A DNA stretch of 64,000 bases from Mobula hypostoma. Lineage: Eukaryota. Below, piece by piece: positions 1-64,000 of the stretch. How positions within the stretch are numbered: the first letter of the stretch is position 1; each line of letters begins with the position of its first letter. The position numbers and the translations under genes were made by a program. The stretch is from the NCBI RefSeq assembly GCF_963921235.1, contig NC_086097.1, forward strand, positions 2,542,001-2,606,000, read 5' to 3'. The notes under the pieces were generated by a model that saw nothing but the letters and a program-made list of their open reading frames with translations, ran no database searches and was not told the origin of the DNA.

Positions 1-384
1 CTACTTGCCAAGGACTTTTCATTATATACAAGAGATAGAGGCATACAAGATAATAAGAGGAATAGATAGAGTGGACAGCTAGTGTCTCTTCCCCAGGGCA
101 CCACTGATCGATACAAGAGGACATGGCTTTAAGGTAAGGGGTGGGAAGTTCAAGGGGGATATTAGAGGAAGGTTTTTTACTCAGAGAGTGGTTGGTGCGT
201 GGAATGCACTGCCTGAGTCAGTGGTGGAGGCAGGTACACTAGTGAAGTTTGAGAGACTACTAGACAGGTATATGGAGGAATTTAAGGTGGGGGCTTATAT
301 GGGAGGCAGGGTTTGAGGGTCGGCACAACATTGTGGGCTGAAGGGCCTGTAATGTGCTGTACTATTCTATGTCCTATGTTCTAT
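1..384 (+). mobile_element. CR1-type LINE 3' end (ORF2 C-terminus, 3' UTR, CTATGTT-like tail)
   Basis: Near-identical to 63520-63855 and 39490-39815 (RGHGFKVRGGKFKGDIRGRFFTQRVV); ends in an attctatg/ttctatg tail. Confidence 0.85.
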
Positions 385-929
385 GGCCCCTCCTAGCTTC
401 ATTATAATCCTCAAGTGTTCTGTTTGACTCTAGCTTACTAAGCTTTACATACTTTTCCTTTTTCTTCTTCACTAAACATCACCTCTCTCAACACCCAAAG
501 TCCTTTTACTTTGCTATCTTAAAACTGAAGGGGTTGCGGTTGCTGTTCCCTAACTGTTCACCCATTGAGAGGTCAACCTCGTGGAAAATGAAGAAAGAAC
601 AACTGAAAGAAGAGAAAATCTGCAGATACTGGAAACAACTGATCCAATATCTGATGGATGACATAGCAAGAATGGCCAGTTCTGAATAGTTACTGGTGGC
701 TTCCCAGTTCTTGTCGAGAGAATATTTGACAACTGATCAAAAAAAAAGATCCTGTGTCGAGGAAAATCTTTATAATAGGTTTTATTTCTGATAAGCCCAA
801 GCTGAGGGGCAGACATTTCAGACGGTGCTGGAATACAGGACGAGGCCATGATTATAGGCAGACAGTTTATATGCCTTCTGGTTTATGGGTGCTGAGGTAG
901 CATGACTCTATCATAACTTGCGCATTCTG

Positions 930-1350
930 GAGTTCAGAGCTCAGTTCCGGTGCCATCTTTTTGTACGTTCTACCCATGACCAAGTGACCAAGTGGCCAAG
1001 TGACCAAGTGGCCAAGTGGCCAAGTGACCAAGTGACCAAGTGACCAAGTGAACAAGTGACCAAGTGGCCAAGTGGCCAAGTGGCCAAGTGACCAGGTGAC
1101 CAAGTGGCCAGGTGACCAAGTGACCAAGTGGCCAAGTGACCAAGTGACCAAGTGGCCAAGTGACCAAGTGACCAAGTGGCTTTCCTCTGGGTGCTTCAGT
1201 TTGCTCCCACATTCCACTGGTTAGTAACTAGGTGAATTGGTTATTGATATCGTCCCATGAACAGGCTGGGGTGAAATCAGGAGTTACTGGGCGGTGAGGT
1301 TCGTTGGACTGGGAGGGCCTAGCGTGCATCGTTTCTCTATAACATAAATA
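930..1350 (+). mobile_element. V-SINE (HE1-like) with internal tandem expansion
   Basis: V-domain-like tttcctctgggtgcttcagtttgctcccac at about 1181-1210, shared with other SINE copies in the window. Confidence 0.65.
977..1176. repeat. 8-bp tandem repeat (TGRCCAAG) x25
   Basis: TGACCAAG/TGGCCAAG units read directly; explains the HLVTWSLG-repeat ORFs. Confidence 0.95.
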
Positions 1351-1785
1351 AATTTATCTGTGCCAGGCAAAATACCATTTTCCTACAATCTGTTTATTCC
1401 TTTCTGAGAAATCTTCGTAACGTGATCTTTTTCTAGCTGTTCCATTGTGTAATGTTGATACTGAATTTTGTATGTTTCTCTCACGGGTGTTTTTAATTCC
1501 TCCTAGCCTCCCTGTTTCCTTTTTCCGTTGGTTGCTCAGGGTAATTATAATAGTGTAAATGTTTTGGCCAGTTTACACCAGCTAGAGGAAAACTACCACC
1601 TCAGTCAATGCAGAATGATCAATCCTTATGAAGCTCACGCTCAGGAGGATGTTAATTTTACTGTGTCAATCCTCCTTACTTGGGCTCAAGTTCAGTCAAA
1701 GAAATTCTTGGGATGCTGGCATTCCAGAACTATTAATGTTTGCATAAGACCTTAAGATATAAGTGCCTTTTCATTGTGGCTGATC

Positions 1786-2492
1786 CATAGAACCATAGAA
1801 CAGTACAGCACAGAAAACAGGCCATTTGGCCCTTCTAGTCTGTGCCGAAACTTTATTCCGCTAGTCCCATTGACCTGCATCCAGTCCATAACCCTCCAGA
1901 CCTCTCCCGTCCATGTACCTATCCAATTTATTCTTAAAACCTAAGAGTGAGCCTGCATTTACCACATCAGATGGCAGCTCGTTCCACACTCCCACCACTC
2001 TCTGAGTGAAGAAATTCCCCCTAAAACTTTCCCCTTTCACCCTAAAGCCACGTCCTCTTGTATTTATCTCTCCTAATCTAAGTGGAAAGAGCCGACTCGC
2101 ATTTACTCTGTCTATACCCAATTTTCCAATTTTCCTCTCAAGTCCCAATCTCCTAGCTTCTCTCCGTATCCCTTCATGCCCTAACCAATCAGGAATCTAT
2201 CAACCTCTCCCTTAAATATACCAAATGATTTGGCCTGTGGCAAAGAATTTCGCAGATTCACCACTCTTTGGCTAAAGAAATTCCTCCTTATCTCTATTCT
2301 AAAAGGGTGTCCCTTTTTTCTGAGGCTGTGTCCTCTGATCTTAGACTCCCCCACTATAGGAAGCATCCTCTCCACATCCACTCTATCAAGGCCTTTCACC
2401 ATTCAATAGGTTTCAATGAGGCCATGCCTCATTCTTCTGAATTCCAGTGAATACAGGCCCAGAGCCATCAGACACTCTTCATATGACAAGTC
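1786..2492 (-). mobile_element. Two nested CR1-type LINE 3' fragments
   Basis: ORFs 1861-2148 and 2181-2402 resemble CR1 ORF2 C-terminus (FFTQRVV.WN.LP); catagaac tail. Confidence 0.8.
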
Positions 2493-4803
2493 CCAGACCT
2501 GGAAATATGATGTGGTAGCTATTAGTGAAACATGGTTACAGGAGGGGTATGATTGGTAACTAAATATTCCTGGATTTCGTTGCTTCAGATGTGATAGAAT
2601 AGGAGGGACAAGAGGGGGAGGTGTTGCATTGCTTGTCAGAGATTATATAACAGCGGTGCTTTGGCAGGATAGATTAGTGGACTCGTCTAGGGAGGCTATT
2701 TGGGTGGAATTGAGGAGTGCAAAAGGTGTAGTGATGCTTATAGAGGTGTATTATAGACCACCTAATGGGGAGTGAAAACTGGAGGAGCAAACTTGTAAGG
2801 AGATAGCAGATATTTGTAGTAAGCACAAGGTTGTGATTGTGGGAGATTTTAATTTTCCACAAATTGACTGGGAAGCCCATACTGTAAAAGGGCTGGATGG
2901 TTTGGAGTTTGTCAAATGTGTGCAAGATAGTTTTTTGCAGCAATACATCGAGGTACCAGATAGAGAAGGGGCAGTGTTGGATCTCCTGTTAGGGAATGAG
3001 ATAGGGCAGGTGATAGAGGTATGTGTTGGGGAGCACTTCAGGTCCAGTGATCACAATACCATTACTTTCAATATAATTATGGAAAAGGATAGGACTGGAC
3101 ACAGGGTTGAGATTTTTGATTGGAGAAAGGCTAACTTTGAGGAGATGTGAAAGGATTTAGAAGGAGTGGATTGGGACAATTTGTTTTATGGGAAGGATGT
3201 AATAGAGAAATGGAGATAATTTAAAGGTGAAATTTTGAGGGTACAGGATCTTTATGTTCCTGTTAGGTTGAAAGGAAAGGTTAAAAGTTTGAGAGAGCCA
3301 TGGTTGTCAATGGATATTGGAAACTTGGTTCAGAAAAAGAGAGGGATCTACAATAAATATAGGCAGCATGGAGTAAGTGAGGTGCTCGAGGAATATAAAG
3401 AATGTAAAAAGAATCTTAAGAAAGAAATTAGAAAAGCTAAAAGAAGATATGAGGCTGCTTTGGCAAGTAAGGTGAAAATAAATCCAAAGAGTTTCTACAG
3501 TTATATTAATAGCAAAAGGATAGTGAGGGATAAAATTGGTCCCTTAGAGAATCAGAATGGACAGCTATGTGTGGCGCCAAAAGAGATGTGGGAGATTTTG
3601 AACAATTTCTTTTCTTCGGTATTCACTAAGGAGAAGGATATTGAATTGTGTAAGATAAGGGAAATGGGTAGGGAAGTTATGGAAACTATGATGATTAAAG
3701 AAGAGGAAGTACAGGTGCTTTTAAGGATTATAAAAGTGTATAAGTCTCTGGGTCCTGACAGGATATTCCCTATGACCTTGCGGGAAGTTAGTGTAGAACT
3801 AGCAGGGGCTCTGACAGAAATATTTCAAATGTCATTAAAAATAGGGATGGTGCCAGAGGGTTGGCGTCTTGCTCATGTTGTTCCATTGTTTAAAAAGGGT
3901 TCTAAGAGTAAACCTTGCTATTATCGGCCTGTGAGTTTGATGTCAGTGGTGGATAAATTGATGGAAAATATTCTTAGAGATAGTATATATAATTATCTGG
4001 ATAGACAGGGTCTGATTAGGAACAGTCAACATGGATTTGTGCGTGGAAGGTCATGTTTGACAAATCCTATTGGAATTTTTGATGAGGTTACCAGGAAAGT
4101 TGACGAGGGTAAAGCGGTGAATGTTGTCTAAATGGACTTCAGTAAGGCCTTTGACAAGGTTCCACATGGAAGGTTAGTTAGGAAGGTTCAATCGTTAGGT
4201 ATTAATGCCGAAGTAGTAAAATGGATTCAGCAGTGGCTAGATGGGAGACGCCAGAGAGTGGTGGTAGATAACTGTTTGTCAGATTGGAGGATGGTGTCTA
4301 GTGGTGTGCCTCAGGGATCTGTACTGGGTCCAATGTTGTTTGTCATATATATTAATGATCTGGATGATGGGGTGGTAAATTGGATGAGTAAGTATGCAGA
4401 TGATACTAAGATAGGTGGAGTTGTGGATAATGAAGTCGGTTTTCAAAGCTTGCAGAGAGATTTAGGCCAATTAGAAGAGTGGGCTGAAAGATGGCAGATG
4501 GAGTTTAATGCTGATAAATGTGAGGTGCTACATTTTGGTAGGACTAATCAAAATAGGACATACATGGTAAATGGTAGGGCATTGAAGAATGCAGTAGAAC
4601 AGAGGGATCTAGGAATAATGGTGCATAGTTCCCTGAAGGTGGAATCTCATGTGGATAGGGTGGTGAAGAAAGCTGGCCTTTATAAATCAGAGCATTGAGT
4701 ATAGGAAACAACAGGAATTCTGCAGATGCTGGAAATTCAAGCAACACACATCAAAGTTGCTGGTGAACGCAGCAGGCCAAGCAGCATCTATAGGAAGAGG
4801 CGC

Positions 4804-4839
4804 AGTCGACGTTTCAGGCCGAGACCCTTCGTCAGGACT
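4804..4839 (-). ncRNA. Minimal type I hammerhead ribozyme motif (PLE-type)
   Basis: Reverse complement reads AGTC-CTGACGA-A-GGG-TCTCGG-CCT-GAAA-CG-TC-GACT. Confidence 0.75.
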
Positions 4840-4875
4840 AGTCCTGACGAAGGGTCTCGGCCTGAAACGTCGACT
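4840..4875 (+). ncRNA. Minimal type I hammerhead ribozyme motif (PLE-type)
   Basis: Stem I AGTC/GACT, CUGACGA 4844-4850, short stem II, GAAA 4864-4867, ACGU palindromic stem III, GUC with predicted cleavage after 4871. Confidence 0.75.
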
Positions 4876-5794
4876 GCGCCTCTTCCTATACATTGAGTAT
4901 AGGAGTTGGGATGTAATGTTGAAATTGTATAAGGCATTGGTAAGGACAAATTTGGAGTATTGTGTACAGTTCTGGTCACCGAATTATAGGAACGATGTCA
5001 ATAAAATTGAGAGAGTACAGGGGAGATTTACTAGAATGTTGCCTGGGTTTCATCTCCTAAATTACAGAGAAAGGTTGAACAAGTTAGGTCTTTATTCTTT
5101 GGAGCGTAGAAGGTTGAGGGGGGACTTGATAGAGGTATTTAAAATTATGAGGGGGATAGGTAGAGTTGACATGGATAGGCTTTTTCCATTGAGAATGGGG
5201 GAGATTCAAACAAGAGGACATGAGTTGAGAGTTAAAGGGCAAAAGTTTAGGGGTAACATGAGGGGGAACTTCTTTACTCAGAGAGTGGTAGCTGTGTGGA
5301 ATGAGCTTCCAGCAGAAGTGGTTGAGGCAAGTTCGGTATTGTCATTCAAAGAAAAATTGGATAGGTATAAGGACAGGAAAGGAATGGAGGGTTATGGGCT
5401 GAGTGCAGGTCAGTGGGACTAGCTGAGAGTAAGAGTTCGGCACGGACTAGAAGGGCCGAGATTACCTGTTTCCGTGGTGTAATTGTTATATGGTCTTTGG
5501 GGAGCTGGAATTAAAATGCCTTGAAAAAGTCCACTTAGTATTTTAATATGACAACTGTTGAAAACACGGTGACACAGATTGCTAAAGATCAGACTGGCAG
5601 ACAGGATTCCATGCTGAATGCTGACATTAATATTTGTCCTCCAGGAACAATGGCAGCCAAAGATTGTTTTATACTTTATGCTCCTCTCTGTTAACATTGA
5701 CTCATGTCTGACCGGGGGAGTCAGGAGAGAACAGGATTAAAACTTTATTTTATTGATGTACAGAGTTAGTTGTACATTTTGTAATGGTCTGTAT

Positions 5795-6010
5795 GTTATT
5801 TATTGATTTAGAGATACCGGGTGGAACAGGCCCTTTTGGCATAACGAGCTGCGCTGCCTAGCAACGCACAGATTTAACCCGACCCTAATCACAGGACAAT
5901 TTACAATGAACAGTTAACCTACCAAGCAGTGGTCCCTTGGACTGAGGGAGGAAACCCTCGAGGTTCACGGGGAGGAATTGAATTCCGCCGCTCTGAGTTG
6001 TTAAACCATG
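5795..6010 (-). mobile_element. SINE (HE1-like family), degenerate
   Basis: ccctaatcacaggacaatttacaatg...ttaacc is the reverse complement of the SINE body at about 17000-17040. Confidence 0.6.
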
Positions 6011-6804
6011 GCACTCACAAATAGGTTCTGCTAAAAGTGTGCAATTATAGGACAATGTATGTACAGAGTGTGTTTATCATTGTTGTAGGAGCCACGTATC
6101 TGCATTGCATTCTGTGTTGAACATTTATTGTGTGTGTTACAGTAACTAGTCACGTTAATGGTGGGGTGGTAAAGGCGAAGGGAATAAGTGACATATTCAC
6201 GCTTATTTTGTGGCAGTTTGTAGTTTGGGACTGTGGAAGTCATATCTTTGCTGACCACTGAGAGAAAGCTCAATAATGCTTGAATGTATGTTTGCTAATT
6301 GCTAAGAAAGGATCGAGATCGGGAATGAAACTCTTTGGAACAACCTCAGGAGCTGTGGGCACATCATGCAAGTGTAAGCACTCTGTGACGGCCGAGGCCA
6401 GCAACAATCATTTGGCAGGTTTTTAGATTAGCTTTTTGCCGCCACAATTGCAAACGTTACTTCAGTTCTAGCATGGAGACTGAATCTGCTGTTAGCCCAA
6501 TACTAGATGCTAATGCCACAGGTATGTTGTGTATTTTCATATTGCTGCAGAAATGAAGAGGTGGATGCCAGTAATACAAATCTATTTACCCCAGATTAGT
6601 GGCACGGCTCTGAAAGTATCAGTGGTCATGAGCAGTTCTTATAATGACATTAATTTTCTTTTTGCGCAGCCACACTTTGATAATCATCAGCTTCTGTGAA
6701 AAATAACATCAGAGCCAAAGGCTTTGAACAAATCCAGGATTCTTCTACTGTGAAGAATCACATTGACAGTGCTTTGTCGATTGTCTGAAGTCACACTGAG
6801 AAAG

Positions 6805-7595
6805 AGTCATAGGCAGGTACAGCACAGAAACAGGCCCTTCAGCCCATCTAGACAATGCCAATACCCTTCAAACCGCTTACTCCATTCGACCTGCTCCAGG
6901 ACCATAGCCTCCATACCCCTTCTATCCGTGTACCTATCCAAGTTTCTCTGAAATGTTGAATTGAGCTTACATACATCACATGCTGGCTTTCATTCCACAC
7001 TCTCACAGCCGTCTGAGTGAAGAAGTTTCCCCTCATGTTCAACAAACTCATTCGTAAGGCCAGTGATGTTGTGGGGATGGAACTGGACTCTCTGACGGTG
7101 GTGTCTGAAAAGAGGATGCTGTCCAAGTTGCATGCCATCTTGGACAATGTCTCCCATCCACTACATAATGTACTGGTTGGGCACAGGAGTACATTCAGCC
7201 AGAGACTCATTCCTCCGAGATGCAACACAGAGCATCATAGGAAGTCATTCCTGCCTGTGGCCATCAAACTTTACAACTCCTCCCTTGGAGGGTCAGACAC
7301 CCTGAGCCGATAGGCTGGTCTTGGACTTATTTCCTGGCATAATTTACATATTACTATTTAATTATTTATGGTTTTATTACTATTTAATTACTTATGGTGC
7401 AACTGTAACGAAAACCAATTTCCCTCAGGATCAATAAAGTATGACTATGACTATGACTATGCGCCCCTTAAATTCCCACCTTTCACCCTTAACCCATGAC
7501 CTCTGGTTATAGTTCCACCCAACTCGGTATGAAACGTCTGCATGCACTTACCCTATCTATACCCCTCATAATTTTATATACCTCTATCAAATACC
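6805..7595 (-). mobile_element. CR1-type 3' fragment interrupted by a second LINE
   Basis: MRGNFFTQTAVRVWNE motif; CR1 sequence resumes after 7461. Confidence 0.7.
7031..7461 (+). mobile_element. Rex1/Babar-like LINE 3' fragment with (ATGACT)n tail
   Basis: ORF LIRKAS...ILDNVSHPLH...SFLPVAIKLYN; AATAAA followed by atgact repeats. Confidence 0.7.
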
Positions 7596-8985
7596 TCTGG
7601 TGATGATCTTTGCATCATCAGTGGGGACAGGAGAGGTTCTGGAGGATTGGAGGGTTGCAGATGTTGTTCCCTTATTCAAGAAGGGGAGTAGAGATAGCCC
7701 AGGAAATTATAGACCAGTGAGTCTTACTTCAGTGGTTGGTAAGTTGATGGAGAAGATCCTGAGAGGCAGGATTTATGAACATTTGGAGAGGCATAATATG
7801 ATTAGGAATAGTCAGCATGGCTTTGTCAAAGGCAGATCGTGCCTACGAGCCTGATTGAATTTTTTGAGGATGTTTCTAAACACATTGATGAAGCTAGAGA
7901 AATAGATGTAGTGTATATGGATTTCAGCAAGGCATTTGACAAGGTACCCCAAGCAAGGCTTATTCAGAAAGTAAGGAGGCATGGGATCCAAGGGCACATT
8001 GCTTTGTGGATCCAGAACTAGCTTGCCCACAGAAGGCAAAGAGTGGTTGTAGATGGGTCATATTCTATATCGAGGTCGGTGACCCATGGTGTGCCTCAGG
8101 GATCTGTTTTGGGACCCCTTCTCTTCATGATTTTTATAAATGACCTGGATGAAGTGGAGGGATGGGTTAGTAAATTGGCTGATGACACAAAGGTTGGGGG
8201 TGTTGTGGATAGTGTGAAGGGCTGTCAGAGGTTACAGCGGGACATCGATAGGATGCAAAACTGGGCTGAGAAGTGGCAGATGGAGTTCAACTCAGATAAG
8301 TGTGAGGTGCTTATAGGACACGCAAAGCTGCTGCACAGGTTGACTCTGTGGTTAAGAAAGCATACGGTGCATTGGCCTTCATCAATCGTAGGATTGAGTT
8401 TAGGAATCGAGAAGGAATGTTGCAGCTATATCGGACCCTGGTCAGACCCCACTTGGAGTACTGTGGTCAGTTCTGGTTACCTCACTACAGGAAGGATGTG
8501 GAAACCATAGAAAGGGTGCAGAGGAGATTTACCAGGATGTTGCCTGGATTGGGGAGCATGCCTTATGAACTCAGCCTTTTTTCCTTGGAGCGAAGGAGGA
8601 TGAGAGGTGATCTGATAGGGGTGTACAAGATGATGAGAGGCATTGATCGTGTGGATAGTCAGAGGCTTTTTCCCAGGACTGAAATGACTAACACAAGAGG
8701 GCATAGTTTTAAGATGCTTGGAAGTCAGTACAGAGGAGATGTCAGGGGTAAGTTGTTTTTGTTTTTTTTTACGCAAAGAGTGGTGAGTGTGTGGAATGGG
8801 CTGCTAGCGATGGTGGTGGAGGCGGATACAATAGGGTCTTTTAAGAGATTCCTGGACAGGTACATGGAGCTAAGAAAAATAGAGGGCTATGGGTAACCCT
8901 AGGTAATTTCTAAGGTAGGGACATGTTCGGCACAGCATTGTGGGCCGAAGGGCCTGTATTATGCTGTAGGTTTTCTATGTTTCTA
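7596..8985 (+). mobile_element. CR1-type LINE RT and 3' end, degenerate
   Basis: [30 protein letters not shown] motifs; ttctatgtttcta tail. Confidence 0.9.
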
Positions 8986-10254
8986 AATCTCCTCTCAATC
9001 TTCTACATTCTAAAGAATAAAGTCCTAACCTATTCAATCTTTCCTTATAACTCAGGTCCCCAGACCTGGCAACACCCTTGTAAATTTTCTCTATACTCTT
9101 TCAACCTTGTTTACATCTTCCCTGTAGGTAAAATAGGCCTCACCAACGTCTCATACAACTTCAGCATAACATCCCATCTCTTGCACTCAACACATTGATT
9201 TATGAAGGCCAATGTGCCAAAAGCTTTCTTTACCACCCTATCCACCTGTGATATCACTTTCAACAAATTATGGCCCTATATTCCCAGATCCCTTTGTTCT
9301 ACAAGACTCCTCCGTGCCCTACTGTTCACTGTGTAGGACCTACCTTGGCAAAGTGCAACACCTCGCACTTGTCTGCATTAAATTCCATCTGCCATTTTTC
9401 CAGTTGATGCAGACCCCTCAGCAAGCCATGATAGCCTTCCTCACTGTCCCCTATCCTCCCAACTTTGGTGCCATCCGCAAATTTGCTGATCCAGAAAACC
9501 ACATTTTCATCCAGATCATTGATATAGATGACAAACAACAATGGACCCAGCACCGATCCCTGCAGCACACCACTAGTCACAGGCCTCCAGTCAGAGAGGC
9601 AACCCTCTACTACCAGTCTCTGGACTCTCCCACAAAGCCAATGTCTACTCCAATTTACTACCTCATCCTGAATGTCGAGTGTCTGAACCTACTTGACCAG
9701 CCTCCCATACAGGACCTTGTCAAAGGTATTACTAAAGTCCACGTAGACAACATCCACTGCCTTACCTGCATCCACTTTCCTGGTAGCTTCCTCAAAAAAC
9801 TCTATAAGGTTGGTTAGGCATTATCTACCACGAGCAAAGCCATAGCGATTATCCTTAATCAGCCCATTTCTATCCAAAAGTACAGAATACAGTATTCAAT
9901 TATGGCTGATCCTTTTTTTCATAGAATACCTTCCCACAACTGATGTCAGACTCCCTGACCTATAATTTGTTGGTTTCTGTTTAGAGCCTTTTTTAAAACA
10001 CTGGCTATCCAATCCTCTGGTACCTCTCCTGTCACGAAGGGTATTTTAAATCACTCTGCTAGGGCCCCAGCAGAACAGCAAGGGACCGCCTTGTCAGGCC
10101 CTGGGGATTTATGCACCCTGATTTGCCTCAGGATAGCAAACACCTCCTCCTCTGTGATCTGTACAGGGTCCATGAAGTTGATGCCGCTTTGCCTCACCTC
10201 TATAGACTCTGTGTCTGTCTCCCAAGTAAATACAGATGCAAAGAATTCATTTGG

Positions 10255-10960
10255 CTCAGAATCAGATTTATTATCACTGGCATGTGATGTGAAATTTGTT
10301 AACTTAGCAACAGCAGTTCAATGCAATACATAATCTAGCAGAAAGGAAATAATAACAATCAGTTCAGTTCAGTTTTTGTTTATTGTCATTTAGAAATGCA
10401 TGCAATAATAAATTAAATAAAACAAATAAACAAGTAAATCAATTATGTATATTGAATAGATTTTAAAAATGTGAAAATGTGAAAAACAGAAATACTGTAT
10501 ATTTTTAAAAAGTGAGGTAGTGTCCAAAGGTTCGATGTCCATCTAGGAATCAGATGGCAGAGGGGAAGAAGCTGTTCCTGGATCACTCAGTGTGCACCTT
10601 CAGGCTTCTGTACCTCCTGCCTGATGGTAACAGTGAGAAAAGGGCATGCCCTGGGTGCTGGTGGTCCTTAATAATGGACGCTGCCTTTCTGAGACACTGC
10701 TTCCTGATGATGTCCTGGGTACTTTGTAGGCTAATACCCAAGATGGAGCCGACTAGATTTACAGCCTTCTGCAGCTTCTTTCGGTCCTGTGCAGTAGCCC
10801 CTCCATACCAGACAGTGATGCAGCCTGTCAGAATGCTCTCCACGGTACAACTATAGAGGTTTTTGAGTGTATTTGTTGACAAGCCAAATCTCTTCAAACT
10901 TCAAAGTATAGCTGCTGTCTTGCCTTCTGTATAACTACATTGGTATGTTGGGACCGGGTT
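10255..10960 (-). mobile_element. Rex1/Babar-like LINE 3' fragment
   Basis: ORF 10583-10897: YSCTVESILTGCITVWYG...IIKDHQHPGHALFSLLPSGRRYRSL. Confidence 0.75.
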
Positions 10961-11507
10961 ACACACATGGATTTCCATTCTGATCTTCCAGAGTACTAAT
11001 TTTATCCCTTGCTATCCTTTTGCTCTTAATATATCTGTAGAATCCTTTTGGATTTTCCTTCACCTCGTCTGCTAGAGCAACTTCATTCCTTCTTTTAGTC
11101 CTCCTTATTTCTTTCTGAAGTGTCTCTTGCATTTCTTATACTCCATAAGCACCTCATTTGTTCCTACCTGCCTGTACCTGCTATGCACCTCCTTTTGTTA
11201 AATCTTAACCAGGGCCTCAATATCTCTTGAAAACCAAGGTTCCCTTCCCTTATTATCTTTACCTTTTATTCTGACAGGCAATACAAGCATTATACTCTCA
11301 AAATTTCACTTTTGGAACTTTCCACTTACCAAGTACACCTTTGCTAGAAAGCATCCTGTCCCAATCCACACTTGCCAGATCATTTCTGATACCATCAAAA
11401 CAGGCCTTTCTCCAATTCAGAATCTCAACCCATGGACCAGACCTATCTCTTTGCATATTTACGTTGAGGCTAATGGCGTGGTGGTCACTGGATGAAAAGT
11501 GTTTCCT

Positions 11508-13920
11508 GACCCACCATCACTTCTGACCTTCCCCTCTCTGAGGCAGAACGCTCTGTTCTCAGTAAGGGCCTCACCTTTGTCCCCCTGCGCTAGCCCCTCA
11601 GTAGGTTCTGCGCCCGCCACAACGCTGAGCTCTTCTTTCGCCGCTTCAGTTTCCGAGCCTACTTCTTCGGCGAGGACTCCCCACCCCGCCGATGACTCCT
11701 TCTCCTGTCTTCAGCCCTCCTCCTCTTCCTGGACACACGGCCCTGGTGTTCTGCTTGCCCTGGAACTTTTCATTGCCAACTGCCGATAGGACATTAACTG
11801 TCCAGACTTCAACACTCCTCTCTCCTATTCCAATCTCACTCCTTCCGAACGCTCGGCTCTCCACTCCCTCCGCACCAATCCTAACCTCGCCATCAAATCC
11901 GCAGACAAGGGAGGTGCTGAGGCAGTCTGGTGTCCTGACCTCTACTTTGATGAGGCCCAGCGCCAACTCTCAGACACCTCCTCTTACCCACTCCTCGAAC
12001 AGGGCCCCACTAAGGAGCACCAGGCCATTGTCTCCCACATCATCGCCAACCGTATTGACTCTGGGGATCTCCCATCCACTGCCACCAAACCTCAGTTCCC
12101 ACACCCCGCACTTCCCGTTTCTACCTCTTACCCAAGATCGACAAACCCGCTTGTCCAGGTAGACCCATTATTTCAGCTTGTTCCAGCCCCACTGAACGCA
12201 TATCGGCATACCCTGACTGTGTCTCCCCCCCCCCCCACCCCCCGGTCAGCCACTTCTTACCTACGTCCGTGACACTTCACACACTCTGGATCTTTTCAAG
12301 GATTTCAAGTTCCTGATCCCCATCATCTCATTTTCACTATGGATGTCCGGTCCCTGTACACCTCCATCCCCCACCAGGAAGGTCTCAAAGCTCTGTTTTT
12401 GTCTGGACACCAGACCTGACCAGTTACCCTCTACCACCACTCTCCTCCGCCTAGCGGAACTTGTCCACACGCTAAATAATTTCTCCTTTGGCTTCTCCCA
12501 CTTCCTTCAAAAAAAAAGGGGTAGCCATTGGAGCCACATGGGTCCCAGCTATGTCTGCCCGTTTGTCGGCTACATGGAACAGTCTATGCTCCAAGCCTAC
12601 ACAGGTGACCGTCCCGCACTTTTCCTGCGCTACATCGACGACTGTATTGGCGCTGCTTCTTGTGCCCGTGCTGAATTTGTCAATTTTATCCACTTTGCCT
12701 CCAACTTCCACCCTGCCCTTAAATTCACCTGGGACATTTCCGACACCTCCCTTCCCTTTCTCGATCTCACTGTCTCTATCTCCGGAGACAGCTTATCCAC
12801 CGATGTCTGTTATAAACCCACGGACTCTCACAGCTACCTAAACTACACCTCGTCCCACCCTACTACTTGTAAAAACGCCATCCCCTGCTCTCAATTCCTC
12901 CGTCTCCGCCGCAGCTGCTCTCGGAATGAGGGGTTTTCATCCTAGAACGAAAGGGACTCCACCATCAATGCCGCCCTCAACCGCATCTCTTCCACTTCAC
13001 GCACGTCTGCTCTTACCCCATCCTCTCGCCACCCTACCAGGGATAGGGTTCCTCCTATCCTCACCTACCACCCTACCAGCCTCCGCGTCTAGCACATAAT
13101 TCTCCGAGAGTTCCTCCACCTCCATTGGGATCCCACCACCAAGCACATCTCCTCCCCCCCCCCCCACTTTCTGCTTTCCGCAGGGATCGCTCCCTACGCG
13201 ACCCCCTTGAATATTCATCCCTCCCCACCGATCTCCCTCCTGGCACTTATCCTTGCAAACGGAACAAGTGCTACACCTTCTCCTTCACTGGCATTCAGGG
13301 CTCAAACAGTCCTTCTTGGTGAGGCGACACTTCACCTGTGAGTCTGTTGGGGTCAGATACTGTGTCCGGTGTGGCTTCCTGTATATCGCTGAGACCTTCG
13401 CCGACCATCTACACTCCGTCCGCCAGAACAAGCGGGTTCTCCCAGTGGCCACCAATTTTAATTCCACTTCCCATTCCGATATGTCCACCCATGTCCTCCT
13501 CCACTGTCGGGATAAGGCCATACTTGGATTGGAGGAACAATATCTTATATTCCCTTTGGGTTGCCTACGACCTGCTGCATGAACACAGATTTCTCAAACT
13601 TCCGGTAATTCCCCAACACCCCCCCCCCGCTCCATTTCCCATCCCCCTTTCCCTCTCTCACCTCATCTCACCAATCAACTTCCCAGCTCTCTGGTCCATC
13701 CCTCCCTCTCCAGGTCTCACCCATTACCAGCTGGTTCTCTCTCCCCTCCTCTCATCTTTTAAATCTTCTACATAGTCTTTTCCCCAGTCCTGCCGCAGGG
13801 TCTCGGCTCCAAACATCGACTGTACTCTTGTCCATAGATGCTGCCTGGCCTGCTGAGTTCCTCCAGCATTTTGTGTGTGTTGCTCAGATTTCCAGTACCT
13901 GCAGATTTTCTCTTATTTGT
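11508..13920 (+). mobile_element. Penelope-like element, near full length, degenerate (RT + GIY-YIG + pLTR)
   Basis: N-terminal LSEAERSVLSKGLTFVP; RT RYIDD and YKPTDSHSYL; GIY-YIG remnant at 13330-13560; degenerate hammerhead at about 13786-13821. Confidence 0.88.
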
Positions 13921-15629
13921 TCCCCTGTACAAACTTCTGTCACCTGCCCCATCTCATTCCCTGAACGCAGATCCGGTATCACACGCTCTCTCATCGGGGC
14001 TTCTATGTACCGATAAAGGAGACTTTCCTGAACACATTCGACAAACTCTGTCCTCTCTGGTCCTTGGGGTTCTCAGTCAGTACTGTAGGCGGAAAGTTAA
14101 AATCACCTATGATAACAAACTTACTGTATGCTTCTTGCAACTGTCTGCGAACTTTACAAATTTGTTCCTCTAAATCCCTCGGAATGTTGGGTTTGTAATA
14201 TAGCTCCATTAATCTGGCCTTTCTCAATTTAGAATCTCAACCCGCGGACCAGATCATATTTCTCAGTTCCATTCATAACGCTTCACTAGTTGAGTTCCAG
14301 TCTGCCCGACGGATCACTGCCGTAACGTTTTCCCTGACTAGTAACGCCACCCCTCCCGCTGTCAAAACCCCGGAATATTGAGCTGCCAATCCTGCCCCTC
14401 CTGCAACCGTCTCACTAATGGTTACAATATAATTCCAGGTGTCGATCCATGCCCCGAGCCGATTCACCTTTCCAACCATAACTTCTTGCATTAAAATTTA
14501 TGCAAGCTCACGACACTAGTCGCACCATGCGCAACCTATCTGTCTCCACCAACTGTTCCGGCACTCTGGTTCCCATTCCCCTGCAACTCTAGTATAAACC
14601 CCACCATGCAGCATTAACAAACCTTCCCACTGGGATATTAGTCCCCCTCCAATTGAGGTGCAAACTATCCCTTCTGTACAAGTCCCACTTTCCCTGGAAG
14701 AGCCCAATGATCCAAAAATCTTATGCCCTCCCTCCTACACCAACTCCTTAGCCACATGTTAAACGGCATCGTCTTCCTAGTTCTAACGTTATTAGCATGT
14801 GGCATGGGTAGCAATCCTGAGATCACAACCCTGGAAGTCCTGCCCTTTAATTTAGACCCCAACTCCATGAGTTCCCTATGCAGAACCTCATCACTCATCC
14901 CACCCACATCATTGGTACTTACACGGACCATGACTTCTAGCCGTTTACGCTCCCACTTAAGAACATTGAGGACTCAATCCCGAACCCTGGCAGCAACATA
15001 CCATCTGGGAATCCCATTCTTACCCATAGAACCTCCTGTCCGTTTCCCTAATGAGTCCCCTTTCACCACAGTGTGCCTCTTTTTCCCCCCGGGATGGCCA
15101 AAGGGCACTCTGCACTGGCTCCTTAACCCCTTTCCCCTTCCTGACTGTCACCCAGTTTCCTGTGCCCTGCACATGGGGTATAGTAACCTCTCAGAATATC
15201 CTATCCATCACCCCCTCAGCCTCCCTAATGATCCGAAGTTCATCCAGTTCCAGCTCCAACTCCTTCATGTGGCTTGTTAGAAGCTGCAGCTGGATGTACT
15301 TCTTGCAGTTGTAGTCGTCAGGGACAATGAAGGTCTCCCTGCCATCCCACAAGAAAAGCATTCAACTATCCTGCCTGGCATCTCTACTGTCCTGACTGAG
15401 CAGAGATAAAGAAGGGAAGGAAAAAAAAAACTTTACCTAGAGCGTTTCTCATTCCTTTGCTTTCTCTGACTGAAGCCTCGAAGCCCTAAAGCCTGAGGAT
15501 CAGCACTCTGACTCGGGATGCTGGAAGAAGCAGAGAGTATTTCCATGCAGGGGAAAGCAGGCGACTCAGTAAGGATTTAGCAAGGATCTTCCCAGCAATG
15601 CAAAGGAAGATAATGCAAATGATAAGATT

Positions 15630-15875
15630 AGGGGCACGGTGTTAGCGTAGCACTGTAACAGCTCAGGGTATCAAAGTTCAGAGTTCAATTTTTGCATCCT
15701 CTGTCAGAAGGTTTTTATGTTTTCCCCATGTGCCTGAGGATTTCCTCCTACAGTACAAAGAGGTACTAGTTACTAGGTTAACTGGTCGTTGTAAATTGTC
15801 CAGTGATTAGGCCAGGGTTCAATCGGTGGGTTGTTGGGTAGTGTGGCTCAGTATCTCTAAATAATATAAAATAAA
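15630..15875 (+). mobile_element. V-SINE (HE1-like), degenerate
   Basis: tRNA-like head plus ggttaactggtcgttgtaaattgtcc body. Confidence 0.55.
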
Positions 15876-16224
15876 AAATGCTAACACAGATTAGCCAGCA
15901 TTTCTGTAATAAACCAGAAACACAAACACAGCACATTTGCCACTGAGCTTTACGTACTGCATCTGGCATGTGATCAGCATCCGATGTTTTACTGTTTATT
16001 TTGGTTTGATTGCAGTTTGGAGTTTCTCAGATTTCAGTGTGGACTTCCCAGACTGAATATTGAGAACAGGAAGCATTCATCTTCCAGGGAACTGTCTGAG
16101 GTACCAACCTAGCTCTGCTTCACCTGCTTTTGCTCCGTCAGACTGGCCTTGTCTGGTATTTCACCTGAACTGCCATGCTGGGGTGGCACAATAGCGTAGT
16201 CTGTTGTCCCTGTATGATCTCCTA

Positions 16225-16700
16225 TGCAATGGCATCAACTCGGCTGGCTCTGTTATAGGAGTCAAACTGGACACACTGGAGGCTGTGGTAGAACAGAGGA
16301 CCCTCCGGAAAATCCTGGACAATGTCTCTCACCCTCTACATGCCATCTTGGCTGACAGTGGAGCAGTTTCAGTGATAGACTAACACATCTGCACCACTCC
16401 AAAGTGCACTATACGAGGTCATTTTTACCCTCAGCCACTAAGCCCTATAATGAGTCAGCCTACAGCTGGGGAGTGATCTTGTAATCCGAGTTGTAAATCT
16501 TGTACATCTCATTTTTCTAAGGTAACTTTTTAAAAATTTAACTTCTAATATTTTTTAATATTTTAAATATATTTAATATTTTTCTCAAATATTTTAATTT
16601 AATATTTTTCAAATATTAACTTCCAATATTTATATATCTGTGCACTTGTAATGCTACTGTGACACTAATTTCCTTTGGGAACAATAAAGTATCCATCTAT
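16225..16700 (+). mobile_element. Rex1/Babar-like LINE 3' fragment
   Basis: Similar to 7031-7461 (atcctggacaatgtctctcaccctctacatg); caataaagtat tail. Confidence 0.6.
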
Positions 16701-17105
16701 CTCATAGTTAGTGCAATGCTTTACAGTACCAGTGACCCGGGTTCAGTTCCCACTGCAGTCTGTAAGGAGTTGGGACATTCTCCCTGTGACCGTCTGGGTT
16801 TCCGCTATCTGTAAGGAGTTAGGACATTCTCCCTGTGACCGTCTGGGTTTCCGCTATCTGTAAGGAGTTGGGACATTCTCCCTGTGACTGTCTGGGTTTC
16901 CGCTGTCTGTAAGGAGTTAGGACATTCTCCCTGTGACCGTCTGGGTTTCCACCGGATGCTTTGGTTTCCTGCCACAGTCCAAAGATGTACCGGTTAGTGG
17001 GTTGATTGGTCATTGTAAACTGTCCTGTGATTAGGCTAGTCGGTTGCTGGGTGGTGCAGTTTGAAGGGCTGGAAGGTCCTACTTCATGCTGTATTTCAAT
17101 AAATA
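16701..17105 (+). mobile_element. V-SINE (HE1-like) with internal 49-bp tandem repeat
   Basis: Box-B-like ggttcagttcc; V-domain gggtttccaccggatgctttggtttcctgccaca; A-rich tail. Confidence 0.7.
16759..16950. repeat. 49-bp tandem repeat x4
   Basis: tctgtaaggagtt begins at 16759, 16808, 16857 and 16906. Confidence 0.95.
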
Positions 17106-18438
17106 AATTGTCTTTAACGATTATTTCTCATCTGTATTGACAGGGGAGGCAAGAGAAAAGAACAGGTGATGTCCTAAAACTTACCAACATTATAAAAAAG
17201 AGGTACTGGTAGCCTGGAGACACAAGGGCCTGAGCATGTGAGAACCCTTGACATGTGAGAAGCAAGGGAGGAAAATCCTGGCAGACTGGCGGAGATTTTT
17301 GTATCTTCCTTTGCCATGAGTGAGGTGCTGGAAGAGTGGCGAGTAGCTCATGCTGTGCCTTTATTTAAGAACAGAAATGAGAGCAGGTCAGGGTGGGAAA
17401 GCTACTGAGAAATGGGATCCATCTGCAAGAACAATCAGCATGGCCTTCTTGTGTCTCATCAATTCAACTGTGTGTATCAAAGAGGTGACCAAGGACATTG
17501 AGAAGGTCTGCACAAAAGATGGACTTTTGCAAGACACCGGACAAGGTCCTGGCCTGAAAGGTTAGAGCACATGCGATCCCGGATGAGCTGGTGAAACGAT
17601 ACAACACTGGCTTGGTGGAAGGAGGCAGACTGACTGGTTTTCAGATAGGAGGCCTGTGACCACTGGTGCAAAGCAGGCTCAGTGCGAGGTCCCCTCTTAA
17701 ATAGGAGCTGATGGCACAGTGGACAGTGAAGAACATTGTCCAAGATTACTGGCGAAAGAGGGCCAAAGAATGAGAGAGGGAATTTTATTTAAAATTCAGC
17801 AAGAGATACAGCAGAGTAACAGGAACTTCCAGCGCAATTACACCCGTGTGACCAATTAACTTACCAATACGAACACCTTTGGAATGTGGGAGGAAACCAG
17901 AGCATTCGGAGAAAACCCACACAATCACGTGGAGAAGCTACAAACTCCTTACAGACACTGCCAGGAATTGAACCGTGGTCACTGGCAATGTAATAACACT
18001 ACACCAGTGGGCCACTCTTGAAAATACACAACTCAGTATACTTTAATTGATGCACTTTGGGGAGTTAAAGCAAAGCAGGACATAATAATAATGAACGCTA
18101 GGGCCCTTGAGGGTGCTGAGTTCCTTCAATGTTTCGTGTGTGTTCCATTACTGTCTTATGCACCTAAACAGACAAAATAAACAGTAAGAGATAGAACAAA
18201 AGCAAGTCCATCATTGAACTTCAGGATCCCCATGACCCAGGACATGTCCTCCTCTCATTGCTACCAGCAAAAAAAAGTTCAAAGTACGTATACTTTACAC
18301 AATCTTGAGATTTGTCTTCTTACAGGCAGCTACAAAACAAAGCAACCCAATAGAATTCATTAAATAGACCATCAAACACCCAATGTGCAGAAAAAAAATA
18401 AACGCAAACAATAAAAGTAAGCAAATAAGCATTTGGAA

Positions 18439-18554
18439 ACAACAGGAATTCTGCAGATGCTGGAAATTCAAGCAACACACATCAAAGTTGCTGGTGAACG
18501 CAGCAAGCCAGGAAGCATCTCTAGGAAGAGGTACAGTCGACGTTTTAGGCCGAG
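18439..18554 (-). mobile_element. Penelope-like pLTR terminal fragment (truncated within hammerhead)
   Basis: Near-identical to 4708-4823; 11-bp TSD agcatttggaa at 18428-18438 and 18555-18565. Confidence 0.85.
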
Positions 18555-18993
18555 AGCATTTGGAACTGAAGTTCATGAAAGTGAGTCCACAGAAGGCCGT
18601 TACTTGCAGGCCACAGCCTCAGTTCAGTGCGGAGATCAGTAAACCTCATGGCCCTGGCCCAGGGTCATTTCTCACTCTCAGAGGAGGAACAGGAACCTGA
18701 AGACACACACTCAAAGTTTCAGGACAGCTTCTTCCCATCTGCCATCAGATTTCTGAATGGACAATACACCCGTGAGGATTAACTCAGCTTCCCCCCCCCA
18801 CTCTTTTTTGCACTACTTATTTAGCTTAATTCTTTTTTCCCCCGATTATATACTATTTGTAATTTAGTTTTTATGAATTGCACTGAACTGTTGTCATAAA
18901 ACAAATTTTATGACATAATCAGGAATAATAAACCTGATTCTGAATTTAAGTAAACAATAAAAAAAAGTTAACAAGTACAAAGTTTTCAACAAA

Positions 18994-18999
18994 TTTAAT
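18994..18999 (-). terminator. Candidate GON7 polyadenylation signal (ATTAAA)
   Basis: ATTAAA on minus strand about 120 nt after the stop codon, followed by a U/GU-rich tract. Confidence 0.5.
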
Positions 19000-19117
19000 A
19001 AAAAAGTCCTTCAGTTTGCAGGAGTTGTTGAGCAGTCTAAACTGATTAGAATAGTGACAGCTTGAAGGAGGAGTCAGATCGTCAGGCACAAACCGGAGTG
19101 AATCATCATGCACAACA

Positions 19118-19197
19118 TTACGATTGCATCCTAGTCCTTTTAGTGGGAGGTGCATCACCATTTCCTTCGTCCTCATCTTCATCATCATCTTCTTCAT
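19118..19197 (-). CDS. GON7: GON7 (KEOPS complex subunit, C14orf142) coding exon 2
   Basis: Acceptor ttttcttgaatcag; phase 1 matches exon 1; (D)EEDDDEDEDEGNGDAPPTKRTRMQS* resembles the acidic plus P-x-K-R tail of vertebrate GON7. Confidence 0.88.
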
Positions 19198-19279
19198 CTG
19201 ATTCAAGAAAAGAATGCTCAGTTCATGGCAAAAAATAATTATCATTGTACATCAAGAAATGGGTACAAGTACTGAGAAA

Positions 19280-19430
19280 GAAAAATAGAATACTGGAAAT
19301 CCAGAGCAACACGCAAAATGCTGGAGGAACTCAGCAGATCAGGCAGCATCTATGGAAATGAATAAATAGTTGTCGTTTCAGGCTGAGACCTTTCATCAGG
19401 ACTGGAAAGGGAAGGGGGAAGATGCTAGAA
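19280..19430 (-). mobile_element. Older Penelope-like pLTR fragment with mutated hammerhead
   Basis: Minus strand reads agtcCTGATGAaaggtctcagcctGAAAcgAc, then gatgctgcctgatctgctgagttcctccagcattttg. Confidence 0.75.
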
Positions 19431-19834
19431 TAAGATAGTCCACTCTCCTCTCCTATCAGGTTCCTTCTTCTGCAACCCTTTACCTTTTCCACCAATCACC
19501 TTCCAGCTTCTTTCTCCACCCCCATCCCCCTATCAACTTCTAGTTTGTCCTTCCCCTCCCCTCACCCCCTCCTTTCCACCATTTCTGTGCGTTCCTCTGG
19601 GCACATCTCACAGAGGAGTACGAGGGGGATGCAAACAGAATCACATTCAGGTTTATTATCAGCAGCATGTGACATGAAATTTCCATCCAGATGGCAAGCA
19701 TAAACTCAAACGACCTCATTCTATAAAGCAGAACGTGAGGAGATATTAGGCAGATGATCAAAAGGGGGATTAAGGTGGAGATGTTCTGGAAGCGCTTCAA
19801 GTCTGGGAAGTTGCCGACAATAAACTCATTAACT

Positions 19835-20575
19835 TCTACATACACCCCACGCTGTCAGAGCAGTGCTGCCAGGATAATCAAGGACACGACCCACCCAGCC
19901 AACACACTTTTCGTCCCTCTTCCCTCCGGGCAAAGGCTCAGGAGCTTGAAGACTCGTACAGCCAGATTTGGGAACAGCTTCTTTCCAACAGTGATAACAC
20001 TGCTGAATGGATCCTGATCCGGATCTGGGCCGCACCCTCCAAATATCCGGACCTGACTCTCAGTTTTTTAGCACTACCTTACTTCCAATTTTTCTATTTA
20101 TGATATATAATTTAATTTTTAAATATTTACTAATTTTAACTATTTTTAATATCTTTAATATTTAATATTTGTAATCCAGGGAGTGGGAAGCGCAGAATCA
20201 AATATCGCCGTGATGATTGTACGTTCTAGTACCAACTGTCTGGCGACAATAAAGTATAATGTTGGAACTAGGAGCCACTGTGCAGAATCAGGAAAAGCTG
20301 CAGAAAGTTGTCATCTCAGCTAGCTCCGTAATGGGCACTGGCCTCTCCAGATCACGGACACCTTCAAAAAGTGATGCCTAAAAAAGGTGGTATCAGTCTT
20401 TAAGGACCCCATCACCCAGGCCATGCCCTCTTCTCATTGCTACCACTGAGGAGGTACAGCAGCCTGAAGATGCACACTCAATGTTTTAGGAACAGCTTCT
20501 TCCCCACCACCACCAGATTTCTAAATTTGCTGCAAGACAAATTTCACAACATATGCCAGTGATATTAAACCTGAT
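19835..20575 (+). mobile_element. Two Rex1/Babar-like LINE 3' fragments
   Basis: AARIIKDTTHPANTLFVPLPSGQRLRSLKTRTARFGNSFFP; second related copy at about 20270-20575. Confidence 0.7.
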
Positions 20576-20744
20576 TTGGAATCTCAGCTCAGGACACTTA
20601 GTGCTGTTGAAAAACCGGAGGTTCAGCCCCCCACCCCCCCGTCTTCATTTCCTTTACGGTATCAATCCAGGAAAAGAAGCTGACATATCCTAAAGTATTC
20701 GGAGATAAATCACTGTTGCTAAATCCCAAAGCTGATCAATGCAC

Positions 20745-22729
20745 ACCCCGCACTTCCCGTTTCTACCTCCTACCCAAGATCCACAAACCTGCCTGTCCTG
20801 GCCGACCTATTGTCTCAGCTTGCTCCTGCCCCACCGAACTCGTTTCTGCATACCTCGACACTGCTTTATCAACCCTTGTTCAATCCCTTCCGACCTATGT
20901 TCGTGACAATTCTCACGCTCTTAAACTTTTTGATGATTTTAAGTTTCCTGGCCCCCACCGCTTTATTTTCACCATGGATGTCCAGTCCTTATATACTTCC
21001 ATCCCCCATCAGGAAGGTCTCAAAGCTCTACGCTTCTTTTTGGATTCCAGACCTAATCAGTTCCCCTCTACCACCACTCTGCTCCATCTAGCGGAATTAG
21101 TCCTTACTCTTAATAATTTCTCCTTTGGCTCCTCCCATTTCCTCCAAACTAAAGGTGTAGCTATGGGCACCCATATGGGTCCTAGCTATGCCTGCCTTTT
21201 TGTTGGGTTTGTGGAACAATCTATGTTTCATGCCTATTCTGGTATCTGTCCCCCACTTTTCCTTCGCTACATCGACGACTGCATTGGCGCTGCTTCCTGC
21301 ACGCATGCAGAACTCGTTGACTTTATTAACTTTGCCTCCAACTTTCACCCTGCCCTCAAGTTTACCTGGTCCATTTCCGACACCTCCCTCCCCTTTCTAG
21401 ATCTTTCTGTCTCTGTCTCTGGAGACAGCTTATCTACTGATGTCTACTATAAGCCTACTGACTCTCACAGCTATCTGGACTATTCCTCTTCTCACCCTGT
21501 CTCTTGCAAAAACGCCATCCCCTTCTCGCAATTCCTCCGTCTCCGCCGCATCTGCTCTCAGGATGAGGCTTTTCATTCTAGGACGAAGGAGATGTCTTCC
21601 TTTTTTAAAGAAAGGGGCTTCCCTTCCTCCACTATCAACTCTGCTCTTAAACGTATCTCCCCCATTTCACGTACATCTGCTCTCACTCCATCCTCCCACC
21701 ACCCCACTAGGAATAGGGTTCCCCTGGTCCTCACCTACCACCCCACCAGCCTCCGGGTCCAACATATTATTCTCCGTAACTTCCGCCACCTCCAACGGGA
21801 TCCCACCACTAAGCACATCTTTCCCTCCCCCCCCCTCTGCTTTCCGCAGGGATCGCTCCCTACACAACTCCCTTCTCCATTCGTCCCCCCCATCCCTCCC
21901 CGCTGATCTCCCTCCTGGCACTTATCCGTGTAAGCGGAACAAGTGCTACACATGCCCTTACACTTCCTCCCTTACCACCATTCAGGGCCCCAAACAGTCC
22001 TTCCAGGTGAGGCATCACTTCACCTGTGAGTCGACTGGGGTGATATACTGCGTCCGGTGCTCCCAATGTGGCCTTTTATATATTGGTGAGACCCGACGCA
22101 GACTGGGAGACCGCTTTGCTGAACATCTACGCTCTGTCCGCCAGAGAAAGCAGGATCTCCCAGTGGCCACACATTTTAATTCCACATCCCATTCCCATTC
22201 TGACATGTCTGTCCACGGCCTCCTCTACTGTGGAGATGAAGCCACACTCAGGTTGGAGGAACAACACCTTATATTCCGTCTGGGTAGCCTCCAACCTGAT
22301 GGCATGAACATCGACTTCTCTAACTTCCGCTAAGGCCCCACCTCCCCCTCGTACCCCATCTGTTACTCATTTTTATGCACACATTCTTTCTCTCACTCTC
22401 CTTTTTCTCCCTCTGTCCCTCTGAATATACCTCTTGCCCATCCTCTGGGTCACCCACCCCCCCGTCTTTCTTCCCGGACCTCCTGTCCCATGATCCTCTC
22501 GTATCCCCTTTTGTCTATCACCTGTCCAGCTCTTGGCTCTATCCCTCCCCCTCCTGTCTTCTCCTATCATTTTGGATCTCCCCCTCCCCCTCCTACTTTC
22601 AAATCCCTTACTCACTCTTCCTTCAGTTAGTCCTGACGAAGGGTCTCGGCCTGAAACGTCAACTGCACCTCTTCCTATAGATGCTGCTTGGCCTGCTGCG
22701 TTCACCAGCAACTTTGATGTATGTTGTTC
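20745..22729 (+). mobile_element. Young 5'-truncated Penelope-like element (RT + GIY-YIG endonuclease + pLTR)
   Basis: [39 protein letters not shown]...GVIYCVRCSQCGLLYIGETRRRLGDRFAEH; 8-bp TSD caatgcac at 20737-20744 and 22730-22737. Confidence 0.93.
22629..22664 (+). ncRNA. Minimal hammerhead ribozyme motif in PLE pLTR
   Basis: AGTC-CTGACGA-AGGGTCTCGGCCT-GAAA-CGTC-AACT; core intact, one stem I mismatch. Confidence 0.7.
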
Positions 22730-22805
22730 CAATGCACTTACACACCATTTACACTAGATGGCATTTTGCACAAAGCTTCACATTGCAAGCCAAGAATGTT
22801 ATACT

Positions 22806-22871
22806 GACAAATGAACCCTCACTTTGCTATTATTCAGTATAACATAATAGCAAAGTGAGGGTTCATTTGTC
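22806..22871. repeat. Perfect inverted repeat, 28-bp arms with 10-nt spacer
   Basis: gacaaatgaaccctcactttgctattat (22806-22833) / ataatagcaaagtgagggttcatttgtc (22844-22871). Confidence 0.95.
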
Positions 22872-22996
22872 CACTCCTCTTCCTATAATATACAGACATC
22901 GTATATCATTATGTTCAAATTTACTGTCATCCAACTACAAATATACAACCAAATGAAACAGTGTTCCTCCAGACCACAGTACACTCACACTACATA

Positions 22997-23130
22997 TGAT
23001 GGCATGCAAAAGTTTGGGCACCCCAGTCAAAATTTCTGTTACTGTGAATAGCTCTCCATCTTTTACGCGCTTAGCTATTCGCAATAACAGAAATTTTGAC
23101 CAGGGGTGCCTAAACTTTTGCATACCACTG
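22997..23130. mobile_element. Tc1-derived MITE (134 bp)
   Basis: Imperfect ~60-bp TIRs matching the Tc1 end at 57788; TA on both sides. Confidence 0.85.
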
Positions 23131-23154
23131 TACATCACAAAGCACATAAAACAA

Positions 23155-25690
23155 AATAGAACCATAGAACACGACAGCACAGAAAACAGGCCATTCGGCC
23201 CTTCTAGTCTGTGCCGAAACTTTATTCCACTAGTCCCATTGACCTGCACCCAGTCCATAACCCTCCAGACCTCTCCCGTCCATGTATCTATCCAATTTAT
23301 TCTTAAAACCTAAGAGTGAGCCCGCATTTATCACGTTAGATGGCAGCTTGTTCCACACTCCCACCACTGAGTGAAGTTCTCCCTAATGTTCCCCCTAAAC
23401 CTTTCCCCTTCACCCTAAAGCCATGTCCTCTCATATTTATCTCTCCTAATCCAAGTGGAAAGAGCCTACTCGCATTTACTCTGTCTATACCCCTCATAAT
23501 TTTGTAAACCTCTATCAAATCTCCCCTCATTCTTCTACGCTCCAAGGAATAAAGTCCTAACCTGTTCAATCTTTCCCTGTAACTCAACTCCTGAAGACCT
23601 AGCAACATCCTAGTAAATCTTCTCTGCACTCTTTCAATCTTACTGATATCCTTCCTATAGTTAGGTGACCAGAGTTGCACACAATACTCCAAATTTGGCC
23701 TCACCAATGTCTTATACAACCTCCTCATAACATCCCAACTCCTATACTCAATACTTTGATTTATGAATGCCAGGATGCCAAAAGCCTTCTTTACAACCCT
23801 GTCTACGTGTGACGACCCGGCTGGTGGCATAGTGGCATCAGCGTCGGACTTCCAGACGAAAGATCCTGGGTTCGAATCCAGCCGGCCAGCTCCCCTGCAC
23901 ACTTCCCATCCGTGCTGGGTTACAAGCTGGTGATCTCTTTGGAAACTCACCCGGCAGAAGACAATGGCAAAACACTGCTGTAACTTGCCTCGTACTCAAT
24001 TCTCCACTACGTCAGAGAGGCATGGAGGGAAATTGTCTGCTAACCGGAGAAACTCCGGATGTGAAGCACCTTTCCTACCTGTGACACCACTTTCAAGGAA
24101 TTATGTATCTGAACTCCCTGATCCCTTTGTTCCTCCGCACTCCTCAGTGCCCTACCATTTACTGTGTATGTCCTACCTTGATTTGTCCTTCCAAAATGCA
24201 ACACCTCACACTTGTCTGCTTTAAATACCATCTGCCATTTTCTGGCCCATTTTTCCAGTTGGTCCAGATCCCTCCGCAAGCATTGAAAGCCTTCCTCACT
24301 GTGCACAACACCTCCAATCTTAGCGTCATCAGCAAACTTGTTGATCGAATTTACCACAATATTATCTAGGTCACTGATATAGACAACAAACATCAATGGT
24401 CCCAGCACAGATCCCTGAGGCATACCACTAGTCACAGGCCTCCAGTCTGAGAAGCAATCATCCACTACCACTCTCTGTCTTCTCCCACACAGCCAATTTC
24501 TAATCCAGTTTACAACCTCTCCATGGATACCTAGTGTCTGAACCTTCTGAACTAACCTCCCATGTGGCACCTTGTCAAAGGCCTTACTAAGGTCCATGTA
24601 GACAACATCCACAGCTTTTTCTTCGTCTACTTTCTTGGTGACCTCCTCGAAAAACTCTACAAGATTCGTTAAACACGATCTACCATGCACAAAGCCATGC
24701 TGACTATCCTTAATCAACCCTTGGCTGTCTAAATACTTGTATATCCGATCTCTCAGAACACCTTCCAATAATTTACCTACTACTGATGTCAGGCTCACTG
24801 GCCTGTAATTACCTGGTTTACTTTGGAGCCTTTTTTAAAAAACGGAACAACATGAGCTACCCTCCAATCCTCCGGCACCGCACCCGTGGCTCAGGACATT
24901 TTAAATATTTCTGCCAGGGTCTCTGCAATTTCTACACTAGTCTCTCTCAAGGTCCGAGGAAATATCATGTCAGGCCCGGGGGATTTAACTACATTTATTC
25001 GCTGTAAGGCAGCAAGCACCTCCTCCTCTTTAATCTCTATATGTTCCATGACACTACTGCTTGTTTCCCTTCCTTCCATATACACTCTGCCAGTTTCCTG
25101 AGTAAATACAGATGCAAAAAAATTGTTTAAGATCTCCCACATCTTGCGAGGCTCCACAAATAGACAACCCCTCTGATCAAGGGGACCAATTTTGTCCCTT
25201 ACAATTACCCTTAATATAGTTGTAGAACCCCTTCGGGTTTACCTTCACATTATCTGCCAAAGCAACCTCATGTCTTCTTTTTGCCTTCCTGATTTCCTTC
25301 TTTAGTATTTTCTATACTCTTCAAGTACCTCATTTGTTCTTTGTTGCCTATACCTGCTATACACCTCTCTCTTTTTCTTAACCAGATCGCCAATATCCCT
25401 TGAAAACCAAGGCTTTCTATGCCTGTAAATTTTGCCTTTAATCCTGGCAGGAACATGCAAACTCTGCACTCTCAAAATTTCGCCTTTGAATGCCTTCCAC
25501 TTACTGAACACATCCTTGCCAGAAAACAACTTATCCCAATCCACTCTTCCTAGATCCTTTCTCATTTCCTCAAAATTGGCCCTTCTCCAATTTAGAACCT
25601 TAACTCGAGGACCAGTCCTATCCTTATCTGTAATTAACTTGAGGCTAATGACATTATGGACAATTATGACCCAAAATGTTCACCTAATTA
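23155..25690 (-). mobile_element. CR1-type LINE ORF2, 5'-truncated, interrupted by SINE
   Basis: ORFs 23336-23950, 24040-24798 and 24891-25157 carry RT motifs (DLSKAFDKV, FADD). Confidence 0.9.
23816..24073 (+). mobile_element. tRNA-derived SINE
   Basis: Box A TGGCATAGTGG (23825-23835), box B GGTTCGAATCC (23869-23879); imperfect TSD ctac(g/c)tgtgac. Confidence 0.8.
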
Positions 25691-25699
25691 TTACCACAA

Positions 25700-26065
25700 G
25701 TTTATGAGAGTCAGGTTTAATATCGCTGGCATATATTGTGAGATTTGTCTGTGTGACAACAGTACAATGCAATACATAACAATAGAAAGAAAACTACTGC
25801 AGTAATTTAGCTTTCCTTTACAAAATATACATAGTCCAAAAACACAAACAAAAAAGCCTGAGGTAGTGTTCATGGGTTCTATGTCCATTTAGGAATTGGA
25901 TGGCAGAGGGGAGGAAGCTGTTCCTGAATCGCTGAGTGTGTGCCTTCAGGCTTCTGTACCTCCTACCTGATGGTAACAGTGAGAAAGGGGCATGCCCTGG
26001 ATGGCAGGGGTCTTTAATGATGGACTCGGCCTTTTTGAGGCATCGCGCCTTGAAGATATCTTGGC
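25700..26065 (-). mobile_element. Rex1/Babar-like LINE 3' fragment
   Basis: Same family as 10255-10960. Confidence 0.7.
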
Positions 26066-26339
26066 AGACCTAGTCCTGATTAGAGCAAAGAGGTTGTGAG
26101 ACGGGTGGTAGGGATCTTCAAGGATGCTTCAGGCCCTTTGTCTGCACAAGTGAGAGGGAGACTCCGATGACCCTCTTGGCAGTTTTTACTGTCCAGGGCC
26201 ACCTCGGTGAACTCATGCACTGAATCAGACGAGAATGGGTCTTAATATCCCAAACATTGAGGAGCTCGAAAAGCACGTCCCCACTGCATTGCATCAATGA
26301 AGGAAGGTTCATATTGACATGGACTTCTCTTCATATCTC

Positions 26340-27200
26340 AGGCATCACCTCTCGCCAAGCCAAGCATCGGTGAATGTCATCACCATAACCTTCAAAGCAA
26401 CCTCCGAATTGCAGGAAATAATACTCGATGATCAAAGGCCCCAGAGCTCACACACAACTCAGGTCTACTAGGCCGTTGGGATCACCACCCTCCTATACAC
26501 CTCCACAGCCCCAACCACCATGACACAGTCACCTTGTGTACAGACACTCCTGTGTCTAGTGTCACTTTATGGACATACAATCACTCTTTGTATAGAAGTG
26601 ATCTTATGTATTTTCTTTATCTTATTGTGTTTATTTTGCATCAAGTCCAGAATAAAAATGATTTTGTTCTCCTTTACACCTGTGCTCTGGAAATGACTAA
26701 ACAATTCTGAACGTTGAAGATCTGCTCCATCTTCAGCAGGGATCATCAGGCTCCGTAAAAATGCCACTAACACTGCCTGGACAAAATCTTCCCAACTCAC
26801 TGAATGGAGAAATGCCACAAGATGAACATTCTCTCCCAGACAACAATCTCAATCAGTACAGCATGGGCCATCTCTGGTCAGCTACAGTGGATACTATACA
26901 ATTTTTGAACTCAATATTGGGTGAAGATCACCAGGTGGACTGAGATTTAAAGGATATCCTCAAAGCTTCTTGTTCTGGAAAAGGAATTGCAATATCCCCA
27001 CTAACCCCTGGTCCAGGACTACTTGTACAGAAAGAGCAGTCACGATGCTGTTGGGAATCTCAAATGCATACACTGGGGCCACACAGAAGTCTGCATAAGC
27101 AGTGGAAGGAGTGCAACACTTCACAAACTGGCAGCCTCACAGCCTGTCAACCACCTCCAGCTCCATTTATGGAAGAATCTAAAGTTCACTTACCATGCTC
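26340..27200 (+). mobile_element. Highly degenerate RTE-like LINE C-terminal fragments
   Basis: Decayed VY.AV..TTLLY-like and RFKD.LK-like coding remnants; related minus-strand copy at about 33900-34270. Confidence 0.45.
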
Positions 27201-29439
27201 TTCACTCAGCTCTGAAACTTTGCCTTCTCCACATAACCTCTGTTTCCCTGACTAATCAAGAACCTATCAACCTCCACTTTAAACATACCCAATCACTTTG
27301 CCTCCACAGCAATCTATGGCAATGAATTCCATCAAGCATCCAAACTCGTCACAGGGTCAGTTCAACTCGACAGCAAACTGGACCTCACATATTGTAAACT
27401 CCCTCATTCAATAAGGTTTGGTACCAGTACTCCCTCTACCCAAGATCAACAACAGAGTGGAATCTTCTGTTGCCAGACCTGCGCAGTATTTCTGACATTA
27501 ATATTTTTAAAGACTCAATCAAATTGATTTAGAGGATCTAGTCAAAAAAAGCTTATTTTACAATTTAACTCCCACGCCGTTCACACTAACTGCACGTTAT
27601 AACAGCCGTCCGGCAGTGCTTGCGCAGTACCAAGCAGAAGCAGGACATTACCATCCTCTGGCTAAAGAAATTCCTCTTCATCTGTTCTAAATGGACATCC
27701 CTCTGTGGCTCTGTCCTTTGGTCCTAGTCTCCCCAACTACAGGAAACATCCTCTCCACATCCACTCTATTGAGGCCTTTCAACATTCAATAGGTTTTAAT
27801 GAGATCCTCTTCCCTTATTCTGCAAAACTCGCAGTGAGTACAGGCCCAGAGCCATCAAACATTCCTCAAACATTAACCCTTTGGGGCCAAACAGACTTGT
27901 ACAAGAAAAGTGTCTGTTGGAGGAACATCTGTGGGACAGAAAGGAATTGTCCGTCATTGCAGATGAAACTTTGCATTGGAGTTTTCTCGAGCTTCCAACT
28001 TCCTCCAGTCGCCTTTGTGGCTCCAAATTCCAGCCTCGGTAAGATCTTGTGTCTCCAGGAGTAAGGCAAGGCCAGGAGAGCTCTGTTCTCTACCCGCCCC
28101 CCCCCCCAATTTATCAGGAGTGTTGCAGATGAAGGGCCCAAAGCATTGTTGAGGATCCCTACCACCCATCCCACAATCTCTCTGACCCACAACCACCAGG
28201 GAGGTGGTACAGGAGCATCGGGACTAGGACTGCCAGACTGGGGAACAGCTGTGAGACTAATGAATACCCTGCCTCCACTAAGTTCTCATCACAAGGATAA
28301 CAAGCTGTTTACTGTTTACCTGTGCTGTGCACTACATACACTTTGAATTATATTTTATTAACTTATTTGAATTTGAATGTATCTGATTCCTCCTGGTCTA
28401 CTCAGAACAATTCCATCTTTAACACAACAGCAAAGCCTTGAGATTGCACCTCAGAACAACATTCTCTCTCATTTTTTCCCACAGCTGCGCAGACCAACCA
28501 CTGTTCTGAGCAGGAAGTTTTTACACAACCTGAGAACTACACAGCACTTTAATGGATTATTATATTTAAGAAAATTCCACCTGTGCAGCAACAAACGTTA
28601 CGTGCGCGGGAGCGTTTTAGTTACAGTGCGGCCACGCACCGGAACATCTTGGAGGGAATAGCGCCTCAGAGGTGCTCCCTCCACCCTGAGGATTTCAGGT
28701 GCAATTTTGCAGAGCAGATTCATGTGTATGGTAACCAATCCTCCACACCATTTAACTCTCCCTGCTGCACAATCGGGAAAACGCTCCCAGCATTTTCAAA
28801 CTCTTCCTTCAGAATGCCCGCATCTGCTGTTCGGATCATGGCAAGTTAAACCTGGTTTCCTGGACAGTATTTCTCCTTCATAGATCGTGTAGTTTTCTGT
28901 ACATGAAATTCCTGGGACGGGTCCCACACAAGTGTGTGCAATTCAAAAGAATATTAGCTGACTGTTAAGCATTTTTGGCCATTCTAAAAGAGACAAGCGC
29001 CAACATATAATAGTAAGCCTTACTTTCAGAACTCTAATGGGTTTAAACAAATTACAATAAAGTCTTTCCCTAATTTAACATATCAAAATTTCAAATTACA
29101 CTTATTGTCAAAGAATGTATAAATGATACAACCTTGAGATTTGTTCACTTACAGGCAGCCACGCAAGAAACCTGAAAGAACACCAACGGGGAGGGAGGGA
29201 GGGAGACAGACAGACAGATACACAAATCCTGCAAACAGTAAAAGCAAGCGACAGCATTCAGAATGAAAGCGAGTCGAAAGACATGGAGCCTGGAGAGCCG
29301 GAGTAGACCCCAAACCTTCATCACACAGTGGGGCAAGTCGCCGCGGAGCTCACAGACATGGAGAGGGAAAACACATATATCATGCAAACAATAAAAGGCA
29401 GCAACAGCATTCAGAACCAACTCTCATTTACAACATTTC

Positions 29440-29970
29440 CGTCCCGATTATACCTAATTTACCAGGGTGATGTCTAGATTAGAGTCCACGAGAAACATTG
29501 GATAAACTTGGGTTGTTTTCTCATCCCTGGGGAACTGCAGGATCTAGGACGGATGTCGAGGCTGAGAGGGTGCAGGAGAGGTTTACCAGGAAGCTGCCTG
29601 GATTAGAGGGAATGTGCCTGTGGATTAGACAGGTTGGACACACAGGTGGTGTATTTACTGGAGCGGCGGAGATCTGATAGACAGTATCTTTTTACTCAGG
29701 GTTGAAATGTCTAATATCAGAGAACATGCATTTAAACTGAGAGGGGGAATTTCAAACGAGACACGAGGGGCAAGTTTTTTATACACAGGGATCGGTGGGT
29801 GCCTGGGGTGGTGGTTGAGGCGGGAACTTTGGGAACTTTAGAGCAGTTTAGATAGGCAGATGAATGTGAGGGAGATGGAGAGGTATGGACATTGTGTCAG
29901 CAAAGGGGATCAGTTAACCATTTGATTACTAGTTTAATTGGTTCGGCAGAACCTGTGGGCCGAAGGGGGT
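29440..29970 (+). mobile_element. Degenerate CR1-type 3' fragments
   Basis: agggtgcaggagaggtttaccagg...aagtttttt...gggccgaaggg; same family as 44650-45190 and 55670-56100. Confidence 0.65.
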
Positions 29971-30051
29971 GTTGTATGGTTTAACTAGCGACCCGCTGAG
30001 TAGACGCGCTCTATATTTACACAGACTGATGTGCAGTCACCACAAACCCAC

Positions 30052-30247
30052 CGAAGCCGGAGGCCGCCCTCCCGGGGTCGGGCTGTTTCTCCCGCAGGAC
30101 CAGGTCGCTGAGGGCGCCGCCCAGCTGATCGAGGAGGCCGCGGACGCCAGCGAGAATGCCCGGGATGGTGCGCCGGGTGCGGGCGCAGTACCGCCGGCTC
30201 CGGCCGCTCCGCTCCACCAGCTCGGCGCAAACCTCGCAGTCGGCCAT
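30052..30247 (-). CDS. GON7: GON7 (KEOPS complex subunit, C14orf142) coding exon 1
   Basis: Kozak GCCATGG; MADCEVCAELVERSGRSRRYC...GILAGVRGLLDQLGGALSDLV...SGF; donor G|GTGGGT; head-to-head with UBR7 as in human. Confidence 0.85.
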
Positions 30248-30466
30248 GGCGGGGGGGGGGGGGGGGGGGGAGGGGAAGGGCGTCACCTCCGCACTTTGAC
30301 CCCTCACCCCCGCAGCGCAGGTTAAACTCACGTAACAATGAAATAGCCACGGCGAGTCCGACGCCACGCGTGTTTTGTGAGGAAAAGGCCGCGCGGGGAG
30401 GGGACGCGAGGGGAGGGGATTTGATTTAAACGGCCCCCAACCCCGGAAGTCCTCACAGACTTGGAG

Positions 30467-30616
30467 ATGGCGGCAAACGAGGAGAACCACAAGCGGCCGC
30501 TGGACGAGGATCCCATCGTGTCCTTGGCCGACGTGTTGGAGGAAAATGAGGAACTGGAGCACGAAGCGTGCGCGGTTCTGGGCGGCAGCGACTCGGATAA
30601 GTGCTCTTACCCGGAG
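30467..30616 (+). CDS. UBR7: UBR7 (putative E3 ubiquitin ligase, histone-binding) exon 1
   Basis: MAANEENHKRPLDEDPIVSLADVLEENEELEHEACAVLGGSDSDKCSYPE; donor GTGAGT. Confidence 0.95.
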
Positions 30617-31837
30617 GTGAGTCCGTCTATAAGGCCTAACGATGTGTTGCGCGGGTCCGTCCTGCGGCGGCGAGGACCCGGTTGGGTCGGGTCGCAGTGA
30701 TGGGTTATGTCAATCCTTTGACAGTCGAGCTGAAATAACCGGGAGGACGGTGGGTCCCGGCCCGAAACGCCGCCTGTTTCCCGGTCGGGGGTCCATAGAC
30801 CCCTTGTTTAATGCAGTAAAAGGGGTTGCGACCCCTCCAAAGATTCCCCCAGCATTGTCCGTGTGATGCATCTGTTGTGGCTGAATACCCCGAGTTTCAG
30901 GTTGGCCAGGCATTTCCACGCCACTCCATACATGTTTATCATAAACAAAAGCGGATACAGTACAATTAAACCAGCGGGTGGAGGGCTTGCGCCCTCGGGT
31001 TGGGTGTGAGGTGTTTATTTGTGGACGGGGAGATTTTTTTTCCCCACAAGATTTTATTTTAGACCCCAGTTAATTCTGCGAAAGGATCAGTTAGCCTCCC
31101 CGAGGTGCTCCAGCCGTTGACTCGCGTCTGTCTGGCGCCATTTTTACGTAATGGGTTTGGGCGGCTGTGATTGGTCCGCTGACTCTTTGTGGAGCGCGGA
31201 TACAGATCATGTATCGGGTTGGGTTCATCTTCATGCTCTTACAGTGAGGAACCAGTTCAGATCTGCTGCCCATGTTCATGTGGGAGAGCCAACAGCCTCA
31301 GAATAGAGGGACGCCCCTTTACAACAGAGATGCAGGATTTCTTTATCCAGAGGACAGTGATCTCTGGAATTCATTGGCAGACACGGCTGTGGATGCCAAG
31401 TCATTGGGCATATTCAAAGTGGAGGTTGCTAGGTTTATTGATTAGTCAGGGTGTCGAAGGTTACAGAGCAAAGGCAAGAGAATGGGGTTGAGGGGGATAA
31501 TAAATCAGCCATGATGGAATGATAGCACACTCGATGGGCTGAATGGCTTAATTCTGTACCTATGTCATGTGGTCTGTACATCCGGTATTGATCATCTCAG
31601 CCTTTTCTGCTCCAGCTCTTTTTAAATTAGCCACTGAAGGTCCACGTATATCAATTGAATCCCGTGGGCTTTGCTGATTACACTGTATTTTGGCAGTGTT
31701 GGATGCACCTACTGACACAGAATCCATCTGATGCTCTTTTTCTACTAATTTAATTTGTAGTTTTCAAAACTATTATATATGGCAATGTACTGGTGCAATA
31801 TAAATTTCATGATGTATGTCAGTGATACTAAAAGTGA

Positions 31838-33032
31838 AGCAACACACATCAAAGTTGCTGGTGAATGCAGCAGGCCAGGCAGCATCTCTAGGAAGAGGTA
31901 TAGTCGACGTTTCGGGCCGAGACCCTTCGTCAGGACTAACTGAAGGAAGAGTGAGTAAGGGATTTGAAAGGGGGCGGGGGAGATCCAAAATGATAGGAGA
32001 AGACAGGAGGGGGAGGGATGGAGCCAAGAGCTGGACAGGTGATTGGCAAAGAGGATACGAGAGGATCATGGGACAGGAGGTCTGGGAAGAAAGGAAAGGG
32101 GGGAGGGGGCGAAACCCAGAGGATGAGCAAGGGGTATAGTGAGAGGGACAGAGGGAGAAAAAGGAGAGTGAGAGAAAGAATGTGTGTGTATAAATAAATA
32201 ACGAATGGGGTACGAGGGGGAGGTGGGGCATTAGTGGTAGTTTGAGAAGTCAATGTTCATGCCATCAGGTTGGAGGCTACCCAGACAGAATGTAAGGTGT
32301 TCTTCCTCCAACCTGAGTGTGGCTTCATCTTTACAGTAGAGGAGGACGTGGATAGACATATCAGAGTGGGAATGGGACGTGGAATTAAAATGTGTGGCCA
32401 CTGGGAGATCCTGCTTTCTCTGGCGGACAGAGCGTAGGTGTTCAGCAAAATGATCTCCCAGTCTGCGTCGGGTCTCACCAATATATAGAAGGCCACATCG
32501 GGAGCACCGGACGCAGTATATCACCCCAGCCGACTCACAGGTGAAGTGTCGCCTCACTGGAAGGACTGTCTGGGGCCCTGAATGGTGGTGAGGGAGGAAG
32601 TGTAAGGGCACGTGTAGCACTTGTTCTGCTTACAAGGATAAGTGCCAGGAGGGAGATCAGTGGGGAGGGAAGGGGGGGAGGGAGTTGCGTAGGGAGCGAT
32701 CCCTGTGGAAAGCAGAGAGGGGGAGAGGGAAAGATGTGCTTAGTCGTGGGATCCCGTTGGAGGTGGCGGAAGTTACGGAGAATAATATGTTGGACCCGGA
32801 GGCTGGTGGGGTGGTAGGTGAGGACCAGGGGAACCCTATTCCTAGTGGGTTGGCGGGAGGACGGAGTGAGAGCAGATGTGCATGAAATGGGGGAGATGCA
32901 TTTGAGAGCAGAGTTGATGGTGGAGGAAGGGAAGCCTCTTTCTTTAAAAAAGGAGGACATCTCCCTCGTCTTAGAATGAAAAGCCTCACCCTGAGAGCAG
33001 ATGCGGTGGAGACGGAAGAATTCCTCGTGTTT
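31838..33032 (-). mobile_element. Penelope-like element 3' fragment (RT end, GIY-YIG, pLTR) in UBR7 intron 1
   Basis: ORF 32231-32620 GVIYCVRCSRCGLLYIGETRRRL; pLTR near-identical to 22333-22725. Confidence 0.9.
31902..31937 (-). ncRNA. Minimal hammerhead ribozyme motif in PLE pLTR (intact)
   Basis: Minus strand AGTC-CTGACGA-A-GGG-TCTCGG-CCC-GAAA-CGTC-GACT. Confidence 0.75.
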
Positions 33033-35475
33033 GTGATAATAAAAATGATTCTGATTACTAAAAACCCTTGAGTCTGTTCTGCGTAGACCCAAGTTTCTGT
33101 ATTGGATGAGTTTCTAATGTACTGCAGTTGTTTGTACACTATATGCATTTGAGTTTGCTGTCAGTAAAAGCTAGTCGTTTTCTGCTACTGAACATAGAAT
33201 AGAATCAGGCCCTTCAGCCCACAATACTGTGCTGAACCAATTACTGCTGGAAATGAATCCCTGCTGTTTGATTAGTAACTTTACAGTACTTGGCTTTGGC
33301 TCACAGTGCATTTGGGTCCTTGGCAGCATTTGCCTGTGTTTTTTTTTGTCCCTGTCAATTTGCTGTTGGCTCTCAAATTGCCTGTGTTTATTTATTTAGA
33401 GGTACAGTACCGTGTGTAACAGGCCCCGGCTCCCTGAGCCCCACCTTCCAGTAACCCACCTTTTAACCCGAACCTAATCCCAGGTGTTTGCGGGGAGACA
33501 GTGCTGGGATTGAAACCTGAACTCTGGAATCTCTCAAGCAGAAAAGGCTTCATGCTAACCATGACGCTACTGTGTCCTGTAAATCATTGTCTGTTTGGTC
33601 CAATGTGAATCAGATTGCTGTAGGATTGGCCACAGCAATGGAGAGGGTCGACTACACCTTGTATGTAGATACTGGTAAATTCATTGATATTGTCACATGT
33701 GTAAGATCTGGTATTGTGATCAGTTGAGTATGATGTTCTATGGTGTTGTCTATTTATGGGTCCTCCGGTGTCTGTACAGGCTGATCTGGGATCCACACAC
33801 TCTGGTGCAGTGTGGACACGAGTAAGTGGTGTCTCTGGTGACTGGTCGGGTCTTTTGATTGTTCAGTCTCTCCTTTCACAGCGGCTGCTTGTTCTCTGCG
33901 GCACTGTGTACGTTGTTCTCGTGTAGCGCATCTCCCTCTTGAACAGATTTCCTCCAGGTCTATCTATTGAGTGCTGTGCCTTCCCAGTTTTTAAATGTAA
34001 TGTTGAACTTCAGGCTGATTTTGATGTCATCTTTGAAGCATTTTCTTTGCCCACCGGGGGCTCACTGACTTCCCTCTACTGGGGGTAAAGGATCTGTTTG
34101 AGGAGATGCGAGTTAGACATCGAATGACACGATCTCTCCATCGGAGGTGGTGTTGCTTTTTCATGGTGGAGATACCATTCATGTCAGCCGCCTCCAGTAC
34201 GTGGGTGTGGTGTGTCTGTCCTTCCAGCAAAGTCTTTTGTAAGATTTTTTTTTTTTAGCAGTTTTGATGCAGGGTGTAGAATAAAATACTACCGAGAGAG
34301 GGTGGGGCAGGACCATAACAAGGTAGATTGTGAGGTACTTATCGTACTCCAGTCCTTAAACTGGTGAAGATGTCCTTGAGCCTGTTGTGATGTGCTTCAA
34401 GGCTTTTGTACCATCTGTGCGATTGAAGGGGATGAGCGGTGCAGAGAAGAGAGATTGTGCAGGCTGGGTGGAACCTTGGATTATGCTGGTTGCTTCCTGA
34501 GGCTGTGAGAAGTGTACATACAGTCCATGAGGGAGAGGCTTGATCTGTCTGGATAGACGGTCTCAACGCAAAGAGCAACTACTGTATCTGTTTTCTTCTC
34601 CAGATGTTCCCTGACCCACGGAGTCCCTCCAGTGGCTGTTTGTGTTCCAGCGTCTGCAGTCTTGTGCTTCTCTGACGTTGCTAACATTGGCTCTGGGACA
34701 GGGGCTCCCGTCATTTTTTTATGCCATAGAGCCTTTACGCTTGTGTGCTGGAAATGACCTGTAAGTCTTCAGCTGTGAAAGCTCTGATCCCTGGAATTAA
34801 TTTAGTAACACAGAAAATGCTGGAGGACCTCAGCAGGTCAGGCAGCATCCATAGAAAAGACTGAACAGTTGACATTTTGGGCCGAGACCCTTCTTCAGGA
34901 ATTACTGCCTTTTTAATTATTTTTGATGCTACCAAACGCTCTTCAAATCTTTTTGTTGCCTACCTCTTATGTTCAGTGGTTCATTGTTGGGTTGTCTGAT
35001 AACTATTCCTTGGAGCAAGCTGCCAGGAAGCACCCTGGGACGTTTTTAAAAGGCCTTGTGGGGACTTGCACATGATTGTCTTTTATAAATACTCTGTTAA
35101 AAACCAGAAGGGTGAGTGTGTTTTGTGTGGTACAGGAAGTTTCTGAGTTTGATGTATGTACAACTGAGAGAGGCACTTTGGATAAATTCAGTTGAATTCG
35201 TAACCCCTTAACCTCTTGCTCTGTGTCACTGTATGGAGTTTGAAGGTGAGAGCTCAGAGACTGTGTTCCTGAGTTAAATTCCACATTTGACTGTGTTTCA
35301 ATCTTTTGCTTCCTCCAGCCATTTGTTTAGACAGGTTGTGTCTCTGTCTCTCTCACTCTCTCTCTAGGACCTGACCCAGTAATTGCTGTATTTATGATTT
35401 ATCTTTGTTCCTTAACAAAGATGATGTCGCTGATGATCTGCCTTTCTGAAGTTACTGATTTGCTTTCCCCTGCAG

Positions 35476-35609
35476 GGCTACGTGAAGAGACAGGCACTGT
35501 ATGCATGCAACACGTGTACGCCCAAGGGGGGACAGCCTGCCGGCATCTGTTTGGCTTGCAGCTACAAGTGTCACGAAGGCCACGAGTTGTTTGAACTTTA
35601 CACTAAAAG
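35476..35609 (+). CDS. UBR7: UBR7 exon 2 (UBR-box)
   Basis: Acceptor ttcccctgcag; GYVKRQALYACNTCTPKGGQPAGICLACSYKCHEGHELFELYTK(R); donor GTATGA. Confidence 0.96.
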
Positions 35610-36129
35610 GTATGATCGGGTAGAGAAAGGAAACTCCGAACAGTGTTGGATTAGGCTGCACAATTATTTTCTTCCACAGCTTACGTATAGTTACCTGCTT
35701 GTATTTTATATTGTTCATTATGAGCTATGTCATGTGATGTGGGTGATCACGGTCTTTCCATGACCATGGTTGTTGCTGGCAAGTTTTCTGCAGAAGTGCT
35801 TTGCCATCGCCACCTTCTGGGCAGTGTCTTTACAAGACGGCTGACCACAGCCGTTATCAATACTCTTCAGAGATTGTCTGCCTGGTGTCAGTGGTCACAT
35901 GACCCGGACTTGTGATCTGCACCGGCTGCTCGTACTGCCATCCATCACCTCCTCCCATTGTTTCACATGACCCTGATTTTGGGGGATGGGTGGTGGCTAA
36001 GGAGGTGCTACAGCTTTCCCAAAGGTGTCCTGCAGGCCAGTGGAGGGAAGGAGTGCTTTATACCTCCTTTAGTAGAGATGCATCTCAACCCTGCCTCCCC
36101 GTGATTTATATCTAACTATATATGTCTTT

Positions 36130-36345
36130 TGTATACACGTATCTAGTATGTTTCCTAGTGGTCACAGTATGTATATACAATTGTTCAGTGTGCTCCTAGT
36201 GGTCATAGTGTTTAAATGCCATTGTTCAGTGTGTCCCTTAGTGGTTACAGTACTTTATATGACTCTGGAAGTTTCTGTATGTATTTTATCATTTGAATAA
36301 AGACTGTGATTGGTTAACTCTTATCTACAAATTTGAATGAAATGT
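36130..36345. repeat. Degenerate ~42-bp minisatellite (3 copies) plus unique flank, paralogous to 48860-49160
   Basis: ctagtggtcacagtatgtatatacaattgttcagtgtg units followed by ggttaactcttatctacaaatttgaatgaaatg. Confidence 0.8.
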
Positions 36346-37039
36346 TTATTTATGAGTAGAGGAAAGGTTGACCACATTGGCCCACCATCTGTTTTTCCCT
36401 TGTATTCCTACTCTGTTTCTAATTCTTTGTTCATTTGACGTTTAGTAAAACAATTGTGAAGCAGGACTGGGTTTGTTAACTAGACTGTGGTAGGTACCTT
36501 CAAATTGCTGCTGATGCATCAAGATCAGAAAATTCTACAAAAAATGGTGATATTAATTGTCCACAGATCTCCAGTTGCTTTGTGGGCGACCTCGGGAGAG
36601 ACGACGGCTACGGGCGTAAACTCAGACAGAAATCTGGAGTGGAGCCCCTGTCATTGAACATCCTTCCAGCTGCTCCTGCAGCTAAGCTTGTTCCAAACGT
36701 ATGGCTTCGCTTTCCATAGGTCTAAAGTGGTGAGGTCGAGAGAGGGATGGACAACTGGGCATCTCAAGATCTCCAGGCCTTCTGCTCAGGCTTGTGCCCT
36801 GGCGCGGCCACTCCAGTTGCATATTTCATTGTCCTTCGAGACATGGATGCCATCATTCATTTATTTATTACCAATTTTATTTGTGTTTCACTATTTGCAC
36901 AGTTTGTCTTTTGCACATTGGTTATTTGTCTATCTTTGTGAATAGCTTTTCATTGATTCTGTTGTATTTCTGTTTGACTGTGAATGCCGACAAGAAAAAG
37001 TAAACTCAGTAGTGTGTTCCATAAGACAGAGGCAGCATT

Positions 37040-38640
37040 AGTCCACTTGGTCCGTTGTTTGCTCTGCTGGTTGGCTGCATGGCTGATCCAATTTTTCTCT
37101 CGGCCCCAATCTCCTGCCTCCTCCCCATATCCCTTCATACCCTGATCAATCAAGAAGCTGTCAACTTCAGCCTTATGTATATTTCAGACTTGTTCTCCAC
37201 AGCTGTCTGTGGCAACAAATTCCACAGATTCGCCACTCTCTGGCTTAAAAAAAATCCCCTTGTGTGCCCTAAAAGCACACCCCTCTATTCTGAGGCTGTG
37301 TCCTCTGGTCTTAGACTCTCCCACCATAGCACGCAAACTCTCCACATCCACTCTATCAAGGACTTTCACCATTCAATAGTTTTCACTGAGGTTCCCCCTC
37401 ATTTTTCTGAATTCTAGTGAATACAGGGCCAGAGACATCACTATTCATATGACAACCTGTTCAATCCTGGAATCATTTTTATGAACCTCCTTTGAACCCT
37501 CTCCAGTGTCAGCACATACGTTTTAAGACGAGGGGCCGAACCTGCTCAGAATACTCCCAGTGCTTTATAAAGTCTCAACATTACATTCTTGCTTTTATGT
37601 TCTAGTCCTCTCGAAATTACCATTGCAATTGCCGCCTTCACCACAGACTCAACCTGCAAGTTAACCTTTAGGGAATCCGTGTTCAGTCCCTTTTGCACCT
37701 CAGTTTTTTGTATTTTCTCTCCATTTAAAAAATAGTCAACCTTTTAATTTCTTCAACCAAAGTGCATGACCATACACTCCCAACACTATATTCCATCTGC
37801 CATTTCTTTGCCCATTCTCCTAATCTGTCTAAGTCCTTCTGTAGCCTCTCTAACTTCCTCAGAACTACCTGCCCCTCCACAGATCTTCATGTTGTCTGCA
37901 AACATTGCAACAAAGCCATCAATTCTGTCATTCAAATCATTGACATATAATGTAAAAAGAACCGGTCATTACACAGACCCCTGTGGAACACCACTAGTCA
38001 CCGGCAGCCAGTCAGAAAAGCCTCCCTTTATTCCCACTCTTTGCCTCCTGCCAATCAACTACTGTTTTTATCCAAGCTGGAATCTTATCCAGCTGACGTG
38101 TCTACCATCAGACCTTTCAGTTTCCCAAAAACTTTCTCTCAAGTAATGGTAAATTCATGCACTTTGTGGTCCCTGACACCTGGACCTTCCACCATACTGC
38201 AGTTGTCTTCCGCCATGAAGGATGATGCAAAATACTTATTCAGTTTGTCCATTTCCTTGTCCCCCATTACCACCTCTCCTGATCATTTTCTGGCAGTCTG
38301 ATATCCACGCTGTCCTCTCTTTATGTATCTGAAGAAACTTTTGGTATCCTCTTTAATATTACTGGCTAGCTTACTTTCATATTCCATCTCTAGCTTCTTA
38401 ATCACAAACGAGAAAATCTGCAGATGCTCCTGGCCCAAGACATTGACTGTACTTGTTTTTTCATAGATGCTATCTGGCCTGCTGAGTTCCTCCAGGATTT
38501 TGTGTGCTTTACCTTAATGACTTTATTAGTTGCCTTTTGTTTGTTTCTAAAAGCTTCCCAGTCCTTTAATTTCCCACTGTTTTTTGCTCTATTATATGCC
38601 CTCTTTGGCTTTTGTGTTGGCTTTGACTTCTCTGCTTAGT
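37040..38640 (-). mobile_element. Degenerate CR1-type LINE containing a small pLTR remnant (about 38400-38510)
   Basis: RT remnants (GVPQG, KFA.N); ORF 37184-37372. Confidence 0.75.
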
Positions 38641-38896
38641 CATAGAAACATAGAAAACCTAGAGCACAATACAGGCCCTTTGGCCCATAAAGCTGTGCCG
38701 AACATGTCCTTACCTTAGAAATTACCTAGGGTTACCCATAGCCCGCTATTTTTCTAAGCTCCATGTACCTGTCCAGGAGTCTCTTAAAAGATCCTATCGT
38801 ATCCACCTCCACCAGGGTCGCCAGCAGCCCATTCCACACACTCACCACTCTCTGCATTTATATTTATTTATTTACACACACACATGCACACACGCA

Positions 38897-39255
38897 CAAG
38901 TTTGGGTACCCCTGGTCAAAATTTTTGTTACTGTGAATAGCTAAGCAAGTAAAAGATGAACTGATTTCCAAAAGGCATAAAGTTAAAGATGACACATTTC
39001 TTTAATATCTTAAGCAAGAAAACTTTTATTTCCATCCTTTACAGTTTCAAAATAACAAAAAGGGAAAAGGGCCCGAAGCAAAAGTTTGGGCACCCTGCAT
39101 GGCAGTACTTAGTAACACCCCCTTTGGCAAGTATCACAGCTTGTAAACGCTTTTTGTAGCCAGCTAAGAGTCTTTCAATTCTTGTTTAGGGGATTTTCGC
39201 CCATTTTTCCTTGCAAAAGGCTTCTAGTTCTGTGAGATTCTTGGGCCATCTTGCA
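38897..39255 (-). mobile_element. Tc1-like transposon terminal fragment (IR/DR end)
   Basis: Near-identical to 57799-58157. Confidence 0.85.
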
Positions 39256-39282
39256 ACTTTTGCTTTTGCCACTATATAACTA

Positions 39283-39817
39283 TATAAAACTCTGGTTAGG
39301 CCACACTTGGAGTACTGTGTCCAGTTCTGGTTGCCTCACTATAGGAAGGATGTGGAAGCATTGGAAAGAGTACAGAGGAGATTTACCAGGATGCTGCCTG
39401 GTTTAGAGAGTATGGATTATGATCAGAGATTAAGGGAGCTAGGGCTTTACTCTTTGGAGAGAAGGAGGATGAGAGGAGACGTGATAGAGGTATACAAGAT
39501 ATTAAGAGGAATAGATAGAGTGGATAGCCAGCGCCTCTTCCCCAGGGCACCACTGCTCAATACAAGAGGACATGGCTTTAAGGTAAGGGGTGGGAAGTTC
39601 AAGGGGGATATTAGAGGAAGGTTTTTTACTCAGAGAGTGGTTGGTGCGTGGAATGCACTGCCTGAGTCAGTGGTGGGGGCAGATACACTAGTGAAGTTTA
39701 AGAGACTACTAGACAGGTACATGGAGGAATTTATGGTGTGGGGTTATATGGGAGGCAGGATTTGAGGGTCAGCACAACATTGTGGACTGAAGGGCCTATA
39801 CTGTGTTGTACTATTCT
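39283..39817 (+). mobile_element. CR1-type LINE 3' fragment (young family)
   Basis: ORF 39307-39765, near-identical to 63310-63845. Confidence 0.9.
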
Positions 39818-40559
39818 GTGTGTGTGTGTGTGTGTGTGTGTATAAAATTATATACACACACATTGTATATATTATATATATATAATGTGTGTGTGTATAA
39901 AATATAGTCCAGCTGTAACCTCTGACAGCCCTCCACGATATCCACAACACCCCCAACCTTTATGTCATCAGCAAATTTACTAATCCATCCCTCCACTTCC
40001 TCATCCAGGTCATTTGTAAAAATCATAAAGAGAAGGGGTCCCAGAACAGATTCCTGAGGCACACCACTGGTCACCGACCTCCATGCAGAATATGACCCGT
40101 CTACAACCACTCTTTGCCTTCTGTGGGCAAGCCAGTTCTGGATCCACAAAGCAATGTCCCCTTGGATCCCATGCCTCCTTACTTTCTCAATAAACCTTGC
40201 TAAAATCCATACACACTACATCTACTACTCTACCTTCATCAATGTGTTTAGTCACATCCTCAAAAAATTCAATCAGGCTCATAAGGTACGACCTGCCTTT
40301 GACAAAGCCATGCTGACTATTTCTAATCATATCATGCTTCTCCAAATGTTCATAAATCCTGCCTCTCAGTTTCTTCTCCATCAACTTACCAACCACTGAA
40401 GTAAGACTCACTGGTCTATAATTTCCTGGGCTATCTCTACTCCCTTTATTAAATAAAGGAACAACATCTGCAATCCTCCAGGACCTCTCCCGTCCCCATT
40501 GATGATGCAAAGATGATTGCCAGAGGCTCAGCAATCTCCTCCCTCGCCTTCATAGTAGT

Positions 40560-43500
40560 GTTATGGTTGTGTCATCTTTCCTTTTGAATACTTCTTTGGG
40601 ATGTATATATCCTGTCTTCCAAATTGCTTCCAGAAATTAGACTTCGCTGCTCTGTCGTCATCCCTGCCAGTGTTCTTTTCCAATCAATTCTGGCCAACTC
40701 CTCCCTCAAGCCTCTGTAATTCCCTTTACTTCCCTGTAATTCCCACACATCGGACTTTAACTTCTCCTCAGATTTCAGGGTGAATTCTATCATTATGATC
40801 ACTGTCCCTTAAGGGTGTTTTACCTTAAGCTCTCTAATCAATTCTGGTTCATTGCACATCACCCAATCCAGAATAGCTGATCCTCTCGTGGGCTCAAGCA
40901 CAAGATGCTCTAAAAAGCCATCTTGCAGGCAATCTAGAAATTCCTCATCTTGGAATCTAGCACCAAACTGATTTTTCCAATTTACCTGCATATTGAAGTC
41001 CCCCATGACTATAGTAACATTGCCCTTTTGATATGCATTTTCTATCTCCTGTTGTAATTTATGGGCCACGTCCTTACTGGTGTTTGGGGGTCTGTATACA
41101 ACTTCCATCAGGGTCTTTTTACCCTTGCAGTTCCTTAGCTCTATCCACAATGATTCAACACCTTTCACCCTTAAGTCACCTCTTTCTAATGATTCGATTT
41201 CATTTGTTACCAGCAGAACAACACTGCCCCCTCTGCCTACTTTCCTATCCTTTTGATACAATGTGTTTCTTTGGATGTTAAGCTCCCAGCTATAATCTCT
41301 TTTTCAGCCATGATTCCATGATGCCTACATCACACCTGCCAATCTGCAACTGTGCCACAAGTTCATCTACCTTATTCCATATACAGTACTGCGCACCTTC
41401 AAATATAACGCTGTCAATCCTGTATTCACTCTTTTCAGTTTTTGTCTGTCTTTTACCTCACATAGAACCATAGAAACTGCAGCACAGAAACAGGCCTTTT
41501 GGCCCTTCTTGGCTGTGCCGAGCCATTTTCTGCCTAGTCCCACTGACCTGCACACGGACCATATCCCTCCATACACCTCCCATCCATGTATCTGTCCAAT
41601 TTATTCTTAAATGTTAAAAAAGAACCCGCATTTACCACCTCGTCTGGCAGCTCATTCCATACTCCCACTACTCTCTGTGTGAAGAAGCCCCCGCTTAATG
41701 TTCCCTTTAAACTTTTCCCCCCTCACCCATGTCCTCTGGTTTTTTTTCTCCCCTTGTCTCAGTGGAAAAAGCCTGCTTGCATTCACTCTATCTATACCCA
41801 TCATAATTTTATATACCTCTATCAAATCTCCCCTCATTCTTCTACGCTCCAGGGAATAAAGTCCTAACCTATTCAACCTCTCTCTGTAACTGAGTTTCTC
41901 AAGTCCCGGCAACATCCTTGTAAACCTTCTCTGCACTCTTTCAACCTTATTTATATCCTTCCTGTAATTTGGTGACCAAAACTGAACACAATACTCCAGA
42001 TTCGGCCTCACCAATGCCTTATACAACTTCATCATAACATTCCAGCTCTTATACTCAATACTTTGATTAATAAAGGCCAATGTACCAAAAGCTCTCTTTA
42101 CGACCCTATCTACCTGTGATGCCACTTTTAGGGAATTTTGTATCTGTATTCCCAGATCCCTCTGTTCCACTGCACTCCTCAGTGCCTTACCATTAACCCT
42201 GTATGCTCTACCTTGGTTTGTCCTTCCAACATGCAATACCTCACACTTGTCTGATTTAAACTCCATCTGCCATTTTTCAGCCCATTTTTCCAGCTGGTCC
42301 AAGTCCCTCTGCAGGCTCTGAAAACCTTCCTCACTGTCTACTACACCTCCAATCTTTGTATCATCAGCAAATTTGCTGATCCAATTTACCACATTATCAT
42401 CCAGATCATTGATATAGATGACAAATAACAATGGACCCAGCACTGATTCCTGTGGCACACCACTAATCACAGGCCTCCACTCGGAGAAGCAATTCTCTAC
42501 TACCACTCTTTGGCTTCTTCCATTGAGCCAGTGTCTAATCCAATTTACCACCTCTCCATGTATACCTAGCGACTGAATTTTCCTAACTAACCTCCCATGC
42601 GGGACCTTGTCAAAGGCCTTACTGAAGTCCATGTAGACAATATCCACTGCCTTCCCTTCATCCACTTTCCTGGTAACCTCCTCGAAAAACTCCAATAGAT
42701 TGGTCAAACATGACCTACCACGAACAAAGCCATGTTGACTCTCCCTAATAAGTCCCTGCCTATCCAAATGCTTGTAGATTCTGTCTGTTAGTACTCCCTC
42801 CAATAACTTACCTACTACCGACATTAAACTTACTGGCCTATAATTTCCCGGATTACTTTTATATCCTTTTTTAAACAACGGAACAACATGAGCCACTCTC
42901 CAATCCTCCGGCACCTCACCTGTAGACAGCGACATTTTGAATATTTCTGCCAGGGCCCCTGCAATTTCAACACTAGTCTCCTTCAAGGTCCGAGGGAACA
43001 CCCTGTCAGGTCCTGGGGATTTATCCACTTTAATTTTCCTCAAGACAGCAAGCACCTCCTCCTTTTCGATCTGTACAGTTTCCATGGTCTCACTACTTGT
43101 TTCCCTCAATTCCATAGATTTCATGCCAGTTTCCTTAGTAAATACAGACGCAAAAAACCTATTTAAGATCTCCCCCATTTCCTTTGGTTCCGCACATACC
43201 CCGACCACTCTGATCTTCAAGAGGACCAATTTTATCCCTTACAATCCTTTTGCTCTTAATATACTTGTAAAAGCTCTTTGGATTATCCTTCACTTTGACT
43301 GCCAAGGCAACCTCATGTCTTCTTTTAGCCCTCCTGATTTCTTTCTTAAGTATTTTCTTGCACTTCTTATACTCATCCTGTTGACAGCAGTTTTCCCCTA
43401 TCAACAGCTCCTCCTCACTACACATTGTCTGTCTTTGTAAACCAGCTACCTCATCTTCAATACTATTATCTGCCTTTCCTACAATACTTCTTGAATTGAA

Positions 43501-44370
43501 ATATGGGCAGCTCAGGACTCTAGCCGCACCATGCTCAATCTTTTGATTCCTAACTTTGGGTCTGACCAACACCCGTCTCCACAAGCTCTCCTCTAACTGT
43601 TCTGGTACTCGGGTTCCCCTCGCCCTACAACTGTAGCTTAAACCTCACTGGGCAGCACTAACAAACCTTCCCGCTAAGATATTATCCCCCTCCAGTCCAG
43701 GTGCAAACTGTCCCTTCTGTACAGATCCCACCTTTCCTGGAAGAGAGCCCAATGATTCAAAAATCTTATGCCCTTCCTCCTATACCAACTCCTTAACCAT
43801 GTATTAAACTGTATAATCTTCCTAGTTCTGGCCTCACTGGCATGTGGCACGGGTAGCAATTCTGAGACCGCAACCCTGGAGATCTTGCCCTTTAACCTGG
43901 CGCCTAACTCCCTATGCAGAACCTTGTCACTCGTCCATAGCTGTCTAGCTGTTCACCCTCCCACTTGAACGCTGAGGACTTGATCCGAGATATCCCAGAC
44001 CCTGACACTAGGAAGGCAACATACCATCCAGGAATTGCCTTCTCACCCACAGAACCTCCTGTCTGTTCCTTAACTGATGAATCCCTTGTCCACAGCATGC
44101 CTCTACTTCCCCCACCCCACTTCCCTTCTGAGTCACGGCAAGACTCAGTGCCAGGGACCTGGTCAATGTGACTATCCAGAGTGATACACCTGTTGTTGAG
44201 GGGGATGGCCACAGGGGTACAAGCCAGTGCAGGATGCTTAACCCCTTATCCCTTCCTGACCACCTCACTTTCTGTGTCCAGCACCTTGGGTGTAACTACC
44301 TCTCCACCTATCCTGTCTATCACCCCCTCAGCCTTCGAGTGATTCCGAGTTCATCCAGTTCCAGTTCCAG
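40560..44370 (-). mobile_element. Degenerate CR1 endonuclease (40560-41460) and ORF1 (43375-44370) segments flanking a young CR1
   Basis: VYRPP and MGDFN in ORF 40809-41261; ORF1 WLRSW motif in 43674-43859. Confidence 0.75.
41461..43375 (-). mobile_element. Young 5'-truncated CR1-type LINE with a largely intact 525-aa RT ORF
   Basis: ORF 41652-43229 contains the full RT motif set; catagaac tail at 41461. Confidence 0.93.
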
Positions 44371-44649
44371 CACCGTCTCCTTAAAGTGACTTTTAATAAC
44401 AAATTCACTTTGAACATGGAGCTGTTAATTTTCTCATTTTCTCCACTCTAGTTGATTGGTTGGACCTGTTTCTAATGGAATTAGAAAGCTGTTTATCCTT
44501 GATACAGTGGTTAATCTGTTTTGGATTTCTTTGTGTAGGATGTGGTATCACTAACACTTGTTATTTATCTCTGTGACCTTTAAAAAGTGCACACTGCCTT
44601 CTTGAAGCACTGCAGTCCTCGTGCTGAAGGCTATTTGGTCGCCCTGAAA

Positions 44650-45190
44650 GAGCCTACGCAGGATTATGGGGTGGCTAAGAAGGCATATGGCATGCTGACT
44701 CTTTCTAGTTGAAGTACTAAGTTCAAAAGTCGGGAAGTTGTGTTGCAGCTTTTTAAAACTAGCTAGGCCGCATCTGGAGGATTGCATACAGTGCTGGTCA
44801 CCCCATCATAGGGAGGATGTTGAGGCTTTGGAGAGGGTGCAGAAGAGGTTTACCAGGCTGCTGCCTGGTTTCGAGGGCATGTGCTATAACAAGTGACTGA
44901 ATAAACTTGTGTTTTCTCTGGAACAGCAGAGGCTGTGGGGAGATCTGATATAGGTGTACAAGATTGAGAGACATAGAGTAGACAGACAGTATCTTTTCGC
45001 AGGGTTGAAATGCCTAATACCAGAGGGCACGCATTGAAGGTGAGAGGGGGTCATTCAGAGGAGATGTGAAGGACAAGTTTTATTATAAATATACGCAGAG
45101 AGTAGTGGGTGCCTGGGGTGTGGTTGAGGTAGAGACATTGATTTGGCTGAACGTTGCGTGTTCCTGTGCGGTACTGTTGTATGTTCTAAT
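44650..45190 (+). mobile_element. Degenerate CR1-type 3' fragment
   Basis: HLE.C.Q.WSP..R.DV.ALERVQKRFTR coding remnant. Confidence 0.75.
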
Positions 45191-46443
45191 TTCCAACATT
45201 CAGCTTCAATAGTGATGATGGATCTCCAAGCTGGGTTTTAGTTGGAGATGAGCGTACGAGTGTTGGCATTGTCATGAACGTGTAGTTAGTGAAGATTTGA
45301 AAGTTGTTTTGGGGAGGGGGGAGCACTGGCTCGTTACTAAGAGCATTTCACATTCCTGTTGCTGTCTGAAAGGAATGTCACGCTCTTTCCGTGACCGCGC
45401 GGGTTTCCTCCGGGTGCTCTGATTTCCTCCCACCGGCCACAGGTGTACAGTTGCGGTTAGTGAGTTGTGAGCATGATTGTTGGCGAATACCAGATTGTGG
45501 CGATCCTTGTGGGCTGCTTAGTTCAATATTCACTGCTTGGCTTTCAGCTGCATCTCAAAGCTCATCTTTACCTTCACTGGGACCCATCTTGCAGCTGTGC
45601 TGTGTTAGCGACATATAGGGAACCTATGCAGTTACTTGCACTTGTTGGAGCTTCTCTTGGTGACGGGGAAAAACAGGCGCCAAATATGTAATCTATAGAT
45701 GGCAAAAGAACTTGCAGTTCTTGTACCACTTCTCTTCTCTGTAACACCCCTCTGCCGAGTCCCTCCAGCGTCCTGACTCTGGATTTCCACATTTGCAGGC
45801 TTTTTCATGTTGGTTGTCTTGAGCCCATCACCCCTCCTGGGGTCTAGGCTGCCAGAGTCCTCGGTCCTGGGCCAATGGAAGTTTGATTGTCCATGTGGCT
45901 TGCAATTTCACCACGTGACTTCATATATCTTCAAGGCGAGATCCCTCTGCTCCCGGGGACGAGGCCTCTGGAGCTTCTGTAGCTTTGTGGGTGGGGTTGC
46001 TAGGCCCATGGTGGGTTGGAGGCTAAACCCTGCTCCTTTCCGAGCCGGGTGTGCTAGTGAAACATTTCTGTGTGCTGGTAACTTCCTGTCAGGTGCTTGC
46101 TGTTTATCGGCCGGAGTGGGAGTCCTGACTGCACACACACTGCTTTGGGAGATGACGGCAGGTCTGTCTGAATGAAAAGCAGTGATGATGTCGTGAAGTG
46201 TATCCATGGAGACTTGTATCTTGGGTTTGCACTGTTGTAATGAAAACTGTTATCGAGTGACAGAACATTACATCGCAGAAACGGGCTGTGGCAGCTTGGC
46301 CTTCTGCCTGGTCTCGTCAACCTGCTCCCGGACCTAGCCCTCCACATCTTTCTCATCCATATATCTAACGAGGCCGAAATGTTCCAACTGAACTTGCAAC
46401 TGCCACTCTTGCCCCTCCCTGAGTGAAGTCGTTCCCCTCAAGG

Positions 46444-46925
46444 GCACTCAGTGACCACTTCAGGTACCTTCTGTGCCACTCAGCTGCTGTAACCCATTTT
46501 TGTCAAGGTTCAACAGGTTGCTCGTTCAGAGACTCTCTTCTGCACACCACTGTGGGTTCTTTGTTACTGTTGCTTTCCTGTCAGCTTGAAGCGGTCTGAC
46601 CTCTCTCCTCTGACCTCTCATTAACAAGGCATTTTAACCCATGGAGCTGCCCCTCACTGGCTGTTTTTTTCATTTTACACCATTCTCTGTGACTTTGCAT
46701 GACAATCCCAGGAGATCAGCAGTTTCTGAGATGCTCAAACAATCATTCCATGGTCAAGGTCACTTAGAAGACATTTCTTCCCCATTCTGATATTCTGTCT
46801 GAGCGACAACTGAACCTCTTGACCATGTCTGCATTTTTCTATGCATTGGGTTGCTGCCACGTGATGGGCTGATGAGATATTTGCATTAACGAAATGTACA
46901 GGTGTACCTATAAAGGAGGCTACAG
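46444..46925 (-). mobile_element. Internally deleted Tc1-like remnant (second family)
   Basis: Degenerate TIR-like ends cactcagtgaccact...aggtac and gtacctata-aaggaggc; MGKKCLLSDLDHGMIV resembles a Tc1 transposase N-terminus. Confidence 0.55.
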
Positions 46926-48256
46926 GCTGTATATTACCTACCACCCTAAACCTAGTCTTGCCGACCCTGGGGGGGGGGGTGGTCTAGGTGTTCAGTCTGC
47001 CTGTAACTCTCATAACTTGGTACCTCTAGGACCTGGGGCACAACCTCAGAATAGAGAGATGTCCCTTTAAAGCAGAGATGAAGAGGAACTTCTTTATGCA
47101 GGGGTTGATGAATCTATGGAGGCCAAGTCATTGGGTATATTTAAAGCAGAGGTTCTTGATTAGTCATGGCCTGAAGGATTATTAGGAGAAGGCAGGAGAT
47201 CGGGGCTGAGAGGGGAAATGAATCAGCCATGGTGGAATGGTACAGTGGGCACAGAATCAGGTTTATTATCACCAGCATGTGTTGTGAAATTTGTTACCTT
47301 AGCAGCGGCAGTTCAAAGCAATACATAATCTAGAAGAAAAAAACAAAATATAATAATAAGTAAATCAATTACAGTGCACATATATTGAATAGATTAAAAA
47401 TCATGGAAAAAAACCACATAATATTTAAAAAGTGCAGTAGTGTCCGAGCGTGGCTGAACCTAATTCTACTCCCACGTTTTAACATCTCAAAGGCTTCCCT
47501 CGCTCTCCTGTGCTCCAGGGAATGAAGTTTTAAATGTATTTAAAACTTCCCTGTTTGGAAAACATTTCCCTGTTTTGGAAGCGTGAATTAAGTTGAGGTG
47601 TTGAGTGTAGTACCCTCGGTCGTTCCATGCCGAACTGAACTTTGTGGTGAACTTCGGTTGCTGTATGCACAGCATTTCAGCAGACTCCGTAACCTTTCTA
47701 GCAATTTACAGCAATGATCTTTAGCCCAACAATAATAACTTGTGTATCGAGCATTTTCCATACAGACAAATCTGTTCAAAGTGCTTTACAATGGGATATA
47801 AAGTGCAAACATGAAAATAAAAGACAAAGATTAAAAGCAGTTAAAAGCAAGGTAAAATAAATAGGATTTGATCTGGTGTTTAAAAGTATCACTGAGTCTG
47901 CATCCCTTATAGCTTGAAGTCCACAGTTTAAGAGGTTACTTCAAAAAAGCTGGCTTGCCAATTTTATTTTGAAGGAGATTGATTAAATGTAAGAGACTGG
48001 TGGAAGAAGACCTGAGAGCTCGAGCAGGATTACAAAACAAAAATGATTCAGTGATGTACTCCAGTCCCAGAACATTGAGAGCTTTAAAAACAAAAGGGAT
48101 TCTCTGTACAAATAAATACACATAATGTAACGAGTGATCACATTGCAGCAAACCTTTTTTGAGAGATGTGGTCAGCTTTTAACCTCTTCTGTGGTGATTT
48201 CTGTCATTGAAGGTCACTGACTATGTACTCATTATATTTTTGCTTTGCTCTTCCAG

Positions 48257-48317
48257 AAATTTCCGCTGTGACTGTGGGAACAGCAAGTTTAGTGATCTGC
48301 AGTGTAAGTTTTTCTCG
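48257..48317 (+). CDS. UBR7: UBR7 exon 3
   Basis: Acceptor ctcttccag; (R)NFRCDCGNSKFSDLQCKFFS; donor GTAAGT; phase 2 matches exon 2. Confidence 0.95.
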
Positions 48318-48389
48318 GTAAGTTTGATTTAAGTTAGCCATGAGCTTGTCATTTTGAATGTTTTGGAATTGAAATTTAGTGGTAAAATA

Positions 48390-48690
48390 AAAAGGCATCT
48401 GTTGGTCTTGCGAGACCATAGATCAGCGCCTGGAAAGTCTTCACTCTCCAGGGCGCAGGCCTGGGCAAGGTTGTATGGAAGACCAGCAGTTGCCCATGCT
48501 GCGAGTCTCCCTTCTCCATGCCACCGATGTTGTCCAAGGGATGGGCATTAGGACCCATACAGCTTGGCACCGGTGTTGTCGCAGAGCAATGTGTGATTAA
48601 GTGCCTTGCTCAAAGACACAACACGCTGCCTCGGCTGGGGCTCGAACTCACAACCTTCAGATCGCTAGTCGAATGCCTTAACCACTGTTT
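48390..48690 (-). mobile_element. tRNA-derived SINE
   Basis: Minus strand agtggttaaggc...gagttcgagcc (box A/B) followed by gtgtctttgagcaaggcacttaa. Confidence 0.7.
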
Positions 48691-48859
48691 AGCGGTGGAG
48701 CTGTTATAAATGTGAAGTTGTCTGTGTCGGAGGCAGATTTTGATGTTATCCATTATTGATGTCTTTATTGAGGGTGTTGGATTAGACTTGTTGATTGTTA
48801 ATTAGACTTGTTTTGCAGCTTAATGATCAATATCCTGCTTAATTTTTTTGTATAACTAC

Positions 48860-49160
48860 TTGTATACATGCAATTGTTTAGTATGTTTCCTAGTGGTCAT
48901 GGTATGTATATGCAGTTGATCAGTGTGCCCCCTAGTGGTCATGGTATGTACAGGCAATTGTTCAGTGTGCCCCCTGGTGGTCACAGTATGTGTATACAAT
49001 TGACCAATGTGCCCCCAGTGGTCACAGTATGTGTATACAATCGTTCAGTGTGTCCCCTCGTGGGTAAAGTTCTTTGCATGATTCTGGAAGCTTCTCTGAT
49101 ATTGCATTATTTGAAAAAGGCTCTCTGGTTAACTCTTATCTGCAAATTTGAATGAAATGC
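48860..49160. repeat. 42-bp minisatellite (about 5 copies) containing CTCF-like motifs
   Basis: ctagtgg-type core begins at 48890, 48932, 48974, 49015 and 49057. Confidence 0.9.
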
Positions 49161-49929
49161 CTCTACACCCCATCCTATACCCCATAGACAGTTCATTGAG
49201 ATGCAGCACAAAGTAGGCCCTCTGGCCCTTCGAGTCGCACCACCTAGCAACCTCTGATTTCACCCTAGCCTGATCACAGGACAATTTACAATCACCAGTT
49301 AACCTACGAATCAGTATGTCTTTGGACTGTGGGGGAAAAGCCCTAGCACAGTCCACAGGGAGGATGCACAAAGTCTTCCCAGAGGATGCTGGAATTAACC
49401 CTTCCTGAGCTGCATTAGTGTTGCACTAACCACTGTGCTACCTTGCACTTTGTTCTTGGATTCTTGCATTAGGGTTAACGAATGGATATTGGTTTGATTT
49501 CAACATTAAAGAGAAATTTGGATCGGTACGTGGATGGCAGGGAAACAGAGGCTTTGGTCCGGGTGCAGGTCGATGGCACTAGACAGATTAAGAGTTCAGC
49601 ATGGACTAGATGGGCTGAAGGGCCTGTTTCTGTGCTGTATTGTTTAATGACATAATACCTGATTAAATCTCTGCTGTCTGTACATGATCCATATTCCTCC
49701 ATTTCCAGCATATCTGTGTATCTGTCTAAATGCTTTTAAAACACCAGTGAGGTATCTGCTTTCACCACCTGCCCTGTTCATCTCTTGTTGATACCTACCA
49801 CTCGGTTTTACAATAGAATTTGCCCTGCACACCTTCAAACTGACCTTCTCACCTTAAATACACATTGTTCAGTGTTCCAGTAGGCTGTGCACCCTCGGTA
49901 TGCCTTTCATACGCAGCACGTTTGTGTGA

Positions 49930-50170
49930 CAGTTAGTGATCTTTTTCAGTTCGGGACATTCCAGTTCCGTCTGTAAATTTTATTAAACGTTCTTCCCCTG
50001 GCTGCATGGTTCCTCCGGGTGCTCCTGTTTCCTCCCACAGTAGAAACACGTACCGGTCAGTAGGTTAATCGGTCATTGCACATTGTCCTGTGGTTAGGCT
50101 GGGGTTAAAATCCGGGGTGGTGGGTGATATGGCTAGTTGGGCCAGAGGGCCTGTTCTGCACGTTATCTCC
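49930..50170 (+). mobile_element. V-SINE (HE1-like)
   Basis: ggttcctccgggtgctcctgtttcctcccacag V-domain; related minus-strand copy at about 49190-49445. Confidence 0.7.
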
Positions 50171-50679
50171 ATCGGAATACAAATAGTTGTATTATAAATT
50201 CCTATCGGCATCCTTGCTAATGAGAACATCTCGGGTTTGTTCAATTTCTCTCTGCAGCTTGTATCCACTAATACAGGTGTCTCAGTATACCTGTTCTGCA
50301 CCCAACCCGTAACAGTATCGATCGGAATTGCACACAACAGGAGATATTTTGGGAAGAGAAACGAAAGCTGTAGAACAGAGAGGGTATCAGTGTGTGATTG
50401 TTTTTGGAATGTCCTTTTGTTGGAGGGTTTTATTCTGAGCTTTGTGTGAGTTGCCTGGTTTCAGAGCGTTGATGTGTATTCAGTGTGTGTACCTAGGCCA
50501 GAACCCCACAACTGTGGAGACAACATTTCTGATTTATTCATCATTACTCATTACGGTTCCTTGTTGCACTTTCAAAGTTTCTATTTGGAATTCTAATAAC
50601 TTTTAATTTTCATTATGACTCCATCCAATCCCACCACCCCTTCCTCTGTTAATTACACACTTCAAGCTGGATCAGACAT

Positions 50680-51420
50680 GGGGGAATTTGGCCCATCAAG
50701 TCTGCCCTGCCATTCCATTATGGCTGGTTTGTTATTACCCCCTCAATCCCATTTTCCTGCCATCTGTAGAAATGAATTTCACAGATTCACCACCCTCTGG
50801 CTAAAGAACATCCTGCTCACCTCTGTTCTAAAAGGACGCCCCTCTATTCTGAGGCTGTCCCCTCTGGTCCTAGACTCTCCCACCATAGGAAACATCCTCT
50901 TCACATCCACTCTGTCAAGGCCTTTCACCATTCAGTAGGTTTCAATGAGATTTCTACCTCTTCCACCCCCTCCCTCCCCATTCTCGTAAACCCCAGTGAG
51001 TACAGGCCAGGACCTATCAGACACTCTTCGTACATTAACCCTTTCATCCCCGGAATCATTCTCATGAATGTTCTCTGGACCCTCTCTAATACCAGCCCAT
51101 TCTTTGATAAGGAACCCAAAACTGCTCAACATATTCCAAGTGAGGTCTGACTAATGTCTTGTAAGGACTCAGTATTACATCCTTAATTTTATATCCCAGT
51201 CCCTTTTAAAATGAATGCTAATATTGCAGTCATTCTGTGTAGGCCTTTCAATATTCAGTAAGTCTCAATGAGATCCCCATTTTTCTAAACTCCAGCGAGT
51301 ACAGGCCTAGAGCCCAGTATGTTAACCATTTCATTCCCAGAATAATTCTCATGTACTTCCTCTGATTCAATGCCAGCACATCTCTTCCTGGGTAAGGGGC
51401 CCAAAACTGCTCTCAATAAC
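50680..51420 (-). mobile_element. Degenerate CR1-type 3' fragments
   Basis: LERVQR.F.RMIPGMKGL.YEE remnant. Confidence 0.7.
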
Positions 51421-51571
51421 TCTGTGTCACCTGTCTAGTGCTGATGATTACTTTGAATATAAAAGTTCTTTGTTTTTTATGGAATTGTTGAATTTGATGC
51501 TTGTTAAAGAAGCAACAGAAAGAATTTATACATTCCTGAGTGTTTTTTGTTTTCTTTTTTGGGGGCTTCAG

Positions 51572-51667
51572 GACAAAGAAAAAACAAATTGCAAGAATAA
51601 ATACAACGACAACTTCTTTGGACTGTACTGTACCTGCAAGAGGCCTTATCCAGATCCTGAAGATGAG
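51572..51667 (+). CDS. UBR7: UBR7 exon 4
   Basis: Acceptor cttcag; DKEKTNCKNKYNDNFFGLYCTCKRPYPDPEDE; donor GTGAGA. Confidence 0.96.
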
Positions 51668-51760
51668 GTGAGATATTCGGAGGCTTGCCGAGAAATTTGA
51701 GCTTTACCAGAATGGGGTACAAAGCAGCTGCCTCATGGAATATGTGTTCTTGCTTCTCAG

Positions 51761-51814
51761 ACCCCTGATGAAATGATTCAATGCGTGGTGTGTGAAGACT
51801 GGTTCCATGGAAGG
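51761..51814 (+). CDS. UBR7: UBR7 exon 5 (PHD-type finger)
   Basis: Acceptor tgcttctcag; TPDEMIQCVVCEDWFHGR; donor GTGAGT. Confidence 0.96.
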
Positions 51815-51846
51815 GTGAGTTAACTGTTTGTATATAGTGGGAGTTT

Positions 51847-53895
51847 AGAAACATAGAAAATAGATGCAGGAGTAGGCCATTCGGCCCTTCGAGCCTGCAC
51901 CGCCATTTATTATGATCATGGCTGATCATCCAACTCAGAACCCCGCCCCAGCCTTCCCTCCATACCCCCTGATCCCCGTAGCCACAAGGGCCATATCTAA
52001 CTCCCTCTTAAATATAGCCAATGAACTGGCCTCAACTGTTTCCTGTGGCAGAGAATTCCACAGATTCACCACTCCCTGTGTGAAGAAGTTTTTCCTAATC
52101 TCGGTCCTAAAAGGCTTCCCCTTTATCCTCAAACTGTGACCCCTCGTTCTGGACTTCCCCAACATCGGGAACAATCTTCCTGCATCTAGCCTGTCCAATC
52201 CCTTTAGGATTTTATACGTTTCAATCAGATCCCCCCTCAATCTTCTAAATTCCAACGAGTACAAGCCCAGTTCATCCAGTCTTTCTTCATATGAAAGTCC
52301 TGCCATCCCAGGAATCAATCTGGTGAACCTTCTTTGTACTCCCTCTATGGCAAGGATGTCTTTCCTCAGATTAGGGTACCAAAACTGCACACAATACTCC
52401 AGGTGTGGTCTCACCAAGGCCTTGTACAACTGCAGTAGTACCTCCCTGCTCCTGTACTCGAATCCTCTCGCTATAAATGCCAGCATACCATTCGCCTTTT
52501 TCACCGCCTGCTGTACCTGCATGCCCACTTCAATGGCTGGTGTATAATGACACCCAGGTCTCGTTGCACCTCCCCTTTTCCTAATTGGCCACCATTCAGA
52601 TAATAATCTGTTTTCCTATTTTTGCCACCAAAGTGGATAACTTCACATTTATCCACATTAAATTGCATCTGCCATGAATTTGCCCACTAACCCAACCTAT
52701 CCAAGTCACCCTGCATCCTCTTAGCATCCTCCTCACAGCTAACACTGCCACCCAGCTTCGTGTCATCCGCAAACTTGGAGATGCTGCATTTAATTCCCTC
52801 ATCCAAGTCATTAATATATATTGTAAACAACTGGGGTCCCAGCACTGAGCCTTGCGGTACCCCACTAGTCACTGCCTGCCATTTTGAAAAGGTCCCGTTT
52901 ATTCCCACACTTTGCTTCCTGTCTGCCAACCAATTCTCTATCCACATCAATACCTTACCCCCAATACCGTGTGCTTTAAGTTTGCACACTAATCTCCTGT
53001 GTGGGACCTTGTCAAAAGCCTTTTGAAAATCCAAATATACCACATCCACTGATTCTCCCCTATCCACTCTACTGGTTACATCCTCAAAAAATTCTATGAG
53101 ATTCGTCAGACATGATTTTCCTTTCACAAATCCATGCTGACTTTGTCCGATCATTTCACCGCTTTCCAAATGTGCTGTTATCACATCCTTGATAACTGAC
53201 TCCAGCAGTTTCCCCACCACCGACGTTAGGCTAACCGGTCTATAATTCCCCGGTTTCTCTCTCCCTCCTTTTTTAAAAAGTGGGGTTACATTAGCCACCC
53301 TCCAATCCTTAGGAACTCGTCCAGAATCTAACGAGTTTTGAAAAATTATCACTAATGCATCCACTATTTCTTGGGCTACTTCCTTAAGCACTCTAGGATG
53401 CAGACCATCTGGCCCTGGGGATTTATCTGCCTTCAATCCCTTCAATTTACCCAACACCACTTCCCTACTAACATGTATTTCGCTCAGTTCCTCCATCTCA
53501 CTGGACGCTCTGTCCTCTACTATTTCTGGAAGATTATTTATGTCCTCCTTCGTGAAGACAGAACCAAAGTAATTTTTCAATTGGTCTACCATGTCCTTGC
53601 TCCCCATAATCAATTCACCTGTTTCTGTCTGTAGGGGACCTACATTTGTCTTTTCCTTTTTTACATATCTATAAAAGCTTTTACAGTCAGTTTTTATGTT
53701 CCCTGCCAGTTTTCTCTCATAATCTTTTTTCCCCTTCCTAAGTAAGCCCTTTGCCCTCCTCTGCTGAACTCTGAATTTCTCCCAGTCCTCAGGTGAGCCA
53801 CTTTTTCTGGCTAATTTGTATGCTTCTTCTTTGGAATTGATACTATCCCTAATTTCTCTTGTCAGCCACGGGTGCACTACCTTCCTTGATTTATT
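51847..53895 (-). mobile_element. Young 5'-truncated CR1-type LINE
   Basis: ORFs 52687-53877 and 51935-52528 with RT motifs; tagaaacatagaaa tail. Confidence 0.93.
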
Positions 53896-55380
53896 CTCAC
53901 TATGTATTTTAAAAATTGTTTTGACAGGTGTAGAACCTTTTTTATGGTTTTATAGTTGGTTTCTGGGCAGAGGGTCTCTTGTTTTTTTTGCCAAGCTTAA
54001 CTTTCTAAACACAACAACTGGCACTTGTAAAGATCAAACTGTTGTAAGTTAAACTTCCAACTAATATTCTTTGTTCAGCTTCTGATCGTAAATGGGAGCC
54101 AGTCTTCAGTTCTTAATGTAAATGGAATGCAGCAATCAGCTTGAAGTTGAAAACACAGCTTTGCAAACAGACACACTATCTATGGAAAGCAGAATGTTGG
54201 ATCACAACAGTTGTCTTATTCAAGAGGCAAAGTGTAAGACAATCGGTTATTTAACATAAAAACTAAAAAGAGGGCATATCATAGAGCAAAAATTCGCATG
54301 AAGTTATAGGATTGGGAAGCTTTTAAAAACCAACAGAAAGCAATAAACAGCAAGTGCCAGAAATACTCGAGGTCAGGCAGGTTCTGTGGAGAGAAACCGA
54401 GGGAAGGTTTTAGGTTGAGTAATCTTTTCATGAGGGTATTTCCACATGTTGTGTTTGCACATTTCAGGATGTGCAATATTGTATTGTCACATCAATTATT
54501 CACTCCTGTTGTCTTCACTGCACAGTACACTTGGCAGTAAAGTTGTATTCATAAGCAATACCAAATAATTGTGTTCTTTTATCACAGCTCGTGGAGTATG
54601 TGTGTGTAGATGAATTACACTTGGTGAATTGAGTATTTATTTCATCACTTAATTTAAACAAGTCTATTGGATAACTTATTTAATCCCACCAGTTGCATTA
54701 ATCCATGCAACACACACACAATGCTGGAGGAATTTAGCAGGTCAGGTAGCATTAATGGAAAAGAGCAGACAGTTGATGTTTCCGGCTAAAACCCTTCAGC
54801 AAGACTCTTGGATTTCCAGCATCTGCAAATTTTCTTATTTGTAATTAACACTACATTAATAATATTAATAGTAAACATAGTATGAAAATACTATTATTAA
54901 TACTATTTAAATAATTTTCTCCACTCTGTTATATCAGAAGTAAAACGCTGAGTTACGTGTGAACAACACCTTTGTTTTAATCTGTTTGTTGAGTCTGGAT
55001 AACTTTTTGCAAACTGCTAAAGGAAGTTTGTGTTAGAACTTCCTGGAGTTGGTTTTGGGCGTTCAATACAATGCTATTGGGCAGCACTTCTCCAGAAGTA
55101 AGGGGCAGAATTCTGATCCAGTGCTTCTGAATGGGGAAGATTTTCAGAATGGAGGGACAGAGGTGAGCTATGATAGAATGGCAGAGCACGTAGGCCAAAT
55201 TCTGCTCTTGTATCTTATGCTAATATCAGTTTGACAAAGCATGATATTGGTATCTAGATTGTCCTGCACTGTTTTCATTGTTTACCAAAATAGCAGGCAT
55301 TTGTTACGATGTCCCCCTCATTCCTTTGGTGATTATGGCACTGACAGTAATTAATTTGTGACCACTGTTTGATTTTTCAG

Positions 55381-55486
55381 CACCTTGGTACTGTTCTCCC
55401 CGACAACGTAGAGTATCAGGAAATGGTGTGCCAAAGCTGTATGAAGAGATGCTCCTTTCTTTGGGCCTACGCGACTCATGTGGCAG
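55381..55486 (+). CDS. UBR7: UBR7 exon 6 (gene presumably continues beyond window)
   Basis: Acceptor gatttttcag; HLGTVLPDNVEYQEMVCQSCMKRCSFLWAYATHVA; donor G|GTACGG. Confidence 0.94.
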
Positions 55487-55667
55487 GTACGGGGCATCTT
55501 GGCGCTTTCTTACCCACAGCTGACGCTCTTGACTCACTTTCTGAAGCCATATTGCGCAGGATTTCTTGAAATGCTGATTGTCGGCTAACTTGCAGGCATC
55601 TGGAACTGCAATTCAGCTGGCTGCTTCTCTTGCTGTTCCTGTGGATCTCCTGAGAGTAGGCACTAAG

Positions 55668-56100
55668 CATGCAGGAGAGGTTTACCAGGATGCTGTCAGG
55701 ATTAGAGGGCATGGGCTATAATGAGAGGCTGGGCAAACTTGTGTTTTCTCTGGAGCAGCGCAGGCTGAGGGGAGATCTGATCGAGGTTTATAAGATTATG
55801 AGCGGCACAGATAGAGTAGAGACAGCATCTTTTTCCCAGGGTTGAAATGTCTAATTCTGACGACATGCATTAAGGTGAGAGGGGGAATTTTAAACGAGAT
55901 GTGAGGGGCAAGTTTTTTTTTACAGAGTGGTGGGTGCATAGCATGAGTTGCCTGGGTGGTGGTAGAGGCAGATACATTAGAGGTGTTTAGATCGGTACAC
56001 GAATGTGAGGAAAATGGAAGGATAAGGACATTGTGTAGGCAGAAGAGATTAGTTGGCCATTTGATTACTAATTTATTTGGTTCGGCACAACATTGTGGGC
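55668..56100 (+). mobile_element. Degenerate CR1-type 3' fragment
   Basis: Same family as 44650-45190. Confidence 0.7.
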
Positions 56101-56599
56101 TGACTGTTGGGAGAAATTTGAAAGCTTGTGAAATAGCTCAAAACCATCGAGTTTGTTCTACTATTCCATCATGACTGCTTTATTTTCCCTTAACCTTTGG
56201 CGACTTTGCTGATCAGAAACTTATCAACCTCTGTTTTCAATACACCCATATCCAATCCTCTCCAGGTCTGTGCTGGTGTTAATAAGTTTACAGTTTATTT
56301 GTCATGGGAACCGGGTGTATTGTATAATTGTACTACTTGATTACAGACCAGTAATATTAGTAATTAAAACAGTAAGTTCCAGGTTAATCAGGTCCAGTAC
56401 GTTTGGCCCAGTTAAGCTCCTGTCTTTAGCCAAAAAAAAGGATTAAAAAAAGACAAACTACATTTAACTGAGTAACAAATTATGTATTTAAATGAGAAAC
56501 AGAACAAATTAGAACATGTCCTACAGTGCTATAAAACTATATTAGTTCCTAATAGTTATCGACAGAGGAATTCATACGGTCTACATGAGCATGAACAAA

Positions 56600-57785
56600 A
56601 TCAGAGTTTTGTAGAGCTGCATCAGACTCTTAAACTCTATCCCTCGACTTATGAAAGCTAACACCCCATAAGCTTTGTTAACTACCCTATCCACCTGTGA
56701 CGCAACTTTCAGGGATCTGTGGACATGTACCCCCAGATCCCTCTGCTCCTCCACACTACCAAGTATCCTGCCATTTACTTTGTACTCTGCCTTGGAGTTT
56801 GTCCTTCCAAAGTGTACCACCTCACACTACTCTGGGTTGAACTCCAACTGCCACTTCTCAGCCCACTTCTGTATCCTATCGATGTCTCTGCAATCTTTGA
56901 CAATCCTCTACACTATCTACAACACCACCAACCTTTGTGTTGTCTGCAAACTTGCCAACCCACCCTTCTACGCCCACATCCATGTCGTTAATAAAAATCA
57001 CGAAAAGTAGAGGTCCCAGAACAGATCCTTGTGGGACACCACTAGTCACAATCCTCCAATCTGAATGTACTCCCTCCACCATGACCCTCTGTGTTCTGCG
57101 GGCAAGCCAATTCTGAAGCCACCTGGCCAAACTTCCCTGGATCCCATGCCTTCTGACTTTCTGAATAAGCCTACCATGTGGAACCTTGTCAAATGCCTTA
57201 CTAAAATCCATATAGATCACATCCACTGCACTACCCTCATCTATATGCCTGGTCACCTCCTCAAAGAACTCTATCAGGCTTGTTAGACACGATCTGCCCT
57301 TCATAAAGCCATGCTGACTGTCCCTGATCAGACCATGATTCTCGAAATGCCCAGAGATCCTATCTCTAAGAATCTTTTCCAACAGCTTTCCCACCACAGA
57401 CGTAAGGCTCACTGGTCTATAATTACTCGGAATATCCCTACTATCGTTTTTCATAGTCACAGTCATACTTTATTGATTCCGGGGGAAATTGGTTTGATCA
57501 AGCCTCCCTCCAATCCTCCGTAATCACCCCCAGTTTATTACATAACGCCCAGTCCAGTATAGCTGATCCCATAGTAGGCTCAATGACAAACTGCTCTAAA
57601 AAGCCATCTCATAGGCATTCAACAAACACGCTCTCTTGAGATCCATTACCAACCTGATTTTCCCAATTGACCTGTATGTTAAAATCTCCCATGACTATCA
57701 TGACATTGCCCTTTTGACACATCTTTTCTATTTCCTGTTTATAATCTGTGGTCCACAACCCAGCTACTGTTGGGAGGCCTATATA
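56600..57785 (-). mobile_element. CR1-type RT fragment (56600-57445) and endonuclease fragment (57490-57785)
   Basis: ORFs 56581-56820 and 56876-57466 near-identical to 62490-63320; MGDFN in 57609-57821. Confidence 0.88.
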
Positions 57786-57787
57786 TA

Positions 57788-58630
57788 CAGTGGCATGCAA
57801 AAGTTTGGGCACCCCGGTCAAAATTTCTGTTACTGTGAATAGCTAAGCGAGTAAAAGATGAACTGATTTCCAAAAAGCATGAAGTTAAAGATGACACATT
57901 TCTTTAATATTTTAAGCAAGAGAACTTTTTTATTTCCATCTTTTACAGTTTCAAAATAACAAACAAGGAAAAAGGCTCGAAGCAGAAGTTCGGGCACCCT
58001 GCATGTCAGTACTTAGTAACACCCCCTTTGTCAAGTATCACAGCTTGTAAACGCTTTTTGTAGCCAGCTAAGAGTCTTTCAATTCTTGTTTGGGGAATTT
58101 TTGCCTATTCTTCCTTGCAAAAGGCTTCTAGTTCTGTGAGATTCTTGGGCCATCTTGCATGCACTGCTCTTTTGAAGTCTATCCACAGATTCTCGATGAT
58201 GTTTAGGTCAGGGGACTGTGAGGGCCATGGCGAAACGTTCAGCTTGTGCCTCTTGAGGTAGTCCATTGTGGACTTTGAGGTGTGTTTAGGTTCATTATCC
58301 TGTTGTAGAAGCCATCCTCTTTTCACCTTTGGCTTTTTAACAGAAGCTGTGATGTTTGCTTCCAGAATTTGCTGGTATTTAATTGAATTCATTCCTCCCT
58401 CTACCAGTAAATGTTCCCTGTGCCACTGGCTGCGACACAAGCCCAAAGCATGATCGATCCACTCCCATGCTTAACAGTTGGAGAGGTATTCTTTTCATGA
58501 AATTCTGCACCCTTTTTCCTCCAAACATACCTTTGCTCATTGCAGCCAAAGAGTTGTATTTTAACTTCATCAGTCCACAGGACTTGTTTCCAAAATGCAT
58601 CAGGCTTTTGAATAGAACTTTTTGGCCGCA
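57788..58630 (-). mobile_element. Tc1/mariner transposon, truncated, with frameshifted DDE transposase
   Basis: TA|CAGTGGCATGCAAAAGTTTGGGCACC terminus with an inner direct repeat near 57984; VLWTDE, QQDNEPKH and SPDLNIIENLW motifs. Confidence 0.92.
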
Positions 58631-59399
58631 ATGAGCAAGTAACAGCTTGTGCGTAATAACTCTTTGTTCTGAATCAGAGCAGATCAGCCATTTGTGAGGT
58701 TCCAGTTGCTCAGGTCAGACACAGACTCCCCTGTTCATAAACCTGCATGTTCTATTGTATCAAAGAACACATCACAAATAACTTCTTATTTGGAACTGAC
58801 CTCTAGTTCAGCAGATTATCAGGACCATCACTGTATCCACTTTAAAACACTTTGATACAGTTATTCCCGAGCAAAACCATCTCACAAGACAGCTCACAAA
58901 ATGGAGGTTACAGAGCAGCTTCACAAAATGGCAGCCTCCATTCCTTCAATCACATGGCAAGAACAAAGACAATTGATTTGTCTATTTCCGCTGTCCTTGA
59001 CTGTTCGAATTGATTGTTTTTTTTGTTTTAATTCCTTCATGGCCAGCAGCATTACAGATTGGCCAGCAATGGTCAAGTGCTGTGAGTGTATCCACTCTTT
59101 ATTGATGCTAAGCCAGTCATTTCCCTTGCCTTTGAAACTTGCTCCATGCTCATCAGTTTTCAATGGACAATTTCCCTGCCCTGCTATTCTGCATACTTGT
59201 CTTAACAGGAGAGGTTAGGGATGGGGCTCTTTTTGGTGTGAAGGAGGACGAGGCGACCTGATAGAGGTGTATAAGATGGGAGATATCAAATAGACAGTTA
59301 GACTTTCTCCCAGAGTGGAAATTGCAAATCTGAGGGGTACAACTTTCATGAGTTGGGAAGAAAGAGGATGTCAGAGGTAAGTTTATTTATTTGCAGAAT

Positions 59400-59518
59400 G
59401 CTGTGGGCTGGGTGTGCATGTGTGCTCGCGCAGATGTGGGCTGGGTTTGCGTTTGTGCGCGTGCATGGATGTGGGCTGGGTGTGCATTTGTGCGCGCGCG
59501 TGAATGTGGGCTGGGTTT
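59400..59518. repeat. 33-35-bp tandem repeat x4 adjoining a CR1 remnant
   Basis: tgtgggctggg begins at 59402, 59435, 59470 and 59505. Confidence 0.85.
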
Positions 59519-60334
59519 TAAGGCACTAATAACCTGCCTTTGCCCCCAGGTCAGTCAAAATGGTTCTGCTAGGCTTAATTACTAAGTGACACGTGAAGGC
59601 CAGGAGCTGGACTTGATTGTCAGAGGCTATTTGAGGCGCACACCATTGGCAACATCTAATCGGTCATGGGAGTTTGTCCCCATTACCACCCCTGGCTATA
59701 ACAACCTTGAGAAACCTAAATTGTTCTATATTTTATTGAAATACATAATTTGTTACTCATTTAAATGGTAGTTTGTCTTTTTAACTATTCCCATGAAGCT
59801 TTGGCTAATTGGGACAGCTGCTTAATTGGGCCAAAATGTTTTGGTCCTGATGTGGTCCATTTACCAAGAATCCACAGTATTCCTTATTGCAATACATAAT
59901 TTAAAAAACTATAAGTCACAATGTACTGCTGCCACAAAATGACAATTTCATCACCTCTGCTACCTGATTCTAATTGTGTTTGGTTTTGCTTGAGTTCAAA
60001 GTCATCGCTCTTGTTGTGGAAACCCAACTCTGCCGTATTGAGGTTAAATTTGGATAGGTGTGTGGATGAGAGGACCATGGTCAATGGGAGGGGCAGATTA
60101 ATGGTTTGGCATGGAGTAGATGGGCTGAAGGGCCTGTTTTTGCACTATAGTGTTCTGTGCCTTTCTGTTTGGATGCTGTGACAGGTGTGTCCCTGTTCAG
60201 TTCAGTGTTGTTTGTATTTGTGTAGGTGTGATTGCGGACACAATGAGGAGTTCTTGATGCGGAAACAGCATTCTGACAGCTGAACAGAGGTGGGAAGAGT
60301 TGACAGTGTGATATGTTGTTCCCTTTGTTCCATT

Positions 60335-63300
60335 AAAACTGTGGTGCAGAAGGGTGGGACGGAGAAGAGGAGAGCTGTCGTCAATGGAGACGCTATAGTC
60401 AGGGGAGCAGACAGGAGATTTTGTGGACATGAGAAGGACACCCGCAGGGTTTGTTGCCTCCTGGGTGCCAGGGTCCGGGATGGCTCTGACCGGGTGCATG
60501 ACATCCTGGTACGAGAGGGAAAGCAACTAGAAGTCGTGATACATGTTGGGACCAACGACATAGGCAGGAAGAGGGATGAGGTCCTGAAGTGTGAATTTTG
60601 GGAACTAGGCAGAAGGCTGAAGAATAGGACCTCAAGGGTGGCGTTCTCAGGATTGCTGCCAGTGCTACGTGACAGAGATGGTAAGAATGGGAGGAGATGG
60701 CAGTTGAATGCGTGGCTGAGGAGTTGGTGCAGGGAGCAGGGTTTTAGATTTTTAGATCATTGAGATCTCTTCTGGGGAAGGTGGGACCTGTACAGATTGG
60801 ATGGGTTGCACCTGAACTCGAGGGGGAGCAATATCCTTGCAGGTAGGTTTGCTAGCGTGGTTCGGGAGGGTTTAAACTAATTTGCCAGGGGGTGGGACCC
60901 AGAGCGATGGAGCAGTGAAAGAAGTGCATGGAGTAAAGCCAGATCTAACTTATAGGGAGGCTTTGAGGAAAGAGAAGCAGAATAAACGGTGTAAAGACAG
61001 TAAGGTAGAAGGGCTGAAATGTGTGTACCTCAATGTAAGAAGCATCAGGAACAAAGGTGATGAACTGAGAGCTTGGATACATACATGGAATTATGATGTA
61101 GTGGCCATTACAGAGACTTGGCTGGCACCAGGGCAGGAATGGATTCTCAATATTCCTGGATTTCAGTGCTTTAAAAGGGATAGGGAGGGTGGAAAAAGGG
61201 GAGGAGGGGTGGCATTACTGGTCAGGGATACTATTACAGCTACAGAAAGGGTGGGTAATATAGAAGGATCCTCTTTTGAGTCAGTATGGGTGGAAGTCAG
61301 GAACAGGAAGGGAGCAGTTACTCTATTGGGGGTATTCTATAGGCCCCTTGGTAGCAGCAGAGATACAGAGGAGCAGATTGGGAGGCAGATTTTGGAAAGG
61401 TTTAAAAATAACAGGGTTGTTATCATGGGTGACTTTAACTTTCCTAATATTGATTGGCACCTGATTAGTTCCAAGGGTTTAGATGGGGCAGAGTTTGTTA
61501 AGTGTGTCCAGGACGGATTCCTGTCACAGTATGTGGACAGGCCGACCGGGGGAATGCCATACTAGATCTAGTACTAGGTAAAGTACTAGGAACTGGGTCA
61601 GGTCACAGATCTCTCAGTGAGTGAGCATCTGTGGGACAGTGACCACAGCTCCCTGGCCTTTAGGATTATCATGGAACAGGATAGAATCAGAGAGCACAGG
61701 AAAATTTTTAATTGGGGAAAGGCAAATTATGAGGCTATAAGGCTAGAACTTGCGGGTGTGAATTGGGATGATGTTTTTGCAGGGAAATGTACTATGGACA
61801 TGTGGTCGATGTTTAGAGATCTCTTGCGGGATGTTAGGGATAAATTTGTCCCGGTGAGGAAGATAAAGAATGGTAGGGTGAAGGAACCATGGGTGACAAG
61901 TGAGGTGGAAAATCTAGTCAGGAGGAAGAAGGCAGCATACATGAGGTTTAGGAAGCAAGGATCAGATGGGTCCATTGAGGAATATAGGGAAGCAAGAAAG
62001 GAGCTTAAGGGGCTGAGAAGAGCAAGAAGGGGGCATGAGAAGGCCTTGGCAAGTAGGGTAAAGGAAAACCCCAAGGCATTCTTCAATTATGTGAAGAAAA
62101 AAAGGATGACAGGAGTGAAGGTAGGACTGATTAGAGATAAAGGTGGGAAGATGTGCCTGGAGGCTGTGGAAGTGAGCGAGGTCCTCAATGAATACTTCTC
62201 TTCGGTATTCACCAATGAGAGGGATCTTGATGATGGTGAGGACAATATGAGTGAGGTTGATGTTCTGGAGCATGTTGATATTAAGGGAGAGGAGGTGTTG
62301 GAGTTGTTAAAATACATTAGGACGGAGAAGGCCCCGGGGCCTGATGGAATATTCCCCAGGCTGCTCCACGAGGCGAGGGAAGAGATTGCTGAGCCTCTGG
62401 CTAGGATCTTTACGTCCTCGTTGTCCACGGGAATGGTTCCAGAGGATTGGAGGGAGGCGAATGTTGTCCCCTTGTTCAAAAAAGGTAGTAGGGATAGTCC
62501 GGGTAATTATAGACCAGTGAGCCTTACGTCTGTGGTGGGAAAGCTGTTGGAAAAGATTCGTAGAGATAGGATCTATAGGCATTTCGAGAATCATGGTCTG
62601 ATCAGGGACAGTCTGCATGGCTTTGTGAAGGGAAGATCGTGTCTAACAAGCCTGATAGAGTTCTTTGAGGAGGTGACCAGGCATATAGATGAGGGTAGTG
62701 CAGTAGATGTGATCTATATGGATTTTAGTAAGGCATTTCTCAAGGTTCCACATGGTAGGCTTATTCAGAAAGTTAGAAGGCATGGGATCCAGGGAAGTTT
62801 GGCCAGGTGGATTCAGAATTGGCTTGCCTGCAGAAAGCAGAGGGTGGTGGTGGAGGGAGTACATTCAGATTGGAGGATTGTGACTAGTGGTGTCCCACAA
62901 GGATCTACTTTTCGTGATTTTTATTAACGACCTGGATGTGGGGGTAGAAGGGTGGGTTGGCAAGTTTGCAAACGACACAAAGGTTGGTGGTGTTGTAGAT
63001 AGTGTAGAGGATTGTCAAAGATTGCAGAGAGACATTGATAGGATGCAGAAGTGGGCTGAGAATGGCAGATGGAGTTCAATCTGGAGAAGTGTGAGGTGGT
63101 GCACTTTGGAAGGACAAACTCCAAGGCAGAGTACAAAGTAAATGGCAGGATACTTGGTAGTGTGGAGGAGCAGAGGGATCTCGGGGTACATGTCCACAGA
63201 TCCCTGAGAGTTGCCTCACAGGTGGATAGGGTAGTTAAGAAAGCTTATAGGGTGTTAGATTTCATAAGTCGAGGAATAGAGTTTAAGAGTCGCGATGTAA

Positions 63301-63857
63301 TGATGCAGCTCTATAAAACTCTGGTTAGGCCACACTTGGAGTATTGTGTCCAGTTCTGGTCACCTCACTATAGGAAGGATGTGGAAGCATTGGAAAGGGT
63401 ACAGAGGAGATTTACCAGGATGCTGCCTGGTTCAGAAAGTATGCATTATGATCAGAGATTAAGGGAGCTAGGACTTTACTCTTTGGAGAGGAGGAGGATG
63501 AGAGGAGACATGATAGAGGTGTACAAGATAATAAGAGGAATAGATAGAGTGGATAGCCAGCGCCTCTTCCCCAGGGCACCACTGCTCAATACAAGAGGAC
63601 ATGGCTTTAAGGTAAGGGGTGGGAAGTTCAAGGGGGATATTAGAGGAAGGTTTTTTACTCAGAGAGTGGTTGGTGTGTGGAATGCACTGCCTGAGTCAGT
63701 GGTGGAGGCAGATACACTAGTGAAGTTTAAGAGACTACTAGACAGGTATATGGAGGAATTTAAGGTGGGGGCTTATATGGGAGGCAGGGTTTGAGGGTTG
63801 GCACAACATTGTGGGCTGAAGGGCCTGTACTGTGCTGTACTATTCTATGTGCTATGT
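60335..63857 (+). mobile_element. Near full-length young CR1-type LINE (partial ORF1 esterase-like + ORF2 APE-RT, few disruptions)
   Basis: ORF1 GD.IVRG, HVGTND, SGLLP; ORF2 segments 60882-61565, 61617-62927 and 63069-63794; tail ctattctatg. Confidence 0.94.
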
Positions 63858-64000
63858 TAACAAGAGATGGACGGGCTTCAGGCCTTTCAGAATGGGACAA
63901 ATGTGCCGTGAATCGTGCTAGTTGTGTTGGAACTGGATAAAAGAAACTGTTTAATATGGGAATGAGTAAACAGTTGACATCTCAGGGTTATTCTGGCATC

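Follow-up and report, generated by a model that had tools for sequence, protein, structure and literature searches.

The 184-bp unit at 4707-4890 very probably represents a single insertion, dead on arrival, of a Penelope-like element (PLE) that is young and abundant; it is bounded by a 14-bp target-site duplication (TSD) and located in a broken LINE. The palindrome within it marks where two 5'-truncated copies of one PLE 3' end are joined head-to-head, and it arose in a single integration event. A single event is indicated because the TSD flanks the composite as a whole, and because the empty site is found in a paralogous LINE copy. The unit is an ordinary by-product of abundant PLE insertion and not a new ribozyme element. 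All positions refer to the window, the 64,000-nt stretch of the Mobula hypostoma genome analyzed here (NC_086097.1, 2,542,001 to 2,606,000).

Structure of the insert and its target site

The insert, its target site and its host consist of the following features.

2776..5422, plus strand: host LINE copy (EEP endonuclease and reverse transcriptase, RT), a pseudogene; Pfam and ORF translations
4693..4706, unstranded: left copy of the TSD, CATTGAGTATAGGA, 14 bp; repeat search, and single-copy form in the paralogous LINE
4707..4738, minus strand: PLE 'tail', 32 nt, in element sense GAATTTCC...CTGTTGTT; outer 3' end of the forward arm, on this side only
4739..4839, minus strand: forward arm, the 101 nt of the PLE that immediately precede the tail, with a minimal hammerhead (core 4808-4835; predicted cut 4808/4807)
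4840..4890, plus strand: inverted arm, positions 1-51 of the 133-nt segment on the opposite strand; inverted-repeat and motif search
4891..4904, unstranded: right copy of the TSD, 14 bp; repeat search
23726..23761, minus strand: paralogous LINE copy with an uninterrupted ('empty') target site; sequence match

The insert is composed of the 3'-terminal 133 nt of a PLE, including the 32-nt tail, and an inverted 51-nt copy of that segment, joined head-to-head. Read on the minus strand, the inverted arm (51 nt) is followed by the 3'-terminal segment with the minimal hammerhead (101 nt) and then by the tail (32 nt). The forward arm aligns to the 3' ends of two other PLE copies, at 22629-22728 (+) and 31837-31937 (-). 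As the initial annotation had described, the palindrome at 4789-4890 is perfect over 102 bp. Its arms (4789-4839 and 4840-4890) are 51 nt each and fully complementary, with zero spacer and the center ACT/AGT at 4839/4840. An inverted-repeat tool called arms of 54 nt at 98%; the extra letters are chance matches in the flanks.

The 184 bp are enclosed by a perfect 14-bp TSD at 4693-4706 and 4891-4904, which is the sole direct repeat in 4400-5200. At the empty site the 14-mer occurs once, with 3 mismatches over 36 nt and 0 such matches expected by chance. In contigs of other LINE copies assembled from public runs, 4692 is joined to 4891, with the 14 letters shared. The TSD proposed earlier is confirmed, and an unoccupied site exists.

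The host carries an endonuclease domain of the EEP type (Exo_endo_phos_2, E = 5.5e-08) and an RT domain (RVT_1, E = 1.3e-23). It is a LINE, putatively of the CR1 clade named in the initial annotation. Its coding sequence is interrupted by a stop (4129-4131) and changes frame near 4672-4698; other LINE copies in the public-run contigs have extra letters at 4672-4674. The host was already broken before the unit inserted. A plus-strand frame, 4667-5422, stays open through the insert. This frame is host read-through and no ORF belongs to the insert, as had been annotated.

Long-read foldback chimeras could in principle create such a locus in the assembly, since library chimeras can yield long perfect palindromes. 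The four public runs used gave short repeat-family contigs at repeat-level coverage, and none of the pieces listed for them spans the palindrome. However, the TSD is clean, its empty site is present in a paralogue, and dozens of sampled loci share the same TSD-flanked architecture with a consistently one-sided tail. An assembly artefact is so improbable as to be nearly negligible.

Parent element and genome-wide recurrence

Three further PLE copies in the window were used for comparison.

18438..18557, minus strand: tail-bearing PLE insertion with a plain 5' truncation inside helix II, no inverted arm, and the TSD GCATTTGGA
20611..22728, plus strand: PLE copy, 5'-truncated and tail-less, with RT and GIY-YIG ORF remnants and a CX4CX2C linker; Pfam and translations
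31837..33160, minus strand: second tail-less PLE copy; hammerhead core 31906-31933, where position 11.1 is C and the G10.1-C11.1 pair is canonical

The copy at 20611..22728 ends in a C/T-rich 3' region of about 300 nt with a hammerhead at 22633-22660. Here and in the second copy the hammerhead, at 22633 (+) and 31906 (-), lies about 300 nt downstream of the RT and GIY-YIG ORFs and is non-palindromic. The parent PLE itself thus has no such palindrome. Pfam matches in the PLE ORFs are below the curated cut-offs for both domains (RVT_1, E = 5.7e-06; GIY-YIG, E = 0.0012); the translations show LPKIHK, YIDD and GVIYCVRC...LYIGET. In the ORF at 21401-22333, CKRNKCYTC precedes the GIY-YIG motif; the Neptune type has a CX2-5CxxC linker between RT and endonuclease. 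Judging from this CX4CX2C linker ahead of the GIY-YIG domain, the parent would probably belong to the Neptune type. The insert has the features of PLE membership, namely a source with RT and GIY-YIG, a one-sided tail, truncation with an inverted copy, and a TSD. The tail is missing from the copies ending at 22728 and 31837. By analogy with the Anolis element (Frangieh et al. 2024, PMC11167929), it may be the sequence that separates two RT start sites.

The element is abundant. The 3.48-Gb genome contains 44,171 copies of the 32-mer across the junction of tail and arm, and exact hammerhead cores number 46,104. We sampled 70 consecutive tail-bearing places in 4 Mb of contig C1, with the insert's own place and one neighbor omitted. 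An adjacent inverted arm is present in 41 of these copies; 23 are plain truncations and 6 extend beyond the fetched DNA. The suggestion of an extreme PLE truncation/inversion therefore holds, the same architecture being found in 41/70 tail-bearing copies. By extrapolation, this genome would hold tens of thousands of head-to-head, TSD-flanked PLE insertions. The flanks of the 70 copies have no common continuation beyond the tail, as full-length or tandem copies would; neither the 5' region of the element nor a complete element with an upstream repeat was found.

The insertion scars are strikingly regular: the tail is one-sided, each pair has a single TSD, the haplotypes of the arms match, and arm ends cluster in hot spots. 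None of the 41 inverted arms has a tail. Arm ends were read off BLAST alignments, which leaves an uncertainty of several bases at most sites of this kind small. The outer end of the inverted arm falls at the tail-less end (reference 3326-3337) in 27/41 and within 3315-3337 in 36/41, and 5/41 start elsewhere. An exact shared flank of at least 10 nt, mostly 13-15 nt, is found at 52 of 63 evaluable loci, usually around the whole unit. The joints are symmetric within 2 nt in 10/41, and the arms differ by more than 10 nt in 25/41, with some inverted arms (e.g. L048 and L043) extending further 5' than the forward arm. A search of the sampled loci for perfect even-centered palindromes missed most joints because of small overlaps or fillers. 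The hammerhead core is retained in both arms of 18/70 copies, and 5 back-to-back motif pairs are found among the first 100 motif places listed. An excess of arm ends lies within 2 nt of position 1: of the 76 ends that fall in a span of 111 nt, 15 are located there (binomial 1.3e-06). The center of the present palindrome is relatively common because arm ends concentrate there.

This exact center is found at 53 genomic sites, and two other centers, taken from randomly sampled loci, recur at 24 and 4 sites. The initial annotation had reasoned that a single genomic copy would indicate a one-off inversion and not a family. Many copies exist, but they point to recurrent events and not to one amplifying hairpin family. 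We compared haplotypes at 21 unique loci of the 53. Their flanks are all different. The haplotypes number at least 8 and correspond to polymorphisms present in the PLE family at large. Recurrent variants agree between the two arms in 19/22 observations; at one locus (L012) the arms are of different haplotype. Arms of same-center copies decay independently at CpG sites.

On a foldback reading, the unit would be a small non-autonomous hairpin element (a 'ribozyme SINE') that is transcribed and then retrotransposed whole by the PLE enzymes, and the 53 sites would be one family. Besides the 53 exact centers, this reading can draw on at least 40 copies that are 98-100% identical over 184 bp, and on the separate TSD of each copy examined. 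It does not account for the haplotypes, which are family-wide polymorphisms mirrored between the arms, nor for the similar recurrence of the other centers. In addition, arm ends in general cluster around this center, and the 53 sites amount to about 0.1% of the tail junctions. No promoter is evident and no examined copy carries the 5' flank of a source locus. Such an element is very unlikely, and the tiny non-autonomous ribozyme element considered in the initial annotation is not upheld by the 21 loci.

Integration mechanism and related systems

Two-strand priming may account for the palindrome, and we regard it as about an even call. The PLE ribonucleoprotein would nick both target strands about 14 bp apart and prime reverse transcription on both. 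One cDNA would begin at the distal start site and carry the tail. The other would begin at the proximal start site and be tail-less; in this copy it would begin further in, at position 51. Both cDNAs would copy the same RNA, or sister RNAs of one source, back to position 1, the A of AGUCC, with which hammerhead helix I begins on its 5' side. The two cDNAs would then be joined at their 3' ends, possibly via the 2-nt palindromic TA.

Two-strand priming alone leaves unexplained the symmetric joints (10/41) and, at this locus, the start at 51 instead of near 101.

A second route is snap-back self-priming, in which the tail-primed cDNA reaches the end of its template, folds and copies itself in one continuous synthesis. 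It would explain the perfect or near-perfect symmetry at this locus and in the 10 symmetric joints, as well as the same haplotype in both arms (19/22). However, a self-copy should traverse the tail, which no inverted arm of the 41 contains, and 27 of these arms stop where independent tail-less insertions end. On stereochemical reasoning, a loopless hairpin cannot prime. The difference of more than 10 nt between the arms in 25/41 also argues against this route, and the inverted arms that reach further 5' (L048, L043) are impossible for a simple snap-back of a tailed cDNA. We consider snap-back rather unlikely.

Two-strand priming has a wider, tentative extension. Head-to-head insertions could be the in vivo footprint of coordinated two-strand priming on the same RNA, with the tail always distal, the proximal cDNA tail-less, and cDNAs ending preferentially at the 5' edge of helix I, possibly at the predicted ribozyme cut. 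This generalization is possible, if on the doubtful side. If it is true, arm ends would show where the RNA templates of PLEs really begin, and they would be the first genomic sign of a minimal hammerhead, or an adjacent start or splice site, shaping the template in vivo. With tens of thousands of young copies, a complete census of these scars could discriminate integration models without wet-lab work.

Inversions are also known from L1 elements. In L1 twin priming, which gives rise to 5' inversions, the second target strand primes during target-primed reverse transcription, within one TSD, and the segment that becomes inverted derives from another region of the RNA, closer to its 5' end. The insert likewise has its inversion inside a single TSD, and it may have formed during target-primed reverse transcription. 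Unlike in L1, both of its arms cover the same 3'-terminal segment, and this yields a true palindrome.

A close match is with endonuclease-positive PLEs, for which inverted 5'-truncated copies and one-sided tails are already described (Craig et al. 2021, PMC8557442, which cites Evgen'ev & Arkhipova 2005 and Arkhipova 2006). Their complex insertions share with the insert a strong 5' truncation and a directly adjacent inverted 5'-truncated copy. Also shared are the 30-40-bp tail at one end only, the terminal-repeat hammerhead and the parent with RT and GIY-YIG. The insert differs in being extreme. It retains only 133 + 51 nt, and therefore the joint is at the hammerhead edge and the two motifs are 8 nt apart; it has neither an ORF nor a direct pseudo-LTR.

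In Anolis, the PLE protein cuts both strands and extends each of them, and the tail is bounded by a pair of RT start sites (Frangieh et al. 2024, PMC11167929). The tail of the insert would correspond to the sequence between these initiation sites, about 70-100 nt downstream of the hammerhead cut; both DNA strands serve as primers in vitro in the Anolis study. That work concerns another PLE clade (Penelope/Poseidon), and the accessible part of the paper does not state a distal/proximal start rule for the arms of inverted pairs. According to the same part, the steps of PLE integration after first-strand synthesis are yet to be validated. Among the titles and abstracts listed in literature searches, there is no description of the present PLE family, and none of a proximal start as the rule for inverted arms.

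The non-LTR retrozymes described in the accessible part of a recent preprint (Li, Clavereau & Pollet 2026, bioRxiv 10.64898/2026.07.22.740005) are similarly small, ORF-less, hammerhead-bearing and PLE-derived. They are direct tandem repeats thought to cycle via circular RNA, whereas the insert is an inverted pair with a TSD and bears no sign of amplification as a unit. The insert lacks the direct tandem repeats of a non-LTR retrozyme, its two motifs being inverted.

Hammerhead motifs and the predicted hairpin

As the initial annotation had noted, each arm carries a minimal hammerhead motif, one on each strand, with the boxes CTGACGA...GAAAC-GTC at 4844-4871 (+) and 4808-4835 (-). The motif of the inverted arm is laid out as follows.

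4839-4843 with 4872-4876, plus strand: helix I, TAGTC paired with GACTG; in the predicted monomer fold
4844-4850, plus strand: first core box, CTGACGA; motif search
4851, plus strand: bulged A; sequence
4852-4855 with 4860-4863, plus strand: helix II, GGGT paired with GCCT; in the predicted monomer fold
4856-4859, plus strand: loop CTCG
4864-4867, plus strand: second core box, GAAA; motif search
4868, plus strand: C15.2
4869-4871, plus strand: cleavage triplet GTC; predicted cut 4871/4872

The catalytic boxes CUGANGA and GAAA are present with an NUH triplet in type-I order, and are mirrored on the minus strand. The predicted fold of the monomer contains helix I (UAGUC/GACUG), helix II (GGGU/GCCU) and the loop CUCG. 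Helix III is absent, and the motif contains the ACGU palindrome (A15.1 C15.2 G16.2 U16.1), a combination expected of a dimer-competent hammerhead. Helix II has merely 4 pairs, 2 of which are G.U. Position 11.1 is U (4863), giving a G.U wobble in place of the conserved G10.1-C11.1 pair. Among the exact cores in the genome, 39,897 have U at 11.1 and 6,207 have C. Rfam hammerhead models gave no match at the gathering score in the whole window, or at E <= 10 in 4600-5000. This may be due to the missing helix III.

Minimal hammerheads that lack helix III have been described in PLE repeats (Cervera & de la Pena 2014, PMC4209133). With the metazoan PLE motifs presented in the accessible part of that paper, the insert shares the CUGANGA and GAAA boxes, the GUC triplet, the 5-bp helix I, the missing helix III and loop 3, and the palindromic ACGU at 15.1-16.1. 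It differs in the U at 11.1 and in a helix II of 4 bp, compared to 6-8 bp in Schistosoma and Drosophila. Dual hammerhead motifs on opposite strands are reported there for Schistosoma, at a spacing of 100-700 bp.

The RNA hairpin of about 50 bp suggested by the initial annotation was reproduced in silico. The whole insert is predicted to fold at -123.8 and -126.7 kcal/mol, with a 49-bp stem. A transcript of either strand would contain one sense motif locked on its antisense in this hairpin. Both motifs appear to be passengers, and no function is expected of them.

Exaptation would give the hairpin a role, either as a source of small RNAs against PLEs or as a regulated (self-inhibited) ribozyme. 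The perfect predicted stem is compatible with such a role. So are Rfam miRNA matches in 4600-5000 (mir-3926 at 51.2 bits and mir-3547 at 29.2 bits), although both are below the gathering scores (82 and 77, respectively). These alignments pair the two palindrome arms as a generic hairpin, which is what any perfect hairpin yields. Extrapolating from the sample (18/70 x 44,171) gives about ten thousand inverted pairs genome-wide with the core in both arms, which could feed RNA interference if transcribed. However, the present copy lies inside a dead LINE, and the arms of same-center copies lose their CpG sites independently, as in neutral DNA. An exapted RNA is extremely improbable. The insertion reading leaves the locus itself with very little meaning, as neutral debris in a dead LINE. 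Matches to Rfam snoRNA models were likewise sub-threshold and generic.

The insertion and its host LINE

The insert, a 184-bp unit at window positions 4707-4890, contains a palindrome whose two 51-nt arms (4789-4839 and 4840-4890) are perfectly complementary and meet with zero spacer between ACT and AGT. It is flanked by CATTGAGTATAGGA at both 4693-4706 and 4891-4904, a 14-bp target-site duplication (TSD). This 14-mer is the sole direct repeat that the repeat finder returned in 4400-5200. A motif search and a comparison within the window located the following features.

4808-4835, minus strand: hammerhead boxes CTGACGA...GAAAC-GTC (motif search)
4844-4871, plus strand: hammerhead boxes CTGACGA...GAAAC-GTC (motif search)
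23726-23761, minus strand: paralogous LINE copy with the site uninterrupted and the 14-mer present once (window comparison)

In contigs of other LINE copies, 4692 is joined to 4891, with the 14 letters in common. Because palindrome, direct repeat, uninterrupted paralogue and contig joins agree, the insertion and its TSD are genuine sequence features. The window sequence and repeat finder bear out the initial annotation of a palindrome, a TSD and one hammerhead motif per strand.

The interrupted LINE encodes two domains, an EEP endonuclease and an RT. An in-frame stop (4129-4131) and a change of frame near 4672-4698 had already broken this copy. About 11 letters are missing at 4672-4674 compared with other copies (loose contig ends). 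The stop and the missing letters mean that the host LINE is dead irrespective of the insertion. Insert and TSD together measure 198 nt, or 66 codons, and the plus-strand frame 4667-5422 is open through the palindrome into the LINE C-terminal region, giving 251 amino acids without a stop; we take this as coincidence.

The parent element and the hammerhead motif

The motif search of the window revealed two further, non-palindromic hammerhead cores.

22633, plus strand: hammerhead core
31906, minus strand: hammerhead core

Both are preceded by ...CTTCCTTCAGTT, with ORF remnants about 300 nt upstream. The remnants contain an RT (LPKIHK, YIDD) and a GIY-YIG endonuclease (GVIYCVRC...LYIGET) with a CX4CX2C linker ahead of it. 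Pfam matches (RVT_1, E = 5.7e-06; GIY-YIG, E = 0.0012) are both under curated cut-offs. These remnants identify the parent as a Penelope-like element (PLE).

Both window PLE copies terminate in ...TGTGTTGCTT. On the minus strand the insert runs 32 nt past this end (GAATTTCC...CTGTTGTT, the tail). Alignment to these ends, together with the extension, gives the layout in element sense: positions 51 to 1 (inverted arm), 1 to 101 (forward arm) and 102 to 133 (tail). The numbering begins with the A of AGTCC, and CUGACGA follows 4 nt further on. The insert thus consists of two 5'-truncated PLE 3' ends head to head, and the extreme PLE truncation/inversion proposed initially was right. A second tail-bearing insertion (18438-18557, minus strand; TSD GCATTTGGA) is truncated within helix II and has no inverted arm. 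An unrelated inverted repeat with an AT-rich loop lies at 22805-22870, just 3' of the PLE copy that contains the 22633 core (about 27 nt per arm, caaatgaaccctcactttgctatta ... taatagcaaagtgagggttcatttg).

The motif was compared with the PLE minimal-hammerhead features given by Cervera & de la Pena 2014 (PMC4209133). Each arm contains the two catalytic boxes, a GUC triplet and the additional base that follows position 9. A palindromic ACGU replaces helix III; helix I has 5 bp (UAGUC/GACUG), and helix II has 4 bp and is capped by a CUCG loop. The first U of helix I is supplied by the opposite arm and is coincidentally the same base as in the parent. Position 11.1 is U (window 4863), so the conserved G10.1-C11.1 pair becomes a wobble. 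This is the genomic majority form (39,897 exact copies); the canonical C is found in 6,207, for example in the window 31914 region. The U form is the young majority and the C form is older or minor; the PLE has proliferated in a form whose core pair is weakened. No Rfam hammerhead model matched the whole window at gathering score, or 4600-5000 at E <= 10; the absence of helix III may be the cause. According to published work, cleavage by such motifs is poor and requires either a direct dimer or the protein of the element (PMC11167929, PMC4209133, PMC6765202). A transcript of the inverted pair would contain one sense motif and its antisense. The predicted fold has a 49-bp stem (whole-insert -123.8 and -126.7 kcal/mol for the two strands), in which the hammerhead fold would be closed. 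This prediction matches the RNA hairpin of about 50 bp suggested earlier.

Frequency and recurrent formation

We searched the 3.48-Gb assembly for exact occurrences and aligned 70 consecutive tail-bearing places on one contig, C1, to a reference made of the window PLE copy plus tail. We omitted the place of the insert itself and one that lies 429 bp from another.

Occurrence of the element and its insertion forms
32-mer spanning the tail/arm boundary, whole assembly: 44,171
31-nt hammerhead core in the insert's form, whole assembly: 39,897
31-nt hammerhead core in the C11.1 form, whole assembly: 6,207
Tail-bearing copies with adjacent inverted arm: 41/70
Tail-bearing copies with simple 5' truncation: 23/70
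Tail-bearing copies running off the fetched DNA: 6/70

In 27 of the 41 copies the inverted arm has its outer end at the tail-less end (reference 3326-3337), and in 36 this outer end lies inside 3315-3337; none of these 41 sampled copies has a tail on the inverted arm. The arms join at the same position to within 2 nt in 10/41 and within 10 nt in 16/41. An exact common flank of at least 10 nt, mainly 13-15 nt, surrounds the whole unit at 52 of 63 evaluable loci. Both arms retain the hammerhead core in 18/70 copies, and five back-to-back core pairs no more than 100 nt apart, the insert's included, are present among the first 100 core places listed. Thus, a back-to-back double hammerhead within one TSD is an everyday product of this PLE. 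On C1, the tail-bearing copies L034 and L035 (397084-400752) are oriented towards each other at a distance of about 3.7 kb; they may be a single pair with long arms and a tail on each side, or two independent insertions.

The 184-bp unit itself is present in at least 40 copies of 98-100% identity, and 53 places contain its exact 30-nt centre, so it is not the lone copy that would have marked a one-off inversion. The 21 unique loci compared at this centre are separate sites, and their flanks differ. The length of the inverted arm is not constant: most measure 86-106 nt, and the shortest are 51 nt (the insert) and 27 nt (L016, an atypical locus). At least eight haplotypes are present among these loci, and the variants that make them up (positions 39, 50, 60, 93 and others) also segregate among ordinary PLE copies. 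Recurrent variants are identical between arms in 19 of 22 observations; differences between arms are mostly lone CpG changes. Many symmetric haplotypes are impossible from a single hairpin master and possible by repeated formation from different source RNAs. The differing flanks, the varying arm lengths, the haplotypes and the mirrored variants at these 21 loci are not those of a single family, and the alternative initial proposal of a tiny non-autonomous ribozyme element is unsupported. Two further centres, from randomly sampled loci, occur at 24 and 4 places. Arm ends fall at position 1 +/- 2 in 15/76 cases within a 111-nt span (binomial 1.3e-06; symmetric loci add two ends apiece), and this clustering makes the insert's centre somewhat commoner. 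We conclude that the insert is one among many independent events.

The head-to-head joint

As described by Craig et al. 2021 (PMC8557442), PLE insertions show strong 5' truncation, often a directly adjoining inverted 5'-truncated copy, a 30-40-bp tail frequently at one end only, and a hammerhead in the terminal repeat. The insert agrees with this description. Dual minimal hammerheads on opposite strands were already described for Schistosoma by Cervera & de la Pena 2014 (PMC4209133). The insert is a further instance of an already known kind of PLE insertion. It is of interest only because the pattern across the genome is so regular; this pattern could be mined to work out how PLEs complete integration.

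A single integration event yielded two 5'-truncated copies of one 3' end, head to head, with a one-sided tail. In vitro, a PLE protein cuts each of the two target strands and extends both, and reverse transcription initiates at two adjacent internal sites whose interval matches the tail (Frangieh et al. 2024, PMC11167929). There is perhaps an even chance that the two nicked target strands each primed reverse transcription. The forward arm would start from the distal site and the inverted arm from the proximal site. In the insert the inverted arm would have begun further inward, at position 51; a minority of sampled inverted arms likewise begin inside the segment. Both cDNAs would extend back to position 1 and their 3' ends be joined, in the insert possibly via the self-complementary TA at the centre. 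Snap-back, with a single cDNA copying itself, also accounts for symmetric joints and for haplotypes common to both arms. Self-copying should, however, leave the inverted arm with a tail or let it stop at random, whereas the observed stop is at the tail-less end. Nor can it produce joints such as those of L043 and L048, where the inverted arm extends beyond the forward arm in the 5' direction, and we consider it unlikely. At L012 the haplotype differs between the arms, which two template molecules fit better than self-copying.

Arm ends cluster within 2 nt of the A of AGTCC (parent copy 22612-22635, reference 3228-3232). Just upstream, CTCTTCCTTCAG followed by TTAGTCC resembles a splice acceptor, and also an initiator. 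Cervera & de la Pena 2014 (PMC4209133) place the end of the Drosophila virilis PLE intron at the helix I 5' edge. Helix I self-complementarity (AGTC/GACT) could be a further reason for joints at AGTCC, as at L093. The predicted cleavage site, between GUC and G (reference 3262-3263), coincides with 4/105 sampled arm ends (binomial 0.05), namely the inverted arms of L060, L086 and L093 and the forward arm of L043. This hints weakly at occasional use of cleaved RNA as template.
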